Source of the DNA: Rhodosorus marinus CCMP1338
Lineage: Eukaryota; Plantae; Rhodophyta
Assembly (NCBI GenBank): GCA_029953675.1
Contig: JAMWBK010000003.1
Location: forward strand, 992,001-1,056,000
Reading direction: 5' to 3'
DNA length: 64,000 nucleotides
How positions within the stretch are numbered: position 1 is the first letter of the stretch; every line of letters begins with the position of its first letter. The notes beneath the pieces are model-generated. The model was given only the letters and a program-made list of their open reading frames with translations. It was not told the origin of the DNA and did no database searches. Below are positions 1-64,000 of the stretch, piece by piece. A program made the translations under genes and the position numbers.

Positions 1-24
1 ATAATCTGAAACGCTTGCTGGCAG

Positions 25-512
25 GCGGTGATTCCGTGTGGTCTGATAGATTCCTTGCGAGTCACGCTGCTCTAATCTACTATTGGTACGTGAGCGATCG
101 TTTCTTCTAGTCTACACACTCGGGCCTTACGTGCATTCTCACCCACAGGGTGCTGGTGTTGACGTACTTTTTGTCGCCGTCGATGTCATACAATTTCTCC
201 GAACTTCTCGAGAACCACGCCGTAGACACGTACGGGGAGTTCATAGACGAAAACGAGGAACAGCTGAAGACCTTGCCAGCACCAGATGTAGCGAGGCAGT
301 ATTACGAGAATGGGGATTTGTACTTGTTCGATACGTTCCAAACGGCGGTCCCTCTCGCAACTCGTAGGCCGAAGTGTGATGACCTTTACGACGTGTTTTG
401 CAACATTTTCCGAGACGAGCAGGAGCACGTGAAGACCATGGAAGCCTGTTCCGATTACACCAAGCTCGGAATATTTATTCAGAGCCCACATCAGCGCTTC
501 TACCAAGGGTAA
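25..512 (+). CDS. PTOX: Plastid terminal oxidase, copy 1 (3' part only; 5' exons lie before the window)
   Basis: Exons 25-85 and 149-512 splice to GGDSVWSDRFLASHAALIYYW-VLVLTYFLSP...LENHAVDTY...GDLYLFDTFQT...RRP..DLYDVFCNIFRDEQEHVKTM. This carries the PTOX/IMMUTANS diiron ligands (ExHA..TY, DE.EH). Confidence 0.93.
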
Positions 513-588
513 GGCATACGGGGATGAGGATCGGTCTTTGGGTTTCCCTGGCTAACGAGACCATGCATCTTTTGTGGGCGGTGCAGAC

Positions 589-672
589 TGAAGGCAGAAG
601 TGAAGGCAGAAGTGAAGGCAGAAGTGAAGGCAGAAGTGAAGGCAGAAGTGAAGGAAGAAGAGAAGGAAGAAG
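589..672. repeat. 12-bp tandem repeat (TGAAGGCAGAAG) x5 plus 2 degenerate copies
   Basis: Read directly; lies just downstream of the PTOX1 stop codon. Confidence 0.95.
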
Positions 673-1787
673 AGAAGCAAGGGGAGGAGAGAGAGACACA
701 AACAAAACCGCCCGCCCTCATGAGAGACGAGCGGCAAAAGTTCGAAGATGGAATGGGGCTATAATATAGAGAGATTCAAAAAAAATTTGACAGAAGTCCA
801 CCGGTTGGTCGCTTCCGCAAATTTTCGGCAAGGAAGAAAAGGCTCGAAGGATGAACTGGCCACGACATAATCACAGACAACCAAAAAAAGGGGATCTTAT
901 GGGCCTCATCCTAGACGGCGCATACTGAAGCCGATGAACCGGCATGTATCGTCGACGACCCCGCATTGAGGATCCAGTCATACACCCTCTCCTCCCCATA
1001 GTGCTCATCATGATCCAAATTGACTAGCAGATCGCCAGTTGCGAGGCTACCCGCCATAATTCCAATGTCCAATCGTCGCCTCCAAAACCCGTTCTCGTCA
1101 AGGCAGATATCCAGATCCTGAACAGCTATTTCCAAAATCAATCAACACCTTTTAAATACGATTGAAGGCAATGATTACCAAAGTCGATTTTGGGATACTT
1201 TTTTTGATCCAGATATTCAATCACACGGATATTTTGTCTTATGAATGCTTTTAATATACCAGAGAATCAACCAAAAAAATTGCAAGGAGGGCGCGATTAT
1301 TTTTGATTGAATATTGTGTATGGGACAATCATTATTATGCATGACATTGTTTTTATAAAGATTTACGATTACTACAAGTTATTTGTTTTTGGGAAGTTAT
1401 TTTGAGGAAAATTCGAACGGATGCTGTTTTTTATTTCGAAAACTTTGAAAATGCCGCCTACGGCTTAAAATTTGATTTTGGTCTTCGGAGTGTTTTGTTT
1501 TTTTTCCTGAGAATTTTGGTTGCAGACGAAAAAGGGTAATTTTGGATGTTCGAAAGCATCCAACCTTCTTTTTTGATGTCTTTTGAGCACATATGGGTGG
1601 CGGAACTAGGAGTATCGAATTTGCGCCATTTTCGATGGATTTTTCGAGAATGGCTGGGTGGCGGTTGGATGCATTGAGAGGGTTTTTGGATGTCTGTTTA
1701 GGGTATTGGGAGGCGGTCTTGGATGCTTATAAGTCCTCAAGGTTTGGATGGAGGTGTCAATGAGGGTGGTAGGTTTGTCTATTTGGG

Positions 1788-1898
1788 GTGAGGTGGGCTA
1801 AGAGGCGAAGTTTTAACGAGAGGTGTGAGGTGGGCTAAGAGGCGAAGTTTTAACGAGAGGTGTGAGGTGGGCTAGGAGGCGAAGTTTTAACGAGAGGT
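1788..1898. repeat. 37-bp tandem repeat x3 immediately upstream of PTOX2
   Basis: Unit GTGAGGTGGGCTAAGAGGCGAAGTTTTAACGAGAGGT at 1788, 1825 and 1862 (one mismatch); ends about 25 nt before ATG 1923. Confidence 0.95.
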
Positions 1899-1922
1899 GT
1901 GGGGTTGGGTGAATGTGACAGA

Positions 1923-3295
1923 ATGGTTGAGTGTTGCTTTGTTCCGCTTGGTGGAGGTCTGAATGGGGTGAGGAGGAGGAATCAGGGCGTGAGGGTTTGC
2001 TCGCGTGTCGTTCCGACGGCTGTGGCAAAGATGCCGAAGATTGGAGATTTCTCCCAAATGGACGAACATGGATTCAAGCTTATCAATTTGAGGGAGAGGA
2101 AGAAGCTCAACAAGCCAGGTTCCGCCTTTCAGATTGGCGGGAAGTACTTCATGAGGGAGCTTAATGGAATCTACTCGCAGCTCGCCGATGAGTTCAACGT
2201 CTTACTGGGTGGCAGGAGGAGGTTGAGTATATCGGAGAAGCTTCAGTTCACTCTTGACGATGAGAAGGTATTTATTTTCTCGTGGGAACACGCTTTCTGG
2301 AATATCAAAGATCCTTACGTTGCTCGATAATTTTCCGCGTTTTGCAGGTGAAGGCCATGGAATTAGCGCGCGAGGAGGAAACGCAAACGCTTTCCAGCAG
2401 TTCATTTATTTCGAGATCTATCTACCAATGCACATGCATGTTCCTTGACGTTTTGTTTGTCAACCGTCCAATTCCAAGGTATGCTCCTTCCAGGTGAGAC
2501 TTTCGAGCAGGAGCGGTGGAGTATCTAACAACAGCTGCGTCTCCATGACTCGTATTCCAGATTCTGGCTCCTGGAAACCGTTGCGAGAATGCCCTACTTT
2601 GCCTACCTCTCCGTATTGCACCTTTACGAAACGTTTGGTTGGTGGCATGTATCTGAACTGAGAAAAATCCATTTCGCTGAGGATTGGAATGAGCTTCACC
2701 ATCTACTGATAATGGAGGCGCTCGGTAGGTGACCAATCAATGACAGGTGTTTCCGATGTTCGCACTAACCAACGATTCACATTGATGACTTGTTCTAGGA
2801 GGTGATGCGCTGTGGTCAGATCGTTTTCTCGCTAATCATGCAGCCATCGTGTACTACTGGTTAGTGTCTCAGCATTCTTGGTCTCGACGCCCTCACCTTC
2901 TAACAAGTTGCCGGGACTTTTCGGCGATCAACAGGATACTCGTTATCACATATTTTCTTTCCCCGTCAACATCGTACAAATTTTCCGAGCTTGTGGAAAA
3001 CCACGCCGCAGATACCTATGAGCAATTCTACAAAGAGAACGAGGAGCTCTTGAAGACAATTCCTGCTCCGGACATAGCAAAGCAGTACTACGAGAGAGGA
3101 GACCTCTACATGTTTGACGTCTTCCAGACGGAGTCACCACTGGGCTCTCGTAGACCTAATTGCGACAACCTTTACGACGTCTTTGTCAATATTTGGGGGG
3201 ACGAGAAGGAACACGTGAAGACCATGGAAGCCTGTAGTGACTACACGAATATGGGCGAGCTTGTCCAGAGCCCTCACGAGCGCCACTACGGGTAA
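1923..3295 (+). CDS. PTOX: Plastid terminal oxidase, copy 2 (complete, 5 exons, plastid transit peptide)
   Basis: Exons 1923-2267, 2348-2478, 2561-2724, 2799-2859, 2935-3295. Motifs [51 protein letters not shown]-terminus [12 protein letters not shown] is transit-peptide-like. Confidence 0.95.
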
Positions 3296-4740
3296 GAAGC
3301 ACAACCCGTGCTAGTTTAGGCGCAGTGTATCCCACTGGCTGCTTCTAGAAAAACTAACTGCTCCGATTATGTTGCTGCTTTCTAGGTTTAACGATGACCT
3401 GCTATATCCGCATGACATTGATGGAGAGTGAATGTACGACAAGAGCCTCTTGTAGTTGAAAAGAATGTGAGACAGGATCTTAAGAGAAGGAGTTGAAAGA
3501 CTGGGGATGGGAATTGGTCAAGGGTGACCATATTGAGTATTGCATGTACAATAAGTTAAAAGTGTAAAAAGAACAGTGCTTCAAACGTGAAATCGCCAAG
3601 CCCTCGACGGAGGCCCTACAACTCACGAGCTGAGGGCAGTACAGAAAAGACATACGGATGTAGGAAAGCTAGGGAAAACACAGGATCCTTGCGATGGAAT
3701 GTAAACAACGCAGTTGCTGAACTCATGCTTCGGCACCGGATTCACACTTTCAATTTCCTTCGCTGACGACAGTACCACCAACACGAGTTTATACACCTCA
3801 TGTCGCTGAACCCGTCATAATCAGGTCCCCCACGTCATGTTTTAAACTTATGGAAGAGAAATTTCTCCAAAAATAAATAAATTACAAGCTATGCGTCTAG
3901 AATAGAGATTGATAGTACTTGAAGGACGTAATGGTCCAATCCAGCGGTTCTGACTCCAAGTTCTCCTTGAATTCGAATCTGTTTTATCAATCATTTGTCA
4001 TAAAATACCCTTCGATTTCTTCTAAATAATCGCAATAAATGATTGTATCAATCAATATTCTGCGACAGTGGAATTCAGGATACTGAAGAAATCCCGTCTT
4101 TTTTCGAATTAGAACGATTTCTTGGAATAATTCACGTATTACAATCTTCAGCTTATCCCGTTGACACGTCATATACCCCCCCCAGTATTCGAGTTGGGGA
4201 TAACCTGGAAGCTTGTAATTTCATTCGAATCTCTATTCGCGTTAATCACATCAGTCCCGCAAAGGGTGGGAATCTGCTGGATTTCATTTCTCACGGACCC
4301 ACCCACATCCCCCCCCCCCTCCAAGTCTCAACTGACATTCGAATTGAATATTCGTACTACCTTCTGTTCCATTCGCTTACACCTCGTATTCAAGGCAATT
4401 TTCAACCAAAACTTGAATCACAACCCAAAACCACGCTTTTCAGAGGGGTACGGTTTGCTGTCCAAGCACCCTGACATAAGCGTACCAAGTGGTAAGAAGA
4501 ATGCTCTAAAAAAGAAAATCTGGGTTTATTTTCTTGTTGTAATTTTTTCAAGATACCACTGACTGCTTGAATTTTTAGTTTTTTTTTGTTTGCATGTGAA
4601 GTCTTATGTCTTCTTTCTTTTTGGGGTTTTGGGTGAAATGTTTTTGTACTGGGCAGATATCGTCTATATAAATGACTTTGGGATGGGCCTAGTGATCGGA
4701 AGCATAGCGGGGGGAGGGAAATGTGCGTTAGAATTCTGTA

Positions 4741-4782
4741 GTGGAGTTTGCTGTGTGGAGTTTGCTGTGTGGAGTTTGCTGG
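4741..4782. repeat. 14-bp tandem repeat (GTGGAGTTTGCTGT) x3 upstream of VPS2
   Basis: Read directly. Confidence 0.9.
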
Positions 4783-5004
4783 GTGAAGAGTCTGGTTTAG
4801 GTTGAGATCGTATGTTTTGAGTGGTTCTGGGGAGGAGACGGGGAGGAGAAGGGGCCGCCGGGGGGGGGAGGGGGAGGGGGAGGGGGACGTAGAGATTTGG
4901 ATTGGGGTGTGCGGTGTGTTTGATTTTTATTGATTTGTAGGGGCGGGGAAGAAGGGTTTTTGCTGTGTGATCTAGAGCGTTTGGGGGGGGGGGGCGAAAG
5001 AGAC

Positions 5005-6019
5005 ATGGGAATTTTCAGTAAGAAGAAGGATATGGAGCCGCCACCACCACCTCCACCGCCACCACCAACGACGAAGGAGTTGGCGAGGCAGTACAAGAGG
5101 TAGGTTGATTATAATGAGGATGGTTTGCGTGATGTGCGTTGGGCCGGTGCTGATTTTCGTCGCTATGTTTTGCTATGTGTGAATTCAGGGAAATTGATCG
5201 GTCGATCAGGGAGCTGGACAGAGAACGTGCGAAGATGGAACAGCAGGAAAGACAGATTCAGGTATGTCGGGAGACGCGCTGTGGATAAATCAATTGATAT
5301 GGTTGTGCTTACCCAAGAGTGTCTTTTCCAGGCTCAAATTAAGAAAGCAGCTCGGGACGGTGAAATGGAGAACGCGAGGATGCTGGCCAAGGATCTTGTC
5401 CGCTCCCGGAATATGAGGACAAAGATTAACCGCATGAAGACCCAAATGCAGGGTGTGTCTATGCAGTTGACCACCATGACGACATCTCAGGTATGGTGTA
5501 TCGGAAATTTTGTTTGTATCGGAACAAGACGTCATTGACAATACGTTTGACTCGTTTTCGCTTCGAGCAGAATATGGCCAATATCATGGGAGGCGTTGTT
5601 AAGGCCATGGGTGTCATGAACAAGCAAATGGATCTCCCGTCAATGCAGAAGGTGATCATGGAATATGAGAAACAAAGTGGCATGATGGATATGACTCAAG
5701 AAATGTAAGGCCGTGAAGACGCCACTGGCACCTTCAACAAGGCAGCAAACAATTTGTAATCGTTCGGGCATTAACGCGTGTTTGAAAACTCACTGGTTCC
5801 CTGCCTTTCGATGAATACAGGATGGATGATGCTCTGGACGATATGGGAATGGAAGACGAGGAGGAGTCTCAGGAGGTCATTGATAAGGTCCTCGACGAGC
5901 TGAACATTGAGAGGTCCGTGGAGATTGGCAGTTCAGTACCAGCTACGCAAGCACAGGCTGGCGCAGCTCCTGTACAAGAAGATGACCTCATGGAAAGATT
6001 GGAGAACCTGAAGAAGTAG
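5005..6019 (+). CDS. VPS2: ESCRT-III subunit VPS2/CHMP2 (5 exons)
   Basis: Spliced product MGIFSKKKDMEPPPP...REIDRSIRELDRERAKMEQQERQIQAQIKKAARDGEM..LAKDLVRSR..MKTQMQGVSMQL..MDLPSMQKVIMEYEKQSGMMDMTQEMMDDALDD..DDLMERLENLKK is a Snf7-family protein with a C-terminal MIM1. Confidence 0.93.
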
Positions 6020-6458
6020 GGGCAAATTTTTGCCGTTCGTACATGGTTGAATAGCGATGGAACGAATCAGACAAGTGAAGACCCAGTCTGGAACTCGAGC
6101 GGAGACTGTCAATGCTGTTCTAAGCATAGTTGTCCAACGTGCATCCAGCATCGTAAATTTTTTGTCTATTAGCACTGAAGGTTTTTGTCGAGCTAAGCAT
6201 ATATTGGTATATTAAAACTCGTGCATTCTGCGGGGCCGAAAATGATTTTCCGTTTCTTTCGTTTCTGCGAATCCGTGTGGGACACGATTCCCTTTTCGCT
6301 TATCGAGTGTCCCCCATCAACCCAACCCTCTGCTTCCCGACCATTGAGGGATGCAGTATTTCCTGATGTGGCCTGCACTGTGTATGGCAAGGAGGAAACT
6401 ATGATATATAGCTCACAAGATGTTTTTAAACCGAAAAAAGAGAAACACTTATTTAATT

Positions 6459-7713
6459 TTACATATGGGTCTTGCCAAATAGAATTTCGTTCACTTTCAC
6501 TGCCCTATTCTCCTTCAAGGACTTGGTTGCCGCGAAAGCAAGAACGACCGGGATTTTTCCATCCATTCCCGTTACTACTGGGGGCGTGTCGTTGGCAATA
6601 CAATCCACAAAGGAAATCATCTCATCCTCGTATGCTTGCTTGTATCTGTCCATGAAAAAGTTCAGCGGCAAATCCCGCCTGATATTGTTGGCGCCGGAGA
6701 TGGTGGCAGTGTTCGGATAGTTATTATTAATGTCCACTGCTCCCTCAGATCCCAAAACTTCCAGGCGCTGATCATATCCGTACACAGCCTTGCGGCAACA
6801 CTGGATAACACCAATTGCTCCGTTCTCAAATTTCAGCGACACAATTGCTGTTGTGATGTCCCCAATGGCGGCAATCTCCTTGTCAAATGAAGTCGCCGTG
6901 GCCGTAACTTCAGTAATCTCACTGCCAACTACGAACCGAGCCATGTCGAAATCGTGTGTCATCATGTCAAAGAAAAGTCCGCCAGACTGCTTCAAGTACG
7001 CGAGCGGTGGCGGCGCCGGATCGAATGATTTGATGTTCAGCATGAACGGCTCTCCAATTTCACCTGAGCCAGCAAAGAAAAGACGATTTCATTAATTCCC
7101 AATCTCTATAGACTGCACAAACAGACAATCACCTTGCTTCCCCAAAATGCCAACTTACCCCCTTGAACCGCTTGTCGGACTCGCTGGAAGTTTGCGTCAA
7201 AACGTCTCTGGAATCCAAGCTGGAATTTCACTCCGGATTGCGCAACAGTCGCAAGTGCCTCATCGATTCTCTTCAGGTTGTAGTCGATTGGCTTCTCGCA
7301 GAAAATGTGCTTTCCAGCTTTCGCTGCTCCCAGTATAATCTCATGGTGCGTGTCCGACGGTGAGCAGATGATTACACCATCCACAGCTGGGTTCCTTATC
7401 ACATCCTTCCAGTCCTGTTCAGCGCGGCACGACCAAGCAGAAAACATAATTAGCAACGGCTCGAAAGGAGACGGCAACAAGCGCAAACACTGCAAGCAAG
7501 AAGCAAACCTACCTGAACAGCGGACGGAATGCCAAACTTCTGCGCGCAGGCCTCAGCCGCCTTGACAAAGAAATCAGCGACAATCACGACTTCCGCCTTG
7601 GGGTTTCTCGACAGAGCCAAACAGTGCACTTGTCCAATGCGCCCAGCGCCGATGATCCCAAGCCTAACTTTTCCACGGGTGGCCATCATCCCGATGTCAG
7701 TTGCGTATACCAT
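6459..7713 (-). CDS. iolG: Bacterial-type myo-inositol 2-dehydrogenase (Gfo/Idh/MocA family), 3 exons
   Basis: Motifs LGIIGAGRIG, HIFCEKP, GFQRRFDANF, SFDPAPPP, SGGLFFDMMTHDFDMARF, YGYDQRLEVLGS, FFMDRY..AY. Two GT-AG introns. Confidence 0.88.
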
Positions 7714-9799
7714 CTTGCTTGAAGAAAATAAAGTGCAGAAGAACAAAAGCTCTACGATCGTTCACAGCTTCTATCTCTCGATCCCAAAATCTCCCACTAC
7801 TCAAGGATCCTTGAGCTTTCCCCTTCCCCCATCGACTCTGGCCCTAAGATCCCATCCCACGTTCTCTTATATAGACACTACCCTGCCAGTTCAAACGTCC
7901 TACGTCCTGATACCAGACTCGCTCCGAAGACCGCACTGAGTTACCTGTCGTCCAGTAAAATGAAAAAATTGTCACCCCATCCAATCTCTTCCGATAATTT
8001 TGATTTCCTCCTTACTTTTTTTTTTGCCTTTTTTTTTCCCATCGATGGGGCAATTTTTCACAAAAATTTTGATCTTTTCGTGGAACTAGAAAAATTCTCT
8101 CCAAGGGAGAAAATTAGAAAAAAAGGAAGAGGTAATAGGCTCCAACAGGCGAAAAAAAAAAATCTCCGAAAAGGGGGGTGGGAAAGGGGGGGGGGGAGAT
8201 AGAAAATCCCCTCACTTTACCCAGTCCAGAAAAAATATCTTCCGTTTCAACGGATTATTTTCCTAAAACTTAATTTTGCAATGCATGTCCGAGATGGTAA
8301 AAAAGCAAAAGAAAAATTACCCCACCCTTGGCCAACAACCCTCAACCTCACAATAAAAATCCCAAAACCTTTCCGGACAGAATAGGTTCTTTTAGATCCT
8401 TTATGCCCAAAATTGTCCGTTTTGAGTGCGGAAATAATATCTATACAAGTATGAGCTTGAAAAAGGATCTAAAAGGGCCTTTTTATGGGAGATATGTCGA
8501 CTTAAATTCCCCGCCATGTAAATTCTTTCGAAAATACTGGACAGTTAATGCCCAACAGTCCAAAAAATTCGGAAATACTTGGGAATTATTTTTCCGTAGA
8601 AAACAAGTGGTCCAGAATTGAACGCGTAGTTTTTATACGGAAATTCAAAAATATTTCTATTTACCGGTGGTCAATGAGCGACGGGATCGTCGGCCGTCTT
8701 GCCCCCCTATCAATTTGGATGCTTATTTGCAATATCTGATTTCTACATTAAAACTTGGGGTTCTGGATACACGTTGACTTTTTCGGCTTCTTTGGGGGGG
8801 TGCCGGGATGCGGAAATGGTGGATGGTTTGTGCGTCTGTCTGTACGAGGTGGCTGATGGTGAAGAAGAAGGCGAAGAGAGAGAGAAAGTTGTAGTCAGGG
8901 TTTTTAGAGAAATGGGATCTCTTGTACTTTGAAACAGCAAAATATGATCTCCTTAGATACGTCCTTCTAGAGTTGAACAGAACCCCACATTGGTAGAGTG
9001 GACGCTGTCTTAGGGTTTTGTATTGTTGTTGTTGTTGAGCTTCATCCAGGACTCAAGTTGCCAAAAATACCTCGATATGTACTGTGTGAAGCAGGTGGAT
9101 TCCATTTTCTTCTTCTGTTGATACTTATTGATGAGAGACGGACGTGGGATGAAATGGTTTGCTCAGGATGGTCCAAAATGAGATAGTATCCCACCGCCTA
9201 GATCGAGACAAGTGCATTGCTTGAGATCGGGTTTTCCAAGATTTACAAATGATGAGGAACAGGATTTCATAAACCCTATCAAAAGCCCATTGAGATCTTT
9301 TCGTTGGCGGCTTTCAACAAAACGTTGCAGATATTTTTGGGGTGACGCTTGATGAACCAAGCGGCTTCATCGGAGAGAGATTGGATATGATAAGTCGTGA
9401 TGACATGTGCCCATCGCAAACCCCCCGCCCGACTCCCCGATAAAGAAGACCCGACTGCATTGCATGAGATCGGCTAAATACAATTTTCTTCTGAATCCGT
9501 TGATTAATCTTTTTTTTTTGTTTTAAGCGGTTATTGTGAGCTTTGAGATTGGTTTTGATTGTTAACCAATACATTTTTCCTGTTTCCTGACCGCTGTCGA
9601 GTTACCATCTCTGACATAGAGTTTTTGCGGACGGAAACAAAATATCCCAAAGGCTTTTTCGGGTGGTGGTTAGCAAAAGCTGAATCAGATTCCTTGTTTT
9701 CAGCGGCTTGTAGGGTTTCCGGAGGGAACGCCACGGACATTGTGCGCGGAATGTTTTGATAAAGGAGTCTTCCAGCGGTGGTGCCTCACGTGTCAGGTG

Positions 9800-10250
9800 A
9801 GCAGGGTTTCCTGCGGTAGGGTTCAGAACGAGTCCAGGCCGCTGGCATTCTTGGGTGGGGAGAGTCAGATACGTCTTCCGCCAAAGTTTTCAGAACACTA
9901 GCGCTTCTCGGCTGAGATGTGCCCATGTCAAATGTGCAGGGTTTTCCTGTTGTAGGGTTAAAGACGGAGTTTAGGCAACCGCAGGGCTCAGCGGGGTAGA
10001 GCGAAACGCATGCGTCCTCTGTGTGAGATGTCCTCATGTCAATTTCATTTCTTACGGGTCCATCAACGACCCCCCACAATTCTCAAAGGGTTTCTTCTCC
10101 AGGGTTCGTAACGACTCCAGGAGGGCCCAGGGTTTTGACAAAGAGATTCAGATACGTCCTCCGCTAAAACCATTAATTTAAGAGTGAGATTCCCCAATCG
10201 CCGTGTCAAGGAAGCAGGGTTTCACTCGTAGGGTTCAGAACTGCCCGGCT
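9800..10250. repeat. Degenerate tandem repeat of about 130-150 bp, four AGGGTT...AGGGTT cores
   Basis: Cores CAGGGTTTC-n-TAGGGTTCAGAAC or variants at 9802, 9937, 10086 and 10215. Shared sub-motifs CAGATACGTC.TCCGC and GAGATGT..CATGTCAA. Confidence 0.75.
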
Positions 10251-10907
10251 CTGCATCGCTCCGGCCGGTCGAAAATAGGATCTGGTCTGAAAGCTTCCTC
10301 CAGGGAAAGAGGATTGTAATCCTAGAACAGTGTACTAAGGAGCGATTGGACTGAACGCACTCAGTCAACTTGGTTAGCCTCTTTCTTCTTTTGTTTTAAA
10401 GGAAAAAAAGTGCTCCTGTACGTGGCGCTCAGCATAGACTTGAGAGGATCATATCGACCGACAAGCTTGTGTGGGAGAGCGACTAATGTGAATTTGTGAG
10501 TCACATGCTCACTTCACGTACTGAACATCTAGCACTCTGGACAGAGGTGACAAATTTCTTTTTCGCGGTTGCGTGCCTGGGGTGAGTTTTCGACTTCGTT
10601 CGGTTTCCCGGAACCTTGCGAGTCAGGTCCAATCTCCGCGATGTACACTGCAATGTTTCCGACTTGCTCGCAGGGGAGCAAGTTGCTCTCGTACATATTT
10701 CTTCGCATTGACCTGCACACACGAGCCTCCACTACCTTTTGGAAGGGTCGAGTGCACTTCTGGTGAGAATCGCTTGCAATTAACTGAACTTCTCACGCGA
10801 AAAAATTGAAAAATTGGGACGGGGACACAGCTGAATGAGCACGATTTAAACTATACACTTGCAGCAAATTCCCTTCAGCAGGATTGCCAGTAATCGTATG
10901 TACATCT

Positions 10908-13257
10908 TCATTTCCAACCGCCTCTGCGCGAGGTTACCACATGAGCTGACATCTCGTACAGAAGCACCGTCAGGAGCATGGTGGTTGTGGATATGTAAAG
11001 TAGGTGGCCGTGCGTTTCTCCGGAGTCGCGTTGCGGAGAAACCTGATTTCTCGCAATCAACCAGTACAGGGAGAGACCTTCTAGAAGCGAGACGAATATG
11101 TACAAGGTCCCTCGCAACCTAGACAGCACGGTATGTGAGACGTGGATCCTTGCTCGTTGTCCGAATGTCGGCGGAATTTGTGCTTACCGGAAAGCGATCG
11201 CTATTAACTCAGAGGCTACGACTGCCATTGCCGGGTACCTTGAGACCGACTCGTCTAAACTCAAGGAGAGAACCAGAACAGACTGCGAGATCAAAGGCAA
11301 GGAGCAGATTCAGTTCAGGAGCACGGTCATCCCCCCCGGCTCGTGTTTTTCGAGGACAATGGGCACACCTTCGCCAGTGCGAACGCCAGATGGGCGATAA
11401 CGTTCATGTTCTCGATGTTCTTCACCAGCAAAAGTCCTCTATCGCCCACTGAGACCTCCAGTGTTCTTGTGACGGCTTCCGACAAAGCTTGGTCCTGCTC
11501 AGGCTCCGGGGCAAGATCTCCGTCTAATAGCAGTGGTACGGGTTCAGACGGTACGTGTTCAAGACTGTAATTGCGTATGTGGCGAGCTTGATCTGCACTG
11601 CTTCTCGGGCTCAGCAGTGGAGATACGGAGAAACTCCCGTTTCGATTTGCACTGGATGCTACAACCTCGAGCAGTTGCTGCGTTGTCGGTCGATTAGCAG
11701 GATCTCGCACCATCATCGACCTGATAAGTACGCCCAACTCTGTGCTCCTGTTGATCCCCCCCATTTCAACGGGGAGTCCGTTAAAACTCAGTATTTCATC
11801 GGTTAGCTCCTTGACGTTGGTCGCGTTAGACCTCCAGGGCAGCTTTGAGTAGGTCAGTTGGTACAGAACAACCCCAAGAGACCAAATGTCGCAGCGCTGA
11901 TTGTACTGGTAGTAGTACAAGCCATCTTCTGACACCTCAAGCAATTCTGGAGCCTAGAGTGAGAACGGTTCGTATTGCCAAATAGGTCGGATGAGATTCT
12001 CAGAGACCGCAAAACATCGCAAAGATATGCTGTTGGGTTTTCGAATCGATGGAAACGCTTACCACAAACTCCATGGTACCTGTGTATCCTGTTCGATGAT
12101 ACCCTTCGATCCTCGACAGGAACTCGCACTCTCCAAAGTCCGACAGGAGAACCCTAGGCAGTGAGCTGTTCTCCTCAATGTGTAGCAACAGGTTCTGCGG
12201 TTTTATATCCCTGTGGACAATCCCATGATTGTGAAGATGGTCCAATCCGGAGAGAATGTCCACCAAGAAATGCCAGATTAGGCTCTCTGGTAGGACCCTC
12301 ACGGCTGCGCCAGCAGCATTGGACTCAGCTCTGGATCCTTCAGCATCCAGGCTCATCCTTTTAAGCTTCCGGAGAAGACGTCGTCGCTTCATAGATCGAT
12401 GGTAAATCTGTTTGGGTTTGAGAAGCGACTCGTCATCACTGGACGACTCTGAATCGGTGCTCAGCATATACTGAGCGAGATTTCCAGAGTTCGCGTACTC
12501 CGTGAGGACGAACAAGCACGGAACAGCAACACCGAAATCGCAAAGCTTAGCCTTCTCCAACCAAGTGTGCTTGTATTCAATGATGTTCGGGTGATGAAGT
12601 CCTTCCAACACCTTGACCTCCCTGAGAACGTTAACTAACCACTTGTGGTTGTCCCCGACTGAAATCTTCTTGACCGCATACATCCCCAGGTGCACGTTGT
12701 CCATGACATGCTGGCACAAAAACACGCTACCTCTGGAGCCGCTTCCGAGTCGCTTCTCCTCACGAAAAAATCGCTCGTAATATCCTTCATTCAGGGAATC
12801 CGCTCCCAATCGAGATGGATCTTCGACGGGCGGTACACTGAGTTTTTTCCAAAAGGATTGGGAAGGGAACTTAGCCAAAGTGCAAGCTTTTCTCGGAGTC
12901 CGTTGAAGCAGAAAGTACGTACCTTGTTTCCTGACCCTGAATGCTCAGCTGAAGCAACCGAAAATAGTCACTCGCCATAAACCGTTTGGCCACGTTCTCC
13001 TCCTCGGGTCGAAGCGTGGGTTTTCGGCGCAAACTGCTTTCCGAGCCACATAATGGGCACGGAGCTCCATTCTCAGGTTTGCTACTGAGAATCCGAACAG
13101 GTTTGGGTGCCTGCCTTTCAACCTCACCATTCACCACCAGCTTGTTATTTTCAGAATTATACAGTACAACCCTTCTATCATCTTCGTTCCGAAGAATCAC
13201 CTGCCAATTGTCCTTCCTCTCCTCATCATCACCGCCATTCCCCCCCGTCATGCTCAC
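10908..13257 (-). CDS. IKS1-like Ser/Thr protein kinase with a hydrophobic C-terminal tail (5 exons)
   Basis: N-terminal WQVILR..VVLYN and CPLC; GYYERFF.EEKRLGSGSRGSV; YAVKK; HRDIKPQNLL; SDFGE; GYTGTMEF; CDIWSLGVVLY. Terminal exons (about 11195-11286 and 10908-11125) add hydrophobic helices. Confidence 0.88.
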
Positions 13258-13845
13258 GAAAAAAATTTCTTCAACGGTCGACCATCTATTTTCACACTTA
13301 AAACCTCAAATCTCATCAGAACACTAGTCCCTCTTCACAAAACATAATATACTCCCAAACACAAAAACACTCAAAACTCCAAAAATATCATTTCCAAAAT
13401 GTTCCCTCACTTCCTCCTCATCCACAGTCTCCTTCTCTCAGTGCTCCCAATCCAAACACCTCCAAACAGCAGAGACTCTCGCCATCCTCCTCCTCAAATG
13501 CTCCTCAATACCGTTCCTCCCTGACCCTAAAAAAGTCGCCATTCTTCCATCCCCAAATGTTGTCCGTACGTTCAATCCCAAAATTACTACAAAACAATAC
13601 TGAATCTCTTTTAACAAAAATTCCCACGATAAGATACACTTTTAGATATGATCTGAAAAAAATTGAAAGATAGAACTTTTTAGATTAGAACGAGAATTTT
13701 CTGGTACGAAGAGTATGGCATGATTTAATTGGATGTTTGTTTTATGGAATGGATTAATTTTTTAGATTGTAAAATTGTTTTTGAGGTGAGATGCTGCGTT
13801 TTGGAGGTTCTTGATGAAGGCTTTTCGTATGGGGAACGAGCGGGG

Positions 13846-15319
13846 ATGGGAACCGCAGATGGGGGGAGGGCGGAGAAAGAGTTGGATGATGAAGGAAAGG
13901 AATGTGAATGGGTTGAAAAAAAAAATTCAATGGAAATATCAAGCCTTGATCAAGGAAAGCGTGTGTATAATGATCCAGTAGATGGGTTTCTGCGACGGGC
14001 AAATTCAAGGGAGGAGGCGGCAAACCTGCTTAGCAGTTTGAACCCTATAACTCCTGATGTGGTGACGATCGATTCTATAAAGTATCTTGCGTCTTCTCTG
14101 GCTTGGGGTGCTGTTTTGGAGGCTTCCGGTTCCATCCTTCATGGCGATGTCCAGCTGGATATTAACACGAAACTGGAGGTCATCACGTTTCGGATTGCCG
14201 CGATGATGCAAACTCGACAGTTCGATCGCGCTGCCGAGCAAGTATCAGCGATTAGGGAGGATATGCGTAAATACTTCCTCGAAGCGTCGGACGGGCTTTG
14301 TGAAAATCGAGAGAATACCTACGTACCATTCGAGTTAAAGGCGCTGAGTGTGGATATCCTCGCACGAAAAGGATCCCCAAAAGCTCTAGAAGCCTTCTAC
14401 GAGCTCAAAGATCACATCAAGATCCAGCACAAAGCCTGTTCGGAGAGGTAGACCCGCCGCTGCTCGACTTGTGGCTGCCAGATTCCCGAATCGTTACGGA
14501 TTTCTTACAAACGTGCATATTGTTCACTTTAGGTCTGATGACGCTGGGGTGGCCGTCTGGCGAGCTAGAGAACAGTTGATATTGTCATCGCTCGCGGCTT
14601 ATCATCTTCGATCACAGAAAATAGACGCCGCGCTTGATACTGTTAGAGAGCTTATTCGGCATAATCCAGACTCCGCGGTCTACTGCTTCGTTCTGCTGAG
14701 GATGCTTGTCCTTTCGGGCAGCTTTTCAGCAGCGAGGGAGGTCCTCTCGAAAGCTGCCGAGTACCCTAACGTCACAGCAACTGAGATTCACATGCATCGA
14801 GGTATTGTTTTAGCCGCCGAGGTAGGGTACTCACGGAAGAAGCTGATGATGGCCGGTTCAGAACTCTAGTGGCAAGTTCCTGAAACGAAATCGATGCCTC
14901 GTTGCCCTCTTCAAACAATACTCCAGGGCTCGTTCGATGAAGCATTAGACGAGTTTGAGGGAGCGATTTTGCTATATTCAAGAAACACAGCTGCGGCCAA
15001 CAACGCGGCAATCTGCCTTCTTCATTTGGGAAGGATCGACGAGGCCATAGAAAAGCTGGTAAGCCTAGTGCGGACGAAAATGGTCTGCAGATGTCCCGGA
15101 CCGAGCTGATCCAGGAATTGTTCTACATGCTCATGTCCAAAGGAGGATACAATCCGCGCGGACCCAATTGTTGCTCTTGACGAAGGTCTTGTATTCAACT
15201 TATGCACATTGTACGATCTAAGCCAGCCAGATCGAGCGAAGGCTAAAAAGGTCGTCCTCAGGAAGCTGGCGGCAAGGTTTGGAAGACAGGGATTCAACAT
15301 GGAAGCGATAACTATTTAA
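13846..15319 (+). CDS. TRAPPC12: TPR protein, TRAPPC12/TTC15-like (start codon uncertain: 13846 or 13930)
   Basis: VPFELKAL; TPR AANNAAICLLHLGRIDEAIEKL; C-terminal LDEGLVFNLCTLYDLSQPDRAKAKKVVL..FGRQGFN matches the TRAPPC12 C-terminus. Three GT-AG introns. Confidence 0.8.
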
Positions 15320-15446
15320 CAGATCGTACTAAAAGGAAAAACGGCACATCTGTGAAGACTAGTGTTCAAGTGCTTCTAAATGCGGATGAGCTGTTGGAGA
15401 AGCCAAAACTTGTCAAAAAGTTTCCTAAACCCGGGCATCTAGGGAT

Positions 15447-16057
15447 TCACTCCTCAGAGCCGGCGTTGTTCTCGTCCCCATGGTTGAGATACTCGTCCGT
15501 GTCACCGAGGAAGGCTACAAGATGCTCTCTTTCAAACTTTTCAAAGTCCCATTCACCGTTCATATCATGGTATATAAACTGTCGTCCGACATAGACCTGA
15601 ACGGTACGCTCCTCGCCGGAATCAGCATCCCGAACCTGGCGGGGACATTGATGTTCCAGTAAGCAAAGCTCCGTCTTCTCGCTGAGGTTTGTAAAGCATC
15701 ACGCACCTTCTCCTCACGACGAAGGTATTCATCTGCTTCGAAGTAGTCGAGTTTAGATATCTCTGCGGCAGCAACAAGGATTACTCTTCCTCTTATAGAA
15801 CCATCCGGATCCGGTTTGATCGCGGGATACAGCCTACCATTGAGCCTGAATGAGAAGATTTTTACATCATGGTTAGCGCGTTTTGCTGTAGTTGCAGATC
15901 ACGTCATGATCTAAGAGCTTCATCAACTTTACCCAAACCTTCGATAACCGTTCAGGACGGCCTCGTACCCTTCCGGAACTCGATCAAGCACGCGAGCACA
16001 GACTTTTGGCGAGATCAGAGTCCCGTAGACAAATAAACCGATCTCTGGTTTGGACAT
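15447..16057 (-). CDS. AIG2-like / gamma-glutamylcyclotransferase-fold protein (3 exons; not recovered as a whole in the ORF track)
   Basis: MSKPEIGLFVYGTLISPKV..AVLNGYRR|FSLNGRLYPAI..GRV..LDYFEADEY.R|VRDADSGEERTVQVYV..GEWDFEKFEREHL. FVYGTL, YPAI, LD.FE and WDFE are AIG2-like hallmarks. Confidence 0.88.
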
Positions 16058-17200
16058 TTTGATCGGTATTCAAATACTTGTCCAAGTACCTTTGGCGTCG
16101 ACAAGACTCGATTCAACCTTCGCTCCATGCATCCTAGCTGGACCTCTTCATGTTATTTCCATGCAAAAAAAATTGGGATGAGAATCCGTGCGAAGCAGTT
16201 GAGCACTTTCGCTTTGAGGGGGTGACGAATGCTTCAGCAAAAGCCTATTCAGCTTTTTCTTTGTCTCCGATTTTGACTTTTGTTTTTCCAGTGACTGTAG
16301 ACCACTTCCCTGCAGCGCTTGTCGATGCCGTTGCCGTTGTGGAACCCCGTGTGTATTCTGCATTGAAATAGTCTCTAATGCTATGCATCACAATCAACTC
16401 GGCGGTTAAGCACGCTCGCTTTGAGGGGGTTAACGAATGCTCCAGCAAGACTCTAAACACTAGTATTCATGGCTACTCGGATGTTCATTTCCAATAGCCG
16501 TAGATCACCTACGAAGACCAAGAAGATGTGCTTCTTTTTAGCCCCTTTTTGATGCCGCTGAGGCTCACCTAGAGGACGGTTGGGCCATCCAAATGCTTTG
16601 CCTCTGTATTTCTCAGACGTGTGAAACGCCGAGGTCACTGACTGTCCGACGTTCAGCCGTCTCGGACACAATCTAGCGAATCCAGGTTCGTGAAAATCTT
16701 GATTAAACTGAGTGCCTTGTCCCGCAAATGCACCGCTTGAAGCGACGAGCTCACGACCAATGCTGAGAAACTACCGCGATAGATGAACAAACTAACCAGT
16801 CTCCGATCCGAGGAGTCGCATCAACTTCTAGAACGAACAAGAAGCTGTTCTAACAGACGTTAAGATTAAGCTGAAGCGCTCGGCGCCTTCCCTGCCAAGA
16901 CCAACCCTGCCAAGATTGTTATGGGAGCATTCGGAGCAACTTTTCTAGGCTTTTCTTTCTGAGGAAAGTGATGAGTCTGGACTGGTCTCCAACTCGACGG
17001 CGAGTTAGAATCTATAGAGTTTGGATTAAATCCACTGCTGACGCTGATATCCCCATTGCAACCTCCCTCTCTCACAGATGGACTGTGGAAGCCCTTCTGA
17101 TGGCCACTATGAATGTATATATTGAAGGTGAGGGTTTGGATTGTCGTTGGGTGAAGGAGAAGAGGAGAAGATAACAAGTCACTGACTAGTATGAGAGAGA

Positions 17201-17886
17201 ATGGCATTTTGCAGTATTACAGGGAAAAGTTTGAACGTGCTTGTGAAGACACGACGTTCAGTTGAGGTTTCATTAGTTGAGTCGAAGTGGAACTTGGCCA
17301 AGCTGGATGTTGATTCGATTCTTAAGGAGGTGGACAAAAAAATGAAAAAGCTCTCTGGGTATTCTACTTTCTGTTATGGTATCGATGTTCTAAAGCCTCT
17401 CTCCCTGTTTCTGGATTGATCGCGTTTTAGGTGAAGTTCAACTCTGATGGACTGGTGCCTGCTATTGCTCAGCAGTTCGATTCGGGTGAAGTTCTCATGA
17501 TGGCATGGATGACTGCTGAATCTATAAGAGAAACACTCAAGTCAAACCGTGCTGTGTATTACTCTAGGTAAGCTCTCATTCTTCGAAGTGGAACAAGATG
17601 CCCTTTGCGGCCTCACCGTCATCATCCTTTGTCTTCTGATGGTGAAATACCAAACCAATCTAGGTCGAGGAAGGAGCTTTGGCGGAAAGGGGATACGTCG
17701 GGTCAACATCAGCACGTTCACGACTTCAAAATTGACTGTGATGGAGATACTGTCCTTCTCACTGTAGATCAGCTGGGCGTCGCATGCCACACTGGCCGGC
17801 GCTCGTGCTTCTACCTTGGAGTTCGTGATAACGGTTTAGAGGAAATAGCGCCAGTAGTGATAGACCCGGATAAGCTGTATTCCTAA
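17201..17886 (+). CDS. hisI: Monofunctional phosphoribosyl-AMP cyclohydrolase (3 exons)
   Basis: DSILKE|[31 protein letters not shown]|[34 protein letters not shown], then stop with no HisE domain. Confidence 0.93.
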
Positions 17887-19281
17887 ACGCCCGCCCTTTA
17901 TTGGGGATTTTTCGCATTGAGGTTGCTATCGAAAGTATGCGGCCTCTTTCTCGTTCTCAAGAAGACTAATTTCAGGGTTGTGAATGTCCCAGCACGAGGG
18001 GTGAAAGATGAAACTGTTGTGAATGTACGATACATAGTTTCTCAAGACGGAAGTGCTTTCTTCTTGAATAGCTTAGAGCCTGAACAGCAACGCTTTTTTG
18101 GTGGCTCCCCCCAACTGAAGAGCTGGACGAGCTCCGACAGAGCCGAATGCGCTGTTCAGTATACCGCAGTCGTACGTTGTAAGGTCTTCCATTCTTGGAG
18201 TTTCTCAGATTTTCTTTTGCTGCTGAAACCACTACCAGTCTCCCCACGTCATCGGGATAGTCGCTACTACCTGATATGCAGCTGGCTAAGGCTTCCCGGC
18301 TCCCAAATTCTCGAGATCTGCATCGTTTATGAACAGCATGTCAGCTCTAGAAAAGCCCTGCTCTCCTGCCATCCACCCCAACACGGTTGAACTCCAATTC
18401 CAAAAAGCAGAAAATCTGCGGCACAAATTCGCCGCTATGGCAGTGTACCGACGACATCTGTTTCCCGACGGGATGAGGCCGGATTCGTTCAGGGACTGGG
18501 ACTCGGCAAAGGTAGACTAGCGGAATCGAGTGGGGCATGAGCAGCATTCATACTAGAGAACCTGCTCCAGTGCCACGATGCCGACTTGGAGAAAGTCGGT
18601 GTCACTCATCGGCTGGGAATGATGCTCCATGGTAGCCAACACACAAACGGCATCGGCATTAGCAGTGCACAGCTTTAATACAAAAAAGAATCCGCCGCCT
18701 TTTCTCTAAACCGGATTGCAGTCGACGTCCACTTTCCCCAAAGAGATAATCGATATCACCAACTGGTTGGATGGTATGGACCCTCACGGGGAAACTTGAT
18801 CTCACCATCGATGGATGAGGACTAGTTTCGGATCTCAAGGATATCAAACACATCACCGGAGTTTGTATCAGCCATGCGTATCCTTGACACTACAGAATTT
18901 GGTCCCTTGCCTCCAGGCCTGTCCACTTTCCTACTCGAGATGCCAGGGGTGCAGCGGACACTCTAAAAGAACCCGCGTCAGCGCAGACCCCGCTGGTCCT
19001 TTCCCCAAGACAAGTTCACTGTCCAAGGAGAGCCCTGCAGGCCAGTCCAGAGAAATCGATATGTCGTTATCGGACGATATTTATGCCTCCAATATATACA
19101 CAGCTCTTTTGTCCGTTGCCTTCTCGCCGGTGGGGCACTTTCATAGGAGAGAAAATCGATATCAGTCCCTTTGGAAGGTAACCATCCCCGACGTCCTTTC
19201 CAAGGCAGCTGACTCTCACATTATAGCAGCATCGCATCAGCAAAAGACCATAATTAGCATTATAGGGGTTGGTCAGACCAG

Positions 19282-19434
19282 TATCGTTTTTCTCTATTCT
19301 AGCAGGAGAGAAAAACGATATCGGGTTATCAGTTGGGATTGATGATGATGACCTTCCCGACGAAACATCAAATCCGATGGAGTTAACTCCACTCTTAACT
19401 CCATCGGATTTGATTGCGCCACCATCGATGGTGG
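19282..19434. repeat. Cluster of perfect inverted repeats (14-bp stem, 20-bp stem, 16-bp palindrome)
   Basis: TATCGTTTTTCTCT/AGAGAAAAACGATA (19282-19320); ATCAAATCCGATGGAGTTAA/TTAACTCCATCGGATTTGAT (19367-19414); CCACCATCGATGGTGG (19419-19434). Confidence 0.92.
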
Positions 19435-19471
19435 TGGGACTCTAGATTAAGATATTTTTATTAAGTAGGCA

Positions 19472-19620
19472 TTGAGGACAAGGCCTTTAGGGTTTTCGAT
19501 GACAGTAGTGAAATTTGTGCTGAGGTGGGAGTGCGTTTGTAAGGGATTTTGATGATCCTAGTGATTTTTTTTTTGCACTGAGGAGGGAGGGCGTTAGGGA
19601 TTTTGATGATCGTAGTGATC
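19472..19620. repeat. Degenerate tandem repeat of about 54 bp x3, upstream of the CDS-like gene
   Basis: AGGG.TTT.GATGA...TAGTGA cores at 19489, 19542 and 19596. Confidence 0.85.
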
Positions 19621-19720
19621 ACTTTTTAGAGTGAAGTGGGCCTTTTGGGTCTAATTAAGTGTTTTGAGGGTGGTTTTATAAGAACGACGATGATTAGCGA
19701 TCTAGAGGTGTAAGAAAGCA

Positions 19721-21042
19721 ATGATGGGGTTTGTTGCTGTGGGAGGTGGCCGCAGTGCTGGACTGAAGGAGTTGAGGTACTGCGGTAGGATTGTGACAGG
19801 AAAGGTTGAGGGTCAGAAGGTTTTGGATAGGCGCTGTTCGGGTGTCGTTAGAGCTGGTTTAGAAGAAGTAGAGGGAGAACAGCGGTTGGCACCATCTCCG
19901 CAGCCTGGGTCCGAGTTGGAATATGTGAGGAAGGCTGTTTTTGGTGAGTGGGTTTTCGTATTGGGCTTTTGAGTGAGGTTGGGACTGAATTCCGTTTGGA
20001 ACTCTATTGATGTCTGGCAGGTGTAATCGTATCGCTGCTCTTTCTAATATGGCCTCTGATGAATTCGGTTACATTTGCCGCGGTTTTAACGGCCCTTTGT
20101 GTCCTTGGGCAACACTACTACTATCGGACGGCAGAGTCACAGTCATACCTACCAGCTAGGCGAACGGGCCTAATCACAACTATGCTGATGATGTTTACGA
20201 TTATGTATGCACCTGCCTACTCAACTGCGGTGATCCCTATCTGTAGCACGTTGATCTGCTGCTATCTGCTGTTCCGCGAGAATCCCCGGATTGCAACCAT
20301 AGCAGATTTGTCGACCACTTTGGCTGGACTGTTCTACGCAGCGTAAGGAAGAAGACCTGAGCCATGACAGAGTATTGAGTATTTCTCGCTGATACATGGT
20401 ACTCGTCTACGCTCTTTGTCATTTCAGACTCCTTCCATCCTTTTACGTCCGACTGCACATGTTGGACTACCTGAGCTCCACCAGACTGCGTCTGTGGTTT
20501 GATGCTCATGGTGTTCACTCATTTCTCGGCTCGGTTCCAACCTCTGGCGCTCTCACCATTTTCATGACCTTCGTTGTTGGTGGGGCTTCTGACCTCATTC
20601 ACCGACTGACTGTGTTCCTGCTTCCCGAATTCAAGCAAAAAACTGCAGTGGGATACGCCATCTGGTAGGTTCGGTCTTTCCGGAGAACGAACAAGCTCTT
20701 TGTTTTACTGGAAACTTTGTTTTACTGGAAACACTAAGCTCTGTACTGTGGGCTCTGACGACTTTTACCATCCAAAAACTCAACAGGATTATCTGCAATA
20801 TGGCGCTCAACATGGCGACTGCCTATTTCCTTAGCTGGAGAAACTGGAAGATTTACGGAGTGATGTACGGTACTCTGTTTTCACTTTGTGGACTCATCGG
20901 TCGCCTAGCGGCCCCCATGTTTGAGCGGGCGGAAGAAGACGGAGAAGAAATCGTCTCCTACAGAAATATCTTTAAAAGAACGGATAGCTATATGTTCCTC
21001 GCTCCACTCGCGTATTACTTTGTGGTCTTGACGCAAAGTTAA
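19721..21042 (+). CDS. Plastid phosphatidate cytidylyltransferase (CdsA/CDS4-5)-like membrane protein with degenerate catalytic motifs (345 aa, 4 exons)
   Basis: Exons 19721-19943, 20021-20342, 20428-20664, 20787-21042 join in frame. IADLSTTLAGLFYAALLPSFYVRL and RTDSYMFLAPLAYYF align with plastid CDS. Transit-like start MMGFVAVGG. Confidence 0.82.
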
Positions 21043-21510
21043 AGGAAACGGTGTGCTGTTCCGTTTGAGAAACCCGTGGGCGGGGGGGAGGAAATCTGCT
21101 GGCTCTTGACCGCTTCATGTAGCATTCGATTTTCGCTCATGCGTATCTGAAGAAACGATTGGCGAAGACGGTAGGGAAGCTCAACCCTACTTGGATATCT
21201 AGTTCCAACGCAGTATTCTTTGACCAAGGAGAAAATTCATATTATCTTTTAACCCATGCAGAACCGAACGATACATAGGCAGCTTGAGCTCGGAGGTTTT
21301 CCTACTATCTTTGTCCCCCGAAGTATATACCATAAAGATATGCAAACAAAAAAAAAAACTATTCACCCCAAATCGACAGGTACTCATTCGTCTCCCATTT
21401 TGACCGGGACTCAAAACCCGTACCCACCAGATTCTTACGCATATGCTTCTCAGCATCGCAAACAAACCAATCATTATCCAAATCTCATTTCACAAACGTA
21501 CAGTCCCAAA

Positions 21511-23435
21511 TTACATGCGGAAAGTGTCTCTTATTTGGGCATAGGCCAAAGCGATCATTTGCATTCGCTCCAGCCCTGCCTCCCCAATGTTCGGGTTCAG
21601 ATCCGGGTGGAACTTCATTGCCATGGATCTGTAGGCTTTCTTCACCGTCCTAAGGTCTGCGCCGTCCTCGATGCCCAGGATTCTATACGAATCGATGTCC
21701 GCGTACTTATTCTGGCTATCACTAGAACCGCTGAAGCGGTCTCCTTGTCCACCTCCAAAGCCTCTCGCACCCCTCTGCCAGTGCCAATGAGTAGAACGGG
21801 ATCTCGTCTTGAAGTCCCCTTCTGGCACGAACCATTCTTGGTTGAATCCCTTCTCCCTCCACTCCAAGCGATCCTTTTGCCACAGGTTCCTGTAGGTAGG
21901 GAATGTTTGCAGATTTGTATTAGTGATCCAGTTAACCTTCGAACCCCCAAAATCCGAGCAACCGCTACCACTCACCAATATCCTTCCCATTCTTCGTCGT
22001 CCCATCCCGGTATGTCCCAGTCGCTATTGTCGGAGATCCAGTTTTCCCACTCTTCCTTCGAGAACGAATTCACCTTCTTATGAAATCCTTCGCCAGTCGC
22101 GCCGTTTTGTTTCGCCATTAAGTGCATTTTCTTGTCCGAGTGCATATAGTTTCGGGTGCTTTGCCACTCGTCGAACGCCTGCTTGACCAAAGCGGTTGGT
22201 TGAATCAGCAATGCTGCAAAGACAAAGGAAGTACAAAATAAAGCCTGCGTTCCCTAGTGCGCTTGCAAAGCAACGCACCAAATCCGCACATTCATCCTCC
22301 CCTATGCAATCAGGCTCTTGGATACGAGCAACGTTGAAGACCTCCAGCTCCTTAGTTACACTATGCTCAGTTATATGTTGCATGTTCTCCCTCTGTACTC
22401 CAAGACCATGCAAATACCTAAAAAGCCACTCCTTATCCTTTTCGTTTGACATGCACGCAATGACGGATTCCTAACACAACACAGTCGCATTACCAGTCAG
22501 ACCGTGAAATTGCCGTCGGAGCCTCGACTTGGGCACTGTTGTCGTGTTTCAACTTGTGTGCATGCTTACCGTCTCAATAGTCGAGGTGTCCAGCGGGTTC
22601 AGCCGCAGATAATCTAGAAAAGGTTCAAACACTGGTACAACGTCTACCCCATAAATCATCCAGTCTCGGAACTCATTCAAGAACGGGGGTTGACTGGGCG
22701 ACTTGAAGTACATGTAAATCTTGACTTGAACTTTCCGATTTGTGCCGCTCCCAGATGCGACGCGGAAGTGACCCCATGTAGCGAAAGATCTCATCGCAGC
22801 TGCACCCTGCAAATCGAAATCGTGAAGCGTCCGAAGCCAGGGTCAGACCTCTGAGAGAACAAACCAACAAATTTCAAAGCACCAGAACAACAACAGTCTC
22901 GTACCTGAGCACAATCGACGAACATGAGCAGGCGTGGGCCTGATACGGTCGGTTCGACGGACAAACCGTTGCCAATCACAGTACTAACTTCGAGGACGTC
23001 GCCAACCATAATCTTCGAGAGACCACCAGCATCGTGCGTAGAGTCAACCAAAAATTGCAGCCTCTCGCTCTCTGGAGGAGAAGCTACGACTAGCACACTT
23101 GATAGGTCCCGCCCCACTCGATTCACAAGTACGAACTGGCCAGGCTTCTTATGCGTCCAATTCAAATCCCCGGAGTCTACAGTAATCTGCATATGGTTTC
23201 CATAGCGGGAGCCGCAAACGGGACGGACATCCACTACTCTCGCTTGAAGTGCTTCTCCAACGCGCTCCTTCTGAGGTCTCACTTGATCAAAATCCTTGTT
23301 AACCCGCTTCAGAAAAAAGCTCCTCTTAACATCCTTCAGCACCGAGACCACAACCCGGCGCTCACCCCTCCTCTTCAGATCCGGTCTTCCTTTCCCAGGC
23401 CGAGTTACCAAACCGCCCCCAATCACAAACGCCAT
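21511..23435 (-). CDS. Plastid-targeted FNR-like (FAD/NAD-binding fold) + Trp-rich linker + C-terminal DnaJ domain fusion (509 aa, 5 exons)
   Basis: Exons 23435-22905, 22806-22570, 22470-22326, 22213-21976, 21889-21511 total 1530 nt in frame. N-half KPGQFV..VVASPP..LQFLV..VGDVLEVSTVIGNG resembles pKIWI502/At1g15140-type oxidoreductases. C-terminal YRILGI..VKKAYRSMAMKFHPD is a J-domain. Confidence 0.8.
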
Positions 23436-26292
23436 CGCGGTAATCCCACCAACTGTCAAGCAAAACACCCCCACAGAATACAACGTCAGTCCAATAAACC
23501 TCCCTCCCACCCCCCCCCACCCCCACCCTCCCTCCTGCGCACCCTGTCCAAACTCCCTCCTCAAATCCTCCTATTTGTATAAAACACCACAAGCCTTCCA
23601 CCTCAAAAAATTGCAACCAGCCTCCTCACCCTTGTCTTCTCCTTTTCCTTCCACTTCCGCCAACTTCTCGCCCCTTTCATCTATCATGACATGAAACACT
23701 CTTTTCAAAACCCTCTTGCCATTTTCCAGCCGCATTTCAACTCTCATTCAACCTTCAAAAGAAAGAAAAAACTAACGCCTTACCCCCCTCCCTCTCCCTT
23801 CTACCACCTGTCCTGCGGGTTAACGCCAAACTCCTATACCCCCCTTTCAATGAACCCTCCAAAGTGGAAATGCCTATTAATTTTGAAAATAGAATCATGT
23901 TCTTCTTCTCGATCCTTCTAACCCCCTTCCCACACTCCGACTCTCCCATCTCGGAATAGGTGCAAGCACATTCCTCCTCCACCCTTGCAAGATTCTTTAT
24001 GAAATGGAAATACTTGAATTTTATATTATTATTAAGAATATCTCGTTTTGTATCACATCAGTTTGACCCCATCGTTAGGATCCAGCTAAATATCAGACAG
24101 GTTTTCTGATATTAACAAAAACGACTATAAAAGACCAGCTAACTTCCGCCACCCCTTTATTTGCCGTCTAAGTTTGACCGGGAGAATCATGTTCTTTTGA
24201 AATAAAAAGAGATCTACGCGGATCGGGGTACTCAGTATTCTTGTTTTTTGGTAACTTTAGGAATGCGGATGTGGGGGGCAGTGTTTCTTATTTCACGGGG
24301 GGTGCACTTGCGGATAACCTTGTTGATTTACAAAACAGTCAGACCGTTTTTCTTCTTGATGAAATTTGCAGAATTTCATTTCAAATGGGGTTGCGTAGAT
24401 ACTACATCGCTGCTTATTGAGAGAATCTGGTTGGTGATATCAGTTAATTCCAATCAGTATAAGAATGAATTATAGTAAATGTATTAAGGTTAGTTAAAAT
24501 TAGTGAGAAATGATTGGTGACAGGGTATACTAGTTCAACCGTCATTGGTAATGTCTTTTCCTTATCACCCAAAACTGATTTTACCCCCACATCTTCAAGG
24601 AGATCAAAATCCCATGTAGTCAGGGAATCCGGGGGGTTGTGGGGGGGGGGGGGGTGGATTGGAAATGTAGTGACCCTTCGGGCGGGGGTGTTGGAACTGA
24701 TATAGACTGAAAAAGATCAACTTCTGCAGAGGAAATAATGTCAGTTGTCAATTCAACACCTCCAGCCCCACCCCCCCAACCCGGTACTCCTTGTTTCCAA
24801 TATCTGAACACTATGGAAACTAATTTCCGTTGATTATTTTACACTTTGAATAAATTCAGAATTAATAATTTAATATTGATGTTCTGTATTCCAATCAATG
24901 ATGAATCTAAGCCTCGTGATCGATTTCTATTCGGAGAAATTCTTAAATGACTGATGGGGTGCTTGTATTATTGTTATTCAGGAAAATTGTTAGGTACCTC
25001 AATCGGTGTCAGTCGCTAGCTCGGAATTGCCTCCTTCTATTGGATCAAGAAGACTCAAGGGGCTGCGCGAGTAGTCTAGCGGAGATGGATGGGTGCCTGT
25101 CGCTCAGTAGCTGGCTGTCCAACTTATACTGCAATGGCGTGTTCCATTTTGCTGAATATACTCCTTGAATTTTGAAGATGAAATAGGTGTGTTTGCTAGC
25201 TTGTTAATTGGCATTTTCGGGCCAAGACTGATTGTAGAGCAAACAGCAGATGACTTTTCTCTTTGCAGATGACTGAATGGCTTCCTCACGTGCGGAGCTA
25301 TTCCGTACCCTTTCTTGCTGGTTTACCCGGCTCGTCAAGTGCTTGCCATTCTCATTGAAGGTAAGCGTCGATGGGTGTGCTTGGAAGAACCAGAGCCATG
25401 GCCTAACATCCAGGTGGGTATGTTATGATGTTTACGGAAGTCTTTTTGCTTTCGTCCTACTTGGCTTTGTCACGTCTCGCGGAGGTGCAGGCCAATCCAT
25501 GCAGATGCACGCTTGGTCTTGCTATGGTTCATGACGGCAAGAGGTCTGGGGGGTCTTAGATTTGCCCAAAACCTCCGCGACAGTGAAGAGGGCCATGGTC
25601 CCCTCTCCAACATCTACTTGTTATTAAGATCACCCTCCAACTGAATCGAGCTTACTACGCTCTGAGGCCCTAAAAAGCCACTTAGTCTAAAGCGTGAGTT
25701 GATTATTAAGCTTGCGATGTTCCAATAGATACTTCGCAGCGAGTACACCGTACCTAAATCCAAAAATGAAGCATCTCGCTTTTTTCACGCACGATCAGGA
25801 AGCACTGTGCGACTAATATTTAGAGGTATCCATCCGAGGCCTCCCGTGCATACCCGAACTCGCAAAACAATCCCGGATACGTCACTATTCGTCTCTCAGC
25901 TCTTTGCGATCAAACCCTAACAATAATTCAAAAACAAGAGGAACAAAGTCGACGAAACGCGCCCAACGAAAGGTGGAAGCCCTTCCAATACTCTACAGGG
26001 TACCTCATGTGAGGTACCCATAGCCACCCCGTCCCCCCTAAGCCTCACAGCCGCGACAGCAGTATGCAATACCTTCAACCGAATCAAGACCTCGACCTCA
26101 GTGAAGTACACATAACAAAAAACTACAAAAAACAAGCCAACCCAACCGGCCGTTGTATCTTTAAAAAGCCCCAAACTCCACTTCCCGTTCTAACAGTTTT
26201 TACCAATTTAGACAACAAAACCGTTGCTGACAGTGCAAATTGTGCTTTTACAATCAAAACCCAAGAAGAAAAACTGGAATCCAGAAAGTCGA

Positions 26293-26468
26293 GGTTTTTC
26301 CATACAAAAACGTCGTTTTCAAGGTTCAGCCTTTGTAAATGCTTTCTGCGGGGTTTTCCATGCAAAAACGTCGTTTTCGAGGTGTGGCCTTCGTAAATGC
26401 TTTCTGCGGGTTTTCCATACAAAAACGTCGTTTTCAAGGTTAGCCCCCCGTTTGTAAATGCTTTCTGG
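26293..26468. repeat. Tandem repeat of about 58 bp x3 with an internal palindrome (AAAACG-T-CGTTTT)
   Basis: Units GGTTTTCCAT.CAAAAACGTCGTTTTC.AGGT...GTAAATGCTTTCTG start at 26293, 26352 and 26409. Confidence 0.93.
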
Positions 26469-26785
26469 GCGTATTTATGTTGATGTTTTTGAGTTGGTTG
26501 AGGAAGGAGGGTGGTAACGTCGGGAGTACTATTTCGTGTGTGTGCGGGGTGGCGGGGGGGAGGGGGCGAAGGAGGGGGAGGAAATGGTGGTGAACTTTTT
26601 GGATGTGAGATATTAGATCGGCAGCGGTGTTACTAGTTTTTGGATTGGTAAGAGTCGTTCGGTTTTAGCAATTTTTGGCTTGGAAGAGAAGGAGGCAAAA
26701 GAGTCTTGTTTGACAGGAAGAGTTTCAGTGATTGGTTTTTTTTTTTTTGTTTGTTGTCCGTGGTTGTCGAGGAGTTGGAGGGGGA

Positions 26786-27358
26786 ATGGGGTGTGGTTCG
26801 TCAAAGGAAGACGGTGGAGGGGCTGCTGAGGCTCTGAGCTGGGATGGGATGGTGAAGAACCCTAAGACTTGGGAATTGGAGAGAGCAGTACAAACTGAGC
26901 ATTTGCAGAGAATGCGGGCAGAGTTCTGGGAAACAAGGGTTGAAGGTAGGGAGGAGATGTGGGTTGCTTTGATGGCTGCGGCTGACGCCGATTCGGTAAG
27001 TGATTCTGTTGCTCTCTGGTTGATGCTGGGCATGCTCGACTGTGCTTTGACTACCAGTATGTTCTTCAGAAACGTAGTGATCCGGTTTCTCAACCACTTG
27101 TATTTCCAATGCCTAACCCAGGACGAGCTCAGGTTTCAAATAGTCGACGCTGCCGGGATCCAACCGGCTCTGAAAAGAAAGACACTGGAGCTTGTATACG
27201 ATGAAAGAGGAGCGATATATGAAGTTCCCATCTATTGCTTAAGCGCACCTTCGAACGTTGATGGAGAGAACGCCTGCGAAGAAATGAAGGACGCGCGTTT
27301 CTATCTCCAAGGGTATTATGAAAGCCATCGGCCCAAACTTGTGGGTCACCGTATGTAA
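26786..27358 (+). CDS. UBTD/DC-UbP-like ubiquitin-binding-domain protein, N-acylated (2 exons)
   Basis: MGCGSSK myristoylation/palmitoylation motif; LQRMRAEFWETRVEGREEMWVALMAAA; VYDERGAIYEVPIYCLSAPSN matches the UBTD N-terminal UBD. Confidence 0.85.
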   Translation: MGCGSSKEDGGGAAEALSWDGMVKNPKTWELERAVQTEHLQRMRAEFWETRVEGREEMWVALMAAADADSVSDSVALWLMLGMLDCALTTSMFFRNVVIRFLNHLYFQCLTQDELRFQIVDAAGIQPALKRKTLELVYDERGAIYEVPIYCLSAPSNVDGENACEEMKDARFYLQGYYESHRPKLVGHRM

Positions 27359-27839
27359 AATCAAAAAGAAAGTCTTATATGCGCCGATCCACAGTCCCTT
27401 GTTCTGAGGCGAATGAAGGTCAAGGACACCCCAATGGGGCCCTCCCATTATGGTTGGCTCAGTTATTGTTAAAGTTTCGGTCAAGGGAGTGTCCTACGCG
27501 GTCTAATGACCTAGTGCTCCGATTCTTGCGTAAGAAGAATACGTTGATCAACTGTTCTATTCAGCTATGGAACAGTTCTTGGATCCAGGGACACCAGCTA
27601 AGGTAAATCCTGACAGGAAATCCTGACAGTCATCGCAAGGTGAACGTGGACTGAGAAAACCAGCCGTGCGTCGTTGGAAAAATTCGATAAGCTCTTTGGC
27701 TTCTTCTCTCGCCCAATTCAGACGGGATTGATTGATCCTGCAGGTCATGCGGATCCCGTCACTAGTGCGGGTGTATTCCTCTGCCGGATCCACCGAGTCC
27801 TCCGAATTAGATTATTAGTTGTGGTATTTATTGGGAGCC

Positions 27840-29088
27840 CTACTCTTTCCGCAGCTTGGGCGGGGCAGTACTAATGTGCAGTGCAAGTATGAAGATTGAT
27901 ATCATTCCAAACCCAATTGCTGCGGCAGCGACTCCGATCTTCGTCCTACCTAACTCCCCTGCGTTTATTCTCTCGATGAGCCGTTGAACTTTGTTGGCTA
28001 GCGGTATCACAACGGACCAGAAAGGGGAGGTTGGACCCCACCAGATATCTGCGAATCACGCCGAATGGAATACCCTGAGAACCTTTGTTTTTTGTTTTGC
28101 TTTACGATTTCGCGGTAGAGCACGTCTCTTGAAGACTTTGTTCGCAGCTGGGGAGTCTCTCGTACCTTCGATTGGGCTTGAATTCTTTTTCTCTTTCGCG
28201 AAAAGCACGAGGTTCTCAACGGACCGCGATCCACTAAACTTGTATACATTGTTGTCCTGAAGAAAGCAGTTGGGACGATGGTTATCTCGTGTGAGTCTGC
28301 ACAATGTAGACTGGGGAGGCAGGCTTCTTAAAATAAGAAGAGCTTGAGCAGATTTGGCCATCCTGCTCACCTCATCAACTAGGACGAAAGTCGGGTAGGC
28401 TTTAATCTGCAGGCGCTTTAACAGAATGACTGACTCTCTTCCCTCAAGCTAATCACATGCGTAGAAAGTGGCAGATTTTCAGATGATTGAACGCTTCTTT
28501 GCACGCACGGATTCATGGTAGGATATTTACCTTAGCCACTTGCACGGACGCGCTCACAAGCTTTTTACGAACCTCTTCGTACTGTTTCACAAATCTTTGG
28601 CAATGGATACATCGCCTAGGTGCAGAATCATATAAACCATGGTCAGCGGAGATGAGAGCTTCAATGTATTTCAACCACGAGCTCCTGATGGCGAAGACGC
28701 ATACCTGCTGTAGACTTGCACCAACCACCGTTCTATTCCATGAGAGGTGGTACATCAAAACATTCGTTAGCCAGTTGAGTGGATTATGATTCAGGAAACG
28801 CACAGTACAGCCTACCTCCTTTCGTGAAGGCCTCCTCAACATTATCCAAACTCAGTTTTATAGTCTCAGTTTTCCTGAATCGTACAGGAACGAGCAAGAC
28901 ATCAGCACACCCAAAACGAACAGATACCTGCTGCAAAAACATGTCGAGGCTGCTCCTCACCATTTTGCGTTCACAGTCCTCTCCTTCACCTCCCAAGTTA
29001 TCTCTGTCGCAACACTTCTACACCTCAGAACCAACGCACAAATGCCACTCAGCACGAGCAACAACCGCAGACGTCCGATCCTCCCCAT
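27840..29088 (-). CDS. TMX-type single-thioredoxin-domain ER membrane protein (7 exons)
   Basis: Signal peptide MGRIGRLRLLLVLSGICALVL; WLVQVYSRRCIHCQRF; IKAYPTFVLV; YKFSGSRSVENLVLFA; C-terminal TM GVAAAAIGFGMISIFILAL; tail KLRKE. Confidence 0.85.
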
Positions 29089-29859
29089 CTCTTCCCTACC
29101 CTCCCACAAACCAAACCGGAAAAGCCAACTGACTCCAACCAGACCAATACAGTGCTCCTCCAAATACTCGATTCCTACTTCCCACACTCACTCATCGTAT
29201 CCTCTAGAAGCAAACCAAAAAGAAAAAACCTAAAACTCACTCCGATGAAAACCAAAGCCAAGAACCAGCTACTCAGAGTTCATTGACATCCTCTACCACC
29301 TCATACTTCATCTTCCAAACAAAACAAGTCTCTCAACCCAGAGAAATCCCTCACAAACTCGCCACCTCCCTCCCCACTCGCCCCCTTCCTCCCCACACCC
29401 TTCCCAACGTTTCACGCACACCGCACCTCACCCAACCGCACCACCAAAACAGTCATTACTTCAATCAACAATAGCTTCTTCAATCAACAAATTCAGATTT
29501 CTTTCAATCAAATTATTCCTACTTCTCAATGGGACTCTTTAGTATTGCTTCGGTCTTTTTAGAAAGTGTTGCTTGTTGCCAGCTTCGCCGTGTCCTTCAC
29601 AGTGGCACCCGGCCGTCTTGACAGCCTCCTCACGGAGCTGTCTCTGACTCTGACGTTTCGAATGCTGCTCTGGTGTTGAACGGGCGTCATCGGCTTCTCC
29701 CTTGCCGCAGCTCAGGGTAGTGTTTAGGCTCTGAAACAAGTTGCGGTTGTTGAACTACTTGGTCCAACGCTGCTTTACTGTGGGACGCGCGTCATCAGCG
29801 TCTCGTTTCTCGCTTCTCAGGGTAGTTAGGCTCTGAATAACGGATCGAGTGAATAGAGT

Positions 29860-30175
29860 GTCGTATTCCCGACAGATAAGGAGGCGTCCGATATTTTTAT
29901 CCGACGGTCGGATATAAGCATATCAGACCTGCAATTTGAAATAAAAGTGATTTCTTATTTTCTGGATTTGCGTCCGATATAATTTTATCAGACATGAATT
30001 GGAAATATGAAAAACGATTTCGTCCGACAACGAAATCTGAGCATTCTGAAATTAGCTTAGATTGTGCGTGACAGCCTGTCGATGACAGAAGTAATCGTAA
30101 TTCAATATTGGCCCGAAAATGATTGATTATTATCCTAATGTTGATTGAGTATCAGACGGTTTGTCGGACCAGCCA
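29860..30175. other. AT-rich segment with clustered TCCGA/TCAGA motifs in both orientations (possible decayed transposon end)
   Basis: Hairpin TATCCGAC-G-GTCGGATA at 29898-29914; GCGTCCGATA x2; ATCAGAC x3; GTCGGAC. No partner end found. Confidence 0.35.
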
Positions 30176-33100
30176 ATTAGACACGTTCTAAGTTTCTACA
30201 TTTATTCAATAGTCTGCTGGCATGAAATCTATCGGGACTGTTTATGATCACTCTGCTAAATGAGTCTTAGCTACTGGTTTGTTGCTTTCAGGATCGTGAA
30301 TGGTTGACAGACCAGTTCAGTTTGGTCTGAGGGGAACTATCCTAGGGTCTCTAGGTTTTTCTAAAGCAAAATGCGTCACCGGCGACGAGGAAAAGGTTGG
30401 ATCGCTCTCTGAGCAAAATGAGAGAGATTTGATAAACGATTGGAAGGCTACGTGTTCTGTACTTGCTCTGGAGGGCGCACCTAATGCTGCTAGCTTGTCC
30501 AGTGGACAGAAATCGTCACCGGGGAGTTCTATCTATCCATAAATCTGACGAGAGTGCGAAACTAACAAGCAAGACCAGGACTTGTAACACGGCTCAAACG
30601 ATGGTGTGAGAACATACACCCTCCCTAATTGGCATTGCGGTTGACTGTGCGCGTCGCTTCTGGAAGCGGGGGGTGAGAGTAGCGTTAACGAATTTAGATA
30701 CTCTGCCGCATCCCAGATTTCACCTTCGAGCATACTGCTTTCCACCAGAGAAACTGTTGTCTGACTTCCAACAATTTTTCGTCTGTGCCTTTACTAAACC
30801 TACCCCTAAATAGAGGTCAATCAACAGCGTAGATGTTTCAATCAAATAATCTAAACTTCTTAGAACCGTGGAAGTCGCCTTGTACTATTGTACTAATTCG
30901 TATTATGCTAGTGGTACTGCACTTGGGATACTGTGCTGGGATGTGGTTGCCTGCGCACTTAGCTTCCAGAAGTGTGGGGTGAGAACGGCACTCACCAAGT
31001 TCATACTAGGACAACAGCGGAAACATAACCACCCGCAAGTGTCTGTCAATGTGGTAGCTAAAACCACTAGCAGGCTGGGAGCTATCGTCTACAACAAGGT
31101 TTGTCGCTTGGTCAATATCCGGAGGATTTGGGCGGATATGCCAAGTTGACAAATGAAAGCTGGATCACGAAGCTTCCTTATGTCATAGAGCGCAGATGGT
31201 TGATGATCATAGAGGTTGGCCCGCTGGACGGAGGTCTGCACGCAAGTGCAGCCGACGGGTCCAAGCAATCCGGGCTGGCTTTGACCCTGAACAATGAGCT
31301 GCACTTTAGCAAGGCTATGCCATGAATCGCCAGGTGAAAGCGCGAGTTGAAACATAGCACTCGTCTCGAGGAGAACTCATCCAGAGACCTTCTCGTGAGC
31401 GGGCTACTTCGTTATTTTTGCTTTCTGAAGGGAGTAGAGGAGGGACACACCTTTGCGACATAGTACAGCCTCCTTGCTAGCTGCCCATGAACTTGATTCG
31501 AGGGCCGGTTTCCCCGAGAATGAAGGACTGCAGACTAGCTGTCCGGTGGATATTTCACTACGCCTGCCAATAGCATAACATTTTCACAATAGAAGTACGA
31601 GATAAGGCTTCTTCCCCGGGTGAATGTCCATCGTACTCAAGGGTGAGCTCCTCGAGGGTTATGGCGACCTAGTAGGCATACCAAAAGACATGTCAGAACA
31701 ATCCCGTACGTATTGGTCCACGAACATGGAGGTGTCCCCCACATGTGTCTCGAAAAACTCAATTGTCTTGTAGCGGGTTTCGCGTTCATCAAACCGGTGG
31801 CCTCCAGGCCCAAGATACGGGAGGGCTTGGCGAATGCTCAGCTTTGACTGAAAAGATCCTGCACTTCTCTGGATAAAGCCACTTGGTCGGACTATTCGCT
31901 CAACGACGGACAACAAGTTTGGGACAGCTACCAGACACGTCCTTCCACGACACACCGGCGCGCACGTGTAGTTTCTCAGTCATGCGTGTTTGTGTGTGGC
32001 GTGTGCTGAGTTCGGCGAGTACGCCTTTGCAATCTTTTGTTTCGAAACTTGCTAGAATGATAACGGTTTGCAAGCACTGGTATCATTGGAAATCAGTCAA
32101 CGCCTTGATATATATCGTTCATAGCTAGCGTCGTTGAGCCAGAGTCTAGTCCAGCTGAAATACCTCGCTTCCCCTTGTCTTGAAACTACACCACCCCAAC
32201 CCCCCCCCCCAGACCACTCCTTTCAGTGAGCCATGATTTAGAAACAATATTAACAAAACCAAAATTTAGTTTGTGAGTTGATCAACTACATTAAGAGCAC
32301 GATAATGTCTCGTACAACCATGCCATCTGGTATCCTGTGAGGTATTGCGGCGAGTCCTTTCAGAATTAAATCTAGGACTTACGAGCTACTGAATAGCAGC
32401 AATTTCAGACTTTGCCCGTTCTATGGGAGCAAACACTGCTTATTCAAAAAAAAGTTGACGAGCCTAAACCAGTTGCTATTCAGCAACTAGTACCTCAAGA
32501 ACCGAAGAGCCTGATTGAGTATGCTGAAGCACATTCGCGCAATGCAGCAGTACCAGTAAGACACGCTATGGCGAGACACCTTCAAGTTGTGGCGTTGACG
32601 TTGCTTTCGCGTCGATCATAGCACTCGTGGAAATCACGCGGATGGACGACAATTGTGCTTTCGCTGACGGGAACAGCTTGTGTGTCACGTATGGTAGCGG
32701 AATTTTTTATTGCTTTTTACGGTGCACGGAGCCGGACTCGCTGCTAATATTGAGTATCAAACAGGGCATTCGCATGCAACTTTCCTTCTTGTAAACTACC
32801 GCAGCCTTTTGACTATCCAACAAGGCCGTACTTTAGGTGAGGATACGCATTCCCCAAACCGCTCGAGTTAGACAGTGCACATATCGACACGGCCAAAATG
32901 TGATCTACGAGATGCGGAATTCAAGGCGGACTTCTCAGCCGCCTGAACAGTATGGAACATTCTCCAAACGAGCGAGAAAATTATCCAGTGTATTAAGCAC
33001 GCGAAGATCGTCGTGATGGTCAAGTTTCAAATTCCCAAGCGAGAACGATTCCTCTGGCCTGAGAAAGAGGTCGATGACTACAGAAAAAAATCGTTCTCGT

Positions 33101-33189
33101 CTTTTCCCAACATTTGTTCAATCCCGACGCAAACTGGTCAGATAAAGGCTCGGGTACTGCCTTCTCCAAATTCTCTGACTCATATCTCC

Positions 33190-33339
33190 TTACTTTCTAG
33201 AAGATTGCTCGATCCGCTTCGCACTTTCCAAGTAATCATCCACGGTGCTCCTTACATCTGGGACATTGTATTTCTGTGAAATATAAATGCCAGCGACGAT
33301 ACCCACAGCAAGCGTAAACATGTGAGAAACCAGGCCCAT
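33190..33339 (-). CDS. 49-aa STMP1/DUF4535-like mitochondrial microprotein (below the ORF-track cutoff)
   Basis: MGLVSHMFTLAVGIVAGIYISQKYNVPDVRSTVDDYLESAKRIEQSSRK* carries the G.x.GIY.xQxY.VP family signature and has the purine-rich leader seen before other genes here. Confidence 0.85.
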   Translation of the reverse strand: MGLVSHMFTLAVGIVAGIYISQKYNVPDVRSTVDDYLESAKRIEQSSRK

Positions 33340-36187
33340 TTTCCTTCTCCCTTAACCACTCCAAAACCCAAACGAGAAGCTGTATATAACAACCTAGCTT
33401 TGAAAAGCCTTCACGTATCACCCGGCAACACAAGGTCAACCCGCATCCGCATCAACCCCATTCGCACCTCTCCTGTCAAAACGTATAGAGCCATAGCGGC
33501 CACTTCAGACCTGGCGTGGAGCAGAAGTGGTCGGGGAAGAACGATCACATCTCCTGCGTTTGACGGAGCGTGTCTATTGTAGAAGAACCAAGTGTCATCA
33601 GTGAGAGTATTAGTTTTCAACTAATGCTGGAGCACGATTATTCCAATCATAGGTTCTTAATGTAGATATGAATACAAAAAGTTGCACAAGACCATGCTTG
33701 GGAAGTTGTCGTTCTCTATGGAAGGAACTCCGGAGTAAACAGGCACGCCTAGGTGTTCTACAGTGTTGTCTGATGCAACGGTTGCCGTAATGAAAGTCTA
33801 CGGCGTGTACTTAAACTTCAGGGTGGACTCAGAGTAGAAAGTAGGATTGTGTTCCGGGTGATACAACTTTTTCCATCTTGCTTGTACAGGAGAGATTGCG
33901 TGCCGCAGGGATGAAGCTAGGAATTCCTCAATTGACCACTCTTTCAACGCAACTGACTTCCCTCGCTGGGAAAATATTTTCTTCGTAAGTAATGGCGTGT
34001 TTTCCCTTGGTGCACTGGAGAAGCTTATCCTGAAAACCTGCAAGAGTTTTTATCTCTTTGAGGGGAATGCTCACATGGCCCCTAGACGCAGAAGAAAAAA
34101 AAGTTGGAGGACCACGTAATTGATATCTTTGGAACAAGCTCGCAATACGTACGCAAATTTTCAATCTCGGCGCTTTGCGACCGAACATGGCTCCTCCTCA
34201 AACTCAGATTGGGAGAACCGACGCCGTAACACAGCTAAGCCGTGGTCGTACGCTTACTCCCCGGATATTGAAGGACTTTGATGCGTGTCTAAAGCCAGCA
34301 ACAGTTTGCAGTACATGCTAAGAAATGCTGGTGAAATCAATCTACACCATCCGTTTACACAAAACAGAAACAGTACGCCACAAGGGGCTCGGCTCAACGA
34401 CCAGCAGAAAACGATATGCCTCTCATTTTGAACTGCACTCTCGCATACTGGATAGCCGCCTCCTTGCTATAGTGATGGTAAATTCATCATGGCCTTTGAA
34501 GTGACTAAACAAAAGAGCGTTTCTACTTGCCCGTCCACTTGAACGCAGCCTTTCTCACCAGTAGGGCGTCTCCTTGCTTCCACCTGACGTTTCCCAACTT
34601 GAGGGGAAATTTATACGAACAGACCACCTCTTCCCTATTCGGTTGGCCCATATTCCCTATCAAAAATTTTGTTGCATCTAAAAGTTTCTAATAATTGTAA
34701 TCTAGTTACCCTCGAAATTCAAGCTTTCCCGATTGCTAAACCTTTTGCCCTTCTTCGGGAAAGTTCTCTCGTGTTGAAAGATCGTCAAAATTTTTTTTTA
34801 TACGGCAAACACAACGTTTCGATCAATTGGACGAGATGAGATTCAATCAAGAATTCCATTGGTCGAAGATGACTTTGAGATACATTATTACTCGTTATTT
34901 TTATTAGTCTCGATCAGGACTGCATAGAAAAATAGGAAATTCAATCATTAGTTCAGCAAAGGCGTATTCGATTTGGGAAATGGGAATACAATTTTACGGG
35001 TGGAATGTTAAGATTGTCCTGGCCCTCAGCGTTCAACCCATGCCAAAACATGATACATGAAAAACAAATAATTTGAACCGATAACACGTTCTAAGCAGAT
35101 ACGATAATCTGGGGGTTCGGAGAACAGAGTACTCAGGGGAACAAAACGGTCAAGCAAGCACAAACTCCTTTGTTCCCCCCTTCCGGAAAACGAAATTCTG
35201 CCAACTTTTCTAAATTTTAGTCAAAACAGAATGTTTTGTCTACCCGCGGTTGAAGTCAACCCCACTCGGAGTACCGTACATAACATATATAGGATGTACT
35301 TTAACCTATAAACGATAACTCTCCTAATCCGTGAGATAAATCGTGGTTGCTACTTCAGGGGTTAGTTTTGATCTCCCCATTCATTTCCTCAATGGATTAA
35401 AATAAATTGTTATTAAAGTATTTGCATAGTAATGAATTTCAACAAGGGGTGAGGTTTGTAGTATTTTCTTATCCCCGCTTGGTCATCAAGCCTGACTGCT
35501 AATTAAAAAAAAAAAATTCTTATCTCCAACCAGTTGATAGGTCGGAGGACCATTCCAAGATTCGTTACTTATTTGTTATAAACAAAAATAATTAGGGCGC
35601 ACAGCTGGAATTTCTTTTTTTTCCCACAAAAACTGTTGCTTAGCCCCCCAAAAATCCACTGCTTTTTTCCCATTTTCTTATGGAAACGCACAATCCACCT
35701 CTAATTTTAACACCAAAAAGGATATATAAAACAAAACCAATTTTTCGTTTTAAAAACAAGGATACTATCTGTCCAATTTCTAATATTTTTCATCCCATTT
35801 CTCGTTACTCGTTTTTCGTTGTTTTTTTGTAGAAAGACCGGAAGAGAGGGGGGGGGGGGGTTCTTTTCGTTATCGTTTTACATCTTAGTGAGGAAACATT
35901 GTTCTTAATGGAAAAAGAATGAAATGTTGTTGTATATGTTTTCTAAACTTGGGGGGGTTAGACTAAGACAAAATTTAGCTGGCAAGGAAAGCTGGTTTTG
36001 TGTGGAGGGTTTCGTTTTATATGGATTGCGTAGATGAAAGGAAGAGAGACACCTGCTGTTGTGGGAGAGGAGGGTGTGTGTGATGGTGTTTTTTGGGGGT
36101 AAAGAGGAAGAGAGGAAGAGGGAGAGTTTCGTAGTGGTTTGATTAAGGATTTATTTGTCGTTTTTGTTTTTGGGGGGGTTGGGAAAG

Positions 36188-36190
<3 letters not shown>

Positions 36191-36220
<30 letters not shown>
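36191..36220. repeat. (TG)15 microsatellite in the PAP upstream region
   Basis: Read directly. Confidence 0.97.
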
Positions 36221-36223
<3 letters not shown>

Positions 36224-36399
36224 GAGGGAGGAGTGACGTGATGTGTTTTGTTTGGTAGTCAGTGGTTTCCTGGAGATCACCTCATCCACCTCATCCTGTT
36301 CTTTTAGGACCGGGGGTTTTTTTTTTCAGTGAGTGAGTGGAGTAGTTGCCAGGTTGAACAAAGGAATTCTGGGGGGAAAAGAGTAGTGGGAGAGAAAAT

Positions 36400-38666
36400 A
36401 TGTGCGTTTATGAAGCCTGTGATGTGAGCGAGAATGTGTTTCCTGCGGAGACAGATTTTGGGGATGAGGTGCTCAGCGGTGGTCGTGTCCAGAACATCCT
36501 GGGAAAGCAACTGGAGGAGTATTTGGGTGAAAACAAGGTGCATACTACTGCGTACGAGAAGGAGCACAGAGTGAAGGTACAGAACAAAGACCAAAGAAGT
36601 ATCACCTCTGTGTATTACTCCAGCGAATACTGAACGTTCTCACCACTTTCTCCCTAAGGTTCTTGAAACGGTCAAGGCTATTGGCGAGGAGTGGATTAGA
36701 GGCATAGCTGACGACTCAGGTGTTGAAATTCCTGATGAAGCGATAAGAATTTGCACGTTCGGCTCTTACCACCTTGGTGTAGACCATCCTGAAAGTGATG
36801 TTGATGTGCTCATACTGTGTCCAAAGCTCGTGGACCGGCAAAAAGACGTAAGCGTGAAAGAGCAAACCGGACTGTGAAAGACTCTCGGGCATAGTTGTAC
36901 TAACCTCCCATCCCATGCCCGCTCAGATTTTTGGTTCGCTCGACATGCACGGCCCTGGGGAACCCGAAAAGTTTCGAACAACGCTCGTGGAAGTGCTGCG
37001 CAAGCATCCGCAGGTGAAGTGGAAACCTTTGCATTCAGAGTCTGTTGATCTTTATGGGAAATTGCTCCTGACCTGGACACAATATCTCTGCGTTGTGGAC
37101 AACAGGTGGACCAACTTCTTGCGATCCCCGATGCGTTTGTTCCTGTTGTAAAATTTGTTCTGGATGGAATTCGTATTGACCTGATATCAGCAATTATCCC
37201 ACAAGCTGAGATACCTGCTGAGCTTGACTCACTGTCCCCGAACAGTGACTTGTTTTTGAAGATGGACAGTTCGTCACGGCAAGGAATCAACGCGATGAGA
37301 ATATCGCGTGAGATTATAAGGTAATGAGTGATCATGAACTCTGCAGAGTCACGTCCTTCGATGGGTTGGATGGGCCGAAGATAGAAAGAGCTTAAGGACG
37401 CTTGCTCTTGTGCATGGTTTAGGCTTGTGCCCGACGAGGATGCGTTCCGAAGTACTCTTCGCGCGGTCAAGCTTTGGGCGAGACGGAGGGGAGTATATTC
37501 GAACATACTTGGGTACCTTGGGGGTATATCGTGGACAATCATGACCGCAAAAGTTTGCACAATCTATCATCCGTCACCACCAGCAGTGCTGTTGTACAAA
37601 TTCTTCCAGTTATTTGCTATGTATGCCGTTTGCCTCCACTGAGCAAGGCCACCTCAACGTTGTATGAGATTTTCTCTTTCTCATACTCTTTTTATCAACT
37701 GGCGGACAGGTATTGGGACTGGCCACGCCCCGTGGTTCTCGCTGAGCTTGAAAATAAGAAGCAGTCCTCGGATTTAAGAGAATGGAACCCTGATTTGTAT
37801 CCCTCTGACAGGAGACATGTTATGCCCATCATCACCCCTGTCAATCCTATGATGAACACCTCGCACAACGTGTCCCTTAGCACGTACAGGGTCATTATGG
37901 GAGAGGTGGGCAACCAACTACATCTTCTTCCGCAGGGGTGATGTCTGCGAAGAGCTAACCAGTTTGATTTCTTCCTCTCGCGCAGCTCGTTCGAGGCTAC
38001 AGCTGCATGCTTTCATTGTGCGCTGAGGGAATTGAAAATAGCGAAAATTGCCGAAATTTGTGGGCCCCACTTTTCGAAAGAACTGAGTTCTTCTCGTGGT
38101 ACCCCACGTACCTGAAAATAGACGTGAGTTCAGAGAACACCGTTACGCAAACGCGCTGGAAAGGACTGGTTGAGTCCAAACTACGACACCTCCTGCAAAT
38201 GCTTCAGAATTTCCAGTTCAAAGATGTGCATTTGTGCGCAGATGAGAACAACGCGACTAGTTCCAACCACCACAGCTTCTACTTTGGAATTGATGCACGG
38301 AATTGGAAGGGATCGCTTGAGAATGTGCAAAAACTCGTGATGTCCTCTGTGAGCCAGTGGGTATCTGAGGAGTTGGAATGGCAGGTACGTTTTGTATTCA
38401 AGACATAGGGGAGGGGATTGCGGGCGGGAGAGGCTCTGGTTCCAATCGGTTCTGACTTGTCGGCTTTCACTGCAATTGTTCAGAGGGACGATGCGACCAT
38501 GAAAATTGCGTACAGTATGTCGCGGGGAGAGATTGCCCACTCAAGGAATAGTACAGGGAAACGAGTCAAGCGAAAACAGCGCAGGTCGCAGAGACACCAT
38601 CAAGCACGTGAGGGTGACACTCTAAATGATCGTGAACAACAGCACATAACGAGTGTTACCACATGA
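36400..38666 (+). CDS. PAP: Canonical nuclear poly(A) polymerase (about 8 exons)
   Basis: FGSYHLGVDHPESDVD (GS..DxD); DAFVPVVKFVLDGIRIDL; FRSTLRAVKLWARRRGVYSNILGYLGGISW; WDWPRPV; MPIITPVNPMMN; WKGLVESKLRHL; basic C-terminal NLS. Confidence 0.95.
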
Positions 38667-39313
38667 AAAAGGGGACACACATGGTACCGAGCCATATATG
38701 TTGGGAATGTACAAATAGACAGCTACAAATGATTACTAATTTACTCTACTATTATCATAAGTTCCGGTTGAGACGGGTTTTCCCTCCCCCGGGGGGGGAG
38801 GGGGGGGGGCCGCTTCAGCGAGATCAATCGGACGAACTATTTGGAAAATTATTAAAAGAAGACTCCCCATTATTCGTGTAGTACTTCAGTCCGCCCTTCA
38901 TTGCGATCGGTTTATCTCTTGGAAAGGTCTGAGGAGGCGAATTGCATGGCAAACGTACAAATACAGGACGTGAGCAAACCTTTTTAAATATTAGTCTGGT
39001 CAAGCCTCAGACAAACTCTGTACGTCTCTGGGCCGAGCGCAGGCGCGTTCGTTTCCTCGATGCATTACGGTTGTTGCTTGCGTCGGAAACCGGTGAGCGC
39101 AGAGCATCGACAAGCGGGTTTCTAGCCCCAACAGCGTGTAGCTTTAGTTATTTTGATCTAAGGAAACGATTCGCAAGCAGTTTCTAAATAGTACAAGGAA
39201 CACTTTGCGAAGGGCAATTTGTGGTCTAGCCTTCACCAGGGTCGTCCTGGCAAGGCGTGCACTTTGCAGGAACGAGTTCGACGATTCCTCCGCCGCGTCT
39301 TTGATAAGTTCAC

Positions 39314-40120
39314 TTAATTATTGCCATAGCGATTCTTGATTGCCAGGTTCGACAGGTTGAAGCGAATTCCAAGTTCTTTGATGATGGCCTCACATCTAGA
39401 AACGTCCACTTTGTACAAATAGCGGAACAACCTGGAGAAGACGACTCTCGTTCAGTTTAGAGCCCAGAAAATTCCAAGCTGTGACGAGTCCTTAGAGTAG
39501 CCTACTTCTTCCTCCTCTCTACCATAGCTTGGAGCCCTCGGCGAGAAGAGTAATCCTTCTTATGCTCGTTCAAATGCTCTGTGAGCTGCTCAATCTTCAC
39601 GGTCAATTGGGCAATCTGGAATTCTGGGGATCCGGAGTCGTTCTCGTGGGTCTTGAAGCGATTTCTCGTGTCAATCCTCTTTTTACTGCAAATGCGCATA
39701 CGGAAAGTTAGTCTCAGAATTCTTTCCATACGACAGCGGTCCCTCCACTCGAAAGTGGACGGACACGCCAAAAAAACAAGAAACAAAGCGGAATGCACGC
39801 CAAACTAGGTGGGACTGAATCACTTACTCGTACGCCTCACCGGTCCTCAGCGGCAACTCGACGTCCTCAAGACCAGCCTCCAAATCGGGGAGATCCATCG
39901 GCTTTCCCTCATTCATCAATGAGTTCGAAGACGTCGGAAGCAGATCCGGGCCAAGCACATCCGCGTTGAACAAGACCGTCTCAACAGGGTCGACCTTACC
40001 AACTCCATCCGCCTGCATCCTTACCACAGAAGTTCTCTGGAAGCGCGGCGCAGCACACACACCAGAAGTCCTGGCCTTACCTCCGACCAAAAAACTCGAC
40101 ACGAATCCCATCTCAGCCAT
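39314..40120 (-). CDS. rps15: Nuclear-encoded plastid ribosomal protein S15 (3 exons)
   Basis: Transit peptide [14 protein letters not shown]; [62 protein letters not shown]. Confidence 0.95.
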
Positions 40121-41908
40121 CCTCCGCAAACCAAAGCAGACACCCTCCCTACAAACCTCCAAAGTACCAACTCCTTCCCCGAAACAAACAAAAACCTCCC
40201 ACCAACACTCCCCACTTACCCTTCTAAAATACCCTTGACACACTCAATCCCCCCTTCTTGCCCACAAATACCTCACCGAAGCTCTTTATTCCCTAACCCT
40301 CAAGAACCCATCTTCATCTCCACAGCCACAAAAAATAAGAAGATCAAAAAAAAAAAAAAAAAAGCCCCTAAAACCGTCAAATTTCCTCACTATACATATT
40401 CCCCATTCCTCCCCCCCGCTCCCTCTTCATCCCCAGCCGATTCTCGTAGCTCCCCATACGCTTCACCTCATTTTCTCACTCATGAAATTATTCTTAATAG
40501 TGACCCCTGCAATTGATGCCCAAAAATCTTGTTTGAGTTAGGAGAACCCCTGATTAATTTATCTAAGGAAAATCTGTTTAATCATATTATGAAATTAATT
40601 TTTGCGTATCATCAATGAGTTGTGTGAAGAATTACCCCCTATTATTTTGTGTTAAATATTTTACTCGTTGAATACAGCGGGGGTTCGACAGGGGAAGACT
40701 CGATTTAAGCGAATCTTGAGGGGGTGGGAAAATGGGGTTGATGGATTGTGGCCGGCATTGTCTTCTATAATGAAATTTTTGACGGGGCAGAACCTTTCCG
40801 CCAATGTTGACGATCGAATTTTAGATATAAAAACGCCGTTCCTGGGGATGGAAAACCCTGTTAAACCCAGACCTCCGTATTTTAAAGAAAATTCAGCTAC
40901 ACAAAAAGGATGGTGGAGATAAACGATATATTTCTCGTATTAACGCTATACTGGTCGTTCATATTTATTTCCGAAGAAACTACATCGGTTGGTATTTCTT
41001 GGAAATATTTTCTTTTCGTACGGGTACATAGTAGCGAGGCACTTTTCATTAAACTGCGTTTTTATTACGGTTATAAAGTCTCCCCGCTTAGGGTGGGGGG
41101 GAGGAATACGATATATGGTGGGCGGATATAAATATAGTATTTACGGATAAGTCCTGGTGGCCACGGCCGCGGTCGAGGTAATAATCTCCAAAAATAAAAT
41201 TTGGTAAGATGTGATTGGATAATTTTATGAAGAATTTTAAAATATTTATTATTCAATTTTGACTTAAGGAGAGCAGGAAACATTTGCATTTGGTAACGGT
41301 CGGGAGACGAGACCATTGCGGTCGCTAGGGAATGTCACTGTTGGGACTGCTAGTAATCTATACTAAGTTGTACTGACCAACTGTCTTGCAAGTCATATCG
41401 CTCTTCTCTGTGTGGCTCTGTAACGTTTGAAACCACGTCCCGTACCCTACCATCTGTCGACTGCCTGTGGAATCTTCATCCAACGTATTTTCCGAAAGTT
41501 TCTGGCGTTTGATAACGTTGATGAATCCCTACTTACCACCGCCGTCGGCAGCGTCTGCCTTGGCCAAGATGAGTTTAGGCCCAATCATTCCAACCTTGCA
41601 ATGGCTGGGGATTATTTGCACGACTCCCAGCCTCCTTGACCTTCTTCTGCCATGACAACGGGTCCTCCCAGGCTCAGCTAGCCACCCGCGGCGTTCACCA
41701 GTATTGCAACGGCAATCAGTTGGGGTTGCAGCTCGTTTTCCAACCGCGGCTGAGCACAACTGCAGCGTTCAGAACGAACTCCAGTCCACTAAGCGTGACC
41801 ACAGAGCACAGGAAATTTTCCAGCATATTGAAGACGAATTTTATGATCCGTTCACAAGTAAATTATATGATACATCGAAAAATCTTCTGGTTCCCTCCTC
41901 GCGATGTC

Positions 41909-43104
41909 CTAGTCTGGCCCAGCACCAAGGAACGACTGAGTTGTCTTCTCAGGATTCGTAAGTGTTTTGGTGGGTGGCAGATTTGACCTTCGGCTATTAT
42001 GTTTCGAAGCACTGGATGAATCTTTCTTCTTTCCCTTTCCACCAACCTTCTTTTTGTCACGCAAGCTAGACTCCCATTGCTTTGCAAACTTCAAATAGAG
42101 TCGCATGGACGCCTTTGCATCCTCGTGTGGATTATGCTCTCCCGTCTGAATCTCCTCGCCTAGTAGCTCCGCTGCTAGTCGCCTCAACGCGAGTGCGCCT
42201 TTCTTGTTCGAAATTCCCAATGCCGCCCGGATGAGGGGGTTTGTGCTCGTGTCCCTAATACTGTGTCTCGGATGGCCCAAGAGCAGAACGTCCAGGTCGT
42301 TTGAAACCGCATGGCCCACGAGGATTCGGTCCTAAACGGCGTTGGGACAAAACCAGATCAGCATATCCCCGGAACTGTCAAATGTTTCCACGATTGGGAT
42401 GCGCCCATTACCTTCAGAAGATCGGCAACTGTCTGCTGTGCCTCGGAAAAGCTTACTGCCACATCGGACAGGACGTCCTCGGGACGCACCCCACTGTACT
42501 GTGTGCGATAGTCGACGACTTTCTCTGAAGGTCTGACCCATGCGTGATAGACGGCTTCAAGCTTTGAGTTGACTACAGCAATTCGCGCAAGGGCGTTCCT
42601 CCTACCATCTGGGCCTACTCCAACCATTTCACAGTCAAGGGCCAGGGCCTTGGTGGCGTGTCCAACCTTTTGTTCTTCCACGGGTGTGACGTCCGTCGGC
42701 TTGCTTACGGTCGGCGGACTCCTGCGCTTTCGCTTCCCGGCGCCAATGGCCCTTTTTATTGTTGCCCAATTTGCGTCGACCTTCTTCCGCTTTGCCTTTG
42801 CGAGCACTGACGACTTGGATTTGCCCCCAGCACCCGGCTCCCCATCGACAACCTCGCGCTTTCCGCCGTCAATATCTTCGAGCTTATCATCCAACTTCAT
42901 CGACAATTTGACCACATCATCCAGTTTTTTAACCTCCAACTTAACCCCACCATCGCCCTCCAAACCTGCCCTTTCATTCAATCGGTCCTCTCTAGAACGA
43001 CCCAACCGCTCTTTCACAGCGGCCAGCTCCTTCTTCAACTTACGCTTCTTCAGCAGTTTCTTCTTCGTTTTCGATTTCTTCACTACCTTCTTCAACTCAC
43101 CCAT
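41909..43104 (-). CDS. REXO4: RNA exonuclease 4 (DEDDh), 2 exons
   Basis: Lys-rich N-terminus, NWATIK, ALDCEMVGVG, ARIAVVN, DYRTQYSG, GRILVGHAVSNDL, HNPHEDAKASMRLY. Confidence 0.94.
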
Positions 43105-43189
43105 CTTTAGTTCTCTCCTAGCTTCTCACAAGCCACTATAAACACCTCCAACCCGAAACTAAAGCTCATCCAGCTTCTTCCGTTCCGGC

Positions 43190-43845
43190 CCCATTCTCAC
43201 GCCCCTTTCATGGCATTGCTACCGGAGACGGCGAAGTACGGAAAGGCAGTCGTTACAACTCTCCAGCTGGACTCACAGTAGTTATCGAATCTGCCAGGGC
43301 TTCAGTGTATGGAGTATGAGAAAGCTCGCAACGATTGACTATCCTTTATGAATATACGCCGGCAAACACAGTCGGGCAGTCGAGGTGACGCAAGGCTTGT
43401 AAAATCCGGATTCATTCTCTTCACCCCTTTTCACGATGTTCAGTCCATTTGCCACTGGAGACAGAGTGAGAAGCGGAAGCAAGTCGTTGCAGTCTTCCGG
43501 CTCGATTCACAGTGGTTATCGGGTCAGCCAGGACTTCAGTGAATGGAGGATGAGAAAGCTCCCAACGCTTGACTATCCTTTAAGTAATTATACGTGAAGA
43601 CACATACGCCCAGTCGAGGCGAGGTTAGAAGAGATGGAAGCCAAGTCGAAGATGTGGGGGGATGGAACTGATGGATCTGCCTGCGTGCCGGCTGATTCTG
43701 ACTTTGCCAATAAAGCTGTAATTCATCCTCTTCACGCCTTTCACCATGTTCAGTCCCTTGCTACCAGAGACGGCGTAAGAGCGGAAGGCAGTCGTTGCAA
43801 ACTTTCCAGTTCGACTCACAGCGGTTATCGGGTTTCGCAGTGAAG
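43190..43845. repeat. Three degenerate direct repeats (core about 130-230 bp) between the divergent REXO4 and NAGK genes
   Basis: Anchors AGTCGTT at 43248, 43482 and 43790; GAC/TTCACAG.GGTTATCG in all three; GAGAAAGCTC and TTGACTATCCTTTA in copies 1 and 2. Confidence 0.88.
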
Positions 43846-44390
43846 GAGAGTTACAGTGTGCTCCTACACTGACGACAGTTGTTGATTCGGATAGTGCGGA
43901 GCAACACCGAAGCAAATCTAAGAAAAGCGCTCTCCTGGTTGAAAGAGAACCCTGTGAGAGACTAAGCTTCCACAAACGACTGTTCGGGGGCTAGAAACTT
44001 CCGACGGCCGAACCTACATGTGTCAAAGTCGAGTCTCTCGCCTTTCTCCGTCGGCGGTCTCATGTCGCTTGCCCAACAGTTTGATCAGGCATTTCTTGTG
44101 TTGGAGGTTGAACAAGTAGAGCGGAGGAGAAAGCCCAGAGACTTCGATGAAATACAGGCTTCTTAAGAATCAGCAGCTGGAGTGCTGTACTGCTTCGCAT
44201 CGTAAGGCCACTGGAAAAGAGGCGTTTTGATGAAGTGTACGAGCAGGAAGCGGGCAAAGCGAACAGGGCTGCGAAGAATGGGAAGAGGTGCAGTACCTCA
44301 TCGGTGAATGTGTCCAACCGGTTCATCGAGATATGCTTGTGTGAGAAGTGATTGCTTGGAGTAGTTGAAGATCCGAGCTTTGCTTTCTGC

Positions 44391-46309
44391 ATGGCTTTTG
44401 TGGGCTTGGATGGGTACGGTTTCGCTTTTATTTCAAAAGTAGAGCAGACCTTGTGAAGAAAACAACTCCAACGGGAGCTGAATTCCCGTCTTCTTGTTTG
44501 CATATTTGCAGAGGTGCCACGTCGACATCCGCTACCGCTCTAGACGAGAATGGAACTGTCCTTCTTAGAGCGAAAAAGGATTCTGGATCGAATCCTTACC
44601 TGTGTGGAGTAGTCACTGCCGCGCAATGTCTTTCTGAGTTGTTTCACGAGGTGAACGAAGCTCTACACCAAACATCCCCGTCGCTTCAAGTCGATACCTG
44701 CTGCATCACCATGAGCGGTGTTGATGACACCGGCATGAGGAGTAATGTGGAAGCCGAAATGAACCGTTTATGCGGGTCCAGCTATCAAAGGTTGATACTA
44801 GTCGGAGATACCACCGCCGGATTTGGCTTTCTCCAACCAGATAGGCCCGGCATTGTACTTGTCGCCGGAACAGGTTCTGTTGCTAGGTGAGAATTGTGCA
44901 GATCAGCTAGCTTGTCCCAGCGCCAACACCAGCTCCCAGCCTTGGTTGAAACATCCGGCCGGCCGTAGACGGTATGAAACTATGCTCTAGAGTTTATTGC
45001 TGTCTACACCTCCTCAGACCTACCCTATCAAGGAACGAAGTCTTGAAGTATACATCTATGGGGTAGCGACCGATGCCAGATAAAGAGTCGAACCTTTCAA
45101 CTCCAGAGTAGCCGCTTAGGGACCCGAGCAAAGAGCAGTCGACCAGTTTCCACCGACAGAGTTGAGACACATTTGGAATCGTGCTTGAACCAGCACTGAG
45201 CGACTGCTGGCTGCATCGGCTGTTATCACTGGTCGTGGCAACTGGTCGCCTGTTCTCTTAAAGTCCGTATCCGTTCGTTACTAGTCTCGTTTACAAATTT
45301 ATGAGCCTGGCGTTCGACAGGGTTGTCAGTTGCCAGATATAATCTGGAGCACTCGCACCTGCCTGTCAAGAAGCGGTGGTGGGAGGCTGTTCGAGGAAGC
45401 TGCCTAGCTGAATCGTTCAGTGAGAAAGATGAAAGCCAGAGTGCTTTTTGATACGAGCAAACGCCCTTTGAGCAGTGGTATAGTGTTACTACATGCAGCG
45501 AGTTGCCCGCCTGACATCTCTTCTACCTTGGACTGGGAGTTTGGACCGTTGTTCGCTGCATTTCGTGTATAAAAGTCGAAGTTCCGAAAGCTAAACAGTC
45601 AGCGTTTTCCTGCATGTGACCAACAAGGCTTCGAGATCCAAGGAGCGGTGTTGATCGTCGCTGCGGTGGGTGGGGACACCTACTTAGCGACTTGGGAAGC
45701 AGCTACAGTGTTGCCACTCAGGCGCTTTCGGACATGATTCTAGCGATGGAAGGTGTGCCTCGGCATGAAGGAGACCGATACGAGTGCCTGTGGGATGAAT
45801 GCCGTAATTATTTCGAGGTAACCACGTTGAAGTGTTTTCTGCTTCGGGCTTTGGGATAGGCTCTTATCGAACGGTTTTTTGACAATATTGTGCTGCGTCA
45901 GGGCATTGATGAGCTTCCTGCCCTCATGGATCACATTTACGGTCAGAGATTCTCTAAAAGCCACGTCGCGGGGTTCGCTGAAAAAGTCGCGCATCTGGCT
46001 CGAGATGGTGACTGTATCGCATCCCGTGTTTTGTGCCGTGCAGGAGAAGAACTCGGAAGGCTTGTAAGAGGAGCACTCGCTTCCGACGCGTACGTTACGC
46101 TGAACTTGGTTCTGCTAGGAGGTATGTTTAGTAGTTGGGATATGTTTCAAGAGGCTTTCATGCACGAGGTCCGGAGCACTTGCACAGCAGAACTTCAATT
46201 CCTTCTACCAACTTGCGATCCGTCCGTCGGGTCTGCAGCGTTGGCACTTCGAGAAAAGAATGGGAATTACACTCCGAAAAAGTATGTGCGTCAATGGACT
46301 GCCCGTTGA
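44391..46309 (+). CDS. NAGK: N-acetyl-D-glucosamine kinase-like (BadF/BadG/BcrA/BcrD ATPase family), 4 exons, one 741-nt intron
   Basis: MAFVGLDG|GATSTSA; SGSNPY; GIVLVAGTGSVAR|LRDPRSGVDRRCGGWGHLLSDLGSSY; VAGFA; LVLLGGMF. Confidence 0.87.
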
Positions 46310-47087
46310 GGCTACGGTTTTGGCGGAAAGCCCGTATGGGCTACCGTTCTGCCCCAAAAGGCACGCATTTCTAGCATGTTCACCCATCAACGGAGAACTG
46401 ATACGTTGCCAAAAGCTATTGGCACGTTTGAAACGGTCTACCATGTTTCAGCTCTTGCTACGCCATGGAGATGGTTATGCGTACCGTATGATTTGGGACG
46501 GAGTTTCAAACTAGTGAAAATCCAAGGGAAGGAGCTCGCAAAAGGCAAACCCACAAACCGAGTGGCACTACTCGAGCCAACCACAAATACGCCGTGTCTC
46601 TTTGGCAATACCGGCGAAATCTTCGAAGGTGATTATCGAGAACCCTTTTTTATCATGCATACAGTACACACAATTTCTGTGAGAGCTATCAGTGTCGGGC
46701 TCTCTCCTTCCACATCATAACGTTCCTAAATATTTGCACGAATTCATCTTTACTCACAGAAAATTATCTCGCAAAACTTCAAAAATTAAAATATACTCCG
46801 TCCAGTGAGGAAAGAATTGGACTTCAGAACATCATTTTATGAAAAGTATTTATTAAATTGTAATAGTTTTACTCAAGAATCTGCATGGGAAATCCTGTGT
46901 GTGCGTTTATAATGGAATGGGAATTTCTTTTTGGGCGGCAGATTAGTAAGATAGTCATTGAGGAGGGTAGGCTTTGGCTTCGTGGTCGAAGCCGGTTTGG
47001 GGATGATGTTGGAGAGGTCTTGTTTTGGAATTGAAGGAGAAAAAGTGAGAGAGAGGAGACTTCGAAGAGCAGAAATAAGAACTGAAA

Positions 47088-48701
47088 ATGGGAAAAATTA
47101 ATGTAACGGGGCCTATTGTTGATGTACTTGTTAGGAAGAGTCCCGCAAAATCGGATGCTGAGGTTACGGAGCTCGATGTTCTGTACCAGGAGCACTACTT
47201 GAAGTTTATGCAGACGGATCAGAAGCTGAGTGACATATTGGAGAAGATTCAGGTATGATTCGTACAGCTGTTCGCATCTGCGTTGTGTTGCTTGGGTATT
47301 GGGAGGCCTGTGTTTGTGTTATATGGCTCTTCGTTCAGTGAGGAGACAAGTACATTAAGAATCTGTGGCGTGTTTATCTTTCTGGTTGTTTTTTAAAGGT
47401 CTATGAATCAAGTCTTCAGAATTTTATGGAAGCTAGCGCTGAGCTTTCGAAGACGGTGTCGTCTTTCTACAACAAACCAGAGGAGAGAGGAAAGCCGGCT
47501 GTGCAGCAGTTTCGAGTAGAGCACGAGCGACTGACGACGTCGTTTGATGAGACGTTGACCCCACTATTTAATCGAATAGTACGGGGACCAGTCGAGGAGG
47601 ACATTCAGGGTGACTTCAATCAAATCAAAGAGCTTGTGGATGGAAGAAACGATGCATACGCGGAGCTCGACAACTTGATGAAGCTTTCCAAGGTATTTTC
47701 TTCAAACTGATTCCTTCATCAGAGCGCAAGACCTGAGCTGCGCTTTATCGCGCCTAGAGCAACCGGCAAGATTGCTTTTCAGCTTGTCGTCAGGCGGACG
47801 ATCTTCCTCAAAGGAATGAAGTCGATGACCGGCACTCGCCTTTCTATCGTTAGGCGAAGTTCGGGACTATTCCCCCTGCGAACACTGAAGCTCTTGTGGG
47901 AGTTGAGCTTAGCGGCTCGCTTTAGTCTATCTGCTCTGGCTGTGTTTGTTGGTCTTCGGTTTTCCTTGAACAGACGGAGAGGAGAGCGTCTATCTTATAC
48001 CGTATTTAATCAGCCTGACAAAATTGGTTTGTGTTCATTTGCATCTTCCAGCTTCTTACTGCGTTTCGTGGCGGCTCGAGGAACCATGAGAATATGGATA
48101 GGAGAATCAAGGAATCGAAGGACAGACTTTCCTTTCTACACAGCGAGGTGATGCAACGTTTCGATGTACTGGAGCGGAACTTCGGGAAAAGGCTATATGA
48201 GTGCATCAAGAATCTCGTGCACTTTGAGAATGAGTACGCCCAGATCCTGGCTGTGAGCACTGAAAAGTCCCTGAACATCATCGGATCTGGTGAGGATTTG
48301 CTCAACGGAGAGGCGAGGTTTGAGGATAAAGTTTACACCCCGCAAGCTTCTCTGAGGGGTGAGCTCATGACCGGTAAGTCAGGTTTCCAAGGTGAGCCTT
48401 CGCACTCAGGGTTATGCCGCTTACTATTTGTGCTGTTGAACACCCAGAAGTGGAAACATGGGACGAGAAGGAGCTGCTAAGAGGAGCAAAGCAAGCGATT
48501 CAATCCAGCGACCTCGATTCTGCAGACTTTCTTTCAGCCAAAGCACCGGAGTCTGAGGACGGCAATCTGAAGTCAGCAGATGAGATGAAATTCACCCCCG
48601 CTACCCCCAACCCAAAAAGTGATCCAGAATCTATACAATCGTCAAACGCCTACAATTCTGCGAGAACTGCCCTGGAGGCTCTAGCTCAATCGGGAGAGTG
48701 A
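47088..48701 (+). CDS. Coiled-coil protein, probable BAR-domain family (4 exons)
   Basis: Spliced helical product MGKINVTG..KLSDILEKIQ|VYESSLQNF..PLFNRIVRGPV..IKELVDGRNDAYAELDNLMKLSK|..RIKESKDRLSFLHSEVMQRFDVLE, followed by a disordered tail. Confidence 0.6.
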
Positions 48702-49619
48702 CCGTCGTGCTAGTTGGCAGTCGCTTTAAGGTTTTCAACGTTTTCGTTCTTGCCTTCTGGCTGCTCCATACGCATCATTCAATCTGGATAGAGTTCCAAT
48801 CCCTGTCTGTCTTCGGCAATGGTCTCCGATGAAGAATGCAGCCGTTGCTTTGAACGGGGATGTGCTTTTATTCCCACTAAGCCGACAGAGCGTTTTCTGG
48901 GGTTCCCATGCTGTGTTGAGGACCCCTTTGCATTATGCGGAGTGCAGTACTGGAATACCATTCGAACAGACGAGCGCCGGTTTAACTCGTTTCCAAGACA
49001 TGGGCGACGCTTGAGTGCTCGAATGAAGAGCTCGTCTTCCGCCGCCTCTGAACCTGAGAATATTTGTGACGCGGAGGTGTTAGATTTGGACATGTGGCAT
49101 CATGAGTTTACGATTGCGCTTTGCCTGAGAAACCGTAGAAGCAATTGTTGGTCTTTGAGGTAGATTCTTGGCAGCCTGAGTGGTTGGCCGACTTTGGGAT
49201 GGTTCGAGCGGAGCTCTTCTGTACAGGAAAACGACGCAGGCGGTGAACAGCTCCCTCTGATTTTGAGCTGAGCTCAGTCGTCATTATATATCTATATAAA
49301 AGTATGTTCTAACTCTCGTTGATGGGTATTCGTTGCTGACAAAACCACGAAACCCAATACCAATATCATCTTGCTCACAACGATTTGGGGGACTCTCTCA
49401 TGTCTCCCTCTCACAGAAGCATGTGTCCCAACTAAACATGGCACTTTCGCCTCTCTCAACGAATTGTTTTCTCTCTATTCCGTCCTCCACACTCCCTATG
49501 CTCAGGCTTTTGGACAAAACCGCTCTTCAAGCAGTTCCATAGCACAAGCCATTCGCAAGTGGATGTCCACGGGCCACACTCTTCCAAGCAGTTTTGTATC
49601 AGAAACTATACAGTGGGCA

Positions 49620-50330
49620 GTTGTCTACAGATCTCTTGAGAACGTTTACGACCACAAACATTTCAATAGCAAAATTGCTCTTCTCGTTTCATCGTCCACG
49701 CTCCAAACCCTCCAGCAATCCATTGAAATCCATTCAGCAAGGGTCATCGGATCTCTCACGAAACAACACCACAAAGTCACTTTGGGAGTATGGGGTATGG
49801 GGTGGGTTACCAGCTGATCTCTTGAGACCGCTGTCAGACACAACCGATATCATAGAACTTTTCAAGCGATCTCGCTCTCCCTCGTTACGTCGTCTACTCT
49901 CCTAACCATCCAGTAATCCATTGGAATCCACTCAGCAAAGTTATCGGATCTGCCCCTCAGCTGCACAAAAAAAAATTGACAGACGAAGTCAGTTTGGGTG
50001 CGTGGGCTATGGGGTGGGTTGCCAGCTGATCTCTAGACGTCCTTTGCCTAACACAACCGATATAATAGAACTTCTGAAGTGATCTCGCTCTTCCCCATTC
50101 TGTCGTCCACTCTCCTAACCCTCTTGCAATCCAATAAAATCCGTTTTAAGTCAACCGATTTCACTCGCACCCATACAATAGAATCCTTCATTGTGCGGGA
50201 AAGGGGTAAGCTTTTCAACGGATCTCTTGAGACCTTAGTCTATTACAGAACATTCCATAATAGTTCTGAAGCGATCGTGCTCGCCTTCTCCATTCCATTC
50301 TCCACTCTTCCGTTCAAATCCATTCGGCAG
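49620..50330. repeat. Degenerate tandem repeat of about 195 bp x4, upstream of the SPX-EXS gene
   Basis: GATCTCT(TG)AGA anchors at 49630, 49816, 50028 and 50221. Shared ACACAACCGATAT.ATAGAACTT, GATCTCGCTCT and ATCCATTG.AATCCA blocks. Confidence 0.88.
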
Positions 50331-50755
50331 GCCGTCAAAGGACCAGCACTTTAGACATTCACGGCGGAAAAAGTCTATTTTTGGGGTCAGGCGGTAGACG
50401 GTATTCTGGAGGATCTCCTGGTGGACGGTATGCAGGAGTGTGAGGAAGAAGACGAGAGATGAGAATGTCTGAAGGCAGAAGACGACGGATGAAAGCATTC
50501 TGAAAGCAGAAGAAGCTGCTAATGAATGGGAACTGGATTACTCTATATTTTTCTTTGGTGTCTGGGTGTGGTTGAATTTAGACGAACGGATTGTTCTTTG
50601 TGGTGAGGAAGAAGAACGACAGATGAGAAAGGTCTGAAAGGAGAAGAGGCTGCTGATAAATAGAACTGGACTAGTCGTAGAAGAAGTCTTGGGTTGAGAG
50701 ATCAGAAAGTATGGAAAGATGAGCAGTCGATGGATGAGTGCTGGGACTTGAGAAA

Positions 50756-53183
50756 ATGGATCATTTGGATACGTTTGAACATTTCGTAGTTGCGGAATGG
50801 AGGACTTCATATGCTGATCGTCATGAGCTTGAGGTGGCGTTTGGGCCTCTTCTTGGGGGGGATCTCGTACCTGAACTCAAGAAAGATCCATACGAAGGGT
50901 TTGACGTTGATGAGTATGTTGGCCGAAATCCGGGTCTGCGACCTCATGACAAGCCCCCGTCTTATACGAAGCTAGATGGTACGGATCGAGGAGCAGCGGT
51001 TGGGAGGGTTGAGTCGAACATGGAAGCGACCAGACTGAACACTGGCTCCCAGAATCGTCCTCCAACTCCAGATGGAGTACACAGAACTTCGTCGAGAGGA
51101 AGTATCTCTGAGATGATCCCGTTATTGCGCTTCTGGAAGCCTGATGTTGATGAGGAAGGTGGACATGACGTCTTCAATCAAGCGCTCATGGTGTTTGTGA
51201 AGAATGTTGAGAAAGTCGCCTGTTTTTACCAGAGGCATCTTCATGAGTTCGAGGAAAATCTTGAGCTTTTGAGGCAGTCCGTGGCGAAGAGGTCCAGACA
51301 AGGTCGACAACTGCGCTCCGCGGGATCTCCGACAAATCAGCATTCGCCGGACATCGAAGGACAGTCCATTCAAAGAGCCTACGTCGATCTGTACAGGCAT
51401 TCCAAGTTTCTGGAGGCCTATGCTGGATTGAACTATACTCTTCTAATGTCTTTCTCTAGACCGGTACGGTATCACCGAGAGATATTGAGCCTTGTTTCAC
51501 TTTCCTGCCCAAAGCTAACCGCTTATAACGTCCTTGATACAGGTCTCTTTGGTCCTTACGGAGTACCTGGAGAGGCAAAAGTTTTGCAAAATGGAGGCGC
51601 TACGTGACTTGATCAACGCCGAAGAGCTTACCTACGCGGAGACCTTCCACTCGTTGAACCTTACCGAGGCGAGGACAGCGCTACTCTTGAAGCAGACTCA
51701 AGCCTTTTCCGTTGAAAAGTATCAATTCGGGTTCTACATCGGGGTATGCATGACTTTGATGGTGTGGCTATTCTGGGATGCTACAGTTGACAACGCACGA
51801 CTTTGGCGGGACGGTACAATCTTCAGCACCGCGGCCTTCCCACTGTTTCGGGGACTTTCGTCATTTATCATGATCCAGTGGGCCTGGGCCGTATCCTGCT
51901 ATGTTTGGTCGAGATACAGGATTAACTACATCTACATGTTCCAGCTGGACCCAGGGATCCTGCCGAGCGTCGAGGAGAGCTTCTCAGATGCGACGAAGGG
52001 GACAGTGGTCTGCTTCGTGTGCATTCTTTTGTACTTCAAGACGGTCCTTGGAACGTTCCCTCAATGGTTCAAACCGGGCATCTACCCGCTGATACTCGTC
52101 TGCTACATCCTCTCCAAGCTGACGTTTTCTTCGAATCCGTTTCTAATGTACACAACAAAGGTCGTGGCATCGGTGAGCTGATTTAGGAACCAAATTCCTG
52201 GCTCAGGAGCATGAGTTTTCCTCACCAGTGCTTCTCATTTCCCTTCTCACACTTCACAGACATTTGTTGCGCCGTTCACAGAAGTTTCCTTCTTCTCCAT
52301 CTTCATTGGAGACTGGCTGACGTCCCTAGGAAGACCTGGAGTGGATCTGGCCTATGCCGTCTGCTACTTTAGCTCTGGTGTCTTTCTAGCCGAGGAGTCG
52401 GGAGAGGTTCTCGCGACGACGTTTGCCAACCCGTGTCATGATAGTGAAGTCTCAAAGTATATCATCTATCCGATTATCTGTGGATTACCGTTGTGGTTCC
52501 GTTTCCTGCAATGTCTCAGGCGGACATACGACAGCGGAGAGCGATATCCCAACCTACTTAACGCGGTCAAGTACTCACTCGCAATGATCGTGGTATTTCT
52601 TGGTGCCTTCCATGGGTTCGATCGCACGAGCAGGAGCCACCTCTTTGCTGCCCTGTGGATTCTGCTTTTCGCCCTATCTGGTTTCTTCTCCTTCGTCTGG
52701 GATGTGCTGATTGACTGGGGGCTAGGAAGGCCAGAGTATGGATTCCTATCTGATAAGCTTCTGTACGGTAGACGAGAATACTACTATTTGGCGATTGTGA
52801 CGGATTTCTTCCTCCGTTTCTCGTGGCTGCTCACCCTTGTGGGAGCTGCCAATGCAAAGTATTTGGGATTGTCCTTTCTCCCGGAGGGAAACGCAGTAGT
52901 TCTGCTGCAGACGGTGATTGAGATCGCGGAGGTCTTCAGGCGAACGATGTGGGGTTTTTTCAGACTTGAAAATGAACATCTCAGGAATACGCTCCGTTTC
53001 CGAGATTCGAACTTCATTCCACTGCACTTCGACCAAGTCTACAACTGCGATAAGAAACTGACAGAGAGCCAAGATGCCAGCACGGGAGGAGGTGTACCGG
53101 CGCTGGAGCTCATCACTCTTGCGATCCTCGTAATTGGTTTTTCAGCCGTTGTCATAAGCAGCAGATTCATCACGGGACTCTAA
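50756..53183 (+). CDS. SPX-EXS protein (PHO1/XPR1/SYG1 family phosphate exporter homolog), 3 exons
   Basis: SPX remnants AEWRTSY, VEKVACFY, AYAGLNYT. The EXS part is well conserved: W..YRINY.YMF, IGDWLTSL, PLWFRFLQCLRR, NAVKYS, WDVLIDWGL, LRFSW, EVFRRTMWGFFRLENEHLRN. Confidence 0.92.
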
Positions 53184-53789
53184 ACATATGAACCTTTGTC
53201 GTGGTTGTGACTACGACCCCAGTTCAAGAATTCGTAGTGCATATAGTATTGGACAGAAGCGCTTCATGGGCAAAGACCTAACGAGGCGAGACACTTGATC
53301 CTTTTTATCCACAAGAATAGCTACTAGTAAAGTATCTTAAGTAATATGGCACGAGTGGAGAAAGTTGGATTGGAAAAACGTTCCATGCAACTTGTATCAA
53401 CATGCGGAGAATGATAGAGGGTGGCTGACGATCCTTCAGACCTAAACAGAATTAGTGCATCTCCACTAGAAGAACAAAACTCTGATCATATTGACACTTA
53501 AGAATACCTCTTGCCACCCGTGAAGAGAGCCGGAGCCAAGAGAAGTGCGATTTCGATTTGGGGTTCTTTCCTACACGTAGTACAAGAAAATCTATCCACG
53601 AGCAAAAGTAATGAATGTGATGCGGTGATGTTATGTTCGTAGCAGCCGATAATCGTGTTCTAGGACGCAAAACTATTGATCAAAGCCATAAATGAACCCG
53701 CATCATCATCAGTATTTGACTGGCTTGGAAAAGAAAACCGTGGTTCTCGTGTCTCGGTATTCCGCGAAGTTCATACTCGCACCATCGTC

Positions 53790-54545
53790 TTGAGCAATGT
53801 TGAGCTGGTTCTTGATTTTCATACCCTCCAGTTGACTTTGTGCTGCGTGAGATCGCTTGTTAAAAACCAGCCCAGTCATCTCCCTGATGGCCATCAGCTG
53901 CCATTCGTTCAGAATCGCAAGTTCAGTCGTTGAGAACCTTGAGATTGTCTGGTGAGGAAGCCCTCAGTGCTAATGCAGGAGCTGAGTTGGTATTTCATTT
54001 CCGTCTCCTTCAGCTGACTTTGTGCTCCTTGAGAGCTTCTTGTCTAAAACCACCTTAGTCGTCGCCCTGATGGGCATCAGTTGGCATTCGTTCGGAATAC
54101 AAGTCCAGTCGTTGAGGAGCTCGAGATTCTTTAGCACGGTGTGGAAGCCTTCAGTGCTAATCGAGGAGCTGAGCTGGTTAGTCATTCCCGTCTCCTCCAA
54201 CTGACTTTGTGCTCTTTGAGATCTTCTCGTCTAAAACCACCTTAGTCGTCTGCCAGATTGCCATCAGCTGGCATTCGTTCGGAGTAGATGTATAGTCGCT
54301 CATGAGCTCGAGCTGTTTGAGGTGGTGAGCAAACCGTTTGTAGCTAATCGACGAGCTGAGCTGGCTATTCATTCACGTCTCCTCCAGTTGACTTTGTGCT
54401 CCTTGAGAGCTTCTCCTCTAAAACCAACTAAGTCGCCTGCCTGGCCAAATATAAGTTGACATTCGTTCAGTATGGAAATGAGGTCGTTGAGGAGCTAGCG
54501 GGCTTCCCAGCTCGAGATTGTTTGAGATGGTGAGGAAGACCTTGT
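53790..54545. repeat. 187-bp tandem repeat x4, downstream of the SPX-EXS gene
   Basis: TGACTTTGTGCT anchors at 53833, 54015, 54202 and 54389 (spacing 182/187/187). Shared CTAAAACCACCTTAGTCG, CATTCGTTC and GAGCTGAGCTGG. Confidence 0.95.
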
Positions 54546-54824
54546 GGTAGGAGTGGGAGCTAATACTGCTGGAACGAAGTTAGATCTGATGATAGTAGAA
54601 GTAGAGATTAATTGGACCAAGTGTTGAGTGGATGGGTGGTGAGGTTGTCAAGTCTCTTTGCCGGAAGGAGGAAGCAATTGACTGGGATTTGTGATTAAGA
54701 CCTGAGCTGGGGCTGGAGGAGAAGGCAATGGGGAGGATGTGGTGGGGAAGGAAAGGTTTGGATGAGTTTGGAGAGTTAGGAGCGATGTTTTAGATCCTTT
54801 TTGGGTCTGGTGTTGAGATAAGTT

Positions 54825-55508
54825 ATGCTACTGTTTGTTGGTTCGATTGGGGGATTTGCGCGGTCCACTCGAACGGGGCGAGTGGCAAGGCATTGTTCAC
54901 AAGATGTTGCGGAAGAGGGTGGGAAAGGGAACACGGCGAGGAGGGAGAAAATGAAGGCGCTTTGGAGTGACCCGGAATGGAGAGCGAGAGTGTTGGCGAA
55001 AAGGCGTTCGCGAGCGGCGATTGAGAAGCAGTCGAAATCGATGTCGAAGAAATGGGAGGATGACGAGTTTCGGACCAAGGTGCAGGAATCTTTGAAGGGC
55101 AAGGAACCCTGGAACAAGGGTGTCCCGATGCCCGACGAGACTAAGAGAAGGATATCTGTTGTTCTGCGTGGTTCTCAAAAGAGTCCAGAGACCAGAGCGA
55201 AAATGTCCCAAGCCAAGCAATCCGTCCCGATGTCACAGGAGGGTAAGAACCTAATTTCGAATCAGAAGCGCGGGAAGACGAAGGACTACTACAAATTGAA
55301 AAGTGATTACGAATTACTGAAGAACGATCTACAACTCTGGGCCGATTCTCACCGCCTGAAGACCGGTAGACCCATGCGTGAGAAGGACATCAACAGTTTG
55401 GTTAAGCAATCGCACCTTTTGACAAAAATCAAAAAGTATCTTGAGCTCAAGGGAGAGCTCATCAAGTATGACTCTCGCTACGAGCATGACGATCCTATCA
55501 TTAGATGA
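54825..55508 (+). CDS. Intronless NUMOD3/IENR2-motif protein with a transit-like N-terminus and a helical C-terminal motif
   Basis: MLLFVGSIGGFARS start; KGKEPWNKGVPMPDETKRRIS..SPETRAKMSQAK (NUMOD3 repeats); no GIY-YIG nuclease motif seen. Confidence 0.8.
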   Translation: MLLFVGSIGGFARSTRTGRVARHCSQDVAEEGGKGNTARREKMKALWSDPEWRARVLAKRRSRAAIEKQSKSMSKKWEDDEFRTKVQESLKGKEPWNKGVPMPDETKRRISVVLRGSQKSPETRAKMSQAKQSVPMSQEGKNLISNQKRGKTKDYYKLKSDYELLKNDLQLWADSHRLKTGRPMREKDINSLVKQSHLLTKIKKYLELKGELIKYDSRYEHDDPIIR

Positions 55509-56021
55509 ACTTTTGGGTTTTGCTACCTCTATCCAAAGGCGGGATTGTGTAAAATTAATTTATAGCCGTACGAGATCGAGTGAGGGAGTAACTGTGCTGT
55601 GAGCGGATCGATTACCCATCGTGGATTCACGCGCGTTTTTTAAAAAAAATCAAAAATCTTTCTGTTTTTACTCACTCGGAGTGCCATCGCCATGTGTCTC
55701 CATGAAAATTCTGCAGAAGATTACCTAGAAAACCACCTAACAGAACCGTCCCAGGACAAACCTGGTCTACGGCCCCTCGTTCCGGTTAACCCCAGATGCG
55801 AGCTCTGACATAGAACCTCAGTTTAACATTTACACGAACTTTCAACGATCCTCCCATACGAAATTTGGCAACCGTGTCCGCCGTTACTGCGTAATTGCAG
55901 GGAATTTTGTCAGGTTAAGGCCTGATCCACGTTCTGCTCCTGACTGGCCCTCCGACTCAGGCCAACGTGAAGACCGTTCCGCGAAAGATTCTACTTGTGA
56001 GAGGGAGGATTGTGATCTTCA

Positions 56022-59000
56022 TCACTGCGATTGGTTCTGCTCTTGTCTCTTCTTCGCTGCTACCCTCTCTCGCCATCCACCCTCTGAAGTCCACAAAGGA
56101 GAAGCTGACGACGTAAGCACTTTTGTAAACAATAACCTGAATCGCTTTCTGCCAACTGACCTATCTTCTTCCCGAAAAGAGCCGGTGCGTGGGGCTTTGC
56201 CTGCTCTCCCCCCTGTGAAGGCGTATCTACTGGAGTTCCCGCTGCTATCAAGCATGAGTCAAAGTAGAATGAGGTCCTTAGCAGTTGACGATGGGCATAG
56301 CGTAGCATGTTGTGCGCACTTACCTCTCTGCGGGGGTGCGTATGGGGCAGCCCGAGGAGCTGCTGCAGTGGGCTTAACTGGAACATCACTAGGCTCATTG
56401 GATGGGATGTTCTCCGGCTCTCTGGCTTTCGCAAGCTCCACTTCGCGCTTCGCTGCTTCCTCGGCTGCCTTGGCCTCTTCCGCTCGCCACTGCTCCTCCT
56501 TGGCTCGCTGCTGCTCCTCCTCTAGCCTCTGCTCCTCTTCCTCTCTGCGCTGCTTTTCCCTAGCTTGCTCCTCACGCCGCCGTTCCTCACGCTGCCGCTC
56601 CTCCTCTTCTATGCGGAGCTGTGCTTCTCGCTCCTCCTTTTCTCTTAGCTCGACCGACAATTTTTCAAATCGCTCGTCCACGGTCTTCATCAGCTCATCC
56701 TTGAACATTTTAATAGTGTCCTTCTGCTCGACTAGCATGGCCTTCCTTGCTAAACCTTGCTCGTGTTCAGTTCTCCTCTTCACAATCAGTGCTTCCTTGC
56801 TTGCAGCATGATTTGCGAGCTGCGCAAATCAAACACAGAGAAAAGCACGGGGACGCCAGTGTTAAACTCCCTTGAAGAATTCACCCCTCCCAAATTTGTA
56901 AGAATCATTAGAACGAATGAACTACTTCACGTACCTGCTGTTCGCAGCGAATGTTCCATACTGCAGCCATAAGGGGCTTATTCTCTTCCCGTAAGGCGCG
57001 TTCAAGGAAGTCGAACTTCTCAACGAAAACGGCAACTTTCTTCTCCGCTTCCCGTTGAGCTCGGATCTCCTCCTCCTTCTCCTTCTCCAGTTGTATCCTC
57101 TGTTTCTCGAAGGAGTCCTCAGGCTCTTCCGCTGCCTGTGCTGCCTCCTGATCAGCGCCAAGTTGTCGGCGCTGCTGTTCCTCCTGCTCTTTCGTTCTCT
57201 GTCGCTCTCGATCCCGTTGCTCCTGCTCTTCCCGCTGGCGAGTCCGTTCGTAGTCATCTCGTTTCTTCTTTGCAATGGCGGCCTGACGTTGCATCTCAGC
57301 CTGTTAAACACAGAAAAGGTGGTCAGTCTCACAACATGTATTCGCGGTTTTCGCGAATGGTCAGAGGTTTCATCTTCTCAAGCGGGTTTGTGCTTACCGC
57401 ATGTGACTGTCTCTCCTGTTCTTCTTTCCTGAGCTCAATGATGTTCTTCCGTCGTAGATTTTCATCCTGTTCAGTGGCGGACATCGCCCGCGCCATCTGG
57501 ATGGCAGTGGTCCTTCTGGCTTGCAATTCCACTTCAGCGTTGGCAAAGCTCGGAAGCTTCCACATCTTCGACGCAACCTCCAGTCGCTTGCCAAGATTCA
57601 TCAGCTGTTCTTTCATTGCTGAGGTTGAGAATAGGGAGGACTCGAAAATGATACAGTCATATTGGTGGTCGAACCGGATACTGAGACTACCGGCTTTCAG
57701 AGCTTCCAACGCAGTTCTCTCAACCTGGACAAGACAGGAACTGATTCGATTAGAGCCATGCAACCCTTGCCCCGGTGTCTGAAGCAGCGCCCAGTGAGTC
57801 TTACCTCAGCAACTGTTGTAAACGAGGCGACCCTTCCAACCTCGGAGACTTTCATCACATTGTATACTTTGCCCAACTGTTCCAACAGCCTGAATACCGC
57901 GATACGCTTAAGGGGCTCCGCGTAGTCAGCGAGTACTGGGTTGTTAGCCACGAACTCAAGCGCGGGTTTTAAGCGCTGAGACAACTTCAGTGGCTCCATT
58001 TCCACTTCAAGTATTGGGACCAAGACTTTCACCTCCTCGTGGCAAACTTCAAGTATATTTTTCTGACGAATGTCGTCAATCAACGTTGATCGCAATGCGG
58101 GTGTACTATACCTGTGAGATTCAAAACGACGGGAGCGATCGCGGGATGTTAGCACGATCTAGTATTTCACGTTTTCCTCAGTTCCCGATAAGTGTCATTT
58201 AGCCTAGAGCATACCCAAGAATGGCTGCCATCCTCGCATGTCGAGCGGCGTTCTCCCCCGCGGCGTCCCCGGCGTGGTTGAGTCCAATACTGTCCGCAAG
58301 AATTGCGCTATGAGCATCAAATGGCGGTACACAAAGCGAAGCCAGGAGAAGCCTCGTGGCCATATTCTTCGCCTCCTCCGCAGATAGGCTCTTATTTTGT
58401 TTGATATTCAAGGAGTAGAGCTTGTAGAGGGCATGCGCATGATAGAGGTAGTTCTTCGACATCCAGAAGACCTGCGTCAGACGCTCATAGTAGATGCCCA
58501 TGGTTTGGGCTTTAGGCATCTTCTTCGCAAGGGAGATAAGCATATGGATGTCCTCAATAGTCCTGTACGCCTCCTGCCAATTCCGAAGCTCGACCGAGGA
58601 CTGCAATTGCAGGAACCTCGTTTCCAAGAAATTCTGCGTCGTTTCTGGATTTGACAGCTGCACATCGTTCGCATTCTTCTGCTGCGGCCTAGTTAGGTAG
58701 CTGAGGTGCTGGCGAAGGATATCACAAAGGCGACGAAATTCGGAGAATCGGTTGTGCTTTTGGCAAAAGGCAAACGCTTGCTTTGCCATGTCATGATAGC
58801 AGGTCTCTAGCTTGGAGTGGAACTTAACGATATCCAGCACCACCCGAAAGACTTCCCACATGAACTTCATCCAAGGTACGACCACCTACATTCACATGGT
58901 CAAAACGTATGGATCAGTGGTTCGCGTTCTGTATGTCCATCAGTTCCCATTCAATCTAGGAGCACCCCAAGGTTCCCCTCAAGGGCTACAAACAATTCTA

Positions 59001-59807
59001 CCCCCTACGATAATTTCGTTGATTATTGCGTCGTACCTGTCTATCGGTTCGCTCTTTCGATTGCTCCGCTCCTGCTGCCTCTAGCAAAAGCGTTTCAGTC
59101 GTTTCCATCCCAATTTCCTCCAAGTCATCGTTCCCTGTATCGTCAACAACCTCCCCCATAATGCTCCGACGTGCTTCCTCAGCCTTTGAAATACCCTCCT
59201 TGACAAGGTAGCGCACCACCTAAACAGGGAGAAGAGTGCCGACGACAGTCAGTGTTGGATCGCTTTCAGCGCAACATGTCAAAAGTCTTGCCCATACCTT
59301 TTCCAATGACGCCACGTTCTGAGTAGAGCACAGCGCTCTGTACTTGTGAAGTGCTTCCTTGATTAAAGTCTGTCTCCGGTTCTTAACGCATAGTTCCATC
59401 AGTTTCATCATAATACCCTCATATTTAACATTCCACTGACGCTTCCTTTGCGTGTTGTCCGTGATGATATTGTACAAGGCCATCAGGGCTGTTTCCTCCT
59501 GACCAACGGAGATAAGCTCTGTCGATGAGGAAACAAGAAAAGAATGAAACAGAGAGACAAAGGGTTAGTTCTCAAATCCGAGTCCACTTCCACGCTGGTC
59601 TCAGCGGAAGCGGGACAATCGTCGAAATCGGGGACGATCCCTCCAAACACGCACACACCGTCACTGACAAATACGAAAACAAGCTCGAACGTATTATCAT
59701 GATGCAAAACACTTACGGTCAGCTCGATCAAGAGCATACTCCGGCTTCAGCGCAGTAGCACGCCGATCGTTGCCGAAGTAGTTCATATATCTCTTCCGTG
59801 GAGGCAT
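56022..59807 (-). CDS. EIF3A: Eukaryotic translation initiation factor 3 subunit A (multi-exon)
   Basis: KPEYALDRAD|ELISVGQEETALMALY; IMMKLMELCV; KEALHKYR; VVPWMKFMWEVFRVVLDI; FRRLCDILRQHL; FLETRFLQL; PCI domain; long Glu/Arg-rich coiled coil. Confidence 0.95.
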
Positions 59808-62185
59808 CTTGCTTAAATCCTTTGATTTCCACAAGACACGTTAATCTCCTCCTCCTCTTCTTTAAAAAAAGGAGCAATTCTCAAGTTGCTTTCACCCTCA
59901 CCAGGTTGCCAACATTCCCCTAAGAGATCCCTAGTTACACAACAGCAGACTAACCATATTCCCCAAGCAATACGCCCCGTCACCGTTCCCGTCCCCACAA
60001 GCCCGTATTTTTTATAATCTCATCTAGCATTCCACCCCACCCCCCCCTATAATATTACATCATTCTTCAAACCCGAAAAATTGGTTAGTTTTTCAAACGA
60101 TTTTGGCCCGACGCACATATCCCGAAACCTCTTTTCTGAAGCTTTGCCCTTGAAAACTGTCCTGAAATCCAACCATTTCGATTCGCGAAACTAGGAACCC
60201 CCCTTCCCCCCCCCACCCCCTTTTTAATTGCTTTTTGCGTAGGAATAGAGTATGTCGACCGACGTCAACCAATTTGGCGCAAATAAACCTCATTTCGTGT
60301 AAAATGCAGAATTTTGTGCATATTGACGTTAATTGCACGTATTTAATCCTGATTATTATAAATATTCATATTTTTAAGCTTAATTTCGCGTTGCTAAAAT
60401 GTTATCGAATAGCTAAAACTTGCAGAGGGTTTCCGTGGCATTGATTATTTGGCTTCCAGTTCGTAGCTAGTGCTCTTTCTTTTGCAACCCTTGGGAAGAT
60501 TGCAAAGTGGAAACAGAAAACAATGTGTTATTTATTGTAGTTTAGGTTTCTGGAATTTAGTGCTATTTTTCAGGAGGTAGATCAATGCTCGGGACCGGAT
60601 GAGGGTAAGAGAAGGGGTAGTCCATTTCATATCAAAAGCAAAAAAATTCCGCCGGCAAAGATGACAGCTGTCTCTTGCGCAAATGGATGGGGATCAATAC
60701 AAATATCACAGTTCAGCTCCGCATGCTAGTGCACTGTCCAATGAACTGAACTGAGTCCAGTTCGCGCTATATTTGCTTTGCTTTGAGAATGGATGCCTCG
60801 AAATGCCACAGAGTACATCTGATTCCTCTCTATGCCTCGTTGGTATTGGGGACTAACCTAGCACACAACCCGGATTCCACTCGAAACCCGTAAGAAAATG
60901 TATCGTTTGAGATACCTTCGCCGATCCAGCGATGGAATTTCGCGAGTACGAAACCTTTTCCTACAGGAAGAGGGGGCTCGCCTTAGCCAACCTAGTGTAG
61001 AGCTTTTGCGAGGATGCTATCTTTCTTTCTCGAGGAAAACAGCTTCAACAGTTTGACAGTGTTGAAGTGGTACACAACAATCCGGGGATCGCGGACCAAC
61101 GTAAATCTCGAGTACTACGCTCCGACTCTCCTAGGTATAGTGAACAAGTAGTTCTCACTGGCGACCTGTTCGATACCAGGTGAGGCGGATGCCGTACCCA
61201 GGCCGCATCCGCTGGCTGTGCCTTGAGTTGCTGCCTGCATTGTCCACTCGATATTTAGAAAGGAGACCAGATCTCGAAGGAACCAGCTAAGGAATGTCTT
61301 GGACCCCTTTAGAGCGATGGAACTGATGAGGTTGGAACGGTCCTGGCAGCAGACTCCTGGTCCACGGATCAACTCTTTGCTCCGTTTCGCTCTGCACGGA
61401 GTATGAAGCAATCATGGAAAAAAATTGATTCACTACGGATCGGGTTATTGGTTCGTTCATGTCCTCGGTTCTGTCAAAACCAATGAGGAACGTGTTTGAG
61501 TAGACTCTCTTTAATTTCATCAATTTTATGATAGGTCACGTTGAGTCCGGTGCGCGAACATTCGGGATAGAGTCCCTTTCCTTGTCGGAGAGTCAACATC
61601 TCGCTGGACCAAGCTTAAAGTTTTAAAAGGCTCTCTAAGGGTAGCAAGGCTGAATGCAGACAGAACAACTAACAGAAGCCCGTCCATCCGCTAAACATTG
61701 CGGTTCCCGTGCATGGAGAGGCGCATCGAAAGAGGATTCTTCTTCCTGTTCAATCTTCCTCATCCCATCTTCATCTGTTTGCACGAAAACGGAAGGAATC
61801 CTCCTTCCACTTCTCGTACGTCGTACTGGCTCAGCTCTATGCAAATATTTTGTGTCTATCTACCGGAAACTAGCTGAGCGAACGGGTTCTTCTCGATGAA
61901 AGAGTATCGAAAGAGATCAATGACGGCGCAGAGCAGATCAATTCATTTTTACGAAGTTCTGTTATGAACTTCCCCAGCGAATTGTTCACACACAAGCCAG
62001 TTGTTCCAGTCCAACATCCAAAGTTGCCCCTCCGCCTCATGTCCGCTGATACAGCGGCCGCGTCGGTGACATGAGTTGTTTCAGTTTGCGGGAGCTGGAT
62101 GGAACAGAGAAGATCTTGATGATCTTTTATCCAAGTATTTCGTTGACTAATCCACAGGATCAGAAGTCCAGAAGAACTTTTCACA

Positions 62186-64000
62186 ATGTCGTATTATAGT
62201 GGAGGTGGGGGAGGACGCGGTGGTGGAGGCTACGGTGGTGGTGGTGGTGGTGGTGGTTATGGCGGTGGAGGTGGAGGTGGATATGGTGGCGGCGGAGGTG
62301 GATATAGAGGTCGCGGAGGAGGAGGTCGTGGTGGTTATGGCGGTGGGCGTGGTGGTGGTGGCGGTGGCGGCGGTGGATACAATCGCCAACCGCGAAGTGG
62401 CGGAGGAGGTGGCTCTGCTGATGAGCTGTACAAGGTATCCAAGCACGCTCACATCCGCTGCATATCTGTGAACGGATTGCTGAAGATGGGTTACTTGATG
62501 ATCCCGTTGTTTGTGCTCATTCATTCCTTAGTACATCCAAAGCATCGACAGAGCCCAGTATCCGGCGTATCGGGATATCATGGGAACCTGGGAGTACAAG
62601 GATTTCAGTCTCATCGTAGACTACGTTCAGTCAGACCCATTCGCACCTCCATCGAGGTGTAGAGTTCGAGTCCCTGCCTCACAAGCTGGTTTCCCTGCCG
62701 ATCTCACATCCAGCAAGATTCGAACAGTTGGGTTTTGCGACTATCTCTCACGAATGTTCTGGAGAGAGACCAACGACGCCGGTGCAGTAAGCTTTTGCAG
62801 TACGGCCTGTCCACGCTCTGTCTGCGCAATTTTAAATGCTGCTCTTCCGTACATAGGACGCAGCTCCAGAAAGTCAAGGGTGGCATGGTTCCAAGGGTGG
62901 CGCGATCATGATGGAGAAGCCCGGTCAACATGTTCTTGAGAGAACCTCTGTCTTGATCTCCAAGGGGTTCATTGAAGCTCGATTCACGATAACTCTTCCC
63001 GCTCGAGGACGTTCAATTGGTAAGTTTGACAACCATCCGATCCTAGGCTCTTTCCGTTTTGGAAGAAGCCAAGGTCGATGCAAAGCGTCCGGTTTCAGTG
63101 CGACGGCTGATGGGACACTAAGCAAAGTGTGTGTTCCGCAACTACAGAGGGCCTTCGAGCTGCGGCCATTTTTGGAGACGAGCTTCCACCGATAGTCGCA
63201 AATTCACTTTATGCTCGGAGCCTGAACCTTGATCACCTCCGAGAACACGTCATCAGCGTCGAAGATCAAGAACACCTAAGAAGAGTATCTCTGAACAAGC
63301 TAGGCCTTGTCGCGTTCGTGGCAAATGGAGCAGTCCTCCCAAGAAAAAGCGGTATCGATGATGCTCCAATGGATAAAGCGAAGGCGATACTGTTCGAAAC
63401 GCCACCAAGTTTGGCGGCCGAGGTCAAGCTGCCCAGCGGTCGAACGTTGACAGGAATGGGTATACCCAAGGGGATTGCTTTAATCGTAAGTTGCACTCAC
63501 TCTACAGCGGATCAGTCTGGTACGTGACAGAATGCAGCCGGATTAACCGCGAGGGGTTTCATTCTTTGACACCACTCCAGGTTGGAGGAGGGTTTCATGG
63601 AAAATCGACTCTCCTTGAAGCACTCGAAGTAGGTGTCTATAACCATGTACCTGGTGACGGAAGAGAGTTCGTCGCGACTGATTTGACCGGAGTGAAAATC
63701 AGAGCCGAGGATGGGAGAAGTGTTACCTCCGTCGACATATCACCGTTTATCAACAACTTACCATTTCAAAAATCTACCAAGTCTTTCTCCACACCGGACG
63801 CCTCGGGGAGTACATCACAAGTACGCAGTTAACCACATAACCACATTACCACAAAGACCGGTGGAATACTCACCTCGGGTCGGTGTCCTTACAGGCGGCG
63901 AACATCATCGAAGCTGTTCAAGCTGGCACGAAGTGCCTGTTGGTGGATGAGGATACATGTGCGACGAACTTCATGATTCGAGATGCGCGAATGCAGGAGC
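62186..64000 (+). CDS. ABC_ATPase (COG3044/PF09818, MRB1590-like) P-loop ATPase with a Gly/Tyr/RGG N-terminal extension; runs off the window end
   Basis: YIQSIDRAQYPAYRDI, DYVQSDPFAPPSR, EKPGQHVLERTSV, LPARGRSI, FVANGAVLPRKSG, GGGFHGKSTLLEALEVGVYNHVPGDGRE, IRAEDGR, DASGSTSQAANIIEA, LLVDEDTCATNFMIRD. Confidence 0.93.

Follow-up and report, generated by a model that had tools for sequence, protein, structure and literature searches.

The window analysed here, a 64,000-nucleotide stretch of contig JAMWBK010000003.1 from Rhodosorus marinus CCMP1338, contains a nuclear gene on the minus strand that runs from an ATG at 23435, the first ATG in its open frame, to a TAA stop codon at 21511-21513 and comprises five exons separated by GT-AG introns, as had been proposed in an earlier note on this DNA. 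All features given below by their positions in the window lie on the minus strand. The corrected coding sequence forms one open frame for a product of 513 residues, in which an FNR-like domain is followed by an acidic segment rich in Trp, a spacer rich in Gly and, at the C-terminus, a J-domain. The product matches residues 46-558 of the R. marinus protein NCBI KAJ8906570.1 (P0007) with 100% identity. Exon 1 (22905..23435, aa 1-177, identical to P0007 on translation) encodes a transit-like leader of the F type (MAFVIGGG...) and the FNR-like domain as far as ..FVDCAQ, namely its FAD-barrel half and the initial strand of its NAD-like half. Intron 1 (22807..22904, 98 nt, GTACGA...GCAG, phase 0) is kept unspliced at the same position in a transcript fragment (P0032, ..FVDSAQ|VRW). 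Exon 2 (22570..22806, aa 178-256) provides a GAAAMRSF helix, the insert SGSGTNR and a strand containing W226, and is separated by intron 2 (22471..22569, 99 nt, GTAAGC...TTAG, phase 0) from exon 3 (22279..22470, aa 257-320), which completes the FNR-like domain and opens a long linker helix. An AFDEW helix, a variable linker and the first half of a tryptophan ladder (W364, W367, N371, W374, W379, W384, Y387, W388) are encoded in exon 4 (21976..22178, aa 321-388). After intron 4 (21890..21975, 86 nt, GTGAGT...ACAG, phase 2), exon 5 (21511..21889, aa 388-513 plus the stop codon) adds the remaining ladder residues (W391, W398), an HWHW motif, a Gly-rich disordered spacer and the J-domain. Scans for tRNAs, Rfam families and tandem repeats were empty or irrelevant.

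While introns 1, 2 and 4 have exactly the lengths given in the earlier note, intron 3 had to be moved. It had been assigned to 22325-22214 (GTATCC donor, 112 nt, junction 22326/22213), yielding a product of 509 residues, but a transcript from another R. marinus strain (P0001), P0007 and the family alignment all place it at 22179..22278 (100 nt, GTGCGT...GCAG, phase 0), so that the junction is 22279/22178. According to P0001 and P0007, exon 3 ends with ...EDECADL at the GTGCGT donor at 22278, and the corrected junction reads ...EDECADL|AFDEWQ... in an open frame with the acceptor at 22179. Its three supports are the identity to KAJ8906570.1, the family alignment and the MMETSP transcript P0001 itself, which reads ...EEECADLAFDEWQ... 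(ECADL|AFDEW over the junction). The GTGCGT donor had been dismissed before because it was paired solely with the acceptor at 22214; that combination is indeed out of frame and leads to a stop, whereas the frame stays open with the acceptor at 22179.

P0001 is a full-length MMETSP transcript with 89% identity over 100% of the length, and together with the NCBI model and orthologues of the same architecture it confirms that the locus is one fused gene. Two further contigs from the MMETSP strain encode proteins without J-domain: P0002, with intron 3 left in, codes for 376 residues, and P0009, in which intron 4 is unspliced, codes for 383, its stop following GYW directly. In the gene studied here, retention of intron 3 would lead to a stop at 22078-22080 and a J-less protein of 386 residues, and retention of intron 4 to a TGA straight after ..GYW. 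Read-through transcripts of this kind had been named in advance as evidence against a fusion. They do exist, but the fused frame is conserved across the red algae sampled, and the fusion is therefore not an artefact. In view of the J-less transcripts, part of the gene output may act without Hsp70.

The NCBI gene model contains an additional upstream exon (23630..23747) that places 45 residues before MAFV. Orthologue N-termini do not support this extension and align at the ATG at 23435, and the upstream exon is probably a non-coding leader. The extension in the public annotation would bury the transit peptide and thus constitutes a gene-model problem. A Phe aligned with F3 of the window protein, mostly two to six residues from a Met, is present in 25 of the 31 aligned family members. 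This fits the F-based motif of rhodophyte plastid targeting (PMC7038456) and renders the transit peptide originally read from MAFVIGGG plausible. The related FNRL protein is plastid-localised (PMC11500984). A signal peptide followed by a Phe motif, considered with regard to a secondary-plastid origin, was not clear in any family member. We infer from these N-termini that the R. marinus protein resides in the plastid.

Counterparts of the R. marinus locus exist in other genomes. Word-indexed protein searches with the full protein, a profile of the N-terminal domain and a 16-sequence family profile returned almost only Rhodosorus sequences, and it was solely an exhaustive HMMER profile search of 1.84 billion proteins that revealed the family, because the word-indexed searches are too insensitive. 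Among its 197 matches, the best approximately 35 are proteins of 445-788 residues with the same architecture, and at least 35 clusters share the FNR-like/Trp-ladder/J arrangement. FNRL-like proteins follow as the next-best matches. All named members stem from red algae (Cyanidium, Galdieria, Pyropia, Hildenbrandia, Agarophyton, Timspurckia and Bangiopsis), and the family spans six red-algal classes, from Cyanidium to the florideophytes; the distribution in red-lineage algae had been suggested as a check. In the databases, members are labelled 'hypothetical protein', 'J domain-containing protein' or 'FAD-binding FR-type domain-containing protein'. The suspicion that a fusion of an FNR fold with a J-domain had not been described agrees with our literature search, in which no paper on it was found: it is absent from a paper on the evolution of chloroplast J-proteins and from a large survey of J-domain proteins, and general searches gave nothing. 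FNR-like/Trp-ladder/J proteins are an uncharacterised, conserved family across red algae.

The N-terminal part of the protein (22339..23270, aa 56-300, spanning introns 1 and 2) is a two-domain module with a FAD-barrel half (aa 56-165) and an NAD-like half (aa 166-300). Its resemblance to the FNR-superfamily fold of pKIWI502/At1g15140, noted from the letters alone, is confirmed by profile and structure comparison. Alignment with the FNRL-like family by hhalign gave a probability of 99.9% (E 2.2e-35, 225 columns); this family was named via a cloning primer for At1g15140 that encodes the C-terminus ..KLLKNF. An AF2 model built on a 31-sequence alignment has block-mean pLDDT values of mostly 80-95 over aa 60-300 and replaced a poor model from three sequences (pLDDT 46.5). 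When compared with the PDB by Foldseek, the top matches of the module all belong to the FNR superfamily (E 6e-12 to 1e-10 over 250-270 aligned columns, with a TM of up to 0.74 when normalised to the target) and comprise the SpNOX dehydrogenase domain, P. falciparum FNR, R. capsulatus FPR and the gamma subunit of P. furiosus SHI. The model from the shallow alignment gave a similar list. A two-domain FNR fold is therefore present. At the sequence level, the profile of the N-terminal domain found nothing significant among PDB sequences, with the FAD domain of MMOR (E 1.7) as the best relevant match, and the J-family profile matched no PDB flavoprotein, while the FNRL profile detects PDB reductases at 1e-17 to 1e-12 and flavoproteins at up to 8e-17. 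As judged from the alignments, the N-terminal domain is homologous to FNRL over the whole two-domain module of about 225-250 residues, with PGQ(F/Y)VQ, (A/T)IASPP, EFLV, S-V-M-G-x-GF and a W/G-V-x-V-V-P-V strand in common. FNRL, a predicted NADPH dehydrogenase (PMC11500984), is a stand-alone protein of about 300 residues, whereas the R. marinus protein carries some 210 extra residues that make up the Trp ladder, the spacer and the J-domain. By sequence, the J-fusion family should be regarded as derived and as sister or paralogous to FNRL, not as its orthologue.

Excluding the initiator Met, 16 of 36 positions conserved in at least 90% of FNRL sequences are retained in the J-fusion family. It is mainly the NAD(P) half and the C-terminus that are affected: compared with FNRL, the R. 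marinus protein lacks TGSGISP, YYGAR (family-wide, YYG including the Arg), GYVQ, LCGxKxM (LCGxxxM) and the terminal N-F, which is replaced by continuation into a helix. The earlier note had already pointed at VDCAQGAAA where FNRL has ATGSGISP, and the alignment bears this out. The degenerate nucleotide-binding loop DCAQGAAA (22795..22916, aa 174-181, split by intron 1) occupies the position of TGSGISP, and the GxGxxP loop for the NAD(P)H pyrophosphate is missing. The window protein reads A-Q-G-A-A-A there and the family [PA]-Q-G-x-A-A, and none of the 16 compared sequences has kept the first Gly or the Pro of the motif. Within the loop, D174 and A180 never vary, and 29 of 31 members have G178. 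The family has gained an insert of seven residues with an invariant G-x-G-x-x-R that is absent from FNRL (SGSGTNR in the window, 22735..22755, aa 195-201, with G196, G198 and R201 invariant; SGxGANR in its general form). With the invariant D174, A180, G196, G198, R201 and W226, the NAD-like half is better conserved than any other part of the FNR-like domain; it shares 96% identity between Rhodosorus strains and 52% with Bangiopsis, which comes close to the 98% and 58% of the J-domain. That the motifs of the NAD(P)H site are lost, yet the half that contained them is the most conserved one, argues for a repurposed binding surface and neither for a relic nor for a working reductase, and reductase activity has probably been lost. 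In the FAD-barrel half most of the residues conserved in FNRL are retained, among them PGQF, ASPP and S-V-M-G-x-G, so that the domain may still bind a flavin. The RxYS motif is not present, the position reading V-L-V-V-A-S-P-P, but FNRL also lacks R, Y and S there (F-L-A-I-A-S-P-P), so that motifs are a weak guide to FAD.

The acidic Trp-rich linker and the G-rich spacer described from the first reading are evident in the translation of the single frame. Twelve of the 16 Trp residues of the protein lie within aa 311-430, and the Trp ladder proper (21847..22058, aa 361-402) spans intron 4. It has seven invariant positions, among them W364, W367, N371, W374, W384 and W391, and one helix face bears W384, Y387, W388, W391, R395 and W398, such that the Trp residues form one-sided stripes on amphipathic helices; AF2 models these helices at pLDDT 55-80 only. 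A profile of the ladder had no matches in the PDB or NCBIfam. An Fe-S or zinc site formed by the linker cysteines was considered and is ruled out, since C311 and C317, the linker's only cysteines, are not conserved in Bangiopsis.

The J-domain (21514..21699, aa 452-513) was matched by phmmer to PDB J-domains at about 1e-7 over aa 451-510. Its HPD motif (21601-21609, aa 482-484) is intact, as first read, and H482, P483 and D484 do not vary among 31 sequences, with the KKAYR helix II invariant or nearly so. AF2 places helices at 467-481 and 491-512, with block-mean pLDDT values of about 86-94 over aa 461-510. In Rhodosorus the domain ends four residues after helix III without helix IV, which most other members possess. 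NCBIfam DnaJ models matched only over their first 55 or so of about 354-374 positions, precomputed Pfam annotation consists of PF00226 only, and neither a G/F region nor a zinc finger nor a DnaJ C-terminal domain is present. By its domain content, the protein is a class C (type III) J-domain protein.

J-domain proteins decide on the targets of Hsp70, and several class C proteins combine the J-domain with a dedicated client domain, such as CDJ2 (VIPP1), J20 (DXS) and HscB/Jac1 (IscU). The R. marinus protein resembles these in joining an HPD-containing J-domain to a non-DnaJ, putatively client-specific module. It differs from them in that this putative module is an FNR-fold pseudo-enzyme with a Trp ladder and in that the J-domain is C-terminal. 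The reading that we favour, with a probability of roughly 0.6, is that of a plastid class C J-protein in which a former reductase module and the Trp ladder direct Hsp70 (DnaK) to a specific partner. The nuclear-encoded protein would be imported into the plastid. Its FNR-like domain, descended from the plastid oxidoreductase FNRL but with an invariant loop of its own and no NAD(P)H-site signature any more, would form together with the helical Trp ladder a module for binding a specific partner or client and would not act as a reductase. The disordered Gly-rich spacer would tether this module to the J-domain, the HPD loop of which would stimulate ATP hydrolysis by plastid Hsp70 (DnaK), and Hsp70 would thereby be loaded onto whatever the N-terminal module holds. 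Recruitment of Hsp70 and the existence of a dedicated client are inferred.

It is possible, albeit with a clearly smaller probability, that the protein is, in line with the idea of the earlier note, a co-chaperone gated by a flavin or by redox state. The FNR-like domain would then bind FAD, a nucleotide-like ligand in the DCxQG/SGxGxNR site, or ferredoxin, and redox or ligand state would set where and when Hsp70 is recruited, making the protein a red-lineage functional analogue of CDJ3-5. The FAD-barrel half with its retained FNRL residues is consistent with this, as is the strong conservation of the remodelled nucleotide site, where a Gly-rich invariant loop with an Arg resembles a ligand site. 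However, several features conserved in FNRL are gone: GxGxxP has lost its first Gly and its Pro, YYGAR its Arg, and both GYVQ and the C-terminal NF are missing. There is also no sequence-level match to PDB flavoproteins. A precedent exists in CDJ5, the localisation of which depends on its Fe-S cluster according to a preprint (bioRxiv 10.1101/2025.08.22.671721). Like DnaJ-Fer/CDJ3-5, the R. marinus protein fuses a J-domain, here of inferred plastid location, to a module of photosynthetic electron transfer. DnaJ-Fer carries its J-domain at the N-terminus, ahead of a 4Fe-4S ferredoxin domain with CxxCxxC; in the R. marinus protein the order is reversed, a conserved Cys cluster is lacking and the FNR-like partner is probably cofactor-impaired. 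DnaJ-Fer was detected in all Viridiplantae with complete genomes and not in Rhodophyta (PMC3564930), and the named members of the family described here are all red algae; the distributions are complementary, but this is a correlation only. A more far-reaching idea, which we regard as speculative and slightly less probable still, is that red algae replaced the J/ferredoxin co-chaperones of the green lineage with an independently invented FNR-like/J protein. As part of this scenario, the DCxQG and SGxGANR site and the Trp ladder would serve to bind some component of photosynthetic electron transfer such as ferredoxin, or else a flavin or nucleotide, and the redox or metabolic state of the stroma would gate the recruitment of plastid-encoded DnaK.

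We consider it unlikely that the protein remodels an assembly or condensate in the manner of auxilin, with the pseudo-enzyme and the aromatic-rich linker binding to the surface of the thylakoid or to a plastid assembly of multivalent nature and the J-domain bringing in Hsp70 to assemble or disassemble, for example, a membrane oligomer or a light-harvesting or pyrenoid-type assembly. Auxilin/GAK use a dead enzyme-like domain, a motif-rich flexible linker and a C-terminal J-domain to direct Hsp70 to one assembly, and this layout is shared by the red-algal proteins. Auxilin/GAK are cytosolic and act on clathrin, and their PTEN-like domain is unrelated to the FNR-like one, so that the analogy is one of design only. 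The one-sided Trp stripes would suit such a role, and most members have a long S/G/N/Y/W low-complexity region between Trp ladder and J-domain that contains conserved short motifs (SQEYWDWVGxG, GGYRYEYEE, GWSGWNR). This region is, however, almost absent from Rhodosorus, Bangiopsis and some cyanidialean members and is therefore not a core feature. To our knowledge, Cyanidium and Galdieria, both represented in the family, have no pyrenoids, which argues against a pyrenoid-specific role. A plastid precedent is provided by CDJ2, which delivers VIPP1 to HSP70B according to the same preprint (bioRxiv 10.1101/2025.08.22.671721). It is very improbable that the fusion is a gene-model artefact of two adjacent genes, one FNR-like and one for DnaJ, or that the gene yields mainly J-less products by intron retention, because the J-less contigs P0002 and P0009, of a kind common in de novo RNA-seq assemblies, are opposed by the fully spliced P0001, the matching NCBI model and the same contiguous architecture in the orthologue clusters of all six classes.

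Few assignments of clients to plastid J-proteins are known to us, examples being CDJ2-VIPP1 and J20-DXS. If the favoured reading of a partner-directed class C J-protein holds, a former reductase with a newly invariant loop and a Trp ladder would be a clear case of the recruitment of an enzyme fold as a chaperone-targeting module. The family offers a testable entry point into plastid proteostasis in red algae and its possible coupling to electron transport. Should red algae indeed have replaced the J/ferredoxin co-chaperones of the green lineage, the protein would represent a lineage-specific link from photosynthetic electron flow to plastid proteostasis, and this link would be older than the split of the Cyanidiophyceae from the other red algae.

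Translation of the window places one minus-strand gene at 21511-23435. We rebuilt the five-exon model of the earlier note together with three alternatives for its third intron. The earlier choice for intron 3, a GTATCC donor at 22325 and an acceptor at 22214 (112 nt), keeps the frame open and gives 509 aa, and a GTGCGT donor at 22278 joined to a GCAG acceptor at 22179 (100 nt) also keeps it open and gives 513 aa. External evidence agrees with the latter: the 513-aa translation matches positions 46-558 of KAJ8906570.1 (hypothetical protein NDN08_003063, Rhodosorus marinus) residue for residue, and P0001, a full-length MMETSP transcript product from another R. marinus strain with 89% identity over 100% of the length, reads ...EEECADL/AFDEWQ... 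across the junction. The 112-nt intron and the 509-aa product are thus ruled out. The GTGCGT donor had been regarded as stop-producing because it was paired only with the 22214 acceptor; with the 22179 acceptor no stop arises. The other three introns stand, and the final structure comprises exons 23435-22905, 22806-22570, 22470-22279, 22178-21976 and 21889-21511 (minus strand), separated by introns of 98, 99, 100 and 86 nt with donors GTACGA, GTAAGC, GTGCGT and GTGAGT, acceptors that are all AG, and phases 0, 0, 0 and 2. The 199-aa transcript fragment P0032 reads ..LLFVDSAQ/VRWKHCERGES with an intron retained at the codon of intron 1 (22807-22904), so that this intron position is common to another species. 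Open frames on the plus strand at 26732-27358 (208 aa, with an internal ..MGCGSSKEDGG.. at residues 19-29 of a TTG-initiated ORF) and 20800-21042 (an 80-aa hydrophobic segment) probably belong to flanking genes as exons. Tandem repeats close to the gene are limited to a 17-nt unit in about 2.1 copies at 20698-20732, and the whole window (1-64000) contains neither tRNA genes nor Rfam families at the gathering threshold.

An exhaustive HMMER search with a profile of the N-terminal domain only against 1.84 billion representative proteins returned 197 matches at E <= 1e-3. The best ~35 of these, fragments aside, are 445-788 aa long and all share one order of elements: an F-type N-terminus, an FNR-like domain with F-[AV]-D-C-x-Q-G-x-A-A, the sequence S-G-x-G-A-N-R-T-T, a helix E-[DE]-x-I-W-x-x-W-V-x-x-R-x-x-M-R-x-E-F-E-x-K-W, a ladder Q-A-W-x-S-W-F-x-x-N-x-x-x-W-x-x-x-x-W-D-D-x-x-W-x-x-Y-W-x-x-W, usually an extended region of low complexity (S/G/N/Y/W) containing SQEYWDWVGxG, GGYRYEYEE and GWSGWNR, and a C-terminal J-domain. 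Members of this J-fusion family that carry an organism name come in every case from red algae, namely Stylonematophyceae (Bangiopsis, Rhodosorus), Porphyridiophyceae (Timspurckia), Bangiophyceae (Pyropia), Florideophyceae (Hildenbrandia, Agarophyton) and Cyanidiophyceae (Galdieria, Cyanidium). Databases label them only as hypothetical, 'J domain-containing' or 'FAD-binding FR-type domain-containing', and we found no description of the architecture in a paper on chloroplast J-protein evolution, a survey of ~280,000 J-domain proteins or through general full-text searches. We do not rate it as categorically new, since fusion of a J-domain to diverse client modules is a known principle.

The second tier of matches is a well-conserved family of 200-340 aa with the motifs PGQ[FY]VQ, KPxF[LF]AIASPP, EFL[VI]K, S-x-V-M-G-K-G-F, LLFATGSGISPI[RK], VRLYYGAR, W-E-x-x-G-V-x-V-[VI]-P-V-x-S, GYVQD and LCGxKxM, and with [IL]LxNF at the C-terminus. 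As the cloning primer for At1g15140 encodes ...KLLKNF (PMC11500984), this family is FNRL, the At1g15140/pKIWI502 oxidoreductase that has been shown to be plastid-localised and is cited as a predicted NADPH dehydrogenase (PMC11500984). When the profile of the J-fusion family was compared with that of FNRL, the probability was 99.9% (E 2.2e-35, 225 columns). AlphaFold2, run on a 31-sequence alignment, models aa 60-300 as a barrel of six strands and then a beta-alpha-beta domain (block-mean pLDDT mostly 80-95), and the top Foldseek matches are FNR-superfamily structures only (SpNOX dehydrogenase domain, Plasmodium FNR, Rhodobacter FPR, Pyrococcus SHI gamma; E 6e-12 to 1e-10, TM up to 0.74 on target), with a similar list for a shallow-alignment model. 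These results confirm that the earlier note placed the domain correctly in the pKIWI502/At1g15140 group. Sequence taken by itself says little about this domain: the family profile matched no flavoprotein among PDB sequences, and NCBIfam yielded only E ~1e-3 matches of the N-terminal domain to PyrK-like, ShyC and BenC reductase models. Two FNRL-like proteins have unusual layouts: in P0134 (521 aa) the barrel is separated from the remainder of the NAD domain by about six tandem copies of a unit similar to the nucleotide-binding loop (..VVAVGSGWLAAPLKG..), and in P0116 (575 aa) a canonical domain ending in ..ILTNF follows an Arg/Gly/Pro-rich N-terminal stretch of ~330 residues, which suggests an ORF called too long on high-GC DNA and not a real fusion.

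Merging both alignments, we found 36 FNRL positions conserved to at least 90% (initiator Met left out), 16 of which are retained in the J-fusion family. Most conserved barrel positions persist (P-G-Q, the S and P of ASPP, the L of FLV, S-x-x-x-G-x-G). In the NAD(P) half, T-G-S-G-I-S-P is replaced by [PA]-Q-G-x-A-A with loss of the first Gly, Ser, Ile and Pro; further losses are Gly in YYG, the residues S, Y and Q in the S...GYVQ region, Gly and Met in LCGxxxM, and the terminal N-F. The first helix of this half is followed by a seven-residue insert, S-G-x-G-A-N-R, that FNRL lacks. Still, the NAD(P) half is not decaying, judging from its identity of 96% between the two Rhodosorus strains and 52% to Bangiopsis, compared with 86% and 40% for the barrel half and 98% and 58% for the J-domain, and from the concentration of invariant residues there: of seven in the FNR-like domain, only G155 and G157 lie outside this half, which holds D174, A180, G196, G198 and R201 (the last three in the insert), plus the invariant W226. 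We interpret this as conversion of the NAD(P)H site into another putative binding surface that is under strong selection, and canonical reductase chemistry appears unlikely. As a rival explanation, the module may still sense flavin, redox state or ferredoxin, making the protein a red-lineage analogue of CDJ3-5, the green-lineage plastid proteins that combine a J-domain with a 4Fe-4S ferredoxin domain. The distribution of CDJ3-5, complementary to that of the J-fusion family, speaks for this idea (PMC3564930; some data on CDJ5 are given in bioRxiv 10.1101/2025.08.22.671721). Motifs do not decide about flavin binding, because FNRL itself lacks RxYS.

The segment first described as an acidic Trp-rich linker is indeed Trp-rich and proves to be more than a linker. 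Across 31 sequences W325, W364, W367, N371, W374, W384 and W391 are invariant and W322, W379, D380, Y387, W388 and W398 nearly so, and AlphaFold2 predicts helices at 314-344, 361-370 and 381-400 (pLDDT 55-80). W384, Y387, W388, W391, R395 and W398 of the last helix lie within ±60° on one face, and the modelled aromatic stripe would be suited to pack on another helix or on a partner with a flat surface. Searched with a profile of the module, neither PDB sequences nor NCBIfam gave a match. Disorder is predicted for residues 402-451, a spacer that is short in Rhodosorus and a low-complexity region of 100-250 residues in most other members. By analogy, it is conceivable that the protein follows an auxilin-like logic of assembly remodelling through the aromatic low-complexity region, a second rival explanation.

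Residues 452-513 match solved J-domains at about 1e-7, and H482, P483 and D484 are invariant along with much of helix II (K471, A473, Y474, A478), in agreement with the intact HPD reported before; for aa 461-510 the model reaches a block-mean pLDDT of about 86-94. DnaJ models match the J-domain portion only, which identifies a class-C protein. The protein of either Rhodosorus strain terminates four residues past helix III (..IRDTFRM and stop, window 21514-21525) and lacks helix IV, whose KRxxYDxxG motif is present in most other family members, including Bangiopsis. Transcripts ending before the J-domain, named in the earlier note as evidence against a fusion, do occur in the MMETSP strain, where intron 3 is kept in P0002 (376 aa) and intron 4, with a TGA right after GYW, in P0009 (383 aa); both products include the FNR-like domain. 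A fully spliced transcript is also present, however, and, carrying more weight, the architecture is kept across many species, all named ones being red algae, so that the single fused gene is upheld and the fusion is ancient and under selection; a modelling artefact or a gene making mainly J-less products is essentially excluded. The MMETSP isoforms, to which P0008 and P0010 also belong, comprise fully spliced, intron-3-retained and intron-4-retained transcripts, the retained forms being either regulated isoforms or unspliced RNA, and P0010 (160 aa) departs after ..SKIMAG.

Plastid import in rhodophytes and glaucophytes relies on a Phe-based motif at the N-terminus (PMC7038456; see also PMC2222254). 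A Phe aligned with F3 of the window protein is found in 25 of 31 family sequences, in most of them 2-6 residues past a Met (MAFV, MSPAFV, MAAFV, MEVAFI, MRCSFV), the remaining sequences being N-terminally truncated or extended upstream with an internal Met just ahead of the motif. A signal peptide ahead of the Phe motif would point to a complex plastid, and no family member offers a clear case of it. Taken with the location of FNRL, the conserved motif makes the plastid the best inference for the site of action. The NCBI model KAJ8906570.1 (558 aa) places 45 residues before MAFVIGGG, encoded by an exon at 23747-23630 (minus strand) spliced to 23452. Because this extension would bury the Phe motif, masking the transit peptide, and is absent from orthologues, which begin at the motif, we take ATG 23435 to be the true start; exon 23630-23747 and its intron are probably an untranslated leader mis-called as coding. 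A long G-run tract, GGGAGGGTGGGGGTGGGGGGGGGTGGGAGGGAGG, precedes the start codon by 65-100 nt on the coding strand (about 23500-23533, minus strand); it looks G-quadruplex-prone and falls within either the leader or the NCBI model's intron.

The best-supported mechanism, at a probability of roughly 0.6, is that of a class-C J-protein which works in the plastid and holds a partner for Hsp70 as set out below. In red algae the gene for plastid DnaK generally resides on the plastid genome. Plastid-genome-encoded HSP70 of Neopyropia is the subject of PMC10255470. Architecture, homology, motif changes and conservation are direct observations, whereas the location of the protein, its stimulation of Hsp70 and its specificity for a client are inferred: a specific partner would be held by the Trp ladder and the domain derived from FNRL, the flexible spacer would let the J-domain reach the plastid Hsp70 it recruits, and HPD-triggered ATP hydrolysis may then lock this DnaK on the partner.
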